From an uncultured Gemmatimonadales bacterium (GTDB lineage Bacteria; Gemmatimonadota; Gemmatimonadetes; Longimicrobiales; RSA9), in contig CAVUKA010000001.1 in the NCBI GenBank assembly GCA_963741945.1, positions 1,088,001 through 1,152,000 of the forward strand: a DNA stretch of 64,000 nucleotides, written 5' to 3'. This document shows, piece by piece, positions 1 through 64,000 of the stretch. Made by a program: the position numbers and the translations under genes. How positions within the stretch are numbered: position 1 is the stretch's first letter; every line of letters begins with the position of its first letter. The notes below the pieces were generated by a model. The model saw nothing but the letters and a program-made list of their open reading frames with translations, was not told where the DNA came from and made no database searches.

Positions 1-2
1 AT

Positions 3-758
3 CCCGACCGCGAGTTCGTGAGCCAGGGCGTGGCGAATCTCGCGTCGGCCGTGAGCGGCGGATTCCCGGTGGGCGGCTCCTTCTCCCGCAGTGGGCTCGC
101 CCACCTGGGCGGGGCGCGGACGCGCTGGAGCGGCGCCATAACGGGGCTGACCGTGCTGGCGTTCCTCCCCTTCGCCTCGATCCTGGCCCCACTGCCCGTG
201 GCGGTACTCGGTGCGCTCGTGATCGCCGCCGTCTCGGGGCTGATCCGAATCCAGCCCCTGACGTGCCTCTGGCGCATTTCGCGCCCCCAGTTCGCAGTGG
301 CCGCCACCACGTTCGTCCTGACGCTCGTTCTCGCGCCCCACATCGAGCAGGCAGTGATTCTCGGCATCCTGGCGGCCGGCGCCGTTCACCTCTGGCGCGA
401 GCTGCACCTGGGGCTGGACGCATGGGCGGATGATGACGAAACCCTCAACCTCCGGCCCCATGGCGTGCTCTGGTTCGGCTCGGCGGAAGTGCTGAAGGCG
501 TCGATCGGCGACATGGTGGCCGATCACCCGAAAGCGCGCCGCGTCCGCCTGCACATGGAGCACCTCGGACGGGTGGATATCACGGCCGCCCTCGTCCTCA
601 ACGAGAGCCTGGCCACACTGCGGAGCGGCGGCCTGGACGTGGACGTCACGGGGATTCACCCCGAGACCGCGCGGGCGCTGCGCGCGGTGGTGGGGCCGGA
701 TGGCGAGCCCCCGCCCATGGCGTGCGACGAGTCCGCCGCGCCCGCGACGCGAAAGTAG
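3..758 (+). CDS. SulP/SLC26 family anion transporter, C-terminal part with STAS domain (5' truncated by window edge)
   Basis: Frame is open from the window start (PDREFVSQG ANL ... GGSFSRS SulP signature). Hydrophobic helices are followed by STAS-like 'LRPHGVLWFGSAE...LHMEHLGRVDITA'. Confidence 0.85.
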   Translation, partial: PDREFVSQGVANLASAVSGGFPVGGSFSRSGLAHLGGARTRWSGAITGLTVLAFLPFASILAPLPVAVLGALVIAAVSGLIRIQPLTCLWRISRPQFAVAATTFVLTLVLAPHIEQAVILGILAAGAVHLWRELHLGLDAWADDDETLNLRPHGVLWFGSAEVLKASIGDMVADHPKARRVRLHMEHLGRVDITAALVLNESLATLRSGGLDVDVTGIHPETARALRAVVGPDGEPPPMACDESAAPATRK

Positions 759-792
759 GCGGCATCCAGGCCGCGCGAGCGGCGGGCGGCTG

Positions 793-2214
793 TCAGCGGC
801 CGGTGGCTGCGGTGGCGGGCGGGTGGGTGTCCGCGCCAGGCTGCTCCATTGCATGCACCTGCCGTCTGGCCCGTCGCAGCTCGCGCTCCTTCCACCAGTC
901 CTCGAGCCTGAGATAGCTGCGGAGCGTGTGCCCGAGCAGGCTGCGCAGCGGCTCCGGCGGCCACGGGAGCACCCTGCGATTGACGAAGGGGGACCGGGTC
1001 AGGTCGGTCTTCTGCCCCAGCACCAGGTCACGGAGCGCCTGTGCGTTCAGGTGGGTCATGGCCACGCCGTGGCCGATGCACCCGACGCTGTAGGCCGCGC
1101 GCTCGTCGCCGAGGTATCCGATGGCCGGATTCAGATCGAGCGTGACGGAGAACGGCCCGCCCCACTGGTGCGTGAAGCGGATGTCGCGCAGGTGAGGGAA
1201 CGTGACGCGGAGGTGCTCCTGCTGGTCGCGCCACGCCACTTCGCTCCGGTCGCCGTCGAGGTCGTTCGCCCAGGTGAATCCCACGGGGCCCGCGCCAATG
1301 GCGATCCGGTTGTCCGTAGTCAGCCGGAAAAAGTGAATCAGGTTCCGGGCGTCCTCGACGCCCTCCCGCCCCGTCCACCCGATTGGCTCCAGCTGCTCCG
1401 GCGTGAGCGGCTCTGTGCACTGCATGTGCGTGAACGCCGGAACCTGCTTCCGGCGGGTGGGCGCGAGAAGGTGGGCGTACGCATTGGTGGCGAACACCAC
1501 CTTCTCCGCCGTCACCGTGGCGCCGGGGACCTCCAGCGAGAAGTGCCGGCCGCGGCGGATGCGGGTGACCGGCGTGTTCTCGAACACCTGCGCGCCCACG
1601 CGCTGCGCCAGCTCCTTTTCCGCCCGGACCAGCTTGAGCGGGTGGATCAGGAGCATGCGGGGCTCCCAGAGCGCGCCCAGATGGATGGGTGAGTTGACGC
1701 GGTCGCGCGTCTCCCGTTCGTCGAGGAAGTAGATGTCGTCGAAGCCGAGCGAGTTCATGAGGTCGACCTCGCCCCTCAGCTTCTTCAGGTAGCTCGGGGT
1801 GGTGGCCACGCGAAGGAACCCTGGCCGCGTCCGCTCGCAGTCGAGCCCCTCCCGCTGGATCAGGTCGTCCAGCGCCTCCACCGCCTGCACCATGTACCGG
1901 TGCGCTCGCCGCAGATAGTCCTTCCCCTTGAGCAATGCCGTAGCCGAGAAGCCGAGCCCGACCACCGTCATGGCGAAGGAGCCATTGCGACCACTGGAGC
2001 CGAACCCGATCTCCCGCGCCTCCAGCACCGCCACCGACAGCCCCGGGTCCGCCCGCCTCAGCTCGTACGCCGTGGTCAGCCCCGTGAACCCGCCGCCGAT
2101 GACGGCCACGTCAACAGCCAGGTCTTCAGTGAGCGGCGCTCCGGGCGTATAGGATCCGTACGTCTCGCGCCACAGCGAGTGCGGCGCCTCTGGAAGAGGC
2201 AGCGGCAACGACAT
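793..2214 (-). CDS. FAD-dependent oxidoreductase (DAO / PuuB gamma-glutamylputrescine oxidase-like)
   Basis: [12 protein letters not shown] Rossmann motif, [29 protein letters not shown] at 2214 follows a GGAGAG RBS. Confidence 0.85.
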
Positions 2215-2364
2215 TGGGGGGCTCTCCGTTCGGGGTTGTGAGAACGTCGGGCGGTGTCTTGGGGGCTCGGCGGTATGATGGCACCGGCCGCCGCGCCTCA
2301 CAAGCGGCGGCGAACGTCTCGCGCCGCGCGGCACCGCCCGTCCACTATCGGCGGCGGAGACGGC

Positions 2365-3579
2365 TCAGGAGCGGAGCCTCAGCCAGGCCAGGACCACCGC
2401 CACCGCCAGGATCACCAGCAGCCCGGTCAGCTGCAGCGCCCGAAGCCCACGCGGCCGCTCGTCGGAGAGCGACCGCGTGCGCTCGATCCGCCCGGCGCTG
2501 AGGTCGAAGAACCACCCGAGCACCAGAGCGACGGGAAGCCCCGCCAGCGTCGCGGTCACGATCACTTCGGCCGTCCACGGCGGGACATTGAACGGGAGCG
2601 CGGGAAGCGCGGCATCCACCAGCGACAGCACGATGAGTGTGAACGCGCCGTACCCGGCGCCCACCTTGTAGACGTGCCGCCGCTTCAGCTCCGCCAGGAA
2701 GCTCCCGATGGCGCCCTGGGGCGGCGCCGCGGCGCCGCCGGTGAGGCGCGCCCGCAGCAGCCCTGCCGAGGGTCGCTGCTCCGGTCGCTTCTGGAGGCAG
2801 CGGAGGAGGATGTCCTCCATCTCCGGGCCGATGTCCGCCCGCAGGGCCCGCAGACGGGCGGGCTCCTCCGCGAGGTGCGCCCGGATCTGGTCGGCCACCC
2901 GCGTCGCCCCGGGATACGGCCCGTTTCCGGTCAGGAGCTCATACGCGCTCACTGCCAGGGAGTAGATGTCGGAACCGGGCTGGATCGCGTCGCCCTTCAG
3001 CTGCTCGGGCGGGGCGTAGCCGACCTGCCCCAGGATCTGGCCCGCGCCCGTCAGCCGCGTGGCCGCTTCCCCGCCCGTCTCCAGGACCCCCGCGACGCCG
3101 AAGTCCGCCAGGACGATGCGGCCGCCATCGCGGGTGCGCATGATGTTGCCCGGCCGGACGTCGCGATGGATGATCCCGAGCGCATGAGCGGCTTCCAGCG
3201 CGCCACACACCTCCGTCAGCACCTCGCGGACCTCATCCTCGCTCAGCCTGCCGCCGGCCGCCAGGATGTCCGCGTACGTGCGCCCGTCGATGTACTCCAT
3301 CACCAGGTAGGGCCGTCCGTCCGACAGCTCGCCCACCCGATAGACGGAGACGACGGCGGGGTGGTGGATCTTGGCAGCCAGCCGCGCTTCGCGGACGAAG
3401 CGCTGGCGCGCCGTATCGTCCGCCGCCAGCGACCTGCGGAGCACCTTCACGGCCACCGGGCGGTCGAGCGCCCGCTCGCGGCCCAGGAACACCTTTGCGA
3501 ACGCCCCCTCTCCGAGCGGGCGCACCACGTCGAAGTCCGTGCCGAGGTCTTCCCGGAGCGTTTCAATGGCGGGTGTCAT
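2365..3579 (-). CDS. Hanks-type Ser/Thr protein kinase with C-terminal membrane module
   Basis: LGEGAFAKV, VAVK, HRDVRPGN, LADFGVA, YAPPE, DIYSL motifs. The C-terminus 'FLAELKRRHVYK...LPVALVLGWFFDL' has about 3 hydrophobic helices. ATG at 3579 chosen; the upstream part of the ORF track is antisense to the next kinase. Confidence 0.85.
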   Translation of the reverse strand: MTPAIETLREDLGTDFDVVRPLGEGAFAKVFLGRERALDRPVAVKVLRRSLAADDTARQRFVREARLAAKIHHPAVVSVYRVGELSDGRPYLVMEYIDGRTYADILAAGGRLSEDEVREVLTEVCGALEAAHALGIIHRDVRPGNIMRTRDGGRIVLADFGVAGVLETGGEAATRLTGAGQILGQVGYAPPEQLKGDAIQPGSDIYSLAVSAYELLTGNGPYPGATRVADQIRAHLAEEPARLRALRADIGPEMEDILLRCLQKRPEQRPSAGLLRARLTGGAAAPPQGAIGSFLAELKRRHVYKVGAGYGAFTLIVLSLVDAALPALPFNVPPWTAEVIVTATLAGLPVALVLGWFFDLSAGRIERTRSLSDERPRGLRALQLTGLLVILAVAVVLAWLRLRS

Positions 3580-3795
3580 GCAGGGCAAGATGCACTGCCG
3601 GCCTCTGGACTGCCACGATCCCGTGTCCCGCGACCCCGCGCGACCCAGATCCCGGCGTTTGCCGGCGCACGGCGCCCGCCCGCTCCGCGATCCACCCCGC
3701 CCGCGCGGCGCAACGACATGGTTGGAAATGAACGGCGGGCACTGTATCCTGGGGTCGGATAGCCAGCCCCTGTCTCTCCGTCGGAGCCCCTCAAC

Positions 3796-6532
3796 GTGAT
3801 CGACGTTCTCAACCGCGCCCTCGCGCCGCGGTACCGCATCGAGCAGGAGCTCGGTGAGGGCGGCATGGCCAATGTGTACCTGGCCGAGGACCTGAAGCAC
3901 GACCGCCGGGTCGCCCTCAAGGTGCTGAAGCCGGAGCTCGCCGCCGTGGTGGGCGCCGACCGGTTCCTGGCCGAGATCAGGACCACGGCCAACCTCCAGC
4001 ACCCCCACATCCTTCCGCTCTTCGATTCCGGCAGCGCGGACTCTTTCCTCTTCTACGTGATGCCGTTCGTGGATGGAGAGAGCCTGCGCGAGAAGCTGGA
4101 CCGGGAGAAGCAGCTCTCCGTGGACGAGGCCGTGGACATCGCCCGCAAAGTGGCCGCGGCGCTCCATTACGCCCACGAGCAGGGCGTGGTGCACCGGGAC
4201 GTGAAGCCCGACAACATCCTGATTTCACGAGGCGAGCCGCTGGTGGCGGACTTCGGCATCGCCCTGGCGCTGGCGGAGGCGGGTGGCGGCCGGATCACGG
4301 AGACCGGGCTCAGCCTGGGCACACCGCACTACATGAGCCCGGAGCAGGCATCGGGAGAGCAGGGGCTGGACAAGCGCAGCGATGTCTACGCGCTGGCATG
4401 CGTGCTCTACGAGATGCTCACGGGAGAGCCGCCGTTCGGCGGCCCCACCGCCCAGGCCGTGCTGGCTCGCATCCTCACTGGCGAAGCCCGCCGCGTCTCC
4501 GATACGCGACGGACCGTCCCGCCCCACGTCGACGCCGCCGTGGCCCGAGCTCTGGAGAAGCTCCCGGCCGACCGCTTCCCCTCCGCCGACGCGTTCGGCC
4601 GCGCGCTCGCCGACCCTTCATTCCGGCACGCTTCCGCGGAGCCGGCCGCGACGATCGGAAGCGGGCGGGGGCGCCGGCTCCTCGCCCGACCCGTCACCCT
4701 GGCGGCTTTCGCGGGGGCCCTGGCCATCGGCGTCCTCGTGGGTTTCGGCCTGCGCGCGCCCGCGAGCGGCGCGGACCGGTTCATCGCTTCCATCCAGTTC
4801 CCGGACGACCAGCGTCTGCTCGACGCGCCGGGCGGGTCTCCCATCGCGCTCTCGCCGGACGGCTCCACGCTGGTGTACATGGGACCCGGCGCGGGACAGG
4901 GGTGGCAGCTGTGGGCGCGACGGGCGAACGCGCTGCGGGCAACGCCGGTGCCGGGGAGCCAGAACGCCCTCACGCCCGTCTTCTCCCCGGACGGCTCGGC
5001 CGTGGCCTTCATCGACGGTACGGACCTGAAGGTCGTCGACCTCCGGGTCGGGACGCCCCGGACGCTGGATGACGACGCCTACCTCGTCGCGGACTGGACC
5101 GCGGACGGCTACCTGTACTACCTCGCCGCCGCATCCAACACCTGGTATCGGGTCCGGGCCGCGGGCGGGGAGCCGGACACGGTCCCGGGGCTGAGCCCCA
5201 ACGATGCGCCCCAGGGGGTGGGGACGCCGCCCGCCTTCACGTTCGGCGACGTCCTGCCCGACGGCAGGCACGGCGTGTGGACCCGGGTCCTGATCAACGC
5301 GAACCGGGCGCAGCAGTCCATCGCCGTGGTGGACCTGGAGACCGGCGAGCAGCGGGAGATCGCGCGCGGCGCCTCGCCCCGGTATCTGCGCAGCGGTCAG
5401 CTGGTCTGGATCTCGCCAGAGGGCGTGCTCCAGGCAGCGTCCTTCGAATGCCGGGGCGGGCAAGCTCACAGGTCCGCCAATCCCCATCGCCGAAGGCGTG
5501 GGCAGCGACGGCCAGGGCGGCGCCCATGCCGCCGTCTCCGAGTCCGGCGACGTGGTCTACGTCCTCGGCGCCGCGGGAGGCGCGGGCATGAAGCTCGAGT
5601 GGGTGGACCGCGGCGGCGACACCACGCTGGTGGACCCGGACTGGAAGATCCAGCCCGTGGCGGCCGGCAACTGGAACGGCGCCGCGCTGTCGCCCGACGG
5701 CTCCAGGATCGCGGTCACCGACGGGTCGGTGGGCGGGAGCCAGCTGTGGGTCCGCAGCGCGGCCGGGGACGCGCCGCCGTCACGGATCACGTTCTCCGGC
5801 AGCTTCCACGTTCGCCCCCGCTGGACCGGCGATGGGCAGGCCGTAACGTTCATCTCGGACCTGGGCGGCGAGGGCAAGCCGACGCAGGTCTGGACGAAGG
5901 CCGCCGATGGCAGCGGCGCCCCGCGCCCCCTCGCGGCCGACACCATCGAGATCGAGGAGGCCGTCGTCTCACCGGACGGCCAGTGGCTCGTCTACCGCCG
6001 CGGCGGGACCCGGGTCGGGCGCGACATCTACGCCCGCCGCCTCGACGCCGCCGCGGACTCGGCAGGCCACCCGCTGGTCGCAACGGATGCGGACGAGAAG
6101 TCGCCGCAACTCTCCCCCGACGGCCGCTGGCTCGCCTACACGTCGGACGAGAGCGGGCAGCTCGAGGTCTTCGTGCGCCCCTTCCCCAACGTGGCCGACG
6201 GCAAGTGGCAGGTCTCGGTGGGCGGCGGCTTCAGCCCGCTCTGGGCGCACAATGGCAGGGAGCTGTTCTACATCGGCAGCCGGGACGGCGCGCACATGAT
6301 GGCCGCGCGCGTGGAAGCCCGCGGCGGCTCGCTGGCGGTGGTGTCCCGTCAGCCCCTGTTCGCCATCGGCGACCAGTACGTCGACCAGAACTACACGGCG
6401 TTCGACATCACCCCGGACGACCAGCGCTTCCTCATGTTCTCCTTCGGCAGCAGCGGCGGCGGGACCATGGTCTGGGAGCGGAACTGGCTGGACGAGTGGC
6501 GGCGTCGGGCGGCGGGAGCGAGCGGGACATGA
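3796..6532 (+). CDS. Ser/Thr kinase - TM - TolB/PD40-like beta-propeller protein (paralogue A), +1 frameshift at ~5447-5448
   Basis: Kinase motifs LGEGGMA, HRDVKPDN, DFGIA, GTPHYMSPE, then a TM helix and SPDG repeats. Removing one A from ttcgaatgcc (5443-5452) gives SFDAGAGKLTGPPIPIAEG, which joins the 5498..6532 ORF and matches paralogue B 'PFDLERLEISGPAVPVAEG'. Confidence 0.85.
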
Positions 6533-9219
6533 GCGACATCGTCGCCCGGCTGAACGCGGCGCTGGAAGGCCGCTACCGGATCGACCGCCAGCTCGGGGAG
6601 GGCGGGATGGCCACGGTCTTCCTGGCCCACGACGTCAAGCACGACCGGCAGGTGGCGATCAAGGTGCTGAGGCCGGAGCTGGCCGCGGTGGTGGGCGCCG
6701 ACCGCTTCCTGTCGGAGATCCGCACCACCGCCAACCTGGAAGACCCGCACATCCTCCCGCTCTACGACTCGGGGGAGGCGGACTCCTTCCTCTTCTATGT
6801 CATGCCCTACGTCGAGGGCGACTCGCTCCGGGACCGGCTGCGCAGGGAGCACCAGCTCCCGGTCGAGGAGGCGGTGGACATCGCCCGGAACGTGGCCGGC
6901 GCCCTCGCCTTCGCCCACCAGAAAGGGATCGTCCACCGTGACATCAAGCCGGCCAACATCCTGCTCCGGCGAGGCGAGCCGCTGGTGGCGGACTTCGGCA
7001 TCGCGCTGGCGCTGTCGGAAGCGGGCGACGGTCGGTTGACGGAGACCGGGCTGAGTCTGGGCACCCCGCACTACATGAGCCCGGAGCAGGCGTCGGGGGA
7101 ACGGTCGCTGGACCCGCGCAGCGATGTCTACGCCCTCGGCTGCGTGCTCTACGAGATGCTGACGGGCGAGCCGCCGCACGCCGGCCCAACGGCGCAGGCG
7201 GTGCTGGCCAAGATCCTCACCGAGGAGCCGCGGCGGGCGCGCGCGGTGCGGCGGGCCGTCCCCGAGAACGTGGACGCGGCGCTGGCCAAGGCGCTGGAGA
7301 AGCTGCCGGCGGACCGGATGCCGTCGCCGCGCGCCTTCGCCGAGGCGCTGGACGACCCGGGCTTCCGCCACGGGGACCGCACAGCCGGGACCGGGCGGCC
7401 CGCCGAGGGGAGGACGGGGAACACCCGACCGTGGCAGCTGACCACGTTCGCGCTGGCGGCCGTGGTCGCGGTGCTCGCGGGCGTCATCGGGTTCCTCCGC
7501 CCGCAGCCCGTTCCGGAAGCGCCCGTCTTCCGGGCCGCGATCTCGCTGCCCCAGTCCCAGGGGATGGTCACCCCTCAGCTCGGCACTTCCTTCACGCTCG
7601 CACCGGACGGCAGCCGGCTGGTGTACGCGAGCCGATCGGCGGGCGCGCCGTGGCAGCTGTGGGTGCGTCCGGCCGACGCGCTGGACGCGACGCCCATCCC
7701 CGGCACGGAAGCGAGCTTCTCTCCTGCCTTCTCGCCCGACGGGGAGGAAGTGGCCTACGCGGACCCGTCCGGGCTGCTCAAGGTGGTGGACATTGACCGC
7801 GGCTCGAACCGGACGCTGGCCGACAGCGCGGTGCTCGTGGTGGACTGGGCTCCGGATGGGCGGATCTACTACATGCACGGCGTGAGCCTCGGCGACATCT
7901 GGCGCGTGTCGGCCGCGGGCGGCGACGCCGAGCCCGCCCCCGTCGTTTCCGGGGCACCGGGCCCGACGCCGCTCTGGGGTCCCGGCGACGTGCTCCCCGG
8001 CGGCGAGGCCATGGTGATCACCCGCTTCCCGGCCGGCAACGCGGGCCCCGGCGGCGCCACGCTGGCGGTGGTGGACTTCACCACCGGAAAGGTGAAGGAC
8101 CTCGGCCAGGGCACCGACCCGCGCTACCTCGCGGGCCACCTGCTCTGGGGCACCCGTGAAGGAACGCTGCTGCGGGCGCCGTTCGACCTCGAGCGGCTGG
8201 AGATCTCGGGCCCGGCGGTGCCGGTCGCGGAGGGGATCCTCCTGGACGCGACGGCCGTCATGCACTACGGCGTCTCCGAGACCGGCTCCCTGGTGTACCG
8301 CACCGGCGCTTCGGCCGGCGGCGTCGGCGGATTGATGTGGGTCGACCGCGAAGGGAATCGGGAGCGGGCGTCGGACCTCGAGGTGGGCCTCACCATCGGC
8401 CTGTGGGACTCGCTGGACCTGTCGCCCGACGGGACCACCGTCGCCCTGAGCCGGGCCGACGGGCTCAACTCCCACATCTGGATCCAGCGGCTCGACCGCG
8501 ACGCCCCGCCCAGCCGCGTCACATTCGGCGGCACGTTCAACGTGCGGCCCCGGTGGGCCGACGGCGGCCGCTCCCTGACCTTCGTCAGCAACCTCGCCGG
8601 GCAGGGCGCTCCCACGCAGATCTGGAAGAAGTCCGCCGCGGGATCCGGTGCCCCCCAGCCCGTGGTTGTGGCCGACCGGGAGGTGGAGGAGGGCTTCATG
8701 TCGCCGGACGGAAAATGGTACGTCTATCGCGTGGGCGGGACGACCTCCAACCGGGACATCTACGCGAAACGGGTCGAGGGCGACAGCGCCGGCATCCCCC
8801 TCGTCGCCACATCGCAGAACGAGCGCTCGCCCGTCCTGTCTCCCGACAGCCGCTGGCTCGCGTACGTGTCCGACGAGGCGGGGCAGGACGAAGTCTTCGT
8901 CACCCCCTTCCCGAACGCCGCCGACGGGAAGTGGCAGGTGTCCGCGGGCGGTGGCCACTCGGCGGCCTGGAGCCCGGATGGCACCGAGCTGTTCTTCGTG
9001 GGCACGTCCAACGACATGATGGCCGCGAGCTATACGGTGTCCGGCGGCGCCTTCGTCGTCACAGGGATCAGGACGCTGTTCAACACCAACGGCATGCTCA
9101 TGGGGATCAACAACAAGTCCTACTCCATCAACCCAATGGACGGGCGCTTCCTGGTCATCTCGCTGGGCGACGCCGAGGCCCAGCTGGTCTGGGTCCAGAA
9201 CTGGGACCGGGACCTGTGA
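6529..9219 (+). CDS. Ser/Thr kinase - TM - TolB/PD40-like beta-propeller protein (paralogue B)
   Basis: ATG 6529 overlaps the upstream TGA (ATGA). MSDIVARLNAALEGRY, HRDIKPAN, DFGIA, GTPHYMSPE, a TM helix and repeated (F/L)SPDG blades. Confidence 0.9.
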   Translation: MSDIVARLNAALEGRYRIDRQLGEGGMATVFLAHDVKHDRQVAIKVLRPELAAVVGADRFLSEIRTTANLEDPHILPLYDSGEADSFLFYVMPYVEGDSLRDRLRREHQLPVEEAVDIARNVAGALAFAHQKGIVHRDIKPANILLRRGEPLVADFGIALALSEAGDGRLTETGLSLGTPHYMSPEQASGERSLDPRSDVYALGCVLYEMLTGEPPHAGPTAQAVLAKILTEEPRRARAVRRAVPENVDAALAKALEKLPADRMPSPRAFAEALDDPGFRHGDRTAGTGRPAEGRTGNTRPWQLTTFALAAVVAVLAGVIGFLRPQPVPEAPVFRAAISLPQSQGMVTPQLGTSFTLAPDGSRLVYASRSAGAPWQLWVRPADALDATPIPGTEASFSPAFSPDGEEVAYADPSGLLKVVDIDRGSNRTLADSAVLVVDWAPDGRIYYMHGVSLGDIWRVSAAGGDAEPAPVVSGAPGPTPLWGPGDVLPGGEAMVITRFPAGNAGPGGATLAVVDFTTGKVKDLGQGTDPRYLAGHLLWGTREGTLLRAPFDLERLEISGPAVPVAEGILLDATAVMHYGVSETGSLVYRTGASAGGVGGLMWVDREGNRERASDLEVGLTIGLWDSLDLSPDGTTVALSRADGLNSHIWIQRLDRDAPPSRVTFGGTFNVRPRWADGGRSLTFVSNLAGQGAPTQIWKKSAAGSGAPQPVVVADREVEEGFMSPDGKWYVYRVGGTTSNRDIYAKRVEGDSAGIPLVATSQNERSPVLSPDSRWLAYVSDEAGQDEVFVTPFPNAADGKWQVSAGGGHSAAWSPDGTELFFVGTSNDMMAASYTVSGGAFVVTGIRTLFNTNGMLMGINNKSYSINPMDGRFLVISLGDAEAQLVWVQNWDRDL

Positions 9220-9298
9220 CCGGGCGCGCACGCCCCGCGGCGGCGGCGAGATCCGCTACCGCCCTCTCCGTTCACACGCCCCCCGGGGGTAGCACGCC

Positions 9299-10165
9299 AT
9301 GAGCGATCCGGTGATCGGGCGGCAGAACCGCCCGCAGTTCCGCGACATCGACGCGTTCGGTCTCACCCACCCCGGCCTGGTACGGACAGAGAACCAGGAC
9401 CACTTCTTCGTGGGCGCGCTGGCGCGTGGCGTGACCGTCGACGCCAGCAGCATCGTGGGCGACCGCCGACGCATCCTGCACCCGGAGCGACTCGCTTCCC
9501 TCGCCATCGTCGCCGATGGCGTGGGCAGCACGGCGGGCGGGGGCGAAGCGGCGAGGACAGCCGTGAAGGACCTCCTCGCCTCCGTCTCCCGGTTCTTTCA
9601 CCACGCCGACCTGAAGGAGCGTGAGGACCCCGACGTCTTCTCACGCCTCCTCAGCGACGCAGCCCTCGGCTGCCACGACAGCCTGCTCGAGAAAGCCGAG
9701 AAGGAGGGGGACCGAAGACGCTACGCCACCACGCTCACGCTCTTCCTCGGCCTGTGGCCTCACGCCTACCTGCTCCAGGTGGGAGACTCGCGGGCGTACA
9801 TCTTCCAGGGAGGTGAGCTGACGCAGGTCAGCCGGGACCAGACCGTCGCGCAGGAGCTCGTCGACAGCGGCGCGCTCACCCGGACGGTGGCCGAGGGCAC
9901 GCGCTGGGCGAACGTCCTGTCCAGCGCCATCGGTGGCGCGGAAGCCGCGCCCGTGGTCACGCGGGTGACGCGCGAGTGGGGGAGCGTGGTGCTGCTCTGC
10001 AGCGACGGCCTGACCAAGCACGTGCCGGACGCCCGCCTCGCCGAGCGCCTCGCCACGATCCGGAGATCGCGCGACACGGCGGAGCAGCTGCTCCAGGATG
10101 CACTGGACGGCGGCGGGACCGACAACATCACGGTGGTGCTCGGGCGGACGGTAGGACCGGCCTAG
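9299..10165 (+). CDS. PP2C/PPM family Ser/Thr protein phosphatase (PrpC/Stp1-like)
   Basis: THPGLVRTENQD, VADGVG, VGDSRAY, LLCSDGL, GGTDNITV motifs. Confidence 0.9.
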   Translation: MSDPVIGRQNRPQFRDIDAFGLTHPGLVRTENQDHFFVGALARGVTVDASSIVGDRRRILHPERLASLAIVADGVGSTAGGGEAARTAVKDLLASVSRFFHHADLKEREDPDVFSRLLSDAALGCHDSLLEKAEKEGDRRRYATTLTLFLGLWPHAYLLQVGDSRAYIFQGGELTQVSRDQTVAQELVDSGALTRTVAEGTRWANVLSSAIGGAEAAPVVTRVTREWGSVVLLCSDGLTKHVPDARLAERLATIRRSRDTAEQLLQDALDGGGTDNITVVLGRTVGPA

Positions 10166-10176
10166 GGCCCGTCCTT

Positions 10177-11914
10177 CTACGCTTCCGCGATCGCTTCCAG
10201 GAAGAGGTCGCCATAGCGCTCCAGCTTCTTCGGCCCCACGCCGGAGATGCGAAGCAGCTCGGCGGGCGTGGACGGCCGCTCATCCGCCATGGCGCGCAGG
10301 ACGCGATCGTTGAACACGATGTAGGCGGGCACGTTGCGCTCGTCGGCGAGCCGCTTGCGCAGCGCGCGCAGCCGGTCGAAGAGGGGATCGGCGTCGGGGT
10401 CGAACCGGGGCGGCGGCGCCTCGTCCCACGGTGCGGGGCCGCCGGAGCCGGGCGCGCCCGCCCGTAGACCCGCTGCCCGTGGCCGGCGCGGCGTTCCCGA
10501 AGCCGCGTCGCCCGGCAGACCTGGCCCGGTTGCTTCCGGAGCGGCCCCGTCGCTCGATCCCGTGGCGCATCATGGCGTCGGCGGCGAGGTCCTCGACGGA
10601 TACGCCGAGGCAGCTGTCGCAAGCGTCGCCGCAATCATCGATCTCCTCTTCGAAATGGGCGACGATGGAGCGGTGCCGGCACCCCGGGCGCTCGAGCATC
10701 CGGAACAGCTCCACCGTGGCCTGGTGCTTCTCGTCCCGCAGCGCCGGGTCCTCGATGTCGCGCAGGAAGCGCTCGTGCATCTTCACGTCCGCCCAGGAGT
10801 AGAAGAGGAAGCAATCGGCGCGCAGTCCGTCCCGCCCGGCGCGGCCGATCTCCTGGTACCAGCTCTCCACGTCCTTGGGCATGTCACGGTGGACGATGAA
10901 GCGGACGTTCGACTTGTCGATCCCCATGCCGAACGCGATCGTGGCCACGATCACATCGGCGTCATCCTTCTGGAACGCCTCCTGGTTGGACGCCCGCTCG
11001 TCGTCCGTCATGCCGGCGTGGTACGGAAGCGCGCGGATCCCGTGCCCGGACAGGTACTCGGCCGTCTGCTCCACGCCCCGCCGCGACAGACAGTAGATGA
11101 TCCCGCTCTGCCCGAGCCGCTCCCGTACCAGAGCCAGGATCTCGCGACGCGTGTTCCCCCCCTGCCCTTTCTTCCGGACGTGGATCCGCAGGTTGCGACG
11201 GAAGAACGAACCCTTGTACCCCTCCGGCCTGCGCATTCCCAGCTGCCGCAGGATGTCCCGCGCCACCTGGCGAGTGGCCGTGGCCGTGAGCGCCAGCACG
11301 GGTACACCGAGCTCCTCCTTGAGGCCCCGCAGACGACGGTAGCTGGGGCGGAAGTCGTGCCCCCACTGAGAGATGCAGTGCGCCTCGTCCACCACCAGCA
11401 GCGACACCGGCCAGCTCCGTATCGCATCCCGCAGCGCGCCGTCCAGCGCTTCCGGCGCCAGGTACACCAGCTCGTACTCGCCCCGGCGGATCCCGTCCAG
11501 GCGTTGCACCCGCTCCTCCCACGACAGGGATGAATTCACCGCCGTTGCCCGGAACCCCCACTCCGAAAGCGCATCCACCTGGTCCTTCATGAGGCTGATG
11601 AGCGGCGATACCACCAGCGCCGTGCCGGGTAGCAGCCGGGCCGGTACCTGGAACGTCAGCGATTTCCCCGCCCCCGTGGGCATCACGGCGATGCAGTCAC
11701 GCCCGCGCAACACGGCCTCGATCACTTCCTCCTGGCCGGGGCGGAACGCGTCGTAGCCGAAGACCTCACGCAGCACATCCAGCGGCCGCACGGTCGGCGG
11801 CACATCCGGTACCGGTCCGCCTGCGGCCGCACCGCCACCCGACACGGGGGATGGCCGCCCCTCCGGCGTTTCCGGAACGGGGGTGGAAAAGAGGTCCAGG
11901 GGATCGTCGGCCAT
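10177..11914 (-). CDS. recQ: ATP-dependent DNA helicase RecQ; C-terminal HRDC domain separated by a +1 frameshift near 10440-10480
   Basis: [53 protein letters not shown] and Zn-binding CR...[12 protein letters not shown] text '[29 protein letters not shown]...[13 protein letters not shown]' lies in a different frame ending at TAG 10177-10179. Confidence 0.9.
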
Positions 11915-12207
11915 GCGTTCTATGCTGCGGTGTGCGTCGGGGCAGGAACATAACCCATCGGGACGACACGCGGGGGATGAGAGCGGGACCGATGGGCGCG
12001 CAGCCGCGCGATCAGCCGCGCACCGGGGCGCTCCCGGCCGGCCTCGAGCAGAAACGCTCATGGAACAGGCCGGCGCGGGGCGAGGTGGGGTCCCTGGTGG
12101 GCCGATGCTGCGGTGCCTGGGCCACTGTGGCCCGGGTATCTATATAGCGGCGGGGCGTCAAACCACCGTCAAACCCCATTATCGACCCCGTTCGGCCGGG
12201 AGCCGTG

Positions 12208-13761
12208 TCAGGGCAGGTATGCCGCGGTCAGCTCCCTGAACGTCTCGACCTGAGCGTCAATCCAGGCGGCGTCACGGCCCAGCTCGCGGGCGATGAGCCC
12301 GGCGACGCGCGGCGCGGCGTCGGCGGCAGCGCGAGCGTCGAGGAGGAGTGCGCGAGTGCGGCGGGAGAGGACGTCCTCGACCGTGCGTGCCATCTCGTGG
12401 CGCGCGGCCCAGACCACCTGGCCCGCACGGATGTCGAAGGCGGGGTGGATGGGCGCCTGCCAGTCGGCGTTCTCGGTGATGAGCTCGCGGAGCGCGGGTG
12501 CGTCGGAGCCGTAATGCTCGAGCTCGGCGAAGCGATCGGCATGGGCGTGATAGCCGTGGATGCGGAGTCCGCGGGTGGTGCAGGGGCGGTCATCGAGGCC
12601 GGCGAGGGTGGCGGCCTGGTCGACGGTGTCCTCGGCCATCTTCCGGTACGTGGTCCACTTCCCGCCGGCAATGGTCACGAGGCCGGACTCGGAGATGAGG
12701 AGGGTGTGGTCGCGGGATAGGGAGGCGGTGGAGCCCTCGTCGTCCGCGCCGACGAGCGGCCGCAGGCCTGCGAAGATGCTGAGGATGTCGGAGGGCTCGG
12801 GATCCCGATCGAGGTAGCGTCCCGCGTGCTCGAGGAGGAAGTCCACCTCCTCCGCCATCGGCCTGGGCTCGAGCGACGGCCCGGGGACGGGCGTGTCGGT
12901 GGTGCCGACCACCACGCGATCGAGCCAGGGGATGGCGAAGAGGACGCGGCCGTCGTCCGTCTTCGGGACCATGATGGCGCTCTCGCCGGGGAGGAAATCC
13001 CGCGGGAGCACCAGGTGGATGCCCTGGCTCGGGCGGATGAGATGCGGCGCCGCGGGGTCGTCCATACGACGGAGCTCGTCGGTCCAGACGCCGGTGGCGC
13101 TGACGACGACGGCGCCGCGCAGCTCGTGCTCGCGCCCGCTCTCCTCGTCCCGCGCCCGCACGCCGACCACCTCTCCACCCTGCTTGAGGAGCTCCAGCAC
13201 ACGGACGTAGTTGACCAGGACGGCTCCCTGCTCGGCGGCCGTCTGAGCCATGTTGATGGCGAGCCGGGCGTCGTCGAACTGGCCGTCGTAGTAGATGACG
13301 CCGCCGTTCAGCCCTTCCGGCTCGAGGGTGGGGAGGAGCTGGAGGGTGCGCTCGCGGGAGAGCAGCCTTGAGCGGCCGAACCCCTGCTTCCCCGCCAGGA
13401 GATCGTACATCTTCAGGCCAATGCCATAGAACGGCCCTTCCCACCACTCGTAGTTGGGCACCACGAAGGAGAGGTTCCGGACCAGGTGGGGCGCGTTGGC
13501 CAGCAGCAGCCCGCGCTCCTTGAGAGCCTCGATGACCAGCGCGACGTTCCCCTGCTGCAGGTAGCGGACTCCGCCGTGCACCAGCTTCGTGCTCCGGCTC
13601 GATGTGCCCTTCGCGAAGTCGCTCTGCTCCAGCAGCAGCGTGCGGTATCCCCGCGATGCCGCATCGATGGCGACGCCGAGTCCCGTCGCGCCGCCGCCCA
13701 CCACGATGAACTCCCACGGCTCGTCCGCATCCAGGCGCGCGATCATCCGATCCCGGTTCAT
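12208..13761 (-). CDS. glpD: FAD-dependent glycerol-3-phosphate dehydrogenase/oxidase
   Basis: IVVGGGATGLG, DFAKGTSSRSTKLVHGGVRYL, DGQFDDARL, GGKWTTYRKMAE. ATG at 13761 follows a GGAGAG RBS. Confidence 0.92.
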   Translation of the reverse strand: MNRDRMIARLDADEPWEFIVVGGGATGLGVAIDAASRGYRTLLLEQSDFAKGTSSRSTKLVHGGVRYLQQGNVALVIEALKERGLLLANAPHLVRNLSFVVPNYEWWEGPFYGIGLKMYDLLAGKQGFGRSRLLSRERTLQLLPTLEPEGLNGGVIYYDGQFDDARLAINMAQTAAEQGAVLVNYVRVLELLKQGGEVVGVRARDEESGREHELRGAVVVSATGVWTDELRRMDDPAAPHLIRPSQGIHLVLPRDFLPGESAIMVPKTDDGRVLFAIPWLDRVVVGTTDTPVPGPSLEPRPMAEEVDFLLEHAGRYLDRDPEPSDILSIFAGLRPLVGADDEGSTASLSRDHTLLISESGLVTIAGGKWTTYRKMAEDTVDQAATLAGLDDRPCTTRGLRIHGYHAHADRFAELEHYGSDAPALRELITENADWQAPIHPAFDIRAGQVVWAARHEMARTVEDVLSRRTRALLLDARAAADAAPRVAGLIARELGRDAAWIDAQVETFRELTAAYLP

Positions 13762-13894
13762 GGCCCTCTCCAGTGTGCTCGTCTGCCCGGCAACCGCATC
13801 CTGCCAAGGTAAGCGTGGATGGCGGGCCAGGCATGGGGTCTGCGGCATCGAGGAGGAACGGACACGGAAGGAGCCAACCCGCCGAGGAGCATTC

Positions 13895-14530
13895 ATGACG
13901 CGCATCATCCTCCGCCCTGGAGCCGCCGGTCGAGCGCTGCCGATCATTGCCCTGGCCCTGGCCGCGTGCAACGGTGGCGTGGCACTCCCCGGGCCGGGGG
14001 GCGGCCCCGCGCCGGGTCCCCTGACCATCGACATCTCCCCTGAGCAGGGCACGCGCGGCGAGGGCGTGCGCGTGCAGGCGTGGGGGTTCCAGCCCGGGGC
14101 CCGGGTCGACATCGGCTTCGGGCCGCCCGACTCCGAGTACGAAGTCATCGCCCACGCGGTGGCGGGAGAGCAAGGGCAGGTGGACGTGCGAGTGGACGTG
14201 CCGGAATGGGCGGACACGGAGCGCGACTATGTCTTCGTGGCCGATTCTCCCCGGGGCAGGCGAGTGGTGTCCGATCCGTTCCGTGTGATTGCGGCGGGCG
14301 CCCCGGCGCAAGTCACGGTGACGGGCGTGCTCACGGGTGAAGGGGTGGAGTGTCCGGCGCTCCGAACGGACCAGGGCAAGCTGTACACGCTGGCCGGCGA
14401 TCTGGGCGGGCATCGGGAGGGGGACCGGGTGACGGTCACCGGGTCGATCGCCGAGGCATCCGTCTGCATGCAGGGCACCACGCTGAGCATTGCCCGGATC
14501 ACGGCGGCTGGCGGCGGCTCGAGCCGGTAA
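13895..14530 (+). CDS. Lipoprotein with Ig-like middle domain and C-terminal small OB-fold-like (DUF5818-like) domain
   Basis: GAGGAG RBS, lipobox LALAAC, and C-terminal 'GVLTGEGVECPALR...YTL...GDRVTVTG...SVCMQG'. Confidence 0.65.
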   Translation: MTRIILRPGAAGRALPIIALALAACNGGVALPGPGGGPAPGPLTIDISPEQGTRGEGVRVQAWGFQPGARVDIGFGPPDSEYEVIAHAVAGEQGQVDVRVDVPEWADTERDYVFVADSPRGRRVVSDPFRVIAAGAPAQVTVTGVLTGEGVECPALRTDQGKLYTLAGDLGGHREGDRVTVTGSIAEASVCMQGTTLSIARITAAGGGSSR

Positions 14531-14847
14531 GTGTTCGCCGTACTGCTGCGGCCCTTGCCAATGCCAGGCGCCTCCTCCACGTTGTGAGCCACTCGCGGGC
14601 GCGAGAAGCGTCGGCGCGAGGGGGCACTCCGGTGGACTCGAAACGCTTTCATGCGACGAGCAGCACCCCACCGCCACGATGCGGTGGAAGACGGGCCGAA
14701 GAGGGCCAACGCCGTCCGCCCGGACGGCCGTGGACCGAGGGCGCGCCGCGCCCGGCCTGGAGCCCCCCACAGCATCCCCGCAGTTCCCACACACCACAAC
14801 CAGGAATGGTAGCGGCATCGCTCGCCGCGGCCTGAAAGGACCAGCGC

Positions 14848-16209
14848 ATGTCGGACTATATCTCCGAGTTGATGGCCGATGTGAAAGCGAAGGATCCGGC
14901 CCAGCCCGAATTCCACCAGGCGGTGCAGGAGGTCGCGGAATCCATCGAGCTCGTGCTCGAGCGGCACCCGGAGTATCAGGCTTCGAAGATCCTCGAGCGG
15001 ATCATCGAGCCGGAGCGGTTGATCATGTTCCGGGTGCCGTGGATCGACGACGAGGGAACGCCGCAGATCAATCGCGGATTCCGCATCGAGATGAACAGCG
15101 CGATCGGACCCTACAAGGGCGGACTCCGCTTCCACCCGTCCGTGAATGTGGGCATCCTGAAGTTCCTCGCCTTCGAGCAGGTCTTCAAGAACGCGCTCAC
15201 GACGCTGCCCATGGGCGGCGGCAAGGGCGGCAGTGACTTCGACCCGAAAGGCAAGAGCGACAACGAGGTGATGCGCTTCTGCCAGAGCTTCATGACGGAG
15301 CTGTGGCGTCACATCGGCCCGAACACGGACGTCCCGGCCGGCGACATCGGGGTGGGCGGCCGCGAGGTGGGCTTCCTGTTCGGGCAGTACAAGCGCATCG
15401 CCAACGAGTTCACCGGCGTTCTCACGGGGAAGGGTCTGAACTGGGGCGGGTCGTTGATTCGTCCGGAAGCCACCGGCTACGGCGCCGTGTACTTCGCGGC
15501 CAACATGCTGAAGACGCGCGACGCGACCCTGGAAGGGAAGACCTGCCTGGTCTCCGGCTCGGGGAACGTGGCCCAGTACACGGCCGAAAAGCTGATCGAG
15601 CTGGGCGCCCGTGTGGTGACGCTCTCGGATTCCAGCGGCTACATCTATGACGAGGCCGGGGTGGACCGTGAGAAGCTCGCGTTCATCATGGACCTGAAGA
15701 ACAAGCGCCGCGGCCGCATCGAGGAGTACGCCGAGAAGTTCGATGGTGTGGTGTACACGCCCGTGGAGCCCGAGCGCGATCACGATCCGCTGTGGGACCA
15801 CGACGCGGATTGCGCGTTCCCCAGCGCCACGCAGAACGAGATCAACGGCAAGGACGCCGCCAACCTGCTGAAGAACGGGGTATACGTCGTGTCCGAGGGC
15901 GCGAACATGCCCACCGTGCCGGCGGGCGTCGAGCAGTTCATCGACGCCGGCATCCTGTACGGCCCCGGGAAGGCGGCGAACGCGGGCGGTGTGGCCGTGT
16001 CCGGGCTGGAGATGGCGCAGAACAGCATGCGGTACGGCTGGACGCGGGAAGAGGTGGACCACCGGTTGCAGCTGATCATGAAGAACATCCACGACACGTG
16101 TCTGGCGGCCGCGGAGCGCTTCGGCGCCCCCGGCAACTACGTCCACGGCGCGAACATCGCCGGGTTCCTCAAGGTGGCGGACGCCATGATCGACCAGGGG
16201 ATGGTCTGA
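14848..16209 (+). CDS. gdhA: NADP-specific glutamate dehydrogenase
   Basis: GPYKGGLRFH, PMGGGKGGSDFDPK, DVPAGDIGVG, RPEATGYG, SGSGNVAQY, GKAANAGGVA. Confidence 0.97.
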   Translation: MSDYISELMADVKAKDPAQPEFHQAVQEVAESIELVLERHPEYQASKILERIIEPERLIMFRVPWIDDEGTPQINRGFRIEMNSAIGPYKGGLRFHPSVNVGILKFLAFEQVFKNALTTLPMGGGKGGSDFDPKGKSDNEVMRFCQSFMTELWRHIGPNTDVPAGDIGVGGREVGFLFGQYKRIANEFTGVLTGKGLNWGGSLIRPEATGYGAVYFAANMLKTRDATLEGKTCLVSGSGNVAQYTAEKLIELGARVVTLSDSSGYIYDEAGVDREKLAFIMDLKNKRRGRIEEYAEKFDGVVYTPVEPERDHDPLWDHDADCAFPSATQNEINGKDAANLLKNGVYVVSEGANMPTVPAGVEQFIDAGILYGPGKAANAGGVAVSGLEMAQNSMRYGWTREEVDHRLQLIMKNIHDTCLAAAERFGAPGNYVHGANIAGFLKVADAMIDQGMV

Positions 16210-16291
16210 CGACACCTACCGATGCCGGCGGGGTCCGCGAGCCGGGCCCCGCCGGCCTCCTCACTGCTGTGCGCACGACTCCAGGAGATGC

Positions 16292-19276
16292 ATGAACTCG
16301 AACCTGATCCCGTTCGACCACGCGGAATGGCACGGTAGCGGTGCGGGCGGGTTTCAGGAGCTGATGCGGGAGCAGGTCCGCAACGTCCTCATCGTCTCCA
16401 GCCTGTACGAATCGTTCATCATGGCCGAGGACGGGCAGCTGAACGAGCTCCTCCTGACCAAGTTCCTGGACGTCAACCTGAGTCAGGCGCCCCGCCTGAC
16501 GCACGTCTCCACCGGTGAGGAGGCGCTGCAGCTCGCGCGCGAGCCGAACCGCTTCGACCTCATCCTGACCGCGCTCGACGTCGGGGACATGAACGCGGTG
16601 GAGCTGGCGCGGCGGGCGAGGAACGCGGGCGTCCGCCTGCCCATCTGCCTGCTGGCGTACGACTACCGGGAGCTGAAGGAGTTCCGGGCCCGACACGACA
16701 TGTCGGAGATCGAGCGCAGCTTCCTCTGGCAGGGCGATGTCCGGATCCTGCTGGCCATCGTGAAGTACATCGAGGACAAGCTGAACGTGGAGCACGACTC
16801 CCGGGTCGGCGTCCCGGTGCTGCTGGTGGTGGAGGACAACGTGCGGCACTACTCGTCCTTCCTGCCGGTGATCTTCACGGAAATCATGAAGCACAGCCAG
16901 GGGGTCATCTCCGAAGGGCTGAACCTGTCGCAGAAGCTGCTTCGGATGCGGGCCCGCCCCAAGATCCTGCTCGCGACGCGCTTCGAAGACGCATGGTCCA
17001 TGTTCACGCGCTACCAGGAGAACATCCTGGGCGTGATCACGGACATCGAGTATCCGCGCCAGGGGCAGCTGGACGCGAATGCCGGCATCCTGCTCGCCAA
17101 CCGCATCCGCGAGGCGCGCCCCGACCTCCCGATCGCGCTCCAGTCCAGCCACCCGGGCAACCACCGGCTCGCGCAGGAGATCGGCGCGAGCTTCCTCCAG
17201 AAGGGCTCACCCGACATGCTGGCGCGCCTGCGCGACCTGCTGATCGAGGAGTTCTTCTTCGGCGACTTCGTCTTCCGCATGCCCACGGGCGAGGAGATCG
17301 ACCGGGCGAAGAACCTCAAGGAGCTGGTGGAGAAGCTGCGGACGGTGCCCGCCGAAAGCATCGCCTTTCATGGCGCCCGCAACGACTTCTCGAGCTGGCT
17401 GCGCGCCCGGGCCGAGTTCGAGCCGGCGGAGAAGCTGCGCCGGCGCAAGGTGAGCGATTTCCCATCGCTGGAGCACGTCCGGCTCAGCCTGGTGCGGGCC
17501 ATTGACGAGTACCGGCGGGAACGGAACCGGGGCACGGTGGCGGATTTCGATCCGGCCACGTTCGATCCGACCATGGGCATTGCCCGGATCGGCGGCGGTT
17601 CGCTGGGTGGCAAGGCCCGGGGACTGGCCTTCGCCATCCGGCTGCTGGACCGTTACCGCGTCGCCGAGCGGTTCCCCGGCATCCGCATCAGCGTCCCACC
17701 CGCGGTAGTGCTGGGAACGGACGTGTTCGAGGAGTTCCTCGAGGCCAACGACCTGCGGGAGCTGTCGCTGCGCAGCGAAAGCGACGAGGAGATCGTCCAG
17801 CGATTCAGCGACGCCACGTTCCCTGTCGGCGTCCGCGCGCAGCTGGGGCAGTTCCTCGCGATGATGGGCGCGCCACTGGCCGTCCGCTCCTCCAGCCTCC
17901 TCGAGGATTCTCCCCACCAGCCGTTCGCGGGGATCTTCGAGACGCTCATGCTGCCGAACGACCACCCGGAGGTGGAGATCCGGCTGGACCGGCTGGTGAC
18001 CGCCATCAAGCGCGTGTACGCCTCCACGTTCTCGCAGCGCACGAAGGCCTTCCTCCGCGCCACGCCGTACCGGCTGGAGGAGGAGCAGATGGCCGTGGTC
18101 ATCCAGAAAGTGGTGGGACGGCGCCACGAGAACTGGTTCTATCCGGATTTCGCGGGCGTCGCCCGCTCGTACAACTTCTATCCCACGGCCCCGCTCGACC
18201 CCGAGGACGGGATCGTGGCGGTGGCGCTGGGGTTCGGTCGGACCGTGGTGGAAGGCGAGCCATGCCTCCGCTTCTCACCCGCGCACCCGCGCCACATCGT
18301 CGAGTTCTCCAGCGTGGAGGACATGCTGAAGAATGCGCAGCGGGAGTTCTGGGCGCTGGAGCTCAGTCCGAACGGCCACGGGGTGCCCGTTCGTGACCAG
18401 CTGCAGCGGCTGACCGTGGAGGACGCGGAGCGCCACGGGGTCCTCGGCGCCCTCGGCTCCACGTACTCGCCCGAGAACCACGCGGTGTACGACGGGATCG
18501 CCCGCGACGGCATCCGTCTGGTGACGTTCGCGCCCATCCTCAAGAACCGCGTCTTCCCGCTGGCGGAGATCGTGGGTGAGCTCCTGGACATCGGCGCCGC
18601 GGCCACCAGCTCCCCGGTGGAGATCGAGTTCGCCGTGGACCTGTCCACTGCCGGCGACGAGCCGCAGGAGCTCGGATTCCTCCAGCTCCGGCCGCTCGCT
18701 CCAAGCCGCGAGCTCGACGACCTCGAGATCGGCGACCTGGACCCCGCAGAGCTCGTGTGCGAGAGCCCGTGGGTCCTGGGGAACGGGCGTCTCGAGAACG
18801 TCCACGACCTCCTGGTCATCGACCCGTCCTGCTTCGACCGCGGGGCCACGCGGGAGACCGCACGCGCGGTCGGCCGGCTCAACGCCCGGCTGGTGGCCAA
18901 GGGCCTTCCATACGTCCTCATCGGCGTCGGCCGCTGGGGCTCCAGCCACCCCGAGCTGGGGATCCCCGTCGGCTGGGACGACATCTCCGGCGCCGTGGCC
19001 ATCATCGAAGCCGGCCTCCCCGACCTCCGGGTCACGCCATCACAGGGAACCCACTTCTTCCAGAACCTGGCGTCGTGCAACGTGGGCTACTTCACCGTCA
19101 ACGACCATCGCGGCGAGGGCTTCGTGGACTGGGAATGGCTGTCCGGCCAGGCGCATTCCGGCACCGAGGGATGCGTCCGGCACCTCCGCTTCGAGGACCC
19201 CGTGGAGGTGATCATGGTGGGCCACGAGCACCGTGGCGTGGTGAGGAAACCGGTGCCCGCGGCCGGGGGCGAGTGA
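16292..19276 (+). CDS. Receiver-like domains + PEP synthase/pyruvate phosphate dikinase ATP-grasp (PPDK_N) domain protein
   Basis: REC-like segments (LILTALDVGDM, LLVVEDN, VITDIEYP). ATP-grasp motifs GSLGGKARGL, LAVRSSSLLED, FAGIFET, MAVVIQ, EIEFA, FLQLRP. C-terminal GRWGS and PSQGTHFFQNL. No PEP-binding barrel recognisable. GGAGG RBS. Confidence 0.85.
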   Translation: MNSNLIPFDHAEWHGSGAGGFQELMREQVRNVLIVSSLYESFIMAEDGQLNELLLTKFLDVNLSQAPRLTHVSTGEEALQLAREPNRFDLILTALDVGDMNAVELARRARNAGVRLPICLLAYDYRELKEFRARHDMSEIERSFLWQGDVRILLAIVKYIEDKLNVEHDSRVGVPVLLVVEDNVRHYSSFLPVIFTEIMKHSQGVISEGLNLSQKLLRMRARPKILLATRFEDAWSMFTRYQENILGVITDIEYPRQGQLDANAGILLANRIREARPDLPIALQSSHPGNHRLAQEIGASFLQKGSPDMLARLRDLLIEEFFFGDFVFRMPTGEEIDRAKNLKELVEKLRTVPAESIAFHGARNDFSSWLRARAEFEPAEKLRRRKVSDFPSLEHVRLSLVRAIDEYRRERNRGTVADFDPATFDPTMGIARIGGGSLGGKARGLAFAIRLLDRYRVAERFPGIRISVPPAVVLGTDVFEEFLEANDLRELSLRSESDEEIVQRFSDATFPVGVRAQLGQFLAMMGAPLAVRSSSLLEDSPHQPFAGIFETLMLPNDHPEVEIRLDRLVTAIKRVYASTFSQRTKAFLRATPYRLEEEQMAVVIQKVVGRRHENWFYPDFAGVARSYNFYPTAPLDPEDGIVAVALGFGRTVVEGEPCLRFSPAHPRHIVEFSSVEDMLKNAQREFWALELSPNGHGVPVRDQLQRLTVEDAERHGVLGALGSTYSPENHAVYDGIARDGIRLVTFAPILKNRVFPLAEIVGELLDIGAAATSSPVEIEFAVDLSTAGDEPQELGFLQLRPLAPSRELDDLEIGDLDPAELVCESPWVLGNGRLENVHDLLVIDPSCFDRGATRETARAVGRLNARLVAKGLPYVLIGVGRWGSSHPELGIPVGWDDISGAVAIIEAGLPDLRVTPSQGTHFFQNLASCNVGYFTVNDHRGEGFVDWEWLSGQAHSGTEGCVRHLRFEDPVEVIMVGHEHRGVVRKPVPAAGGE

Positions 19277-19359
19277 GGCGGGGCACCGCGCGGGCACAGC
19301 GGGCGGGAAGGGCGGCGTAGCCGTCCCTCCGTCCGTCGGCCGTCTCTGACCGGCGGGCC

Positions 19360-21477
19360 CTACGCTTCGATCGGGAGGCGGCGGGGCCGCCGGGCCGTGG
19401 CCGCGAAGATCGCGTTGGCGACCGCGGCGGCGAGCGGCGGCACGGGCGGCTCACCGATGCCGGTGGGCGGATCGGCGCTCGGCACCACGTGCACTTCCAC
19501 TTCCGGCATCTCGTCGATCCTGAGGACCGGGTAGTCGGTGAAGTTCCCCTGCTCGACCGCCCCATCGCGGACAGTGATCTGGTGCTTCAGGGTGAAGCCG
19601 AGGGCGAGGGTGATCGCCCCCTCGACCTGCTCCCGGAGTGGTCCGGGGTTCACGACCTGGCCGCAATGCACGGCGCACACCACACGGTGGACCCTGACCT
19701 GTCCGTCCTCCACGGAGATCTCGGCCACCTCGGCGACGTGGGAGCGGAAGGAGGAGACGGCGGCGATGCCCAGCGTGCGGCCCGCCGTCGCCTTGCCCCA
19801 GCCCGCCCGGCTGGCGGCGAGGTCGAGGGCGTCCCGGAGCCTGGGCTCGGTCATGAGATCGCGCCTGAACCGGTACGGGTCCTTCCCGGCGGCGTGCGCC
19901 AGCTCGTCGATGAAGCTCTCGATGACGAACCCGAAGTGTGTGTACGTCACGGAACGCCATGCGCCGGTGGGGATAGCGGTGTCCCGGATGTGGAAATCGC
20001 CCCTGAAGTTCGGGAGACGGTACGGCGGGGACTCCAGGCCGGGCACCACCAGACCCCGCGGGCCGGCGCCGACCACCCGGTGAGTCCAGGCCACCGGCTC
20101 GCCCCGCGGGTCGAGGCCGCCCCGGAGCCGATGATAGGTGAGCGGCCGGTACGCGCCGTTGCGGATCGAGTCCTCGCGCGTCCACAGCACCTGCACCGGC
20201 CCATCGACCCGCTTCGCCACCTCCACGGCCAGCTCGACGTCGTCCGTCTCGAGCCGCCGACCGAAGCCGCCGCCGATGAACGGCACGTGCATCACCACGT
20301 TCGCCACCGGAACGCCAGCGACGCGGGCGGCGGTCTGCTGCGACGCGGTGGCCACCTGCGTGGGCACCCACACCTCCACGCCCCCGTCGCGGACGTGGGC
20401 CACCGCGTTCAGCGGCTCCATCGGGGCGTGATCGATGAACGGGAGGGCGTAGTCCGCCTCGACCACCCGGGCCGCGCTGGCGAGCGCGCCGTCGGGATCG
20501 CCCGCCTCGCGCGCCACCGTGCCCGGGGAGTCGGCGAGCGCTTCGAAATCGGAGAACAGGGCGTCGCTGGACAGCCCCGTCGCCGGCGACGTGTCCCAGT
20601 CCAGCGAGAGCGCAGCGCGACCTTTCAGCGCCGCCCACGTGCTCCGCGCCACCACGGCCACGCCCTGCGGCACCTGCACCACGTCGACCACTCCCGGGAC
20701 GCGGCGAGCGGCGGCGTCATCGTGGCGGCGGAGTGTGGCGCCGAACGCCGGCGGGCGCGCCACTGTGGCCACGAGCATGCCGGGGAGCGCGATGTCGAGA
20801 CCGAAAACGGCGCTCCCATCCACTTTGGTGGCGACGTCGAGGCGAGGTTTCCCCTGGCCCACGATCCTGAAGTCCCGCGGGTCCTTCAATGGCGGATCCG
20901 TGGGCACGGGCATGCCGCGCGCGTGCTCCACCAGCGCGCCATAGCCGAGCCGACGACCGTCCTTCGTGTTGACCACGAACCCGTTCTCGGTCCGGACCTG
21001 GTCCGGCATCACGCTCCACTGCGCCGCCGCCGCCCGCTTCAGCATCTCACGCGCGGTGGCACCCGCCTTCCGCAGCGGCTCCCAGGCCATCCGCGTGCTC
21101 GTGCTCCCGCCCGTGGAAATGTCCCGCACCCACCCCGCGGGGTTCGCGGGAATCGGGAGCGGACGAACCTGGCTCCAGTCCGCGTCCAGCTCCTCGGCCA
21201 CGATCATGGGGAGCGTCGTCGTGACCCCCTGCCCGAGCTCGGCCTCATCCACCACCACCGAGACCGTCCCGTCGGGGTCGATCCGCAGCCACGCGGCCGG
21301 GCTGAACGCCTCCGACGCCGTGCCGCTCCCGTCCGTCGGCGCAGGACTGCCGGCGGCCGCACCCGCAGGGAGCCATTCCCGATCGGCCGCCGGGAAGTGG
21401 ATCACGAGGACCAGGGCCGCTCCACCCTTTCCGGCCGTGATCAGGAAGTCCCGCCGATTCAGGGATTCGTCACGCAT
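19360..21477 (-). CDS. Xanthine dehydrogenase family molybdopterin-binding subunit (isoquinoline 1-oxidoreductase beta-like)
   Basis: Tat-like [54 protein letters not shown]. Confidence 0.9.
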
Positions 21478-21940
21478 GGCTCACCTCCTCGGCCGCACGC
21501 CGGATCGCTTTTCGAACGCGCAGATAGGTCCCGCAGCGACAGAGGTTGCCGGCCATCCCGCGATCGATCTCTTCATCGCTCGGGTCCGGAGTCCGCGCCA
21601 GCAGGGACGCAGCCTGCATCAGCATGCCGGGCTGGCAGTAGCCGCACTGCGGCACTTCCTCCGCCAACCACGCGCGCTGCAACGCCTCCAGCACACGATC
21701 CCCCGGCGCACCCTCGATGGTCCGTACCTCCCGGTTCGCCGCCACCGTGATGGGAGTGACGCAGGAGCGGGTGGCCACGCCATCGACGTTCACCGTGCAC
21801 GCGCCGCACACGGCCACGCCACACGAGTACTTGGTTCCCTTCAGGCCGAGATCATCGCGCAGCACCCAGAGCAGCGGCGTGTCGCCGGGCACATCCACCG
21901 TGCGACGCTCGCCGTTCACGGTCAGGGTGAAAACGGGCAT
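21470..21940 (-). CDS. (2Fe-2S)-binding small subunit of Mo-hydroxylase (IorA/CoxS-like)
   Basis: [36 protein letters not shown]. Overlaps the large-subunit start. Confidence 0.92.
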
Positions 21941-22207
21941 GGAGAGCCTCCGTAGGACGGTTTCGGTCACGGTCGGGCGCTCGCCGCCGATGCGCAATCG
22001 GGCAAACGCCGCATCGGGTGTGGGGGAGTCCCGGACGCGCTCCGCCTCGTCCCCCGCGCCGCCGCTCGCCCCGCGCCGAAATCACGGCTGGCGGAACCAG
22101 CGCGGCACGCCCCAAGTACATAGCGGGGAAGGCGCGCGCTTCCGGGCGCGCCCAACGATCCCAGCCCGGCCCCACCCCGGGAGCGCCGGCGCCAAGGAGA
22201 ACCAGCC

Positions 22208-22909
22208 ATGACCACACCCGCAGGCCGAACCATCGCGGCTGCCGCCGCCCTCGTCGCCACCGCCGCACTCGCCGGGTGTGGCGCGCACCACCACCTCGAC
22301 GAGTACGACTTCACCGGCCGGACGCTGGCGGTGACCTACTTCCCCGCGCCCGCCCCCGACCTGCGGACAGGTGGCGTCCCGCTCAACGCGATAGGCGACC
22401 GCGACGGTATCGGCGTGCTCGTGAAGGCGGGGTCCCGGATCGCGGAGGAAGTGGAAGCGCGCCGGGCGCGGGCCCGCCTCGACAGCGCATCCACCCACAT
22501 CGACCTCGCGAACCGGATGGCGGACCGGACGCTCCAGCGCGCGGCCGTGTACCTGGGCGCGCGCCCCGTGGAGGAGCGGGCGGACGGCGATTTCCTGCTC
22601 GAAGTCGACATCCGGTCGCTGGGGATCGACACGCGGGGCGACCTGGCCTACCTGTTCGTGAACGCGGAAGCCGTCCTGCTGGATGCCCGGACGGGTCGGG
22701 AGATCTGGTCCGAGGGCGTGCATGGCAACGATCCGCTCACGCCGGACACGCGGCCGGGCGGGATCATCCCCACCAATGCCGTAACCGCGGGCGCGCTGAG
22801 CACGCTCTCGGTCGATGACTACCGCCGACTCCTGGGCACGCTGGCGGACTACTCGGCCGACACCATCACGCGCGAGCTGCGCAACAAGCTCCGGCACGTC
22901 CGAGACTGA
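22208..22909 (+). CDS. Hypothetical lipoprotein
   Basis: AAGGAG RBS, signal peptide ending LAGC, GC3-rich codons, no family motif recognised. Confidence 0.7.
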   Translation: MTTPAGRTIAAAAALVATAALAGCGAHHHLDEYDFTGRTLAVTYFPAPAPDLRTGGVPLNAIGDRDGIGVLVKAGSRIAEEVEARRARARLDSASTHIDLANRMADRTLQRAAVYLGARPVEERADGDFLLEVDIRSLGIDTRGDLAYLFVNAEAVLLDARTGREIWSEGVHGNDPLTPDTRPGGIIPTNAVTAGALSTLSVDDYRRLLGTLADYSADTITRELRNKLRHVRD

Positions 22910-22999
22910 CAGCGACTCGCGCCCGGGTGGACGGACCTTTGCGGGGACTCAGGGATACGCAGGATACGTGAGCCTGGAATCCGAAGCGAAAGGAATGGA

Positions 23000-23185
23000 A
23001 TGGGACTGACGACGTTGACCGAGCGGGAGAAGCATTGGCGGCGGCGGGCCGAAAAGGCCCTGACCGAGGGTGAGACGTGGGAGCCGTGCTCCGAGTGCCT
23101 GCAGTATCACCCCGAGGGATACGACGGGGCCTGCGACGACATCCAGAACCGCCTTCCGGGGTACCCCTCGGAATTCGCCGGCTGA
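23000..23185 (+). CDS. Small hypothetical protein with CxxC-x2-H-x7-C motif
   Basis: 61 aa containing 'CSECLQYHPEGYDGACDD'. AAGGA upstream and an intrinsic terminator immediately downstream. Confidence 0.55.
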   Translation: MGLTTLTEREKHWRRRAEKALTEGETWEPCSECLQYHPEGYDGACDDIQNRLPGYPSEFAG

Positions 23186-23210
23186 CCTGCTGGTCAGGCC
23201 GAAGGTCGAT

Positions 23211-23251
23211 GGCCGCTCTCCCGCACGGCGGGGGAGCGGCCTTTCCTTTTT
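23211..23251 (+). terminator. Rho-independent terminator
   Basis: GGCCGCTCTCCCGC-ACG-GCGGGGGAGCGGCC stem followed by TTTCCTTTTT. Confidence 0.8.
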
Positions 23252-23364
23252 CGGCGTAAGTTGCCGCGGCCGGACCGCCTCTCGCCATTGAGCGCGGCCC
23301 GGGGCCCGGGGGGCGATCGCGCGAGGGCGCGCACGGAGACAGGAACGACGCGGGGAGGCTGACG

Positions 23365-24834
23365 GTGGTGGAGCAGAACGGGGAGCGGGCGCAGGCCCTG
23401 AGGGAGCAGGGTCACCGGCTGGTGGAGCGGATGGCGGACTATCTGGACACAGTCGAAGCGCGGCCGGTGTCGACGCCGAAAGGCCCTGCCGCCCTGGAAG
23501 CCGAGTTCCAGGACGTGCTGCCGCGGGTGGGCGCCCCCGCCGAAGGGGTTTGGGACGATGTCTTCGAGCGCATCGTCGGCGACTCGATCCATCTCGCTCA
23601 CCCCATGTACATGGGCCACCAGGTCGCGCCGCCGCTGCCGGAAGCGGTGCTCGCGGACGCGCTCGCCAGCCTGCTGAACCAGTCGACCGCAGTGTGGGAG
23701 ATGTCGCCCACGGGAACGTTCGTGGAGCAGCGGGTGATCGCGTGGATGCGGGAGCTCATCGGCTTTCCTGCCGGGAGCGACGGCACGCTGGTCTCCGGGG
23801 GGAGCGCGGCGAACCTGACGGGGCTGCTGGCGGCGAGGGAGGCGGTGTTCCCGGGGGCGTGGGAAGGCGGCGTGGCAGGCCGGGAAGGGCTGGGGCGGGC
23901 CGTGGTCTTCGTCGCAGCGCACGCGCACTACTCCGTCGAGCGCGCGGTGGGCGTGATGGGACTGGGCGCCGGGGCCGTTGCGGGCGTCGCGGAGCGCGAG
24001 TTCCGGCTCGACCCCGAGGCGCTGCGGGATGCCATAGCCCGCGCTCGCTCGGCCGACCGGATCCCGCTGGCCATCGTGGCCACGGCAGGGAGCACGGCCA
24101 CGGGCCTCGTGGATGACCTGCAGGCGGTGGCCGACGTGGCGGCGGAGACGGGCGTCTGGCTCCACGTGGACGGCGCCCATGGCGCGTCGCTGCTGGCGAG
24201 CGAGCGGCTGCGCGACCGGCTGCGAGGGATCGAGCGCGCCGATTCCGTGGCCTGGGACCCGCACAAGATGATGTTCATGCCCATCTCGGCCAGCGCCGTG
24301 GTGGTGCGGGACCGACGGCACCTCGACGCCGCGTTCCGGCAGAGCGCGCCCTACCTCTTCCACCCCCGCCCCGGCGAGGCGCGCTCCCGCGACATCGGCC
24401 AGCGCACGCTCCAGTGCTCGAAGCGCTTCGACGCCCTCAAGCTCTGGATCACGCTCCGGCACCACGGGCTCGACCACTTCGCCCGGCTGCAGGAGCGGAC
24501 GGTCGAGAACGCGGCGGTGCTGCACCGCAAGCTGTCGGAAGCCGCCGACTTCGAGCCCGCCCATGCTCCCGCGACGAACATCCTCTGCTTCCGCCACCTC
24601 CCCGCCCCGATCCGGGATCTGGAGGCGGCCGGCGAGGCCGATCGCGTGGACGAGTTCCAGGGATCGCTGCGGGAAGCCTACAACGCATCCGGGCGGGGGT
24701 GGATCACCACCACCGTGCTCGGAGGCCGCCGCGTCCTGCGCGTCACGCTGATGAACCCGGGCACCCGGGAAACGCACCTGGAACGGCTGCTCGACGGGCT
24801 CAGGGAAACGGGCGCGGAGCTGCCCGGCGTATGA
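23365..24834 (+). CDS. Group II PLP-dependent decarboxylase (diaminobutyrate/aromatic amino acid decarboxylase family)
   Basis: HPMYMGHQ, SGGSAANL, AHYSVER, TAGSTATG, WLHVDGAHG, DSVAWDPHK (PLP lysine). Confidence 0.9.
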   Translation: MVEQNGERAQALREQGHRLVERMADYLDTVEARPVSTPKGPAALEAEFQDVLPRVGAPAEGVWDDVFERIVGDSIHLAHPMYMGHQVAPPLPEAVLADALASLLNQSTAVWEMSPTGTFVEQRVIAWMRELIGFPAGSDGTLVSGGSAANLTGLLAAREAVFPGAWEGGVAGREGLGRAVVFVAAHAHYSVERAVGVMGLGAGAVAGVAEREFRLDPEALRDAIARARSADRIPLAIVATAGSTATGLVDDLQAVADVAAETGVWLHVDGAHGASLLASERLRDRLRGIERADSVAWDPHKMMFMPISASAVVVRDRRHLDAAFRQSAPYLFHPRPGEARSRDIGQRTLQCSKRFDALKLWITLRHHGLDHFARLQERTVENAAVLHRKLSEAADFEPAHAPATNILCFRHLPAPIRDLEAAGEADRVDEFQGSLREAYNASGRGWITTTVLGGRRVLRVTLMNPGTRETHLERLLDGLRETGAELPGV

Positions 24835-24937
24835 GCTGCGACGGGGACGCCGCGACGCCGCGCCCCCCCGGGCAGGGATCCCGGCGCATCTCCTTTCGGG
24901 GCCGACCTCGACGGCGCCGGCCCCGCACACCGTGCCC

Positions 24938-26725
24938 TCAGTGGCCGCTCGCCCGGATCCGCTCCATGATCCGGGGCGCGAACATCTGGATGTAGCGCAG
25001 CCGTGACAGGGCGTTCGGCCGCGTCGGATCCCCGTTCCAGCAGTGCTCCGCACGGTCGCCGTACGCCACTTCGCCCGCGTAGTACGGGTCGGTGGTGGAC
25101 TCCAGGAAGTCCTCGGCCAGGTAGACGGCGTCGTTGAGGTAGTAGTTGTCCATGTCGCCGACGTAGATGTGGAGCTTGCCGGCGAGCTTCGGTCCCAGCG
25201 TCGCCCAGTCGCGGCGGAGGATGTGCACCAGGTCGTAGTGGTCGCGCCAGTAGGCGGCCACATCGTGGTCGATCTCGCCCGTGAGCTTGTTCCAGATCGG
25301 GGCCGGGTAGCCATCCGCGCCCGCGGGCGAGTACACGGCCTGCCAGATGTCCCACTGGTCGCCCGAGCGGCCGCGCGTGCCCAGCGCCAGCTCCCGGTGG
25401 TTCATCTCCCCCAGCGTGGACTGGACGTGGCCCAGCCAGTCCCGGTGACCGGGTCGGGGCGTGCGGTTCGGGTCGTCATCGAGGTGATAGGCGTTCGAGT
25501 CGTCGTACAGGTTCACCACGGTGTACGCCCGGAAGTCGATGGGGTCCGGGCACGCGATCCACGCGCCGTTGTAGTCGTCGGGATAGAACACCTGCACGGC
25601 CATGGCCTCCCACCCGCCCGTGGATCCGCCGTACAGGAAACGTGACCAGCCCTGGCCGATCCCGCGGAAGCGCCGCTCGATTTCCGGGATGAGCTCGTAC
25701 GTGATGGCGTCGCCATACGGGCCGAGGTTGGCCGAGTTCACCGCGTAGGAGTCGTCGTAGTACGGGTTCGCGTGCTGCACTTCCACTACCAGCATCCGGG
25801 GGAACGCGTCACTCGTCCACTCCTGGAAGAGGGCGTACGCCGCGGAGTCCGCCGTCCGGTTGTAGCACGGCCAGTCGAAGCGGGCGCTGTACACGCACCC
25901 GGCGTCCGGGTCCGGCGGCGAGGTGCGCCAGTCGCCGAAGTCGTAAGGGAAGTGACCGTGGAAGATGGCGACGGGGTAGCGCCGCTCCGGTTCGCTGTCG
26001 AACCCGGCGGGCAGCAGCACGTTCGCGCCCAGGTAGACGTCCGTGCCCCAGAACGCGCTCAGCCGCTCGCTGCGGACGCGGACGTGCTTCACCCATTTCG
26101 TGTCGGCGGGCGGCTCGATCTCCGGGATCACCCGGTCCATGGCGATGTGGACGCCCGCCGCGTCCGGGCTCCACTCCACCGACACGGGCTCGCTGAACAG
26201 GTTCCCCGGCTTCGCGTTCCAGCGCTGCCCCTCGCCCCGCTCCGGCGGCAGCTTCAGCACGCGGCCGTCCGCCAGGTGGAACGTCTGGTACCGGTTCAGC
26301 ACCGCCTGCACCCGGTAGCGGCCGGGCGGGAGGTCCTTCAGCGAGGCGACGGGGTAGCCGAAGGCGCTCCCGCCCCGGCCGACATCGGACTCCGCAGGGA
26401 TCGTCGCCGGCTCACCCGCACGCCAGCCGTCCACGTCCACGCCGAACACGTAGCCCGTTTCGGGACCGTCGCTGACCTGGAAGCGCGGCTCGGCCTCGCC
26501 GCTGCGACCGAAGAGGAGGAGGAGCCGCCCGTCCACAGGCCCGCCGGCCGCGGCCGCGGCGTAGGAGATGGCCACCCGCGGGACCGTGGTCCCGGCGGAA
26601 GCCGGAGCCGGGCCAGGAGCCGGGCCCGCGCCCGGGCTCGCACCCGTGCCTGTGGCGGGGGTGCAGGCAGCGGCGAGGCCGAAGACGAGGCTCAAGGCGA
26701 GGGAGAGGGGGACGCGGCGTCGCAT
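24938..26725 (-). CDS. Exported alpha/beta-hydrolase (putative esterase), lipoprotein
   Basis: Lipobox LAAAC, nucleophile elbow GGSTGG, YYDDSYAVNSANLGPYGDA, HIYVGDMDNYYL, EHC. Confidence 0.8.
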   Translation of the reverse strand: MRRRVPLSLALSLVFGLAAACTPATGTGASPGAGPAPGPAPASAGTTVPRVAISYAAAAAGGPVDGRLLLLFGRSGEAEPRFQVSDGPETGYVFGVDVDGWRAGEPATIPAESDVGRGGSAFGYPVASLKDLPPGRYRVQAVLNRYQTFHLADGRVLKLPPERGEGQRWNAKPGNLFSEPVSVEWSPDAAGVHIAMDRVIPEIEPPADTKWVKHVRVRSERLSAFWGTDVYLGANVLLPAGFDSEPERRYPVAIFHGHFPYDFGDWRTSPPDPDAGCVYSARFDWPCYNRTADSAAYALFQEWTSDAFPRMLVVEVQHANPYYDDSYAVNSANLGPYGDAITYELIPEIERRFRGIGQGWSRFLYGGSTGGWEAMAVQVFYPDDYNGAWIACPDPIDFRAYTVVNLYDDSNAYHLDDDPNRTPRPGHRDWLGHVQSTLGEMNHRELALGTRGRSGDQWDIWQAVYSPAGADGYPAPIWNKLTGEIDHDVAAYWRDHYDLVHILRRDWATLGPKLAGKLHIYVGDMDNYYLNDAVYLAEDFLESTTDPYYAGEVAYGDRAEHCWNGDPTRPNALSRLRYIQMFAPRIMERIRASGH

Positions 26726-26868
26726 GATCGGATCCTCCAGTGAAGGGATCCCCTACGATCTCCCCGCGGGCCCACCGGGGCAAGAGCCGCCGGGCACAAC
26801 CATCCGGGCGTGCGCCGTGTCCGAAGGAGTGCCCCTCCGGCGTACTCGAGACCATGGGAGAGGATGTC

Positions 26869-28155
26869 GTGACCGCAGCGCATCGCTGGACCACCACCGC
26901 CGGGTGCGCCTCGCGCCCCGGGATGCCGCACTCCGCGACGCCGACTGCCGCGGCGTTCGCCGCCACGCTGGCCGCCGTGCTCGCGTTCGGCGCGGCCGGG
27001 CCGGCCGCCGCCGCCGGGCAGACCGTCTCGCCGACGGAGCTTGCGACGCTCGCCGTCGCCGAGCCGTTCCCTGCGGCGGTGGTGGTGCAGCCGGCCGGTG
27101 GCGTGGATCTGCGGATCCAGACGGACGAGGTGGAGGCCGTACTGGCGATCCTGGACCTGCGGGCCCGGGGCGAAGCGGTCCCGGAGACGGCGTGGGAGCG
27201 GCTGTTCGCCAGCGAGGGGTACACGCGCATGATGGCGCGGGAGCGCTACATCGACGAACGGATGGGACTGCAGCGCGGCTACACCGACGAGGGGCACCGC
27301 CGCTTCTTCGCCACGGACAGCGCGCTGCTGGCGAACCGGACGGCGCTGCGGGGGGCGCTGGACGTGTGGAAGCGGGTGGACGTGGAGCGGGCGGGACGAC
27401 GGGCGCTGGCCTACCTGCCGGAAGGCACGCGGCTGCGCGGCACCGTCTACCCGCTGCTCCGGGCGGCGACGAACAGCTTCATCTTCGAGCTGGGGTCGGA
27501 GAACCCGGCCATCTTCATGTACGTGGATCCCGGTCAGACGCCGGAGTCGCTGGAGGACATCCTCGCCCACGAGCTGCACCACGTGGGCAGCGCCGCGGGC
27601 TGTCCCGCGCCGCCGGAGACCGACGACGAGCGGTTCATGGCGCTCTACAGCTGGACTGGCGGCTTCTCCGAAGGCGTGGCCGTGCTCGCCGCCGCCGGGT
27701 CTCCGGACGCCGACCCGCAGCGCGGCTCCGATCCGGAGCTGCGGCGGGCATGGGAGATCCGCCAGGACAGCGTGGCCACGGACATGGCCGCGCTGGGCGA
27801 TTTCTTCATGGCCATCCACAACGGCACCCTCCTGGGCGACGCCATGAACCGCGCCGGCTTCGGCTTCATCAACCGCGAGGGCTTCCCCCAGGGGGCGTTC
27901 TACACGCTGGGCTGGTTCATGGCTTCCACTGTGGAGCGGGAGCTGGGCCGCGCCGCGGTGGTGGCCACCGTCTGCCACCCCGCCACCCTCATGGGGCAGT
28001 ACAACCGCGCCGCCGCCACCATCAACGCCCGACGGGGCGAGACGGATCGCTACGAGGCGGATCGGACGGCGGCGGGCGGCGGGCAGACGCGTGCCGCGTG
28101 GGCGCCGCTACCCGTCTGGCCGGGCTATGTCCTGGACGCCGTGGGCGGAGGCTGA
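26869..28155 (+). CDS. Putative exported Zn-dependent protease (DUF5700-like)
   Basis: HELHH zincin motif followed by EGVA, and an Ala-rich signal-like N-terminus. GTG 26869 follows GGAGAGG; the start is uncertain (26854 or 26923 are alternatives). Confidence 0.7.
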   Translation: MTAAHRWTTTAGCASRPGMPHSATPTAAAFAATLAAVLAFGAAGPAAAAGQTVSPTELATLAVAEPFPAAVVVQPAGGVDLRIQTDEVEAVLAILDLRARGEAVPETAWERLFASEGYTRMMARERYIDERMGLQRGYTDEGHRRFFATDSALLANRTALRGALDVWKRVDVERAGRRALAYLPEGTRLRGTVYPLLRAATNSFIFELGSENPAIFMYVDPGQTPESLEDILAHELHHVGSAAGCPAPPETDDERFMALYSWTGGFSEGVAVLAAAGSPDADPQRGSDPELRRAWEIRQDSVATDMAALGDFFMAIHNGTLLGDAMNRAGFGFINREGFPQGAFYTLGWFMASTVERELGRAAVVATVCHPATLMGQYNRAAATINARRGETDRYEADRTAAGGGQTRAAWAPLPVWPGYVLDAVGGG

Positions 28156-28313
28156 ACCGGCGGCCGCCCCGGGGGGGTGGAGCGAAAGAGGATGGGCGGG
28201 GCGCGCCGCGCCGGTTGTGGGCATGCCACCGGCCGCCCATCTTCTGCTGACGACGACGCCCGGGAGCACGACCTCGCTCGCCCCGGACCAGACGCCCTCC
28301 AGCCCTGTCCGAC

Positions 28314-29003
28314 ATGCCCGGTGGCCACGATCTGCGCCTCCACGAAGAGGTCCTGCTCCTCGCCCTCAAGGACGAGACCGGGACACCAGCGGCCAGCATG
28401 TACGCCTACGGCGTGGGCGGGGCGATCCTGGCCGAGCTGATCCTGGAGGAGCGGGTGCGTCTCGTGGAGCGCCGCAGGGGCGCGCCCCTGCTGGAAGCGG
28501 CCTCGGGCGCATCGCCGGTGGGCGACCCGGTGCTGGATCCGGCGCTCCGGCAGGTGCGGGACGCGAAGCGGCGGGGCAGCACTACTACGTGGGTCAGCCG
28601 CTTCTCCCGGCGGGACCGGCTGCGGGAGACCGCTCGCAGCCTGGTCCACAAGGGAATCCTCCGCATGGAGGAGAAGCGCCTGCTCCTGCTCTTCCGTCGC
28701 ACCGTCTACCCCGAGCTGGATCCCGCACCGGAGCGCCGCCTGGTCGAGCGGGTCCGGCGGGCGGTATTCAGCGACGACCCGGTGGACGCCCGCACGGCCG
28801 TGCTGGTGGGCATCGCGTACCCGTCCGGGCTCCTCGCCCCGCTGTTCGGCCGCAAGGCGGTCCGGGATCGGAAAGTGAGATTGCGGGCGCTGGTGGAGGA
28901 CAACGTCGCTGCGGACGCCACCCGTGCCACCATCCAGGCGGTGCAGGTGGCCGTGATCGCCGCCACCACCGCCGCGACGTCCGCAGCCGCATCGGGCGGC
29001 TGA
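28314..29003 (+). CDS. GOLPH3/VPS74 (GPP34) family protein
   Basis: LRLHEEVLLLAL, GAILAELIL, GDPVLD, LV.KGILR.E...LLLF....YP. Confidence 0.85.
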   Translation: MPGGHDLRLHEEVLLLALKDETGTPAASMYAYGVGGAILAELILEERVRLVERRRGAPLLEAASGASPVGDPVLDPALRQVRDAKRRGSTTTWVSRFSRRDRLRETARSLVHKGILRMEEKRLLLLFRRTVYPELDPAPERRLVERVRRAVFSDDPVDARTAVLVGIAYPSGLLAPLFGRKAVRDRKVRLRALVEDNVAADATRATIQAVQVAVIAATTAATSAAASGG

Positions 29004-29047
29004 CCGCCCCGGCGGATCCCGCCGCCTACACGAGGAAGTGAGGAGCC

Positions 29048-31150
29048 ATGCACGCACTGAAGCGATTCGCCCCCACACTGACACGAGCGCTGACGACGCG
29101 CGTGGCGCTGACGACGCTGGCGCTGGCCGCGCTGGCCGCGCCGGCCACCCGGGCTGCGGCGCAGCGTCCGATCACCCCCGAGGACCTCTGGCACATGCAG
29201 CGCGTCGGCGCCCCCATGGTCGGCCCGGACGGCCGGAACGTGCTGTACACGGTGACCGCCTACGACCTGGAGGCGAACCGGGGCCACACCGACATCTGGA
29301 TGGTGCCCGTGGCCGGCGGCGCGCCGCGGCAGCTGACGAACGCGACGGCGTCCAGCTCGTCCCCCGCCTGGTCACCGGACGGCCGCACCATCGCGTTCGT
29401 GTCCGCTCGCAACGACGAGGGCGCGCAGGTCTGGCTCATGCCCGCGAGCGGCGGCGAGGCCCGGCAGCTGACCCACGTGGATGGCGGCGTCTCGGGCGGC
29501 CCGGTGTGGTCGGCGGACGGGTCGCGCATGGCGTTCCCCGTGGACGTCTGGCCGGCCAGCGACTCCGCGGCGGCGAGGGCGCAGCGGCTGAAGGCCGCGG
29601 GCTCCACCGCCCAGATCTACGACGAGCTCATGGTCCGGCACTGGGACACGTGGGAGGACCAGATGCGAAGCCACGTGTTCGTCGCCGATCCGGCCACGGG
29701 GGAGGCCCGCGACATCACGCCGGGGCCGTACGACACCCCGCCGCTCGGCCTGGGCGGGTTCCAGGACTACTCGCTCAGCCCGGATGGCAGCGAGCTGGCG
29801 TTCGTGCGCAACATCGACGTGCCCACGTCGGTGGGCACCGGCAACGACGTCTGGGTGGTGCCCACGGCGGGCGGCGAGCCGAAGCTGATCACGCAGAGCG
29901 ACGGCAACGACGCGGCGCCGGTCTACTCCCCTGACGGCCGCTGGATCGCCTACCTGGCCCAGGCCCGTCCCGGCTTCGAGGCGGACCGGGCGGTGCTCAC
30001 GCTCTACGACCGCCGCTCGGGCGAGATCCGCCCGCTCACGGGCGACTTCGACCACTCCGTCCTCGCCTTCGAATGGAGCCCCGACTCCCGCACCCTCTGG
30101 TTCAACGCCCAGGACGAGATGGATGTGCGCGTGTACCGGGTGCCGGTGAGCGGGCGGGACGCCGGGAATGTGCACGCGGTGACGGAGGGCGCCATGGATG
30201 GAAGCTTCGCCCTGGTGCGCGGCGGTGAGCGCATCGTCGTGGCTCGCCAGAAAGCGGAGCTCCCCACCGTGCTCGAGCTGGTCGACGGTCGCGGCAAGAC
30301 GGTGCGTCGCCTGGCGAACCCGAACGAAATGCTGCTGTCGCAGCTGTCGCTCCAGCCGGTGGAGCCGTTCTGGTTCCAGGGCGCCGACGGCGACTCCGTG
30401 CAGGGCTTCGTGCTGAAGCCGCCGTCGTTCGACCCGTCGAAGAAGTACCCCGTGGTCTTCCTGGTCCACGGCGGGCCGCAGGGGGCGTGGGAGGACAATT
30501 TCCACTATCGGTGGAACTACAACATGTTCGCGGCGCCCGGCTATGTCGTGGTGGGTGTGAATCCGCGCGGGAGCACCGGCTACGGTCAGGAGTTCACGGA
30601 CCAGATCAGCCGCGACTGGGGCGGCCGCGCGTTCGCGGACCTGATGGACGGGCTCGACGCCGCGCTCCAGAAGTACGCGTACCTGGACAGCACGCGCATG
30701 GCGGCCGCCGGCGCATCCTACGGCGGCTACATGATGAACTGGTTCGAGGGACACACGAACCGGTTCCGGGCCATCATCAACCACGACGGGCTGTTCGATG
30801 TCCGCAGCATGTACTTCTCCACCGAGGAGCTGTGGTTCCCGGAGTGGGAGTTCGGCGGGACGCCGTGGGAGAACCCGGAGCTGTACCGGCGCTGGAACCC
30901 GTCCCTGTTCGTGGATCGGTGGCAGACGCCCATGCTGGTGGTCCACGGCGGCCACGACTACCGCGTCCCGCTGGAGCAGGGGCTCAGCACTTTCACGGCC
31001 CTCCGCCGCCGCGGAATCCCCGCCCGGCTGCTCTATTTCCCCGACGAGAGCCACTTCGTGCTCAAGCCGGCCAACGCCATCGTGTGGTGGAACACGGTCT
31101 ACGGCTGGCTCGGCCAGTGGATCGGAGGGGAAGCCGCGGCAGGGCAGTAG
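29048..31150 (+). CDS. S9 family prolyl oligopeptidase / dipeptidyl-peptidase 5-like
   Basis: Signal peptide, WSPDG propeller repeats, HGGPQ, GASYGG, DYRVP, DESH catalytic triad. Confidence 0.93.
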   Translation: MHALKRFAPTLTRALTTRVALTTLALAALAAPATRAAAQRPITPEDLWHMQRVGAPMVGPDGRNVLYTVTAYDLEANRGHTDIWMVPVAGGAPRQLTNATASSSSPAWSPDGRTIAFVSARNDEGAQVWLMPASGGEARQLTHVDGGVSGGPVWSADGSRMAFPVDVWPASDSAAARAQRLKAAGSTAQIYDELMVRHWDTWEDQMRSHVFVADPATGEARDITPGPYDTPPLGLGGFQDYSLSPDGSELAFVRNIDVPTSVGTGNDVWVVPTAGGEPKLITQSDGNDAAPVYSPDGRWIAYLAQARPGFEADRAVLTLYDRRSGEIRPLTGDFDHSVLAFEWSPDSRTLWFNAQDEMDVRVYRVPVSGRDAGNVHAVTEGAMDGSFALVRGGERIVVARQKAELPTVLELVDGRGKTVRRLANPNEMLLSQLSLQPVEPFWFQGADGDSVQGFVLKPPSFDPSKKYPVVFLVHGGPQGAWEDNFHYRWNYNMFAAPGYVVVGVNPRGSTGYGQEFTDQISRDWGGRAFADLMDGLDAALQKYAYLDSTRMAAAGASYGGYMMNWFEGHTNRFRAIINHDGLFDVRSMYFSTEELWFPEWEFGGTPWENPELYRRWNPSLFVDRWQTPMLVVHGGHDYRVPLEQGLSTFTALRRRGIPARLLYFPDESHFVLKPANAIVWWNTVYGWLGQWIGGEAAAGQ

Positions 31151-31189
31151 CGGGGCGCCTCCCGCGGACGCACGCCCGCGGTGGCGGCC

Positions 31190-31855
31190 TCAGTGCTGCG
31201 GACGCGCGCCCACCAGGCGGTCCACCTCCCGGAGCACGCGGCTCGGGTCCACCGGCTTCGGGAGGAACACCGCCACGCCCGCGTCCCGGGCGGCCTTGCC
31301 GATGGCGCCATAGCTGTGGGCGCTGATCAGGATGATCGGTATGTCCGCCGTGAGCGGGTTCGCCCGAAGCAGACGCGTCACTTCGATGCCCGTTCGGCGC
31401 GGGAGCGAGTGATCGAGCACCACCACGGCGGGGTGGTGCTCGCGCACCATCTCCAGCGCCGTCTCACCATCCGCCGCGGTCAGCACTGCGTAGCCGTGCT
31501 TCTGCAGGTAGGCGCCGTGCACCGCCCTCAGCTCCAGCCTGTCGTCCACCACCAGGACCAGCGGCTTGCCGCTCCCCGCAGGCGAAAAGAGAGCGGGCTG
31601 AAGCCCCACCCAGCTCTCCACCGACTCACCCGCGCCCACGGGCCCGGCTGCGCGAGTCACACGATCGGGAAGCCGGGTGTCTGCCGCCATCACGCGCCTG
31701 AGTGGGTCCGGCCTCAGTGAGGGGGCCGGCGCTTCCGCGCGCAACGCCCTTCTTCGGTCCTGCAGCCAGCGCAGCGCGTAGCCGGTGATTCCGCCGGAAA
31801 GTGCGGCGACAAGGATCATCAAGGTGAGGTCGATCGGGCTCAATGGCATGCTCAT
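31190..31855 (-). CDS. Receiver (CheY-like) domain protein with N-terminal TM helix
   Basis: TM 'LMILVAALSGGITGYAL' and REC motifs VLVVDD, VVLDHSLP, IILISA, FLPKP. Confidence 0.8.
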   Translation of the reverse strand: MSMPLSPIDLTLMILVAALSGGITGYALRWLQDRRRALRAEAPAPSLRPDPLRRVMAADTRLPDRVTRAAGPVGAGESVESWVGLQPALFSPAGSGKPLVLVVDDRLELRAVHGAYLQKHGYAVLTAADGETALEMVREHHPAVVVLDHSLPRRTGIEVTRLLRANPLTADIPIILISAHSYGAIGKAARDAGVAVFLPKPVDPSRVLREVDRLVGARPQH

Positions 31856-31880
31856 CCCGGCAACATAACCATACGCTCAA

Positions 31881-31909
31881 GGCCCCGCCCCCCGGGTGGG
31901 GACGGGGCC
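31881..31909 (-). terminator. GC-rich hairpin downstream of lat, possible terminator
   Basis: GGCCCCG...CGGGGCC inverted repeat with only a short TT tail on the minus strand. Confidence 0.4.
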
Positions 31910-31977
31910 CTGGTGAAAGCGGCCGTGGGCCGGCGCCGGGGCAGTCAGCCCCGGGTCACGTCACGTTCAGGCCGGGG

Positions 31978-33300
31978 TCACGCCGGTATGGCCTGTGTGG
32001 CCAGCACCTCGCGCAGCGTCGAGACCGCCGTGGCCACATCGTCCTGTGAAAAGACGAGGGGCGGGCGGAAGCGGATGGAGCGGGGCCCGGAGGGGAGCAC
32101 CGCCAGGCCGCGCTCCCAGCAGGCCATGCGGAGCGCCTTCCGAGCGGCGCCATCGGGCATGTCGAAGGCGATGAACAGCCCACGCCCGCGAGCGTTGGTC
32201 ACGGCGTCGTATTCCTGCTCGAGCTTCTTCAGCTCGTCGAGCAGGAGCTTCCCCACGCGCGCGGCGTTCTCCACCAGCCCGTCCTCCCGGATGATCTGGA
32301 GGTAGCGCGCGGCGCGGACCATGTCCACCAGGTTCCCTCCCCAGGTGGAGTTGATGCGACTGGACAGGTGGAAGACGTTATCCTCCACGTCGTCGATGCG
32401 GCGCGTGCTCATGATGCCGCACACCTGGGTCTTCTTGCCGAACGCGACGATGTCGGGGGTGACGCCCATCTGCTGATAGGCCCACATGCTGCCCGTGGCG
32501 CCCAACCCCGTCTGCACCTCGTCGAAGATGAGGAGCGCTTCGCGGCGGTCGGCAACGTCCCGCAGCTTCCGGAAGAAGTCCGGTCGGAAGTGGCGGTCGC
32601 CGCCCTCGCCCTGGATCGGCTCGATGAGGATGGCTGCAATCCCGTGCGGGTCATGCTCGAACGCGTCCTCGATCTCCTGCATGGTGCGCTCCTCGCGCTC
32701 CTCCATGGCCGCGTCGTCCAGCCCCGGCTCCACGAACGGCGCGGACACGCGTGGCCAGTCGAACTTGGGGAAGTACAGCGTCTTGTTCGGGTCCGTGTTC
32801 GTCACGCTGAGCGTGTAGCCGCTGCGGCCGTGGAACGCACCCGTGAAGTGGAGGATCTTGTCGCCGCCGCCGTCCCTGCCCGCGGCCATGTTCTTCCGCA
32901 CCTTCCAGTCGAACGCGGCCTTCATTGCGTTTTCCACCGCCAGCGCGCCGCCCGCCACGAAGAACAGGTAGCGGAACTCGTCGGGCACGGCGACATCGCG
33001 GAAGATCTCCACGAACGCCGCGTACTGCCGCGAGTAGATGTCGCTGTTGGCGGGATTCGAGAGCGCTGCGGTCATGAGGGTCTTGCGGAAGCCCTCGTCC
33101 TCCATCTTCGGATGGTTGTGGCCGATGGGGAGGGTGGCGAAATAGCCGTAGCAATCCAGGTACTCCTTGCCCTCGAGCGCGTCGACGATCACCGGGCCGT
33201 GCGACTTCTCCAGGTCGATCACCAGGTGGAAGCCATCCACCAGGATGTTGTTCTTGAGGATCGGGAACACGCGATCCGCTGGGACTTTGATTTCCGGCAT
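31978..33300 (-). CDS. lat: L-lysine 6-transaminase (class III aminotransferase)
   Basis: NPANSDIYS, GALAVENAMKAAFDWK, AFHGRSGYTLS, EPIQGEGGD, FDEVQTG, FGKKTQVCG, SRINSTWGGNL. GGAGG RBS before ATG 33300. Confidence 0.9.
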   Translation of the reverse strand: MPEIKVPADRVFPILKNNILVDGFHLVIDLEKSHGPVIVDALEGKEYLDCYGYFATLPIGHNHPKMEDEGFRKTLMTAALSNPANSDIYSRQYAAFVEIFRDVAVPDEFRYLFFVAGGALAVENAMKAAFDWKVRKNMAAGRDGGGDKILHFTGAFHGRSGYTLSVTNTDPNKTLYFPKFDWPRVSAPFVEPGLDDAAMEEREERTMQEIEDAFEHDPHGIAAILIEPIQGEGGDRHFRPDFFRKLRDVADRREALLIFDEVQTGLGATGSMWAYQQMGVTPDIVAFGKKTQVCGIMSTRRIDDVEDNVFHLSSRINSTWGGNLVDMVRAARYLQIIREDGLVENAARVGKLLLDELKKLEQEYDAVTNARGRGLFIAFDMPDGAARKALRMACWERGLAVLPSGPRSIRFRPPLVFSQDDVATAVSTLREVLATQAIPA

Positions 33301-33579
33301 GTGAGTCCTCCGTAGCCTGCGTTGCATGGGGACGCGCCGGCCCGACTCGCGGGCGACGGGGCCCGCGACGCGTCAGCGCGATCTCGACGATCGGGGGCGG
33401 CGAGCGCCCGCAGGCTCAGCGGTTCGGAGGCGCATAGATGCCCGGTCGCGAGTCCCGGGGCGGGAGTCGCGAAGTGTCGTGCAGGCGGTCCAGCCGGTCT
33501 GCCTTCACGGGCATCCTCGTGGTGGGTCGCGGAGGTGGGCGGAGTGCCCGTTCTCGCCCCGGGAATCTAGCGTTCCGGG

Positions 33580-33712
33580 GCGGAGCGCGCGAACCCGATA
33601 CGGCGGAGCGCGCGGAGAACAGCGTTTCACGCGGAGCGCGCGGAGGACAGCGTTTCACGCGGAGCCGCGGAGAGCGCGGAGAGAACAGCGGGGGACGCGG
33701 AGAGCGCGGAGG
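33580..33712. repeat. Short tandem/degenerate CGCGGAG-rich repeat
   Basis: A 28-bp unit GCGGAGCGCGCGGAG(A/G)ACAGCGTTTCAC at 33603-33630 and 33631-33658, followed by degenerate GCGGAGAGCGCGGAG copies. Confidence 0.8.
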
Positions 33713-33738
33713 GGGCGTGTGGCATTATCCTTCGCACC

Positions 33739-34749
33739 ATGTTGACGCTGTTCCTTCTTCTACGCCGGCGCCAGGCTGCCGCAGTCGTGGTGGCGCTCGG
33801 TCTCGCGCTGCCGGCGTGCGGCGGCTCGCCGGCTGCGCCGGTGGGGCCGCCGGGCGCGGACACGACCCCGAATCCGCCCGCGGACACCACGAGCGGCAGT
33901 TTTCCGATTCCGGCGCTGGGCGACAGTGCGACCTTGGACATCGGGTGCTGGAACGTGGAGTGGTTCGGCAGCCCGGAGTTCGACCCAGCGGATGACGCGC
34001 TCCAGCTGACGCGCGTCACGGCCACATTGCGCGCGCTCCGCCTGGACGTGTACGGCCTGGTTGAAGTGGTGGCGGCGGGTCCGTTCCGCGCCCTGGTGAA
34101 TTCGCTCCCGGGCTACGCGGGTGTTCTGGCCAGCGACGCGTCCGTGCGCGGCGGCGCGGCGGCATATGAGGGATGGGAGCAGAAGCCGGCGCTGGTCTAC
34201 CGCACGGCCGCAGTGGAGCTGGACAGCGCGCGAGTGGTGCTGGCGGACCACGACGAGGAGTTCGCGGGGCGGCCGCCGCTGGAAGCGCATCTGCGGATCA
34301 CGGTGGGTGGGGTGACGGAACGGCTCGTGGTGCTGGTGGTCCACATGAAAGCCGGCGCGGGCACCGGGGACCGGGACCGCCGGCAGGTGGCGGCTGCTGC
34401 GCTGAAGGCGTACCTGGACGGACACTTCCCTGCCGACCGGGTGCTGGTGATCGGCGACTTCAATGACGATGTGGACGCGTCCATCGCCGGAGGCGCCTCG
34501 CCGTACGCGGCCTTCATCGCCGACACCACGCGCTGGCGCGTTCCCACGGCGGCGCTCAGCGCTGCGGGAATCAGCTCCACCACCGGGTATCCCGACATGA
34601 TCGATCACCAGCTCTGGTCGGACGAGGCGTGGGCAGGGTACGTCCCGGGGAGCGCTGCGGTGGTGCCGCTGGACGACTGGATCCCCGACTACGGCGCCAC
34701 CACCAGCGACCATTTCCCGGTGGTCGCGCGCTACGCCCCCGTGGGCTGA
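33739..34749 (+). CDS. Endonuclease/exonuclease/phosphatase (EEP, DNase I-like) lipoprotein
   Basis: Lipobox LPAC; WNVEW, GLVEV, HMKA, GDFND, IDH, SDHFP motifs. Confidence 0.88.
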   Translation: MLTLFLLLRRRQAAAVVVALGLALPACGGSPAAPVGPPGADTTPNPPADTTSGSFPIPALGDSATLDIGCWNVEWFGSPEFDPADDALQLTRVTATLRALRLDVYGLVEVVAAGPFRALVNSLPGYAGVLASDASVRGGAAAYEGWEQKPALVYRTAAVELDSARVVLADHDEEFAGRPPLEAHLRITVGGVTERLVVLVVHMKAGAGTGDRDRRQVAAAALKAYLDGHFPADRVLVIGDFNDDVDASIAGGASPYAAFIADTTRWRVPTAALSAAGISSTTGYPDMIDHQLWSDEAWAGYVPGSAAVVPLDDWIPDYGATTSDHFPVVARYAPVG

Positions 34750-35711
34750 CGGGCGTACAGCTCCAGCCAGGGCGACGCCGGCGCCGGGAGCGGGCGCAGC
34801 AACGCTTTGATCATCCGCTCCTCCCACACCGCCCAGGTCCGGGTCCACCGGTCGGAGAGCGGCACGAGCGCATCGCCGAGAGTGCGGACGGGACGCAGCC
34901 CCTCGGCCGCCACCATGTGGTGGAGCGCCCGGACGGTGAATGCCTGGAGGTAGGGGAAGCCGAGGAGGTTGTTCCAGGCGAGCGCGGCGCGGGCCGGCCT
35001 CCTCGTGATCGGCGTCCGGCCGACAGCGCGGAGTCGGGAATAGAACGCCCCGTTCGGCACCCGAACCGCCAACACGCCGCCAGGCGCCACGCGGACCGCG
35101 GCCGCGCGCACCGCCGCGCGGGGATCCGGGAGCTGGTCGAGGCAGGTCCAGAGCGCCACGGCGTCCCAGCGCTCCGTCGGGTCCGCGTCGTGAATGGTGC
35201 CCTGCCGGACCGTCAGCCCGTGGCGGCGCGCGTGCGCGACCACGTCGTCGTTCACGTCCATGCCCTCGAAGCGCCACCCCGCGTCCGCGGCCTCGGCCAG
35301 GAACGCGCAGGCGTACGGGCCCACCTCCAGGCCGCGGCCGGTCCGGCCGAGCACGGCGGTGAGGCGACGGACGCGCCGCCGTTCCGCACCGCGGTGCAGC
35401 GCCATCAGCCGGTCCAGCGTAGCCGCGGACTCGTATTCCAGCGCGTACCGCTCGGTCACGCTGCGAGGCCGGTCGCGCGGATCCCGATACACGGTCCCGC
35501 ACTGGTGACAGCCCGCCAGTCGGAGCGGGGGCGGCTGCGAGAAGACCACCCGGTCCTTCAGCCGCTCCAGCGGCACTCCCCGGCGGACCCGGCGCAGGTG
35601 GAATTCCCAGAGCACTTCCATCTCGCGGCGGACCGTGTCCCGGTCCGCCAGCGCCACGGCGCGCGCGTCCCCACACGCGGGGCAGTCCGCGAGCTCGTAT
35701 GCGGTCTCCAT
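34731..35711 (-). CDS. Class I SAM-dependent methyltransferase with N-terminal CxxC/CxxC Zn-ribbon
   Basis: CPACG and CHQCG, GLEVGPYAC SAM-binding loop, GMDVN, 'LDQLPDP...PGGVLAVRVPN'. Confidence 0.75.
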   Translation of the reverse strand: METAYELADCPACGDARAVALADRDTVRREMEVLWEFHLRRVRRGVPLERLKDRVVFSQPPPLRLAGCHQCGTVYRDPRDRPRSVTERYALEYESAATLDRLMALHRGAERRRVRRLTAVLGRTGRGLEVGPYACAFLAEAADAGWRFEGMDVNDDVVAHARRHGLTVRQGTIHDADPTERWDAVALWTCLDQLPDPRAAVRAAAVRVAPGGVLAVRVPNGAFYSRLRAVGRTPITRRPARAALAWNNLLGFPYLQAFTVRALHHMVAAEGLRPVRTLGDALVPLSDRWTRTWAVWEERMIKALLRPLPAPASPWLELYARQPTGA

Positions 35712-35827
35712 GCCCTGCGGCCCGTGCAGTCGCCATGCCGTCGGGCGCACCGGGCTGGCGCCGGAACCGGTTCCGGCGCTCGCGTGGTCACGACACGGGC
35801 TCCCGAACCCGGCACCCTACAGCCACG

Positions 35828-37939
35828 CTACAGCGCCCCGGCGTCCTCCGGCACGGGGAAGCCTCGCTTCCGCATCAGCGCGTCGGTACGGGGGCCGCGG
35901 CCGCGGAAAGCGCGGTAGCCCTCCTCCGGCTCGACCGTGTTGCCCCGGGAGAGCACGTGCTCCTGCAGACGCCCCGCCACTTCCGTGTCATACGGGCCAC
36001 CGGCTTCGGTGAACGCTTCGAACGCGTCGGCCGTGAGGACATCGGCCCACAGATAGCTGTAGTAGCCCGCGGAATAGGCGTCGCTCCCGAACGCATGCTG
36101 GAAGTGGGGGATGCGGTGTCGCATCCCGATGCTCTCGGGCATGCCGAGCTCCGCCAGCGCTTCGCGCTCGAACGCAGCCGGATCGATGGGCGGCTCGGCC
36201 AGGTGGATCTTCATGTCCACCAGGCCGCTGCCGAGGAACTCCACGGTCGCGAACCCCTGGTTGAAGGTGGCCGAGCGATCGAGCCGATCGGCCAGCTCCT
36301 GGGGCATGGGCGCTCCCGTCTTCCAGTGGCGGGCGAAGCGCTGGAGCACTTCGGGCGTGTACAGCCAGTGCTCGAGGAGCTGGGACGGGAACTCCACGTA
36401 GTCCCTCGGCACGGAGGTGCCGGAGAGGGTGGGATAGGTCACGTCCGAGGCGAGTCCGTGGAGCGCGTGGCCGAACTCGTGGAAGAGAGTGCTGGCGTCG
36501 TCCCACGAGATCAGCACGGGCTCGCCCGGCCGTCCCTTCACGAAGTTGGCCGTGTTGGAGACGATCGTGACCACCTCGCCCTGGAAGCGCTCCTGGCGCC
36601 TCAGCGCAGTCATCCACGCGCCCGATCGCTTGCCGGCACGTGCATACGGGTCGAAATACCAGAGCCCCACAAGCCGCCCGGTCGCGGATTCCGACACGCG
36701 CCAGACGCGCACGTCGGGGTGGTAGGCGGGGACGTCGTGCACCGCGTCGAAGCGAAGGCCGAACAGCTGGGCGGCCACCCAGAACATCCCTTCGCGCAGC
36801 TTCTCGAGCTGCAGGTACTCCTTGACGCGGTTCTGGTCCACGTCGAAGCGCACCAGGCGCACCTTCTCCGCCCAGTAGCGGTAATCCCAGGGACGGATCC
36901 TGGTGTCGTCGCCGGCCTCGCGGGCCAGGGCCTCCATGTCCGCCACCTCCTCGGCGACCCGCTCCACCGCCGGACGCCAGACGGCGTCCATGAGGTCCAG
37001 CGCCCGCTCCGGCGTCTTCGCCATGGCATCCTCGACCCGCCAGTGGGCATGCGTCGGGTAGCCCAGGAGCCTGGCCCGCTCGGCCCGCAGCGTCAGGATC
37101 TCGGCCACGATCCCCTTCGTGTCCCGCTCGCCGCCACTGTCACCACGCTCCACCCACATCCGCCATGCCCGCTCGCGCAGGTCGCGCCGCTCGGAATAGG
37201 TCAGGAACGGCTCCACGGACGAGCGCGTGTTCGCCACCACCCACTTGCCCGGGAGCGCCCTCTCCTCCGCGGCAGCGGCCGCCGCCTCCCGCACCACGTC
37301 GGGCAGTCCGGCCACGTCAGCCTCGCGCTCCAGTACCAGGTAGTGCGAGTTCTCGTCGCCGAGCACGTTCTGATTGAACTCGGTGAAGAGCGCAGCCAGC
37401 CGCTGATTGATCTCCGACAGCCTGGACTTCGCCTCCGGGCCGAGCTTCGCGCCCGCGCGCACGAAGTTGGTGTACAGCCGCCACGTGAGCCGACGCTGCT
37501 CCGCCGAGAGGGTGTCCCCGCCGACGCCGGCGTGCACCGCCTCGATGCGCCGGAAGAGCGCCTCGTTCTGCGTGATCCGGTCCGCGAACGCGGCCAGTCG
37601 TGGCGCCATCCTCCGCTGCACGGCCTGAAACGCCGGTGAGGCGATGCTCGAGCTCCACACGCCGTAAATGGCGTCCACCCGATCCAGCGTGCGGCCGCTC
37701 GCTTCCAGCGCTGCAATCGTGTTCTCGAAGCTGGGCGGCGCCGGGTCGTCGGCGATCGCCTCGATCTCGGCCTCCGCCTCCGCCATGGCCGCTTCGAGCG
37801 CCGGCTCGAAGTGCGCCACTTCCACCCGATCGAACGGCGGGACGCCTCCGTACGGCCCTGTCCAGTCCCCCAGCAGCGGGTTCGCCAATGGGGAGGCGAC
37901 TGGCTCGGACGGGCTGTTCACGCTGGTTCTTTCTTCCAT
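35828..37939 (-). CDS. dcp: M3 family metallopeptidase, peptidyl-dipeptidase Dcp
   Basis: NPLL, GVPPFD, KRSGAWM, TLFHEFGHALH, RDYVEFPSQ, YSAGYYSYLWA. Confidence 0.92.
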   Translation of the reverse strand: MEERTSVNSPSEPVASPLANPLLGDWTGPYGGVPPFDRVEVAHFEPALEAAMAEAEAEIEAIADDPAPPSFENTIAALEASGRTLDRVDAIYGVWSSSIASPAFQAVQRRMAPRLAAFADRITQNEALFRRIEAVHAGVGGDTLSAEQRRLTWRLYTNFVRAGAKLGPEAKSRLSEINQRLAALFTEFNQNVLGDENSHYLVLEREADVAGLPDVVREAAAAAAEERALPGKWVVANTRSSVEPFLTYSERRDLRERAWRMWVERGDSGGERDTKGIVAEILTLRAERARLLGYPTHAHWRVEDAMAKTPERALDLMDAVWRPAVERVAEEVADMEALAREAGDDTRIRPWDYRYWAEKVRLVRFDVDQNRVKEYLQLEKLREGMFWVAAQLFGLRFDAVHDVPAYHPDVRVWRVSESATGRLVGLWYFDPYARAGKRSGAWMTALRRQERFQGEVVTIVSNTANFVKGRPGEPVLISWDDASTLFHEFGHALHGLASDVTYPTLSGTSVPRDYVEFPSQLLEHWLYTPEVLQRFARHWKTGAPMPQELADRLDRSATFNQGFATVEFLGSGLVDMKIHLAEPPIDPAAFEREALAELGMPESIGMRHRIPHFQHAFGSDAYSAGYYSYLWADVLTADAFEAFTEAGGPYDTEVAGRLQEHVLSRGNTVEPEEGYRAFRGRGPRTDALMRKRGFPVPEDAGAL

Positions 37940-38052
37940 GGCCTGTGAGTCGGGCCGGCGAGGATGTGCGTGCCGGCCGATAGTTGTGGAGAGACGAGGC
38001 CGCGACTTGCGAGGGGGGTTGCCGACGGCCTCACCACCGGTCGCCTGCAAGT

Positions 38053-39360
38053 CTACACGCGGCTGCGGATATCGGCCAGCACCATGCGGCTCGCCGGGAT
38101 CGCCGGGATGCGCGAGCGGTCGATCCCGAGGTCCTGCTCGGGCACCCGGTAGGTCATTCCCCGGGCGAGGAGGCGCAGTGATTCCTTCATCAGCCGGATC
38201 GTGATCCATTCGCCCGCGCACCGATGGTTTCGGTAGTGGTCCCCGCCCCCCTGCGGGATGAGGTCGAACTCCGACGGTTCGCGCTCGCGGAACCGCTCCG
38301 GTCGGAACGCGTCGGGCTCTGGCCAGGCGCGGGCATCGTGGTCGGTCCCATACAGGTCCAGCAGCACGCGGCGACCGGCCGGGAAATGGTGGCCCTGCCA
38401 GTCGAAAGCCTCCGTCGTCTTCGCCGCCACCATCGGGAAGAATGGATAGAGACGACGGACCTCCTGGACGAACGCCTCCAGCCCGTCTCCTGCCGACGGG
38501 CGCTTTCCGCCGGGACCGGCCCCGCCCTCCCCGCCCTCCCCGTCCTCCCCGTCCCCCTGCCGGATCCGCTCGGCCTCGGACGGATGGGTGGCCAGGGCGT
38601 GGGCGATGAACGCGACATAGCGCGCAATGGCCACGACCGGGCGGAGCAGGTTCAGGACTTCCACCGCCGCGACGCGCACAGCGAGCAGCCCCTGGCCGGG
38701 ATCGCGGTGGAAGGCGACGAGGTGCAGTGGGCTTCCTTCCGGCACCTCCAGCTCCCCGCCCCGCACGCGGCGGACGAGATCGGACAGCCACGACTCGGCA
38801 TGCCGTCTGGCGATCCGGCCGCGCCAGTGGCGGGGCCCCACGCCGCCGGCCCCATCGATCATCGCCGAGAGCTCCCGCGTTCGCCGGTCCAGCTGCCCGG
38901 CAGGGAGCGGCACCCCCGCCCAGTCACAGACAGCGCGGCAGAGCAGCCGCTCGACTTCCGGGAACAGCACGATGCCAGCCCCGGCCGTCCACGCCTCCAG
39001 CGCCACGCGCCACGCCGCCACATACCGCTCCGCGAGGTCCTGGATGCCGGGTGGCGTCATCAGCGCCATGAACATGGCCTTGCGAGCCTCGTGCGCTTCG
39101 CCATCCAGCCCCTGAACACCCCCCCGGCCGAACAGCGTCGCCTTGAAGCGATCGGGCGTGGCGCCGTGGCGTTGGAAGCGTCCCCTGTCGTAGAACAGCC
39201 GGGCCGCCTCCGGTCCGCGCATGCAGATCACGGGGCGAAGCAGGAGGCGCGTGCGGAAAACGTCCGTGCCGAGCCGGTCGGCCCGGCAGCCGATGAAGTC
39301 GTAGCCGTCGCGCAGGAACGCCAGCGTGCTGTCGGGCGACTTCAGCCGCGGGATCGACAT
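38053..39360 (-). CDS. Cytochrome P450 peroxygenase, CYP152 family (P450BSbeta/CypC-like)
   Basis: LFGRGGVQGLDGEAH, EVLNLLRPVVAI (Arg-Pro replaces the acid-alcohol pair), EVRRLYPFFP, LDLYGT, FRPERF, IPQGGG, HRCAGE haem Cys. Confidence 0.9.
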   Translation of the reverse strand: MSIPRLKSPDSTLAFLRDGYDFIGCRADRLGTDVFRTRLLLRPVICMRGPEAARLFYDRGRFQRHGATPDRFKATLFGRGGVQGLDGEAHEARKAMFMALMTPPGIQDLAERYVAAWRVALEAWTAGAGIVLFPEVERLLCRAVCDWAGVPLPAGQLDRRTRELSAMIDGAGGVGPRHWRGRIARRHAESWLSDLVRRVRGGELEVPEGSPLHLVAFHRDPGQGLLAVRVAAVEVLNLLRPVVAIARYVAFIAHALATHPSEAERIRQGDGEDGEGGEGGAGPGGKRPSAGDGLEAFVQEVRRLYPFFPMVAAKTTEAFDWQGHHFPAGRRVLLDLYGTDHDARAWPEPDAFRPERFREREPSEFDLIPQGGGDHYRNHRCAGEWITIRLMKESLRLLARGMTYRVPEQDLGIDRSRIPAIPASRMVLADIRSRV

Positions 39361-39367
39361 GACGGCG

Positions 39368-40237
39368 TCACCCGCCCTGGGAGAGGCGCTCCATCGCGTC
39401 GTCCGGGAGGTGCAGCGAAGCGGCCGCCGTGTTCTCCTCCAGGTGCGCCAGGCTCCCCGTCCCCGGGATCGGCAGCAAGACACTGGACCGCTGGAGCAGC
39501 CAGGCGAGGGCGATCTGCGCCGGCGTGGCATCGAAGCGGCGGGTGAGCTGGCCGAGCACGCCGTCGCCCTTCGAGAGCGGTCCGGCCTTGAGCGGGAACC
39601 ACGGGATGAAGGCGATCCTCTCCTCGTCGCAGTAGTCGAGCACCTCTTCCCACTCCCGGTCTTCCAGATTGTAGCGGTTCTGGACCGACACGATCTCCAC
39701 GTACTGGCGGGCGTTCTCGATGTCCTCCACGTCCGCCTCCGAAAGCCCCACGTGCCGGACCTTCCCCTCCTCCTGCAGCTCCCTCAGCGTTCCGAACTGG
39801 TCCGCCGCAGGGACGCTCGGGTCGATCCGGTGCAGCTGGAACAGGTCGAGCCGCTCCACCTTCAGGCGACGCAGGCTCCCTTCGCACCGCTCCCGAAGAT
39901 GCTCCGGTCGCCCGTTCGGCTCCCATTTCCCCGGGCCGGGCCGCTCCAGCCCCGCCTTCGTGGCGATCACCATCCCCTCCGGGTACGGGTGCAGCGCCTC
40001 AGCGATCAGCTCCTCACTGAGGAACGGGCCGTAGGCGTCGGCCGTATCGATGAAATTGATGTCCAGATCCGGCAGACGACGGAGCACGCGCAGTGCCTCG
40101 TCCCGGTCCTTCGGCGGCCCCCAGACGCCCTCCCCCACGATCCGCATGGCGCCAAACCCCAGCCGATGGATCGGCAGGTCGCCCCCGAGCTTCCATGTCC
40201 CGCTGTCCGACGCGGTGATTTCCCCTGTATGTGCCAT
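39368..40237 (-). CDS. Aldo/keto reductase
   Basis: RLGFGAMR, FIDTADAYGP, IATKAG, DLFQLHR, GLSE, SVQNRYN, PIPGT. Confidence 0.92.
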   Translation of the reverse strand: MAHTGEITASDSGTWKLGGDLPIHRLGFGAMRIVGEGVWGPPKDRDEALRVLRRLPDLDINFIDTADAYGPFLSEELIAEALHPYPEGMVIATKAGLERPGPGKWEPNGRPEHLRERCEGSLRRLKVERLDLFQLHRIDPSVPAADQFGTLRELQEEGKVRHVGLSEADVEDIENARQYVEIVSVQNRYNLEDREWEEVLDYCDEERIAFIPWFPLKAGPLSKGDGVLGQLTRRFDATPAQIALAWLLQRSSVLLPIPGTGSLAHLEENTAAASLHLPDDAMERLSQGG

Positions 40238-40365
40238 CTGCCCTGACCTCCGTTCATGCAATGCACCGTCCCCCCCACACCCTTGCACATGTCACGCCGG
40301 ACAGCGGGCAGGACGGCGGCCGGGCTGGCTCATCGTGCACCCCCGTCCGGCCCCGGGAGGCGGCG

Positions 40366-41358
40366 TCAGATCAGACCTGCGCCCCTGAAAATGAAGAACA
40401 GAGCCACGCCACCGAGAACCCGGGGGAGTCGATTGGTCCGTGACGTCAGCAGGTACAGCGTGAGGACGGCCCCGATCGGAGCCGCGAAAGCGTACGTCAC
40501 CAGGAACGTCATGAACGCTTCCTGGATCCACAGGCCGATGAGGCGGAACGGCGAGAGCGCGCCAATGCCGGTGTGGATGAGCGGTCCCCCCACCTCCTGG
40601 ACCAGGTCGAACATGAGGAAGATGGCGGTGAACACCGCACCGACCTCCAGGTAGAGCGCCGCTTCCGCCCGCTCTCGACGCCGGAACGGAGCCATGATGA
40701 GGCCCGTCAGCGGGCGAAGGAGGAGCGCGGGGGGCGAGCCCGGACGGTTGTAATAGTAGAAGAGACGGAGCCGATGGCTCCAGCGCACCAGCGACCCCGC
40801 CAGCGGCACTTCGTTCAGCCGCCCCACGTGGCCACCCAGCATGGTCACCAGGATGAGCGCGCCCACGGCGAACGCCGCCTCCGCGCCGCCCTCCACATTC
40901 CCCACCATCCCGCCCAGCACAGACCCGGCGGCAATGAGCACCAGCACGTCCCCGGTCAGACGCACCACCCGCTCCCGCCTCGTCCTCGCCCGCCACCTCT
41001 CCGTCCAGGCGGGCGGGCGGGACAGGACGTCATCGGACAGCGGCGGCATGAAATCCAGCTCCAGCGGCGGAAGCCCCTCCCTCTCCCGCCGCGCCTGCTC
41101 GGCGTTGTACCCCTCCACCATGCGCCTCAACCGCCACGCATCCGAAATCCACCAGAGGAGCGCGCCACCGCCGGTCACGACCATGGCCAGACCCGTCCCC
41201 GGCCGCTCCAGGTAGAAACGGTGCGCACCGAGCCACCCGAACACCGCCCACAACGCCCACGCCACGCCCACGCGCTTGCGTCGATAGGCATACAGCTCCC
41301 CCAGGACATCCTGGGCAAAGTCGGCGTCCACGCCTGCGTGCACCGAGACTGAGCTCAT
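40366..41358 (-). CDS. TM2/NINE domain membrane protein
   Basis: 'KRVGVAWALWAVFGWLGAHRFYL...WWISD' TM2 motif followed by several TM helices. Confidence 0.75.
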   Translation of the reverse strand: MSSVSVHAGVDADFAQDVLGELYAYRRKRVGVAWALWAVFGWLGAHRFYLERPGTGLAMVVTGGGALLWWISDAWRLRRMVEGYNAEQARREREGLPPLELDFMPPLSDDVLSRPPAWTERWRARTRRERVVRLTGDVLVLIAAGSVLGGMVGNVEGGAEAAFAVGALILVTMLGGHVGRLNEVPLAGSLVRWSHRLRLFYYYNRPGSPPALLLRPLTGLIMAPFRRRERAEAALYLEVGAVFTAIFLMFDLVQEVGGPLIHTGIGALSPFRLIGLWIQEAFMTFLVTYAFAAPIGAVLTLYLLTSRTNRLPRVLGGVALFFIFRGAGLI

Positions 41359-41499
41359 GCCCCACAAGCTGCCTCCCGGAGTGGCGATCATGCAACCACG
41401 CCGCCGCCACCCCGGCGACCGGGCCGGCCGGCCCCTCCGCCCGCCCCACCCCGCGCGCCGCGTCCTGCCTCCCATGGACGCGGGAGCGCCCGCCCTCGA

Positions 41500-41620
41500 T
41501 GTGGATAAGCGGCGCCGGCTTGTGGATTCCCTGTGGGAAAACCGGGTCAAAATTGTGAATACGAGCTGTTACAAAACCCGAAGTCCTGATGCCGTGGTCA
41601 GATGGCGGAATTGTGGATTA
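41500..41620. promoter_or_regulatory. Cluster of co-oriented DnaA-box-like sites in a locally AT-richer region
   Basis: TGTGGATAA 41500-41508 (perfect reverse complement of TTATCCACA), TGTGGATTC 41521, TGTGGGAAA 41532, TGTGAATAC 41554, TGTGGATTA 41612. Confidence 0.6.
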
Positions 41621-41695
41621 CGCGGTTTCTGGATCCTCTTCTGACATCCGCATAACTCATTGTCTTGGAACGACTTGTGGCACAACTCAAAATCC

Positions 41696-41725
41696 TTGAC
41701 TGCGGCACCCTCGCGGGTGTATCAT
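41696..41725 (+). promoter_or_regulatory. Sigma70-type promoter
   Basis: -35 TTGACT (41696-41701), 18-nt spacer, -10 TATCAT (41720-41725). The predicted start at ~41733 coincides with the first RNA helix. Confidence 0.7.
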
Positions 41726-41732
41726 TGGATCC

Positions 41733-42020
41733 AGACGGCGATGGTACCGCGACCTAGGAATCAACGCCGTCGCTTCCGGAAGGGACGCTTTTCGGAGGCA
41801 GCTCGCCGAAGGATTCGGCTGACGGCGAGCCGGCTGCGAGGTTACTGGCCGCAGCTGTAGCTCCTGAGGCCATGGAGCACCCGATCCGCGGGTCGCGCGG
41901 TGAGGGGTAAGGCGAAACGAGGCGGAGCGGACCGAAGGGTCACGCCACCGAACCGAAAGCCCTCGACGCCGCCAGTGGTGCGAGCCCCCGGGACCGGTTT
42001 CGACCGAGCCCGGGGGTTCC
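41733..42020 (+). ncRNA. Putative ~290-nt structured non-coding RNA (family unassigned; Ms1-like candidate)
   Basis: Back-to-back helices 41734-41771, 41772-41799, 41801-41830, 41831-41857, 41860-41878, 41886-41900, 41902-41964 and a 3' hairpin 41982-42019. G-U pairs favour the + strand. Two loop-mediated long-range pairings. Has its own promoter and no credible CDS. Confidence 0.7.
41982..42020 (+). terminator. 3' terminal hairpin of the putative ncRNA
   Basis: GAGCCCCCGGG-AC-CGGT-TTCG-ACCG-AG-CCCGGGGGTTC with a UUCG loop; weak U-tract. Confidence 0.55.
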
Positions 42021-42158
42021 TGCATCCAGCCGGCACCCGCGACGGTCCGGCGCGATCCGATCCATCCACCCTCGCCGTTGACGCGAGCGAAATCGCCCGA
42101 CACGCCGTGGACGGCCTGGCCGTCCTGTACGCTGACCCGCTTCCCCGATATCTCGCCC

Positions 42159-43358
42159 ATGGATCGCCGCACCTTCGTGAAGACGGGCGCCGCCGCTGCG
42201 GCCGGCGCCTCACTGCCCCGGGCGCTGCATGCCGAACGCCCGGTCCCGGGGGCGCCCGGTGTGCTGGCGCGCCGAACGCGGGACCCTCTGCTGATTGCGG
42301 ACGTGAGCAGCATCCGGTTCCGGAACGGGGGGACGGAGAGCGCGATCGAGCGGGCGTACCGCGGGATCGAAGCGGGTGAGGATGTCCTGGACGCGCTGGT
42401 TTCGGGCGTGCGCATCCCGGAGCTGGATCCGGAGGAAACGGGGATCGGGTACGGCGGACTGCCGAACGCCAGCGGCGTGGTGCAGCTGGACTCGTGCTGC
42501 ATGCACGGGGAGCGTCGCTGGGCAGGAGGCGTTGCCGCGCTGGAGGGGGTCCCGACCGCGGCGGCGGTAGCGCAGAAGGTGGCGACCCTCACCGACCATC
42601 ATCTTCTCGCGGGAGCGGGGGCGAAGGAGTTCGCCCGTGACGTGGGCTTCGAGATCATGGAGGACCTGAACACGGAGCGCTCGCGCGCGCTCTGGCTCGA
42701 GTGGCGGCGCCGGGTGGACCCGGAGCACTGGCTCGATCCGGATGAGCGGACGGGGCGGGGAGAGAGCGCGGCTGGCATGACGGGGCGCGGGCGGGGCCGG
42801 CAGGCTGCCCGGGCAGAGGCGTGGTACCGGGCCGGACGCTCCATGGTGCGCGACGGCCTGATCCCGGAGCATTCGTTCTGGGGCACCACCAACCTGAACG
42901 CGCTCACGCCTGCGGGGCACGTGGCCGGCGTCACCACCACCAGCGGGCTGGCCTGGAAGATCCCGGGGCGTGTGGGTGACTCGCCGATCCTTGGCGCGGG
43001 GCTCTATGTGGACGATGCCGTGGGCGCAGCGGGGTCCACGGGGCGGGGCGAAGCGAACCTGTACAACCTGTCGAGCTATCTGATCGTCGAGAACATGCGT
43101 CGCGGGCTGGCGCCCAAGGACGCGGGCATGGCCGCCCTGCGTCGCATAGCCGACAACACGGTCGAGCCCCGTCTCCTGAACGACCGCGGGCTCCCCGCGT
43201 TCGATGTCCGGTTCTTCATCCTGGACCGTTCCGGCCGGTACGCCGGCGTGGCGCTGTACGGCGCGGCGGAGAAGATGTTCGCGGTCATGGACGGAAGTGG
43301 CGCGCGGGAGGAGCCGCTGGAAGGCCTGTTCGAGGGGCGCCCGGAGGACGACAGGTAG
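42159..43358 (+). CDS. Tat-exported Ntn-hydrolase, glycosylasparaginase / isoaspartyl peptidase (asparaginase_2) family
   Basis: MDRRTFVK Tat signal, GIGYGGLPN, VQLDSCCM, WGTTN (catalytic Thr), TTTSGLAWKIPGRVGDSPILGAG, STGRGE. Confidence 0.9.
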   Translation: MDRRTFVKTGAAAAAGASLPRALHAERPVPGAPGVLARRTRDPLLIADVSSIRFRNGGTESAIERAYRGIEAGEDVLDALVSGVRIPELDPEETGIGYGGLPNASGVVQLDSCCMHGERRWAGGVAALEGVPTAAAVAQKVATLTDHHLLAGAGAKEFARDVGFEIMEDLNTERSRALWLEWRRRVDPEHWLDPDERTGRGESAAGMTGRGRGRQAARAEAWYRAGRSMVRDGLIPEHSFWGTTNLNALTPAGHVAGVTTTSGLAWKIPGRVGDSPILGAGLYVDDAVGAAGSTGRGEANLYNLSSYLIVENMRRGLAPKDAGMAALRRIADNTVEPRLLNDRGLPAFDVRFFILDRSGRYAGVALYGAAEKMFAVMDGSGAREEPLEGLFEGRPEDDR

Positions 43359-43377
43359 AGGGGGTGCGGGGGGCGGG

Positions 43378-43878
43378 TCATCGAGCGACGGCGCGGGTGG
43401 ACCGCGCCATGGCCCACTCGAGGATCTCCGGGTCGCGGGCGGCGTCGGTGATGAGCTGACGGGGGTCGGGGCGGCGGCCCACGCGGAGGAGGTCGAGGCG
43501 GTCGGCGTCCCAGCAGGTGCCGAGCGTCGGGTCGTCGGTGGCGACACCGAGCGTGTGGGTGCGGCAGGCTTCGACGAGCAGCTCGAGCTGAGCGGACGTC
43601 ATCGGCAGCAGGGCGGGATCGAGGGTCCGGATCCAGGCGGCCGCGCGGGGGCCGTGGTGGAGGTCGCGGGCCTCGTTCAGGCGGCGACTGTCGTGGAGCG
43701 CTGCGAAGAACTCCACCACCAGGGGGTCCGCTCCGGTGCGCGGTGCCAGCCGGGCGCCGTTGTCCCGCACGCGTTCCCAGTGGTGGAGGCCGTGGATCCC
43801 GTACCAGTCCAGCGCGTACTGCGCTCGCACCGCTTCGAGCAGCTCGGTGCTGACGCGCGTCCAGCCGACCTCGGCCAT
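43378..43878 (-). CDS. HD-domain metal-dependent phosphohydrolase
   Basis: IHGLHHWERV, LHDSRR, HHGPRAA, CRTH, CWDADRLDL. GGAGGA RBS before ATG 43878. Confidence 0.8.
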   Translation of the reverse strand: MAEVGWTRVSTELLEAVRAQYALDWYGIHGLHHWERVRDNGARLAPRTGADPLVVEFFAALHDSRRLNEARDLHHGPRAAAWIRTLDPALLPMTSAQLELLVEACRTHTLGVATDDPTLGTCWDADRLDLLRVGRRPDPRQLITDAARDPEILEWAMARSTRAVAR

Positions 43879-43924
43879 GGGCGTCCTCCCCGGAAAAGGC
43901 GGGCGTGGGTTTCCATGTCGAACC

Positions 43925-43961
43925 CCGCCCCCCGCCGCGAACCCTGCGGGGCGGGGGGCGG
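43925..43961 (-). terminator. 12-bp perfect hairpin after fumarase stop
   Basis: CCGCCCCCCGCC / GGCGGGGGGCGG with no clear U-tract. Confidence 0.45.
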
Positions 43962-43969
43962 TGAAGGAG

Positions 43970-45628
43970 CTAGAACTGCGCGAAGAAGTCGTTCCCCTTG
44001 TCGTCCACGAGCACGAAGGCGGGGAAGTCCTCGACATCGATCCGCCACACCGCTTCCATGCCCAGCTCGGGGAAATCGATGCACTCCACCTTCTTGATGT
44101 TCTCGGCGGCGAGGAGCGCCGCGGGGCCGCCCATGGAGCCCAGGTAGAAGCCACCGTGCTTCGCGCAGGCATCGGTGACCTGCTGGCTCCTGTTCCCCTT
44201 GGCGATCATGATGAGGCTGCCGCCGTGGCTCTGGAGCAGGTCCACGTACGCGTCCATGCGCCCGGCCGTGGTGGGTCCGAACGACCCGGAGGCCCGCCCG
44301 GCGGGCGTCTTGGCCGGCCCGGCGTAGTAGACGGGGTGCTTCGTCAGGTAATCGGGGATCGGCGCACCGCGGTCCAGGATCTCCTTGAAACGGGCGTGGG
44401 CGATATCGCGAGCGACCACGAGCGTCCCGCTCAGCAGCACCGGGTCCCCCACCTTCAGCGCCGACAGCGCCTCTCGGGCCGCGTCCATGCCACGCGTGAG
44501 GTCCACGCGCGTGCCCTGCATGCTCCCGCTCTCGCGGTACGCCTCCGGGATGAGCCTTGCCGGATCGGTGTCCAGCCGTTCCACGAACAGGCCGTCGCGC
44601 GTCACCTTCGCCCTGATGTTCCGGTCCGCAGAGCAGGAGACGGCCATCCCCACGGGGCAGCTGGCGCCATGGCGGGGGAGGCGGATGACGCGCACGTCGT
44701 GGGCGAAGTACTTGCCGCCGAACTGCGCGCCGATCCCCAGCCGCTGGGCCGCGAGCAGCAGTCGGGCCTCCAGCTCGACATCCCGGAACGCGCGCCCGTG
44801 CTCGTTCCCGCTGGTGGGCAGGCCGTCCAGCTCCCGGGCGCTGGCCAGCTTCACTGCCTTCATGTTCGCATCCGCGCTGGTCCCGCCAATGACGAAAGCG
44901 ACGTGGTACGGCGGGCACGCGGCTGTGCCCAGCGACTTCATCTTCTCCACCAGGAACGATTCCAGCTTCTCAGGCGTCAGGAGCGCCTTCGTCTGCTGGA
45001 ACAGCATTGTCTTGTTGGCGCTCCCCCCTCCCTTGGCCATGAACAGGAACTTGTACGTGTCGCCGTCGGTGGCCTGGATGTCGATCTGCGCCGGGAGGTT
45101 GGTACCCGTGTTCTTCTCCGTATACATGTCCAGCGCCACGGTCTGCGAGTAGCGCAGGTTCTCCTCCGTGTACGTCCGGTAGACGCCGCGGGCGATCCAT
45201 TCCTCGTCCCTGGCGCCCGTCCACACCCGCTGCCCCTTCTTCGCGACGACGGTGGCCGTTCCCGTGTCCTGGCACACCGGCAGCTCGCCTTCCGCCGACA
45301 CGGCGGCGTTGCGCAGGAACGCCAGCGCCACGCCGCGGTCGTTCGGCGAAGCTTCCGGGTCGCGGAGGATCGTGGCCACCTGCTCGTTGTGGCCGGGACG
45401 CAGGAGGAAGGAGACATCGCGCATGGCAGCGCGCGTGAGGACGGCCAGGGCTTCGGGTGCCACCTTCAGCACTTCCTGGCCATCGAAGATCCCGATGGAG
45501 ACGTAGCGCTCGGAGCCTTCGAGCTTCCGGTACTCGGTGGTATCCGGCTCCAGCGGGAACGGGTCCTGGTAGACGAACTCGGGCGCGGCGGACTTCCGCT
45601 CGGCGGCCCCGGCGACGGCATTGGGCAT
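43970..45628 (-). CDS. Class I (Fe-S) fumarate hydratase, FumA/FumB type
   Basis: [67 protein letters not shown]. Confidence 0.95.
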
Positions 45629-45870
45629 GGTCGATCGCTGTGACGTGAGAGTCTCTCGCCGGGGCTAGCGGGTTCCCGAAAGGTCGCCCCCGATTCGCTC
45701 CCCGTCAAACATCCCCCCACCCCGCCGCCGTTCCCGTCGCGACTCCCGTCGCCGCTCCCGTCGACCCCTCTCCGACGGCTCCTGCCGCGACGCCAGATTC
45801 CCGCTTACGCCTCGCGCGCATTATTCTGTAGGGGAACACAGTCCACACCCAGAGAACACAGGAGCAGCAC

Positions 45871-46557
45871 GTGGCGCTCTTCCGTTCAGCCAGTGAAGAT
45901 TCGGCCGACCGCCCGGCGGGCATGGAGGTCCTGGCGGCGGCACCCCGGGCCAGTGGCTCGGCGGGTGATTCCGTCGTCGGCGAAGGAATGGTGGTCCGGG
46001 GCGACTGCGAAGCTCGCGGCGCCCTGCGCGTGAACGGTCACGTCACCGGCGACGTGGTGGCCCTCAGCGTGATAGTCGGGCCGGACGGCCGCGTGGATGG
46101 AAACGTGGCGATCCCGGGCGGGGGGCATGGCCAGGGGGAGGTGCGGGTCGACGGGCACGTGGCGGGGGAAGTGCAGGCCGAGCGCGTCGAGGTGGGGCGG
46201 GAAGGCGTGGTGGGTCGCGCGCTCCGTGCCGCCGAAGCGGTGGTGCACGGCCGCGTGAGCGGAGGCGTCACCGCCGACCGGCGGCTCCTCCTGGAGTCCA
46301 CCGCCGATGTAGCCGGCGACATCACCACGGAGCGCCTCACGATCAAGGAAGACGCCACCATCATGGGAGCCCTGCGCGTGGGGCGGCCCGGCGGTTCAGG
46401 GGCGCAGGGCGCTGAACGCGCGTCCGCCGCGACCAAAGCTCCGGAAGCCACCAAAGCTCCGGAAGCGACCAAAGCCCGGGAGGCGACCAGAGCCCCGGAG
46501 GCGAAGAAGACCCAGGGCGAGGCGTTCCCGAAGAGTTCGTCAGCGCCAGACAAATAG
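45871..46557 (+). CDS. Bactofilin (polymer-forming cytoskeletal protein), extended beta-helix, with C-terminal repeats
   Basis: SVVGEGMVVRGD, LRVNGHVTGDV, VRVDGHVAGEV, AVVHGRVSGGV, ADVAGDI. GGAG RBS before GTG. Confidence 0.8.
   Translation: MALFRSASEDSADRPAGMEVLAAAPRASGSAGDSVVGEGMVVRGDCEARGALRVNGHVTGDVVALSVIVGPDGRVDGNVAIPGGGHGQGEVRVDGHVAGEVQAERVEVGREGVVGRALRAAEAVVHGRVSGGVTADRRLLLESTADVAGDITTERLTIKEDATIMGALRVGRPGGSGAQGAERASAATKAPEATKAPEATKAREATRAPEAKKTQGEAFPKSSSAPDK
46429..46500 (+). repeat. 4 x 18-bp coding tandem repeat (AT[K/R]A[P/R]E)
   Basis: gcgaccaaagctccggaa / gccaccaaagctccggaa / gcgaccaaagcccgggag / gcgaccagagccccggag. Confidence 0.85.
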
Positions 46558-46593
46558 GGCCGACACGGGAAGGCCGCAGGCCCGGCCTCGACG

Positions 46594-46956
46594 CTACCCC
46601 GGATGCGCGACGGTGAGCAGGAAGGCCGCGCCCTCGTCCGTGCGGACATCATGCGGGACGCCCGGTCCGAGCGCCAGGATCTGGCCCGTCTCCACGCGCT
46701 GCGTGCCGCCATCCGTCTCGACATGGACGCGCCCGCGCAGAGGCTGGATGGTGACCGGCCCGTCGGCGTCGTGCTCCGGAATGCCACCACCGGGCCCGAG
46801 CACGACCAGCGTGACGCGGAGCGAGCCCTCCTTCAGCAGCGTCCGGCTGCTGCGCCCGTCGCGGTCCAGTGTGGCGGGATGGGTGGCCTCCTCTTCTTCT
46901 GCGCGCAAATCGAAGAGCAGGGCGTTTCCGTGAAGCGGTCGTTCGATGCTGGACAT
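46594..46956 (-). CDS. Cupin domain protein
   Basis: 'RTLLKEGSLRVTLVVL..GGGIPEH.ADGPVTIQ.L.G...GVPHDV...AFLLT' cupin motifs. Confidence 0.8.
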   Translation of the reverse strand: MSSIERPLHGNALLFDLRAEEEEATHPATLDRDGRSSRTLLKEGSLRVTLVVLGPGGGIPEHDADGPVTIQPLRGRVHVETDGGTQRVETGQILALGPGVPHDVRTDEGAAFLLTVAHPG

Positions 46957-47027
46957 GGCAATGCTCGTTTCCTGGTGCTGGTCCCGGGTGCCGGCGAAGA
47001 CCGCCACATGCAAGTTGCGCGCGTGCC

Positions 47028-47432
47028 CTACTGCTCCGCGGCCCCCCGCTCGCACATGAGCGACAGCAGGTTCCCCCACGGATCGCGCAAGAACGCGAGC
47101 CACAGCTCGGTCTCCCCGAGCTCCGCTACCTTGCGCGGCGCCTCGACGAACTCCACTCCGCGACCCGCCAGCGCTGCGTGCATGGCCTCGATGTCGTCCA
47201 CCTGGAAATAGAGGACGCTGCCGCTCCCATCCCGCGGGGCGGACGAGGCGTCGTCCGATTCCGGCTCGGACACCATGAGCCGGATCCCTCCGCAGTCGAA
47301 GAAGGACAGGGCGGGCGGTGCGGAGAAAAGGTGTCGCATTCCCAGCCGGTCGCGGTAGAAGGTGGTCGCCTCGGCGACGTCGCCCACGGTGAGCGCGATC
47401 TGCCCGATCGGTCCGAGTCCCATTCCGGCCAT
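47028..47432 (-). CDS. VOC/glyoxalase family protein
   Basis: IGQIALTVGDV, FYRDRLG, LYFQVDDI, AFLRDPWGNLL. GGAGG RBS. Confidence 0.88.
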   Translation of the reverse strand: MAGMGLGPIGQIALTVGDVAEATTFYRDRLGMRHLFSAPPALSFFDCGGIRLMVSEPESDDASSAPRDGSGSVLYFQVDDIEAMHAALAGRGVEFVEAPRKVAELGETELWLAFLRDPWGNLLSLMCERGAAEQ

Positions 47433-47592
47433 GAAGCCTCCTTCGCAGAGAGCACGGGAGCACGCGGCCCGTCATCGCCCCACGATGCGAGTGCAATCGC
47501 CTCGCCGCCAGCGTGGCGGGGGCCGATGGCGCCCCTGTCGGATGGCCGGTTTCGGCCCGCAGGGCCGGCCGGGTCAGGGCGGATCGGCCGGC

Positions 47593-47982
47593 TCAGCCCG
47601 GGCCGCCGGGCATCGGCCCGTACCGCAACCCGGCCTCGATCCGCTCCAGGACCTCGATCGCCGCGGTGAGCTCGGCGCGCGGCCCCCGCGGCCTCGCCTT
47701 CAGCCGCCGCAGCGCGGAGCCGGCCATGGAGACGGCGCGCAGCCCGGAGCTTCGATACGCTTCCCGCTCGTGAATCGGCACCGTTCCGGGCGGCGGGATT
47801 TCCGCGCGCGTCCCGACGATGGCGCGGGCCATGACGAAAGTGGCGGGAACGAGGACTGCCTCGGCCCGCCGGGACTGCCGCCGGGGGAGGCCGGCGAGGA
47901 TGCCGCCGATCAGGTGGCTGAGCTGCTGCAGGCTCAGGTACTCGGGCTGGATCTCCCATTCGAACTGGGCCGGGACTCGCAT
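47593..47982 (-). CDS. Hypothetical protein
   Basis: GGAG RBS before ATG 47982 and natural-looking composition (MRVPAQFEWEIQPEYLSLQQLSHLIGGIL...). No motif recognised. Confidence 0.45.
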   Translation of the reverse strand: MRVPAQFEWEIQPEYLSLQQLSHLIGGILAGLPRRQSRRAEAVLVPATFVMARAIVGTRAEIPPPGTVPIHEREAYRSSGLRAVSMAGSALRRLKARPRGPRAELTAAIEVLERIEAGLRYGPMPGGPG

Positions 47983-48176
47983 GACCACGCTCCGGTGAGG
48001 GTGTGCCCCCAATGTCCGCACGGGGCGGGGCGCGTCCATGGCCGGAGGGGACGGTCGCCCGCAGCCCGCCCGTGGCGGAGCCCCGGAGGGGTGGAGAGCG
48101 ACGACGCCCAGCGCAGAGGGTGGCGGCGGCCGGCGCGGGCGCGCGGCGAAGCGGCCAGCGGGGAACGGAGGACCCG

Positions 48177-48467
48177 ATGCTGGTGATCATCAGCGACCTC
48201 CACCCAAGCGACGTCGGCACCACGCATGCCTTCGATGCGGCGGCGCTCGAGGTGATCTCGGATCGGGTGGATGCGGCGGCGCTCTCGCGTGGAGCGCGCG
48301 AGATCCGGCTCGTGCTGCTGGGCGACACCGATGCCACGTACGTCCCCGGACACCACGACCGCGTCCTGCACAATTTCCCGGCCCTCCGGGACCGACTGAC
48401 GCTACCGGATTCGCCGGCCCACATCCACGCCGCCGCTTGCCGCGCAATCGTTCGCTCCCCACGGTGA
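48177..48467 (+). pseudogene. Truncated, internally deleted calcineurin-like metallophosphoesterase remnant
   Basis: GGAGG RBS. MLVIISDLH (motif I), LVLLGD (motif II) followed almost immediately by YVPGHHD (degenerate GNHD motif III). Stops after 96 aa without the later His motifs. Confidence 0.55.
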
Positions 48468-48577
48468 GAGGTTGCCATTCTTGCACCGGGAGCCCGTATG
48501 CTGCGACCATCCACCCCCGTCCTCCGGGCCGGCGCCGCCCGTCCCGCGTCCTGCCCACCCGCGCGGGCCGGGCGGGC

Positions 48578-49966
48578 ATGACCCGGGTGGTGGTGGTGGG
48601 CGGAGGGGCCTCGGGGCGACTCGTCGCCCTCCACCTCCTGCGCCGGGCCCCCGCCGGGGCCGGCCTCCGGATCAGCGTAGTGGACCGGGCCGGGCCGGGC
48701 GCCATGGGACCCGCCTACTCCACCGACTCGGACACGCTGCTCCTCAACGTTCCGGCGGAGATCATGGGCGCCTCCTCCGACGATCCCGACGAGTTCCGGC
48801 GCTGGGCCGCAGGCCGATGGCCGGGCACCGAGCCCGGGGCGTTCGTTCCCCGGCGCCTGTTCCGGGAATACTTGCTGGGGCTGCTGGCCGATGCCGTGGG
48901 CGACCGGGCGGGCGACGTGACCTTCGAGCACGTCCGGGGCTCGGCCACGGACATCGAGGTCTCGGGCGCCGAGCGCGGCGACCGGGGCCGGGCCGCCGTC
49001 CACCTGGAGTCCGGCGACCGGCTCGAGGCCGACCGGGTGGTCCTGGCCCTCGGCAACTTCCCGCCGCCGGAGCTCCCCATGTCGGACCCGGCCACGGGGG
49101 AGAGCGACCGATACGTGCCCGTCCCCTGGGACCTGTCCGCCCTGGACCGTCTGGAGACCGACGACCCGGTGGTCTTCATCGGCACCGGCCAGACCATGGT
49201 GGACCTGTGCCTGGTCCTGGCCGGGCGGGGCCACACGGGCACGCTGACGGGGATCTCCCGGCGCGGGCTGCTCCCCCTCACCCACCCGGAAGACGACCAG
49301 GAGTACCCGTCGTTCTACCCGGAGATCGAGGGCGTCCGCAGCGTCCGCCGCGTCCTGGCCGTCATCCGGAAGCACGTGCGCCGGGCCCGGTCCCGGGGGA
49401 TCGACCCCCGGGCGGTCATCGACTCCATGCGGTCCGACACCCAGGTCCTCTGGAGCGCCATGCCGGAGGTCGAGAAGCGGCGGTTCATGCGTCACGGGTT
49501 CCGCTACTGGGAGCGGATCCGGAGCCGGATCCCGCCGGGCAGCGGCGCGGCCATCGACCGCATGTGGGACCAGGGCCGGCTGCGGATCCGCACCGGCCGG
49601 GTCCGGGACATCCGGGATACCGGCGCCGCCATGGAGGTCCGCTACGCGCCTCGCCGTGACGGGCCGGAGCGGACCGAGCGCGGCGCATTGGTCATCAGCT
49701 GCATCGGCCCGGAGACCGACTACCGACGGGTCCGCGATCCCCTGGTGCGAAACCTCATGGACCGGGGCCTGATGCGGCCGGGCATGGCCGACATCGGGAT
49801 GGCCACCGACCTCGACGGCGCCCTCCTCGATGCTGAGGACGAGCCGTCGCACGTACTCTTCACTATCGGCTCCCCCATGAAGGGGCTGGTCTGGGAGATG
49901 CTGGCCGTGCCGGACATCCGGGTCCAGGCGGAGAACCTGGCGGAGCGGTTCGTCGGGACGGGTTGA
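48578..49966 (+). CDS. FAD/NAD(P)-binding oxidoreductase (YdhS-like)
   Basis: VVVVGGGASG, GPAYST, LLNVPA..M, VVLALGN, IGTGQTMVD, SRRGLLP, CIGP, WEMLAVPDIRVQA. Confidence 0.82.
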   Translation: MTRVVVVGGGASGRLVALHLLRRAPAGAGLRISVVDRAGPGAMGPAYSTDSDTLLLNVPAEIMGASSDDPDEFRRWAAGRWPGTEPGAFVPRRLFREYLLGLLADAVGDRAGDVTFEHVRGSATDIEVSGAERGDRGRAAVHLESGDRLEADRVVLALGNFPPPELPMSDPATGESDRYVPVPWDLSALDRLETDDPVVFIGTGQTMVDLCLVLAGRGHTGTLTGISRRGLLPLTHPEDDQEYPSFYPEIEGVRSVRRVLAVIRKHVRRARSRGIDPRAVIDSMRSDTQVLWSAMPEVEKRRFMRHGFRYWERIRSRIPPGSGAAIDRMWDQGRLRIRTGRVRDIRDTGAAMEVRYAPRRDGPERTERGALVISCIGPETDYRRVRDPLVRNLMDRGLMRPGMADIGMATDLDGALLDAEDEPSHVLFTIGSPMKGLVWEMLAVPDIRVQAENLAERFVGTG

Positions 49967-50059
49967 AGGCTCCCTGGCCGCGCCACTGGCGCGCGTCCGC
50001 CGCGCGCCCCCAGACTGTCGCACCCGTTCGATATCCAAGGACTCGATCCAGGAACCGTC

Positions 50060-52399
50060 ATGAACCGAGCCCTCGTTCTGGCTTTCGCGCTCGTCCTGCC
50101 GGCCTGCGCCAGGTCCGGTGTCGGCATCCCCCTCGAATCGCGCGTGCCGCCCGGCGGCGTGCCATACCCGGCGAACCCGCTCGAGCCACACCTGACCGAG
50201 CTCCGGCGGGTGACGGACGGTGGCCAGAACGCCGAGGCCTACTTCTCGCCGGATGGCCAGCGGCTGATCTTCCAGGCCGTGATGCCCGGCGTGTCGGCGT
50301 GTGATCAGCAGTTCACCATGACACTGGACGGGCAGAACCTGCGGCGCGTGTCCAACGGTGACGGCCGGACCACGTGCGGGTACTTCTTCGACGGTGGGGA
50401 GCGGATCCTCTACAGCTCCACGTTGGCGAGCGGGGCGGCTTGTCCGGCCGAGCCCGACATGTCCCGCGGCTATGTCTGGGGACTGTACGATTACGACATC
50501 TACGCCGCGGACGATGACGGCGGGAAGCCCGTCCGCATCTTCGGCTCGCCCGTCTACGACGCGGAAGCGACGCTCTCCCCCGACGGCGCCACGGTGGTGT
50601 TCACCTCCGCCCGGGATGGGGACCTCGAGATCTACACGATGCGACCGGACGGCTCCGACGTGCGCAGGCTCACGCACGAGGTGGGCTACGACGGCGGCCC
50701 GTTCTTCAGCCCGGACGGGAAACGGATCGTGTACCGCGCGTCTCATCCCACCGACCCGCGGGCAGTGGCGGACTACCAGGCACTCCTCGAGCAGGGAATG
50801 ATCCGTCCCACCGCGCTGGACATCTGGATCATGAACGCGGACGGGAGCGGGAAGACGCGCCTGACCGACAACGGCAAGGCCAACTTCGCGCCGTTCTTCA
50901 GCCCGTCGGGCAGGAGGGTGATCTTCTCCAGCAACATGCAGGACCCGCGGGGCCGCGATTTCGACCTGTACCTCATCAACGACGACGGAACGGGACTCGA
51001 GCGCGTCACGGTCACGCCTGAATTCGATGGCTTCCCCATGTGGAGCCCCGCCGATCCCACATCGTTCGTGTTCGCGTCCAACCGCGGCGGGAGCGTGGAA
51101 GGGGAGACCAACATCTTCCTGGCCCGCTGGCTGGAGGACGTCGCGCTTTTCGCCCCCACGGTGGGCGGCGGCGACGCGGCGGGCGCAGCGTGCCCGGCGT
51201 TCGACCCCGACGACCTGGCCGGCGACATCGCCGATGCCACCGGCCGATACCTGGCCGACGACGCGCTCCAGGGCCGCTACGCGGGCAGCGCCGGCGCGGG
51301 CTGCGCGGCCGAGCTCGTCGCCTATGCGTTCCGTCGCCTGGGGCTCGCACCGGCGGGCGACGACGGCACCTACTTCCAGGACGTCCCGCTGGCCAGCGCG
51401 GTGAACCCCCACGCCCCGGGCGGCACCGGACGGAACGTGGTGGCGATGCTTCCCGGCACGGACCGGCGCCTGGCGGCGGAGTACGTGGTGATGGGCGCCC
51501 ATTACGACCACCTCGGGACGGGCGGATTCAACTCCCTGGCGCCGGAGCAGCACGCCATCCACAACGGCGCGGATGACAACGCCAGCGGGGTGGCGGCGAT
51601 GATCGACGCGGCGGAGCGGCTGGCCATCGGTCCCCGCCCGCGTCGCCCGGTGGTGTTCATCGCGTTCACCGGGGAGGAGGAGGGCCTGCTCGGGTCGTCG
51701 CACTGGGTGAAGCAGCCCACGGTGCCGCTGGACAGTGTGGTGGCCATGCTCAACCTGGACATGGTGGGGCGGCTGAAGGAGAACGGTCTGGTGGTCTACG
51801 GCACGGGCACGGCGGCGGAGTGGGAGGGGCTGGTGACGCCGGAGCTGGACCGCCTCGGGATCACGCGCCGGAGCTTCATCCCGGACGGCTACGGCTCCAG
51901 CGACCAGACGCCGTTCTACATGAACGGGGTCCCCGTGCTCCATTTCTTCACCAACACGCACTCCGACTACCACCGCCCCGGCGATGACTGGGAAAAGATC
52001 GACGTCCCGGGGCTCCACGCGGTGTCGGAGCTGGTGGCCTCACTGGCGCGGCAGGTGGGGAGCGGCGAACGGATGGCCGTGATCCCGGACGTGGGGAAGC
52101 CCGAGCCCGCGGCGGCGGCCACGTCGCCCGGCTACGGTGCGTATCTCGGGTCGATCCCGGATTTCAGCCCGGTGGAGCGTGGTGTGCTCCTGGGCGGCGT
52201 TCGGGAAGGCTCGCCCGCCGACCTCGCCGGGCTGCGGAAGGGAGACGTGATCGTCCGGCTGGGCGGGATGGACATCGCGGACCTGTACGGCCTGACCGAC
52301 GCGCTGCGCGCCCACAAGCCGGGCGACACCGTCGAGATCGCGTGGCTGCGGGACGGGCAAACCATGCGGGGCACCACCACGCTCGGGGCCCGGCCGTAG
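50060..52399 (+). CDS. Lipoprotein: TolB/PD40 beta-propeller + M28 aminopeptidase + PDZ domain
   Basis: Lipobox LPAC and FSPDG repeats. M28 motifs GAHYDHLG, GADDNASG, FTGEEEGLLGS, NLDMVG, SDQ, DYH. PDZ 'YLGSIPD...GSPADLAGLRKGDVI'. Confidence 0.88.
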   Translation: MNRALVLAFALVLPACARSGVGIPLESRVPPGGVPYPANPLEPHLTELRRVTDGGQNAEAYFSPDGQRLIFQAVMPGVSACDQQFTMTLDGQNLRRVSNGDGRTTCGYFFDGGERILYSSTLASGAACPAEPDMSRGYVWGLYDYDIYAADDDGGKPVRIFGSPVYDAEATLSPDGATVVFTSARDGDLEIYTMRPDGSDVRRLTHEVGYDGGPFFSPDGKRIVYRASHPTDPRAVADYQALLEQGMIRPTALDIWIMNADGSGKTRLTDNGKANFAPFFSPSGRRVIFSSNMQDPRGRDFDLYLINDDGTGLERVTVTPEFDGFPMWSPADPTSFVFASNRGGSVEGETNIFLARWLEDVALFAPTVGGGDAAGAACPAFDPDDLAGDIADATGRYLADDALQGRYAGSAGAGCAAELVAYAFRRLGLAPAGDDGTYFQDVPLASAVNPHAPGGTGRNVVAMLPGTDRRLAAEYVVMGAHYDHLGTGGFNSLAPEQHAIHNGADDNASGVAAMIDAAERLAIGPRPRRPVVFIAFTGEEEGLLGSSHWVKQPTVPLDSVVAMLNLDMVGRLKENGLVVYGTGTAAEWEGLVTPELDRLGITRRSFIPDGYGSSDQTPFYMNGVPVLHFFTNTHSDYHRPGDDWEKIDVPGLHAVSELVASLARQVGSGERMAVIPDVGKPEPAAAATSPGYGAYLGSIPDFSPVERGVLLGGVREGSPADLAGLRKGDVIVRLGGMDIADLYGLTDALRAHKPGDTVEIAWLRDGQTMRGTTTLGARP

Positions 52400-52426
52400 A
52401 CGCGGGCCCCCGGGCGGAATGCGGGC

Positions 52427-53431
52427 TCAGCCCCGCGTCGCTCCGGAAGCCGAGGTGAGCGCGGCCTCCACGTCGTCCGGGAGCGGGACCGGCGGCGCAT
52501 CGGCGTAGACCGGCGCCGACAGGTACCGCTCGCCGAAATCGGCGATCACGGCCACCACAAGCTTCCCCTCGTTCTCCGACCGGGCGGCCACGTTCAGCGC
52601 CGCGCGCGTGATGGCGCCCGAGGAGATCCCGGCGAAGATGGCCTCCTCGCGGGCGAGCCGGCGGGCGGTCTCCACGGCCTCTTCGTTCGTGGTCTGGACC
52701 ACCTCGTCGATCAGCGCCGTGTCCAGCACGGCCGGAACGAAGCCGGCCCCGATCCCCTGCTGCTTGTGCGGCCCCGGCTCCCCGCCGGAAAGGACGGGGC
52801 TCTCGGCCGGCTCCACCGCCACCACGCGGATCCCGGGGTTCCGCTCCTTCAGGTAGCGCCCCGTCCCCGTCAGCGTGCCACCGGTCCCCACGCCGGCCAC
52901 CAGGATGTCCACTTCACCGGCCGTGTCCTCCCAGATCTCCGGCCCCGTGGTCCGGTAGTGGATGCGCGGGTTGGACGAGTTCTCGAACTGCTGCGGCATC
53001 CAGGCGGTGTCGCCCAGGGCGCGCGCGATTTCCGTCGCCCGCTGGATGGCGCCCTTCATCCCCTGCGACCCGGGCGTGAGCACCACCCGGGCCCCCAGCG
53101 CCGCCAGCATGCGACGTCGCTCGACGGTCATGCTGTCCGGCATCGTCAGGATGCAGGGGAAGCCGTGAGCGGTGGCCGCGAACGTCACGCCGATCCCCGT
53201 GTTCCCGCTGGTCGGCTCCACCACCACCATCCCGTCGCGCAGGGCACCGGTCTCGAGCGCAACCTCCACCATGGCCACGCCGATCCGGTCCTTCACCGAG
53301 CCGTACGGCTCGAATCCTTCGTGCTTCACCACCACCCGGGCGGGCAGCCCCTCCGCCAGACGACGAAGCCGGATCAGTGGCGTGTCCCCGATGGTCTGCG
53401 TGATGTCGTCGTAAATGCGGCCGCGCGGCAT
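52427..53431 (-). CDS. cysK: Cysteine synthase A
   Basis: IGDTPLI, SVKDRIG, EPTSGNTG, QQFEN, GVGTGGT, HKQQGIGAGF, GISSGA, GERYLS. Confidence 0.93.
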   Translation of the reverse strand: MPRGRIYDDITQTIGDTPLIRLRRLAEGLPARVVVKHEGFEPYGSVKDRIGVAMVEVALETGALRDGMVVVEPTSGNTGIGVTFAATAHGFPCILTMPDSMTVERRRMLAALGARVVLTPGSQGMKGAIQRATEIARALGDTAWMPQQFENSSNPRIHYRTTGPEIWEDTAGEVDILVAGVGTGGTLTGTGRYLKERNPGIRVVAVEPAESPVLSGGEPGPHKQQGIGAGFVPAVLDTALIDEVVQTTNEEAVETARRLAREEAIFAGISSGAITRAALNVAARSENEGKLVVAVIADFGERYLSAPVYADAPPVPLPDDVEAALTSASGATRG

Positions 53432-53591
53432 GACTCCCCCTTCACCAAATGGAAACGGCCCGCGCCATCGGTGCGCAGGCCGTCATCGGATCTCCTCAAC
53501 CATAGCGGCAGCCGGGGCCACCCCGCCACCTCACCGGGGACCCGGGCGTCGGCCGCGGCGGTAGCGGCTGGCGCGACCGCCCGTCGCGTGG

Positions 53592-54611
53592 CTACGCCAC
53601 GGCCACGAAGTCCGCCATCTCGACGAGGCCGCTCTCCATGCAGGCGCGACGGATCTCGCTCCGGGCGCCCTCCTGCCCCACGGCGGCGAGGACCAGTGCG
53701 CGCTCCGTCGCCGGCCCGGCATGGCGCCGGACCTCCCCCGGAGTGATGACGGGAGCGCCGTGGATCTCCTGGCCGATCTTCCGGGGGTCCAGGTCCACGA
53801 AGGCGACGGTGCGCGTCCCCGCGCTCGCCAGGTCGCGGGCGAACGCTTTCCCGACCGGACCGGCACCCCAGACCACGGCGGGCCGGCCAGCGGCGAGGAG
53901 CGTGCGGCGGAGGAAGTGCACCTTGATCCGGCGAAACGCCGCTTCGGAGTACCGCGCGTCGGTACGGGAAGCGCGGTCCGTGCGCTCCCTCCATTCGTGG
54001 AGCACGCCTGGCAGCTTGGCCATGCGGTGCCCGGCGGTCCACAGTCGAAGCACGAGATCGTAGTCCTCGGGCCAGCCGAGGTCGCGGTAGCCGCCCACGG
54101 CCGTGAGGACATGGCGCCGGATCATGAGGGTGGGGTGCGGGATCGGGCACTCCACGAAGATGTTGCGCCCGATGTCGTCGTGCGTGAGGAGGCCGTTGAC
54201 CCACGCCTCGTACCGCCGGGCACCGTCGCGCACGGCCGACCGGGGGAAATACCGCACGCCCGTGCCGCAGGCGGCGAGGCCGGGATCGGCGTCCATGAGC
54301 GCCACCTGCCGGGCCAGCCGAACGGGCGCGGCAACGTCGTCGGCATCCATCCGGGCCACCAGCTCGCCACGTGCCTCGGCCAGCCCGCTGGCGAGGGCGG
54401 GAACGATGCCGCGCGGCTCGGTGCGGAGGATGCGGACGCGGCCGTCGTCCCGGGCCCAGGCGCGGAGCGTCGCGAACGTCGCATCGGCGGACCCGTCATC
54501 GATGGCCAGGACCTCGAAATCGCGGAGCGTCTGGGCCTGCATGGAAGCGATGGCCGCGGGCAGCGTGGCTGCCGCATCACGGCACGGGATGACCACGGCG
54601 ACGCGGGGCAC
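53592..54611 (-). CDS. GT2 family glycosyltransferase with C-terminal Rossmann-like domain (B3GNTL1/QTGAL-like architecture)
   Basis: VVIPCRD, IDDGSAD, ARMDADD, HPT, PEDY, then WGAGPVGK...VAFVDLDPRKIG...GLVEMADF. Confidence 0.85.
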   Translation of the reverse strand: MPRVAVVIPCRDAAATLPAAIASMQAQTLRDFEVLAIDDGSADATFATLRAWARDDGRVRILRTEPRGIVPALASGLAEARGELVARMDADDVAAPVRLARQVALMDADPGLAACGTGVRYFPRSAVRDGARRYEAWVNGLLTHDDIGRNIFVECPIPHPTLMIRRHVLTAVGGYRDLGWPEDYDLVLRLWTAGHRMAKLPGVLHEWRERTDRASRTDARYSEAAFRRIKVHFLRRTLLAAGRPAVVWGAGPVGKAFARDLASAGTRTVAFVDLDPRKIGQEIHGAPVITPGEVRRHAGPATERALVLAAVGQEGARSEIRRACMESGLVEMADFVAVA

Positions 54612-54616
54612 GCGGC

Positions 54617-57589
54617 CTATTCCTTCGCCTTCCTCGCGACCGCGGCCGCGACCGCGTCCACGAGGGCGGCGGGAGTGAACGGCTTGGCGAGGAACAGCGC
54701 GTCTTCCATGTCGCCGCCACCGGCCCGGTCATCGTCATCGTAGCCGGACATGAAGAGGACGGGCAGCCCGGGCCGGAGCTCGCGCAGGGCGGCGGCCAGG
54801 CCATGGCCACCCAGCTCGGGCATGACCAGGTCGGTGACCACCACGTGGATCTCGTCCGCGTGGCCCTGGAAGACCCGCAGCCCGTCCACGCCGTTGGCTG
54901 CGTCGAGAACGGTGTAGCCCGCCCGCTCCAGCACCCGCACGGCCAGGCGACGGACCGCGGGCTCATCCTCCACCACCAGGACGGTGGTCGCCGGAGCCGG
55001 ACACGCCGATCCGGGACTGGCCGGCGGCTCCGGGGCGCTCCCCTCCGCAGTCTCGGCCACCGGGAGCAATACGGCGATGCGACTCCCGCCTCCGGGCTCG
55101 CTCGTGGCCACCACGTGCCCACCGCTCTGCTTGACGATGCCGAACACCGTGGACAGTCCCAGGCCGAGCCCCTTCCCCCGCTCCTTTGTGGTGTAGAACG
55201 GCTCGAAGATCCGCTCGAGCGTGTCCGGATCCATGCCGGTACCCGTGTCCTCCACGGCGACGCTGAGGAAGCGGCCGGGCTCGACGCCCCAGCTCTCGAC
55301 CTCGTCGTCCCCATCGGACAGGTCGAAATTCTGCGTGCGGAGCGTCAGCGTGCCGCCGTCCGGCATGGCGTCGCGGGCGTTCACCACGAGATTCACCAGC
55401 ACCTGCTCGAGCTGTCCCCGGTCGACGAACACGCGGGCATCGGCGGCGAGGAGCCGGGTGGAGCGGTGGATGTGCTCGCCAATGAGTCGTCCGAGCATGC
55501 GCTCGAGCTCGCCGATCACGGCATGGACATCCACGGCCTGCGGCCGCAGCACCTGGCGGCGACTGAATGCCAGCAGCTGCTGCGTCAGCGACGCCGCCCG
55601 GGCGCCCGCCCGCTCGATCTCCTCCAGTTCCGCTCTCAGCGGAGAATCGGGATCCAGGTCGCCGAGGAGGAACCTGGCCTGGCCGTTGATCACGGTCAGG
55701 AGATTGTTGAAGTCGTGCGCGATCCCGCCCGCCAGCTTGCCCACGGCCTCCAGCTTCTGGCCATGTCGCAGCTCCTCCTCGCGCTCCCAGATGCGACGCT
55801 CCGCCGCGCGCCGCTCGGTGATGTCACGGTAGAGCACGTAGAGCTGCGGCGGCTCGCCGCCAATCCGGATCTGTCGGGCCAGAAGGGAAACATCCACGCG
55901 CCCGCCCAGCTTCCGCTGCCGGACCGTCTCCGCGCGGGCCACACCCCCGGTCAGCGCCATTCTGGTCAGCTGCACGCTCTCGTCCTGCAGATCCGGGGGC
56001 ACGATGAGCGCCGCGAGCCGGTGCCCCACGGCCTCTTCCCGGCTGTGGCCGAACATGCGGGTGAACTCGCCGTTCACGCGCAGCACCGCCCCGTCCGCGT
56101 CCGTCAGCGCCACGGCTTCAGGCGAGCTCTCGAACAGCTCGGCGAAGTAGCGGCGCTGGATCTCTGCCTGCTGCCTTGCCTCGATCTCCTCGGTCATGTC
56201 GAGCGCCACACCGAGCACGGAGACGACGTTCCCCTCATCCAGCACCGGGATGCTCACACCGCGGATCCATCTGGGACCCCGGGGCGTGACCAGCCCCATC
56301 TCGTACTCGCGCGCGGCCCCACGCAGGACCTCTCCGAATATTCCCCACGCCCGCTCCCGCTCTTCCGGGTCGATGACATCGTCGAAGCTCCGGCCGAGGA
56401 ACTCCGCCGGCTCCGCGCCGAACAGGTCCCGGGCGACGGGATTCAGCCGCAGGATCCTCCCCTCGGGGGAGAACTCGTAAACGACTGCGGGGCTGTGCTC
56501 CACCAGGCTCCGGAAGCGCATTTCCGCCGCCGCGAGCGCCTGGTCCGAGCGCAGCCGGTCACGGACGTCCCGCGCCACGATCAGCGTTGCCACCGGCCGG
56601 CGCCGGAAGCGGAGTTGCCGGGTGGAGACACTCACGGCAACGGGAGTTTTCCCTGGGGGCAGCATCCAGAGGCGCTCGTTCTGGACCGTGTCGTCCGCTG
56701 ATGGCAGCCACGGGTGCAGCCGGTCCTCGCTCACGCCCGTGGCCATGAGCTCGTCCACCCGCGCTCCCGTCAGACTGGCGTGCCGCCGCCCGAGCAGCCG
56801 CCCCGCGGCGGGGTTGGCGCCGCGCACGCGGCCGGCCGAGTCGGCGACCAGCACGGCTTCGGACATGGTGCGGAGGACTTCGTCCGCACCGGACGCGTGG
56901 AGGAGGGAGAAGACGCGCCAGCGCCCGGCCACGAGACTGACGAGCAGCGCAGCCGTGGCGAGCGACACGGGCGTGAGCACGCCCGCGCGGTACACGGCGG
57001 TGGGGAGCCAGTAATCGGCGAGCGCGCCGAACCCCAGGATGCCGGCCAGCGCCAGGACGTGAAGCTCACGGCGCTCGTCGCGGGTGGCGGCGTGCCGCTG
57101 TGCGGTCCACAGCTCCCACACCGCGAGTCCGATGACGGTGGCGATCCAGCCGAAATAGAGCGCGCCCAGCCAGCCGAAGCGGGTCAGCGCGTGGCTTCGC
57201 GTGAACGATTCCAGCCCGACCACGAGCCAGGGGCCGGCAGAGGAGAGCGCGGAGAACCCGGCGGCCACGGCCCAGAACGTCTGCTGGCGCCGCCGTCGCC
57301 GGACGCCCGCGAGCGTGGTGGCGACGAGGTGGGCGGCGGGCGCGGAGAACGGGTCGAACAGGAAAGCGACGCGAAGCCACAGCCGCGTCCCCTCACCCGG
57401 CTGGGCGAGGATAGCCATCCCGAGCGGAGGCAGCCACGCGGCGATCACCACGGTGACGAGGAAGAAGCGGCGGCTCGGGCCGGAGAAGTGCTCGTACAGC
57501 AGGATAGCCGCGCCGAAGCCGAGAACGACCAGGGCGGCGCCGAAGTACAGAGCTGCCAGCGGACTCCACGTGTATGCCACGTCCTTCAC
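54617..57589 (-). CDS. Hybrid sensor histidine kinase (7TM sensor - 3 PAS - HisKA/HATPase - REC)
   Basis: About 7 TM helices, three PAS repeats, AGGIAHDFNNLL H-box, NLVVNARDAM, DTGTGM, FYTTK, GLGLGL, VLVVEDE/VVTDLVMP/KPF. Confidence 0.92.
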   Translation of the reverse strand: MKDVAYTWSPLAALYFGAALVVLGFGAAILLYEHFSGPSRRFFLVTVVIAAWLPPLGMAILAQPGEGTRLWLRVAFLFDPFSAPAAHLVATTLAGVRRRRRQQTFWAVAAGFSALSSAGPWLVVGLESFTRSHALTRFGWLGALYFGWIATVIGLAVWELWTAQRHAATRDERRELHVLALAGILGFGALADYWLPTAVYRAGVLTPVSLATAALLVSLVAGRWRVFSLLHASGADEVLRTMSEAVLVADSAGRVRGANPAAGRLLGRRHASLTGARVDELMATGVSEDRLHPWLPSADDTVQNERLWMLPPGKTPVAVSVSTRQLRFRRRPVATLIVARDVRDRLRSDQALAAAEMRFRSLVEHSPAVVYEFSPEGRILRLNPVARDLFGAEPAEFLGRSFDDVIDPEERERAWGIFGEVLRGAAREYEMGLVTPRGPRWIRGVSIPVLDEGNVVSVLGVALDMTEEIEARQQAEIQRRYFAELFESSPEAVALTDADGAVLRVNGEFTRMFGHSREEAVGHRLAALIVPPDLQDESVQLTRMALTGGVARAETVRQRKLGGRVDVSLLARQIRIGGEPPQLYVLYRDITERRAAERRIWEREEELRHGQKLEAVGKLAGGIAHDFNNLLTVINGQARFLLGDLDPDSPLRAELEEIERAGARAASLTQQLLAFSRRQVLRPQAVDVHAVIGELERMLGRLIGEHIHRSTRLLAADARVFVDRGQLEQVLVNLVVNARDAMPDGGTLTLRTQNFDLSDGDDEVESWGVEPGRFLSVAVEDTGTGMDPDTLERIFEPFYTTKERGKGLGLGLSTVFGIVKQSGGHVVATSEPGGGSRIAVLLPVAETAEGSAPEPPASPGSACPAPATTVLVVEDEPAVRRLAVRVLERAGYTVLDAANGVDGLRVFQGHADEIHVVVTDLVMPELGGHGLAAALRELRPGLPVLFMSGYDDDDRAGGGDMEDALFLAKPFTPAALVDAVAAAVARKAKE

Positions 57590-57673
57590 CCGCAGATGTG
57601 ATCGGGCGTTGATTCTCCGGCCCTGAAACAGTATCGGCCGGGGGAGGCACGGCTTGAGTGGCCGCCCGGCGGC

Positions 57674-60631
57674 TCAGCGGGGAGGGGAGCCGATCGCCTG
57701 AAACAACGGTCGAAGGTAGGCCCCGGTGTAGGACGCCGCCACTTCCGCCACCCGGGCCGGCGGGCCGGCGGCAACGATCCGACCACCACCAGCGCCGGCT
57801 TCGGGTCCGAGGTCGATCACCCAGTCGGCCGCCCGGATCACATCGAGGTTGTGCTCGATCACCACCACCGTGTGCCCGGCGTCCACCAGCTTCTGCAGGA
57901 CGTCCAGGAGCTTCTGGACCTCCGGACCGCTCAGGCCGGTGGTGGGCTCATCCATGATATACAGGCGCTTTCCCCGCTTCTTTCCCGCCCCTGCCAGCTC
58001 CCGCGCGATCTTCATCCGCTGCGCCTCGCCACCGCTCAGCGTGGGCGCGGCCTGGCCGAGCCGCAGGTACCCGAGCCCCACCTGCTGGAGCTGCCAGAGC
58101 ATCCGCCCGAGGCGGTCCGCGCGGATGAAGAACTTGATCGCTTCATCCACGGTCATGTCCAGCACGTCCCGGATGCTCTTCCCCTTCACTTTCACTTCCA
58201 GCGTCTCCGGACTGTAGCGTGCGCCGCCACAGGCATCGCACGGGACGTAGACGTCCGCCATGAAGACCATCTCCACCTGCACCACGCCGTCCCCTTTGCA
58301 CGCCTCGCAGCGCCCACCCTTCGTGTTGAAGCTGAAGCGACCGGGCTTGTAGCCGCGCTCCCGGGACAGCGGCAGCTCCGCGAAGATCCGCCGGATCTCG
58401 TCGAACGCCTTCGTGTACGTGGCCGGATTGGAGCGCGGCGTTCGGCCGATCGGCGACTGGTCCACCAGCACGGCCGCGTCCAGGTGCCCCAGCCCCTCGA
58501 TCCGCTGGTACGACCCCACGGCTTCGCCCAGGTGCTCCTTCGCCGTGTGCTCGCCGTGCAGCTCCCGCTCCAGGGCGCGGTACAGCACGTCGTGCACGAG
58601 CGTGGACTTCCCGCTCCCGCTCACCCCGCTCACCACCGTCAGCGTGCGCAGCGGGATCTCCACGTCCACCCCCTGCAGGTTGTGCAGCCGCGCCCCCTCG
58701 ATTCGCAGGCGCGGCCCATCCACGTCGCGATTCCTGCTCACGGCCCGGGCCGTCTCGCCCCGCAGATAGCGGGCGGTCGGCGAAGCGGGACCGGATGCGT
58801 CGCCGGAATCCGACGAAACCAGCTCCTCCAGCGTTCCCTGGAAAACCACCTCCCCCCCCTTCTCACCCGAGCCCGGGCCCAGCTCCAGGATGTGGTCGGC
58901 GCGCTCGATCATGGCCGGGTCGTGCTCCACCACCAGGACGGTGTTGCCGGCGTCGCGAAGCTTCTCCAGCAGAGAGATCAGGCGGTGGTTGTCCCGGGGG
59001 TGCAGTCCGATGGTGGGCTCGTCCAGCACATACAGCGTATCCACCAGCGAGGACCCCAGCGAGTTGGCCAGCGCGATCCGCTGCGCTTCGCCCCCGCTGA
59101 GCGTCCGCGTCTGGCGATCCAGCGTGAGATAGCCGAGCCCCACGTCGTCCAGGAACGAGAGGCGGGCCTCGATCTCGCGGAGGATCCCCACCGAGATCGC
59201 CCTCTCGGACGGCCGGAGGAGGGCATCGGGCTCGATCGCCGGCGCGGTCGCCGGGCTGCCGTCCGGGTCATCGCGCCCTTCCCCGTCACCGGACAGGCGG
59301 GCGAACCAGGACCGGGCGCTCTCGATGGTCAGCGCGGAGACCTCGCCGATGTCCCGGCCGCCGACCCGGACGTGGAGCGCTTCCGGCCGCAGGCGGGCGC
59401 CGCCGCACGCGGGGCAGGTCACCGCACGCTGGTACTTGCGCAGGAACACGCGGATGTACGCCTTGTACCGCTTCCGCTCCCTCGACTCGAGGAACGGAAT
59501 GACGCCCTGGAAGCTCCGCCCCTTCTCCCGCCGACGAGCCCCCTCGATCACGTGTCGCCGGAAACGCTCCGGCAGATCGCGCCAGGGCGTGTCCAGGTCC
59601 ACGCCACGCTGCTTCGCGAACTCGAACAGGCGCGCTCGGTACTTGCTCCGATACCGCTTCACCTCCCACGGCTCCACGGCGCCTTCCCGCAGCGAGCGCT
59701 CCGGCAGAGGGACGATCAGCGATTCGTCATACCGCAGGACCGCGCCAAACCCCGTGCATTCCTTGCACGAGCCGTACGGGTTGTTGAACGAGAACAGCCG
59801 GGGCGCCGGCTCCATGAACTGCACGTCCGGGTGGCGCTCGCAACGGAAGCGCTCGGAGAAGCCGAGGCGACGCAGGGGCGCCGAATCGTCGTCGAAGACG
59901 ACCACTCTCACCTCGCCTTCCCCCTCGGCGAACGCCGTCCCGATGGAGTCCGCCAGCCGCTCGCTTCCGGCCTCCGGATCCACTTTCAGCCGATCCACCA
60001 CCACGAGGAGCGAGGCGTCGGCGGCCAGGTCCCGGCCCAGGACGTCCGGGTCCTCGGCGCCCGGCTCATCGAACGTCAGCATGGCGTCGCCGGAAAGCAC
60101 GCGGACGAACCCCATCTCCCGGAGGTTCTCAACGATCTGCCGATGGCTCGCCCGCGCCGAGAGGGGGAGCGGGAAGGCAATGGCGATCCGCGTCCCCGGC
60201 TCCAGCGCCAGCACAGCGTCCGTGGCGCTCTGCACGGTGTCAGGACGGACTTCCTCCCCGCACTCCGGACAGTAGGTGCGGCCCGCGCGCGCCCAGAGAA
60301 GGCGGTAGTAGTCCTGCACCTCGGTGGCGGTCCCGACGGTAGAGCGGCTGGTCTTCGTCGGGTTCTTCTGCTCGATGGCCACGGCCGGCGCGATCCCCTC
60401 GACAGAGTCCACCGCCGGCTTTTCCATCCGCTCCAGGAACTGCTTGGCATACGTGGACAGGCTTTCCACGTACCGCCGCTGACCCTCGGCGTAGATGGTA
60501 TCGAACGCCAGCGAGCTCTTCCCCGACCCGCTCGGCCCCGTGACCACGATGAGGCGCCGGTGCGGGAGCTCGACGTCGAATCCCTTGAGATTGTGCTGCC
60601 GCGCGTTGCGAACGACAATGCGGTCCTTCAA
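57674..60631 (-). CDS. uvrA: Excinuclease ABC subunit A
   Basis: ARQHNLK, TGPSGSGKSSLAFDTIYAEGQRRY, LSGGEAQRI, DEPTIGLH, GVSGSGKST, DQSPIGRTPRSNP, Zn-finger CxxC pairs. Confidence 0.95.
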   Translation of the reverse strand: MKDRIVVRNARQHNLKGFDVELPHRRLIVVTGPSGSGKSSLAFDTIYAEGQRRYVESLSTYAKQFLERMEKPAVDSVEGIAPAVAIEQKNPTKTSRSTVGTATEVQDYYRLLWARAGRTYCPECGEEVRPDTVQSATDAVLALEPGTRIAIAFPLPLSARASHRQIVENLREMGFVRVLSGDAMLTFDEPGAEDPDVLGRDLAADASLLVVVDRLKVDPEAGSERLADSIGTAFAEGEGEVRVVVFDDDSAPLRRLGFSERFRCERHPDVQFMEPAPRLFSFNNPYGSCKECTGFGAVLRYDESLIVPLPERSLREGAVEPWEVKRYRSKYRARLFEFAKQRGVDLDTPWRDLPERFRRHVIEGARRREKGRSFQGVIPFLESRERKRYKAYIRVFLRKYQRAVTCPACGGARLRPEALHVRVGGRDIGEVSALTIESARSWFARLSGDGEGRDDPDGSPATAPAIEPDALLRPSERAISVGILREIEARLSFLDDVGLGYLTLDRQTRTLSGGEAQRIALANSLGSSLVDTLYVLDEPTIGLHPRDNHRLISLLEKLRDAGNTVLVVEHDPAMIERADHILELGPGSGEKGGEVVFQGTLEELVSSDSGDASGPASPTARYLRGETARAVSRNRDVDGPRLRIEGARLHNLQGVDVEIPLRTLTVVSGVSGSGKSTLVHDVLYRALERELHGEHTAKEHLGEAVGSYQRIEGLGHLDAAVLVDQSPIGRTPRSNPATYTKAFDEIRRIFAELPLSRERGYKPGRFSFNTKGGRCEACKGDGVVQVEMVFMADVYVPCDACGGARYSPETLEVKVKGKSIRDVLDMTVDEAIKFFIRADRLGRMLWQLQQVGLGYLRLGQAAPTLSGGEAQRMKIARELAGAGKKRGKRLYIMDEPTTGLSGPEVQKLLDVLQKLVDAGHTVVVIEHNLDVIRAADWVIDLGPEAGAGGGRIVAAGPPARVAEVAASYTGAYLRPLFQAIGSPPR

Positions 60632-60783
60632 GCCACCCTGGCCCTGCCTCGATTACGGTTGCGGGCGAACGCGGATCCTACCCCGCTGCCCATGGAAGGG
60701 TGCGCGAATCCCTCGATCCGGAGGCCCGGGTATGTTACCCTTCGCCCCTGGCGCGGGGCACGGGTCCATGTACGGGAGAGACG

Positions 60784-61707
60784 ATGAAGATCGGGATCAT
60801 CGGCGCGGGCGGTGTCGGCGGGTACTACGGCGGCGTCCTCGCGCGGGCGGGGGAGGACGTACGACTCCTCGCGCGGGGCAGTCATCTCGACGCCATACGA
60901 CGGCACGGCATCACGGTCGAGGAGCCGGACGGCACCACCTTCACGGCCGCCATCGACGCCTCCGACCAGCCGTCGGAGCTCGCCGGCGTGGAGCTGGTCC
61001 TGGTCGCCGTGAAGTCCTACGCCCTCGATGACGTGGCCCCCACCGTCGCCGAGCTGGCCCGCGAGGGCGCCGCGGTCCTGCCCCTCCTCAACGGCGTGGA
61101 CATCGCCGAGCGCCTGGCGGAAGCCGGCGTTCCCGACGAAGCCATCCTCGGCGGCGTCACCTACATCAGCGCGACCCGCGTCGCCCCCGGTCGCATCCAG
61201 AGGCGGAGCGACTTCCGCACCATCCTCATCGGCGAGCGCCTGCAGTTCCGCGACCCGGTCCGCGGAACCAGTGAACGCGCCCACCTCGCCGCCGCCGCAT
61301 TCGATGGCACCGGCGTGGACGCCCGCGTCACCGAGCAGATCGAGACGGAGCTGTGGCGGAAATTCGTCTTCATCGCCGCCATCTCCGCCGTCTGCGGCCT
61401 CGCCCGCGCCCCCATCGGGCTCGTCCGCGAGGCACCCCTCGGCCCCGCCCTCATCGGCCGCGCCGTCCACGAGGTGGTGGCCGTGGCACGCGCACGCGGC
61501 ATCGCACTCGAACCCGGTGAAGGCGACGCCGTGGTCGCACGCATCTTCGGCCTCGCCCCCGAGCTTCGCCCCAGCTTCCTCCTCGACCTGGAAGCCGAGG
61601 GGCCCGATGAGCTCGACACCCTCAGCGGCGCCGTGGCCCGGCTGGCCGCGCAATCGAGCGTGGAAACGCCCGTGCACGACACAGCCGTGGCCGCGCTGGG
61701 AGTATAG
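60784..61707 (+). CDS. panE: 2-dehydropantoate 2-reductase (ketopantoate reductase)
   Basis: MKIGIIGAGGVGGYYG, LVAVKSY, LLNG, LWRKF, SFLLDL, ELDTLSG. Confidence 0.88.
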   Translation: MKIGIIGAGGVGGYYGGVLARAGEDVRLLARGSHLDAIRRHGITVEEPDGTTFTAAIDASDQPSELAGVELVLVAVKSYALDDVAPTVAELAREGAAVLPLLNGVDIAERLAEAGVPDEAILGGVTYISATRVAPGRIQRRSDFRTILIGERLQFRDPVRGTSERAHLAAAAFDGTGVDARVTEQIETELWRKFVFIAAISAVCGLARAPIGLVREAPLGPALIGRAVHEVVAVARARGIALEPGEGDAVVARIFGLAPELRPSFLLDLEAEGPDELDTLSGAVARLAAQSSVETPVHDTAVAALGV

Positions 61708-61738
61708 ACTCCCGACCGGCGCTCACGTCGCGGTCAGC

Positions 61739-61945
61739 CTACTCCGTTGCCTTTCGCGCCGCCTCTCCCGCCTTCTTCTCCACCTTCCCGGCGGCTTCCT
61801 TCGCGGCGCCCTCGGCCTGCGTCGAGCGGTCCTTCGCGATCCGACCAGCCTCCTTCTCGACCTTGCCTTCCGTTTCCCGGACGGCGCCTTCCGTCTCGTG
61901 CTCCTCGCCCTTGCGCCTGATATCGCGTTCCTGTTCGCGGTCCAT
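61739..61945 (-). CDS. CsbD-like small stress protein
   Basis: GGAGGT RBS; 'EGKVEKEAGRIAKDRSTQAEGAAKEAAGKVEKKAGEA'. Confidence 0.7.
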   Translation of the reverse strand: MDREQERDIRRKGEEHETEGAVRETEGKVEKEAGRIAKDRSTQAEGAAKEAAGKVEKKAGEAARKATE

Positions 61946-62071
61946 GCGTTCACCTCCATTCGGGTAAGTGATTGCCCGAAACAAACGCATGTTTCAGGCC
62001 GCCACCATGGACCGGCCGCGAGGGAGGGGCGCCGCTGCGACGACACCGCCCACACCCGGCGCGCCGCGCCG

Positions 62072-62875
62072 TCAGCGGGGCCCGCCGGACATGAGGTCGG
62101 CGAGCGACGTCGCGTCCACATCCCCGGCCGACCGCTGCGCGGCGATGCGGCCGTGCCGCAGCACCAGGAAGGCGTTCCCGACCTGGAGCGCGTGTCGTGG
62201 GTTGTGGGTGACGAGCAGGACGGCCACGCCGGCGTCGCGCACACGATCAACGTGCTCGAGCACCAGCGTGGCCTGTCGCACACCGAGAGCGGCGGTAGGC
62301 TCGTCGAGGATGAGGGCGCGGGCGCCGGCGTGGACGGCGCGGGCGATGGCGACGGACTGGCGCTCGCCGCCGGACAGGGTGGCCACGGGTCGATCGACGT
62401 CGTCGATGCGGATGCCGAAAGAATGGAGGGCGTCCCGGGTGTCGCGCCGACAGGCGCCGGTATCCAGGCGGCGCAGCGGTCCACGCCCGACGGTCGGCTC
62501 GCGGCCGAGGAAGAAGTTGCGCCAGACGCTCATGAGGGGGATCACCGCGAGGTCCTGGTAGACCACGGCCACGCCATGGCGCTGCGCGTCGCGGGGCGAG
62601 CGGAGCGTCACGGTGCGGCCGTCCACCTCCACGCTCCCCGCGCTCGGCGGATGGACGCCGGCGAGGACCTTGATGAGCGTGCTCTTGCCCGCGCCGTTGT
62701 CGCCGAGGAGGCAGGTCACCCGGCCGGCGTGGAGCTCGAGGTCGACCTCATCGAGGGCCACGACGCGGCCGAAGCGACGGGTGACCCGGCGGGCGGCGAG
62801 GATCGGCGGGGCAGCGGGCGGTCGGTCAGGCACTCCCCCGCCCCGACCCGGCGTCGCTCGCGGGCGCGGGTTCAT
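62072..62875 (-). CDS. Sugar (CUT2) ABC transporter ATP-binding protein
   Basis: GDNGAGKS Walker [28 protein letters not shown]. Start overlaps the permease stop (ATGA). Confidence 0.9.
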
Positions 62876-63888
62876 TCTCCGCCTCCCCGTTCCGCCACGG
62901 CGCGTCGCGCGGCGCGATTGAACAGCACGGCTGCCAGCAGGAGCGCGCCGAGCACGACCTGGAACCAGTCCGCGCCCACGCCTGTCAGCACGATCCCCTG
63001 GCGCACCATGCCGAAGATGAGCGCGCCGAACACGGCGCCCACGGCGGAGCCGTACCCGCCGGTGAGGAGGGTGCCTCCGATCACGGCTGCGATGATGGCC
63101 CGGAACTCCTGGCCCTCGCCCCTCAGCGCGTCGGCACCGGTGAAGCGCACGGCCTGGATCACCGCCACCAGGCACGCCGCCAGGGCGGTGATGACGAAGA
63201 GCCCGACTTTCACCCGCGCCACGGGGACCCCGAGGTTCCGGGCCGCGTCGGCACCGCCGCCCGCGGCGAAGATCCAGTTTCCGGCGCGGGTGCGCAGGAG
63301 GACCCACGTGGCGAGCGCGGCGAGGGCGACCCACCAGAGGATGGCGACGCGGAACGGTCCGAAGTCGGCGGCGAAGAGAGCGCGCGCGGCCGGGTAGCCG
63401 GGCACGTCGTCGAGTCCGCCCAGCTGGGTGCGGCCCGTCGCCAGCCGGGTCACCGCGATGGCGAGGCCCCGCAGGATGAAGAGCGTGGCCAGGGTAACGA
63501 TGAAGGAGGGGAGGCGGGTGCGAACGACGAGCCACCCGTTCGCGAGCCCCACGAGGCCGGAGAACGCGGCGGTCGCGGCAATGGCCGGCCAGAGTGCCCA
63601 CCCGGCGCCGGCGGTCAGGAGCATCAGCAGCATGCTCGCGGCGCCGATGAGCGAGCCCACGGAGAGGTCGAACTCACCGGCGATCATGAGGAGCGCCACG
63701 GCCACGGCAAGGATCCCGAGCGGCGCGGCGGCGTTCAGGTACGCGGCCGTGCCGGCCACGCTGACGAACGGAGAGCCGGCGACGATGGCGAAGAATGCCC
63801 AGGTGACCAGCGCGCCAGCGGCCGCGCCGAGCTCCGGACGGCGGATCAGCTGCAGAAATCTACGCGGGCGTCCCGTGCGGTGTGCCAT
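62872..63888 (-). CDS. Sugar ABC transporter permease (RbsC/inositol-type)
   Basis: [33 protein letters not shown]...[21 protein letters not shown]. Confidence 0.9.
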
Positions 63889-63895
63889 CGCCGCG

Positions 63896-64000
63896 CTACC
63901 GGATGCCCCGACGCGCGAGCGCCATCACGCGGGCGGCGTTGTCCCGGGTGACGAATCCGGGGCCCGTGCGCACCACGGCGCCGCCGCCGGGGAGGGTCAG
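63896..64000 (-). CDS. Sugar ABC transporter substrate-binding protein, C-terminal end (truncated by window edge)
   Basis: Minus strand reads [34 protein letters not shown], a typical periplasmic sugar-binding protein C-terminus (TGP.FVT..N), directly upstream of the permease. Confidence 0.75.

Follow-up and report, generated by a model that had tools for sequence, protein, structure and literature searches.

The question raised by this locus is whether positions 41733-42025 (plus strand) of the window, by which we mean the whole 64-kb stretch of DNA analysed, encode a genuine RNA and, if so, whether this RNA belongs to a known class and what it may do in the cell. The preliminary description proposed a promoter-driven RNA with two pseudoknots, possibly related to the actinobacterial Ms1 RNA and otherwise perhaps a new class. 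We consider it almost certain that the segment is a real RNA gene of a new family. The gene is about 293 nt long (with a predicted 5' end and an approximate 3' end) and includes seven helix domains, two long-range pseudoknots and a terminal hairpin, with a sigma-70-type promoter upstream. The minimum free energy of the plus strand is -156.9 kcal/mol (z -4.49), and none of 200 shuffled sequences is as stable; on the opposite strand of the locus z is -1.28, and 19 of 200 shuffles equal or surpass it. The open reading frame on the minus strand that overlaps the RNA (41687-42592) has no Pfam match. A 16-nt direct repeat flanking the RNA (41703-18 and 42031-46) is not seen in the closest relative and was taken as chance.

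The promoter occupies 41696..41725 (plus strand) and consists of the -35 box TTGACT (41696-41701), an 18-nt spacer and the -10 box TATCAT (41720-41725). It had been pointed out before, and it proves to be the sole sigma-70-like site in 41000-42600 (shuffle mean 0.1). The TTG of the -35 box is invariant and the position of the -10 box is kept in 31 aligned family copies; both boxes also keep their positions in the copies from another family, f2 (families are referred to here by such labels). At the other end, the terminal hairpin is followed by a U-tract in many relatives (f2 and some f1 copies), where it serves as a terminator. In the window region, no U-tract follows the hairpin at 42019 and no canonical terminator was found. 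The RNA thereby has what is expected of a generic stand-alone bacterial small RNA, namely, a promoter and a terminator of its own conserved together with it, the transcript itself being predicted.

Full-length copies were collected from Gemmatimonadota genomes, and their helices and both pseudoknots covary. In the covariation set of 63 copies, which includes non-independent kin and whose alignment was fitted to the nested structure, 83.7% of the pair cells are paired versus 37-44% with the partners slid, changes on both sides occur in 101 of the 105 pairs, and none of 500 shuffles reaches any of these measures. Both the minimum free energy fold and the family consensus contain the helices originally named H1 to H6, together with the GACC-GAAG-GGUC tip and the UUCG-capped 3' hairpin. 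The remaining helix, H7, had to be corrected: its tip stands, but the pairing GAGGG/CCCTC does not. The pairing supported by the family is 41918-22/41961-65, a weakly paired helix (65.8%); the partner of GAGGG (41902-06) is 41879-82, and the two strands lengthen H6 on its outer side.

The resulting chain of hairpins, all on the plus strand, begins with P1 (41734-40/41765-71, the former H1; helix 1, 77.4% paired), inside which lies P1a (41742-48/41757-63; helix 2, 69.7%); all 13 pairs of the two show changes on both sides. P2 (41772..41799) is a 12-bp hairpin (41772-83/41788-99, with three G-U pairs; helix 4, 89.4% paired, 12 of 12 pairs covarying), and the G, A and C of its loop (41784-86) are kept at 93, 95 and 90%, respectively. 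P3 (41801..41830, pairing 41801-08/41823-30; helix 5, 89.3%) is capped by a UUCGG loop, in which UU (41814-15) is conserved. The most conserved part is P4 (41831..41857, pairing 41831-38/41850-57; helix 6, 95.7%), the loop of which carries the near-invariant GGU (41840-42) next to a pseudoknot strand (41843-49). P5 (41860..41878; helix 9, 82.2%) varies in sequence and keeps its pairing. P6 (41886-90/41896-900, the former H6; helix 12, 89.2%) is extended outwards, across a GA-rich internal loop, by 41879-82/41905-08 (helix 11, 72.9%). The P7 domain (41911..41970; helices 13-18, 62-88%) is the least certain part; it contains a purine-rich linker, a three-way junction, the GAAG-capped tip hairpin (41930-41) and a conserved CCGAA (A41951). 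The GC-rich terminal hairpin with its UUCG cap closes the RNA (41982..42019; helices 20-23, 94-98%). Only about nine unpaired positions are conserved at 90% or more.

Both pseudoknots are complementary as initially claimed, and they covary in columns that the covariance model leaves unpaired. The first (PK1) links the P1a loop, which bears its 5' strand CGACC (41750-41754), to the P6 loop (41891-41895); it is helix 3, its columns are 91.1% paired, and compensatory changes are found in three of its five pairs, with G-C 32 times and A-U 14 times at one pair and C-G 28 times and U-A 20 times at another. The second (PK2, helix 7) links the P4 loop to GCCAGUG (41971..41977), the strand right before the terminal stem; 92.0% of its columns are paired, and one pair is A-U in 32 copies and G-C in 25. 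Between them, the two pseudoknots draw the ends of the hairpin chain into a compact body.

No known family accounts for this RNA. A scan of 41500-42200 against all 4227 families of Rfam 15 at E<=10 returned just two junk lncRNA matches, so that none of Ms1, 6S and raiA matches the RNA region. At the gathering score, Rfam gives zero matches in the whole 64-kb window and zero in 15 homologous loci; nine short homologous loci at E<=1 yielded three junk matches, all on the terminal hairpin. The initial statement that no tRNA, tmRNA, RNase P, SRP or recognisable riboswitch signature is present agrees with the lack of any tRNA or tmRNA in 41000-42600 and of an Rfam match, and the genes of RNase P RNA, tmRNA and SRP RNA are located elsewhere in the same genome. 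A literature search on Gemmatimonadetes, Gemmatimonadota and Gemmatimonas combined with non-coding RNA, 6S and pseudoknots (supplements aside) found no description of it. The suggestion of a new, stand-alone RNA class is thus well backed by conservation, covariation, the own promoter and terminator and the absence from Rfam 15.

Among known RNAs, the raiA motif RNA offers a comparison. According to the accessible portion of PMC10861870, it too is stand-alone and trans-acting, has its own promoter in varied gene contexts, folds into at least six stems and two pseudoknots supported by covariation, and its biochemical role is likewise unassigned. The differences, as far as that text goes, are that raiA occurs in Bacillota and Actinomycetota, whereas the new RNA occurs in Gemmatimonadota and has far fewer invariant bases, and that raiA is reported as single copy (PMC10861870), whereas the new RNA reaches six copies per genome. 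Furthermore, the new RNA has a module of DnaA boxes upstream in one lineage. Neither a raiA covariance match nor the conserved raiA positions were found when Rfam was applied to the window and 24 homologous loci.

Homologues were found by blastn in 14 of 41 relatives. The covariance model of the full RNA (R1) finds a single full-length copy in the own genome, that of the window (264.7 bits), and full-length copies in 60 of the 73 genomes of the host family, with one to six per genome; outside this family there is usually one. In the order sample, 78 of 151 genomes match (42/50 in f1, 31/50 in f2 and 4/50 in f3), and in the class-wide sample 32 of 151. The phylum-wide sample gives 21 matches in 151 genomes, all of them from families of the same class, and a broader, shorter core model (R2) has the same distribution (33/151). 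Among named records, 45 of 80 loci have a full-length match, all titled Gemmatimonad* or Longimicrobiales or, in two cases, unlabelled; 33 loci of other phyla gave no such match. The RNA is confined to one class of Gemmatimonadota. Since some smaller genomes are without it, it is dispensable.

The neighbours of the RNA vary between families and include a TM2-domain gene, an asparaginase gene, lipB, rnhA and carA. In many loci (L033, L046, L047, L016, L040, L042, L048, L012, L011, L078, L075 and L071 are among them) the gene that follows the RNA is convergent with it and lies 4-100 nt beyond the hairpin. Family f2 has the order lipB - RNA - rnhA - carA, where rnhA encodes RNase H, and this may be simple inheritance; outside f2, no conserved partner gene was found next to the RNA. 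Considering that the RNA is not attached to any one neighbouring gene, we are fairly sure that it acts in trans.

A conserved module of about 260 bp, with a phased array of DnaA-box-like sites, precedes every copy of the RNA in most of the host family. In 31 copies the module and the RNA gene form a unit of about 550 bp; the module travels with the RNA gene and not with the upstream gene. The window contains the 9-mers TGTGGATAA (41500-08, no strand assigned; the exact complement of TTATCCACA), TGTGGATTC (41521-29) and TGTGGGAAA (41533-41), all three within the conserved module, and a further one, TGTGGATTA (41612..41620), which forms a direct repeat (D6) with 41520-28. The boxes in 41500-41541 align with an array conserved in 31 upstream regions (alignment A6), where their positions are fixed relative to the start: about -244 on the plus strand and about -230, -209 and -198 on the minus strand. 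In these regions GTGGANA occurs 2.06 times per 260 nt versus 0.064 genome-wide, and strict DnaA-box 9-mers 0.71 times versus 0.0018. Identical box variants are present at the presumed oriC beside dnaA, and the window locus is one of the four densest box clusters of the genome; its array, with only one strict 9-mer, is more degenerate than those of most relatives. The window itself was considered as oriC and rejected: contig C4 holds dnaA together with the densest box cluster, and the window shows no skew switch.

The module has two more elements. The most conserved distal one, TGTGRAT-N6-YGTTACA (41554..41573, plus strand), matches once in the window versus 0.00 expected and once in the whole 4.09-Mb genome, where a control pattern has no match; its GTG and GTTACA are invariant in all 31 upstream regions. 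The other is a palindrome-like GTAAC-N18-GTTAC, located in relatives directly upstream of the -35 box; the window has a degenerate copy (41651..41679), in which the left half (ATAAC) alone is well kept. A small open reading frame in the module (21 of the 31 copies have the ATG, and 13 of the 31 have a frame of 17 codons) was discarded: the peptides are unrelated, so it is not coding.

It is tempting to propose that transcription of the RNA in the host lineage is controlled by DnaA, and the array makes this a reasonable possibility, which we nevertheless hold only tentatively. Many of the boxes read CGTGGA and not TGTGGA, so that they could be recognised by a different DNA-binding protein. The array is absent or nearly absent in 26 copies from f2, f3, f7, f8 and a second subgroup of f1; being limited to part of the host family, it cannot explain the core function of the RNA. 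Clusters of DnaA boxes outside oriC are known, namely, datA and DARS of E. coli and the clusters of B. subtilis. The present array is similar to them in having several phased DnaA-box-like sites off the origin and beside a transcribed gene, and it differs from them in that the (predicted) sites are coupled to and duplicated with a structured RNA gene and are restricted to one bacterial family.

Concerning the function of the RNA, we presume, with confidence that falls a little short of even, that this trans-acting structured RNA works by binding a protein, either as a scaffold or as a decoy. The contact surface would be made of the near-invariant unpaired bases, i.e., the GAC of the P2 loop, the UU of P3, the GGU of P4 and A41951. 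Transcription would be the main point at which the cellular level of the RNA is set; in the host lineage, DnaA may bind the phased sites, which lie some 170-250 nt ahead of the start, and a second factor may bind the palindrome-like site directly upstream of the -35 box. Two points weigh against protein binding: no conserved neighbour outside f2 hints at the partner, and compact folds with two pseudoknots are found just as typically in ribozymes, ligand sensors and RNA-only assemblies.

The latter point leads to the rival that survives best, although we regard it as unlikely: the RNA could work without a dedicated protein, as a ribozyme, a trans-acting sensor of a small molecule or an RNA-only multimer. 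Such complexity is usual in catalytic or ligand-binding RNAs, and the two covarying pseudoknots, the GA-rich internal loop, the stable tetraloops and the few near-invariant unpaired bases are in its favour; however, no ribozyme or riboswitch family of Rfam 15 matches, and no conserved gene context hints at a substrate or a ligand. In addition, the unpaired positions that are conserved at the 90% level are few when set against the 51 highly conserved positions given for raiA motif RNAs in the available part of PMC10861870.

RNA polymerase is not favoured as the protein partner. An Ms1- or 6S-like RNA would bind the polymerase (core or holoenzyme) and store or block it in slow growth; the earlier Ms1-like reading had this in mind, and we now find it improbable. 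It is true that the RNA, at about 290 nt, resembles Ms1 in size (about 300 nt), and that both are stand-alone, with hairpins at both ends and a GC-rich host (PMC9130861, in the part available). With 6S RNA (SsrS) it shares a non-essential nature, transcription from a promoter and a usually single-copy, conserved housekeeping-type locus (in f2), and it has a strong promoter and a terminator of its own. The Rfam 6S model (RF00013) also made 6S RNA seem to be missing, with zero matches in the own genome at E<=1, one sub-threshold match in 61 genomes of the order and, across the class, matches in 17 of 151 genomes, none of which carries the new RNA.

The apparent lack of 6S RNA and the apparent complementary pattern of the two RNAs, both derived from RF00013, were overturned by a class-specific 6S covariance model (R3). 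In the own genome R3 finds one 6S-like RNA (G000:C5:151784-151963, 52.6 bits), which scores 26.7 bits with the Rfam 6S model and folds as a rod; R3 matches are present in 14 of the 32 genomes bearing the new RNA. R3 has no match in the 64-kb window at E<=1, and RF00013 none on the RNA region at E<=10; the new RNA also differs from 6S RNA in size and fold, and its coexistence with a separate 6S-like gene shows that it is more than a local form of a known housekeeping RNA.

As to Ms1, Rfam 15 gives no match at E<=10. According to the available text of PMC9130861, Rfam supplies the Ms1 candidates, and its model finds Ms1 near mycobacteria only, so that this test is weak for distant relatives. As for the fold, the same text describes Ms1 as a rod like that of 6S RNA, double-stranded around a central bubble, with a short hairpin at its 5' end and another at its 3' end (PMC9130861), whereas the covariation supports a chain of P1/P1a, P2-P6 and a three-way P7 with two pseudoknots, with neither a rod nor a central bubble, and the 5' and 3' ends of the RNA are unpaired with each other. 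Ms1 is typical of hosts that lack canonical 6S RNA and keeps a conserved synteny with a HAD hydrolase gene; the present host keeps its 6S-like RNA, and no HAD-hydrolase synteny was seen among the neighbours scanned. A literature search for Ms1 RNA cryo-EM found no Ms1 structure. The motifs AGCUCCU, GAGCACCC and AGGCGAAA, on which the likeness had partly rested, turn out to be genus-specific and variable across the family.

We also doubt strongly that the RNA is a regulatory small RNA or a sponge that base-pairs with mRNAs or other RNAs by way of an accessible stretch, for instance the purine-rich linker 41901-41917. The linker is single-stranded in the model, the gene has its stand-alone promoter and terminator, and genomes of the host family carry several diverged paralogues, as in many small RNA families. 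The linker sequence, however, is unconserved at the 70% level, which leaves the family without a common seed; what is conserved in the RNA is what pairs internally; and its size and knotted fold are unusual for such RNAs.

A further possibility, to which we assign a similarly low probability, is a replication-linked cassette, in which the array and the strongly transcribed structured RNA would act on DNA replication, either as a DnaA-titrating or DnaA-reactivating site whose activity depends on transcription, or with the RNA serving in an R-loop or as a primer. The array and the RNA are kept together (about 550 bp, 31 copies) as the flanking genes change, the locus ranks in the top four of the genome by box density, and the RNA gene adjoins rnhA in f2. 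Against this, f2, f3, f7, f8 and part of f1 have the RNA without the array; as many as six copies per genome speak against true origins; the likely oriC is beside dnaA on another contig; and only one family shows the rnhA synteny.

A cis-acting leader or riboswitch of the downstream TAT-signal asparaginase gene (start near 42160), which is on the same strand 135 nt downstream of the RNA, is very improbable: the RNA is not consistently found in the 5' untranslated region of a co-oriented, function-related gene, since the downstream gene is convergent in many homologous loci and unrelated from locus to locus, and U-tract terminators follow the RNA in relatives. A sponge of CsrA of the CsrB/RsmZ type acting through GGA loop motifs was rejected as next to impossible: the own genome encodes CsrA and the GGAC-containing loop of P2 is conserved, but this is the only conserved GGA loop, and CsrA does not co-occur with the RNA (11 of 151 genomes of the class, 4 of 32 carriers and, in f2, 1 of 32).

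Returning to the protein-binding RNA with its upstream array, a bolder idea, quite unlikely in our opinion, is that the cassette of about 550 bp, made up of the phased array, a second operator, the promoter and the RNA with its two pseudoknots, is a sensor and effector of replication status: DnaA occupancy would set the level of the RNA, and the RNA would act on the initiation of replication or on cell-cycle control, and duplications of the cassette, up to six per genome, would serve to tune the circuit. If true, this would be the first DnaA-controlled structured RNA class.

Among bacterial RNAs with genes of their own, few are large and intricately folded. The well-supported classes (RNase P, tmRNA, 6S, OLE, raiA and others) each led to distinct cell biology. 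The phylum to which the new RNA is restricted is abundant in soil and sediment and has been little studied. Some Gemmatimonadota have been cultured, as the part of PMC11651109 at hand states, so the RNA is testable, provided that the cultured strains carry it. Being conserved across one class of this phylum, the RNA probably has a significant job in the cell, and the DnaA-box array in one family is a concrete handle on the timing of its synthesis.

We believe that the RNA gene at 41733-42025 (+) most likely represents a new RNA class, compactly folded and acting in trans; a new class was the second option of the preliminary description. The RNA has homologues, its helices and pseudoknots covary, and it is absent from Rfam 15. 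The segment 41400-42400 was inspected directly. The proposed promoter (TTGACT-18-TATCAT, 41696-41725) is present and is the sole sigma-70-like site found by a promoter scan in 41000-42600, against 0.1 in shuffles. The + strand of 41733-42025 folds at -156.9 kcal/mol (z -4.49), equalled by none of 200 shuffles, and the reverse complement has an ordinary fold (z -1.28; 19 of 200 shuffles as good). The computed fold contains every helix initially listed, and both suggested loop-to-distant-strand pairings are complementary at each base. ARAGORN agrees that there is no tRNA or tmRNA. The proposed Rfam 15 scan gave nothing across the whole window at the gathering score and, at E<=10 in 41500-42200, two junk lncRNA matches and nothing else. 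Supplements and subscription journals aside, no published description of this RNA was found in the literature. The start, end, transcription and abundance of the ~290-nt RNA are predictions.

With 41690-42030 as the blastn query, 14 of 41 related genomes match, all in the host family (f1), several with more than one copy. Nineteen copies were aligned (A1), and a full-length covariance model (R1) was built using the fold of the RNA in the window. In the window's genome, R1 scores a single full-length copy at 264.7 bits and also gives two partial hairpin matches on contig C6; these fall on both strands of a palindromic GC-rich hairpin (109389-109444; 27.6 and 26.7 bits, terminal-stem part of R1), which is probably an unrelated terminator. 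The search for homologues among Gemmatimonadota, also suggested at the outset, was productive: R1 matches 60 of 73 host-family genomes (~110 full-length copies, 1-6 per genome, often in tandem), 78 of 151 genomes of the order (f1 42/50, f2 31/50, f3 4/50; f2-f13 are other families of the phylum) and 32 of 151 in a class sample (f1 4/4, f2 20/32, f3 1/3, f7 1/35, f8 5/10), with no match there in f4 (31), f5 (28), f6 (3) and f9 (4). The phylum-wide sample gave 21 of 151, each in a family of the same class, and 0/21 in f10-f13. A model of the conserved core only (R2, built from six families, alignment A5) matches 33 of 151 genomes with the same distribution; thus, the patchiness is not merely a sensitivity limit of R1. 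The 12 non-matching f2 genomes include the smallest of that family (2.0-3.7 Mb vs 3.2-4.8 Mb for carriers), so the RNA is dispensable.

Named public genomes were scanned for the exact pattern of the P4 loop (at least 80 loci). Of the 80 loci listed, 45 have full-length copies by R1 (48 matches); 43 of the 45 are titled Gemmatimonadaceae, Gemmatimonadales, Gemmatimonadota, Gemmatimonadetes or Longimicrobiales (an order of Gemmatimonadota) and 2 are unlabelled. Among the matches listed, the 33 loci from other phyla contain no full-length copy; any R1 match there is confined to ~21-47 nt around the searched motif. Unpublished genomes (G016, G017 and G020 in alignments A1, A2, A4 and A5; G076 in the tallies; G026, G185 and G188 in the 6S tallies) are never the sole basis of a conclusion.

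Tandem and dispersed copies occur at loci L030 (G013:C2), L035, L049, L051, L014 and L028; three genomes of a single genus (L035, L049, L051) carry two diverged paralogue types side by side. Genome G013 has two copies separated by one gene, and their identical R1 scores suggest a recent duplication. Decayed or truncated copies were also observed: L022 (G021:C381:1410-1698) retains P4 onwards only and no promoter, and the matches in G070:C30, G080:C31, G083:C155 and G007:C285 are limited to model positions 146-291 or to shorter stretches.

The covariation proposed for the helices and both pseudoknots was assessed on 63 matches aligned to R1 (A2), counting pairs of the nested structure and the pseudoknots. 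Standard pairs occupy 83.7% of 6220 pair cells, vs 37-44% after shifting the 3' partners by 1-3 columns; changes on both sides are found in 101 of 105 pairs, and none of five measures was reached in any of 500 shuffles. By helix, the share of paired cells is P1 77%, P1a 70%, P2 89%, P3 89%, P4 96%, P5 82%, P6 89%, P7 domain 62-88% and terminal stem 94-98%. All these figures are inflated, because the alignment had been made to follow the nested structure. The pseudoknots are outside the covariance model; hence, their pairing is an independent test. PK1, between the P1a and P6 loops (41750-54/41891-95), is paired in 91% of cells (G-C 32 and A-U 14 at one pair, C-G 28 and U-A 20 at another), and PK2, between the P4 loop and the strand before the terminal stem (41843-49/41971-77), in 92% (A-U 32, G-C 25). 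Only a few unpaired positions reach 90% conservation: GAC (P2 loop), UU (P3 loop), GGU (P4 loop) and A41951.

The distance from the -35/-10 elements to the RNA is constant in 31 aligned family copies. The f2 promoters (consensus TTGACA-17-TATCAT-like) lie slightly more upstream, and a U-tract follows the terminal hairpin in f2 and some f1 copies. In f8 (L074-L077), ~50-70 nt upstream of the RNA, a GGGAWTTYCC-like motif replaces the TTGAC -35, which may reflect another sigma factor or regulator there. In the window, the RNA is flanked by a divergent gene of a TM2-domain membrane protein (40366-41475, -) and an Asparaginase_2 family gene with a twin-arginine (TAT) signal (42160-43358, +), neither of which is beside the RNA outside the genus. 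In about ten f2 loci (L060-L071, RNA at about 3001-3300) the order is 2-oxoacid dehydrogenase E2, lipB, RNA, rnhA (convergent), carA; in L071, a small gene with a RelA/SpoT domain has been inserted on the upstream side of the RNA. Unrelated genes flank it in f3, f7 and f8, and in many loci the downstream neighbour is convergent, 4-100 nt off. The RNA's own promoter and terminator, these convergent genes and the differing neighbours rule out a leader or riboswitch role.

By analogy, the raiA motif RNA is the closest in style. PMC10861870 describes six or more stems, two pseudoknots, trans action, varied contexts and no known biochemistry; the new RNA resembles it in all these structural and contextual traits, but does not match the raiA model and belongs to a different phylum. 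An activity of the RNA alone we consider unlikely. A base-pairing regulator is less likely still: the sequence of the purine-rich linker is not conserved, which speaks against a seed shared across the family. A replication-linked cassette ranks equally low.

Alignment of the 260-nt upstream regions of 31 f1 copies (A6) shows a module conserved as one unit with the RNA gene, with upstream genes unrelated beyond close kin. Its boxes form a phased array of DnaA-box-like sites at fixed positions. Toward the RNA, it comprises a TTnTCCACA box (about -244), three reverse boxes nGTGGAnA (about -230, -209 and -198; spacing 21 and 11 nt), an A/T-rich stretch, an almost invariant TGTGRAT-N6-YGTTACA element, a GATGCG...GGTTTC segment and, last before the promoter, a GTAAC-N18-GTTAC palindrome. 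The upstream regions hold 2.06 GTGGANA sites per 260 nt vs 0.064 in the genome, and 0.71 strict 9-mers vs 0.0018. The window has DnaA-box-like sites at 41500-08 (exact DnaA-box complement), 41521-29, 41533-41 and 41612-20, and the 20-nt element (41554-73) occurs once in the 4.09-Mb genome. A 17-codon frame in the module was rejected as its protein sequence is not conserved. The locus was also rejected as oriC: there is no skew switch in the window, and the genome's densest box cluster (C4:291500-291830), the likely oriC, lies beside dnaA on contig C4. A second cluster with three strict boxes (C4:301160-301290) lies about 9.5 kb from the dnaA-side one. The boxes beside dnaA are the same variants as those of the module, which makes DnaA the obvious candidate to read the module. 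In 26 copies from f2, f3, f7, f8 and another f1 subgroup, little or nothing of the module is present; it would be a lineage-specific control layer outside the core function of the RNA.

Binding to RNA polymerase, the role first proposed by likeness to Ms1, may be given as small a chance as a base-pairing regulator or a replication-linked cassette. In PMC9130861, Ms1 is a 6S-like rod of about 300 nt with a central bubble and two short end hairpins, a polymerase-core binder linked to a HAD hydrolase gene, present in Actinobacteria without 6S, with Rfam candidates confined to organisms near mycobacteria; no testable feature of that description is found here, and the motifs likened to those of Ms1 belong to P5, P6 and the linker as they are in this genus and vary across the family. 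The Rfam 6S model (RF00013) finds nothing in the window's genome at E<=1, one weak match in 61 genomes of the order, and matches in 17 of 151 class genomes (all f3, f4 and f9), none a carrier of the new RNA. This apparently complementary distribution was undone by a class-specific 6S model (R3, from 14 of those matches, A7), which matches 89 of 151 genomes (f1 4/4, f2 11/32, f3 3/3, f4 30/31, f5 12/28, f6 1/3, f7 18/35, f8 5/10, f9 4/4), including 14 of the 32 carriers. In the window's genome it detects a candidate overlooked by the whole-genome Rfam search (C5:151784-151963, -, or L241:201-380; 52.6 bits), which folds as a rod and, scanned alone with RF00013, scores 26.7 bits (E 0.0017); R3 has no match in the window. 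By these model matches, the new RNA co-exists with 6S and is not a local substitute for it. A CsrA sponge is out, since CsrA is present in 11 of 151 class genomes and only 4 of 32 carriers.

We tentatively prefer a protein-binding role, somewhat short of an even chance but ahead of the alternatives: the RNA would serve as a scaffold or decoy whose level would be set by transcription, and in this lineage DnaA and a second factor would probably control the transcription of its gene.
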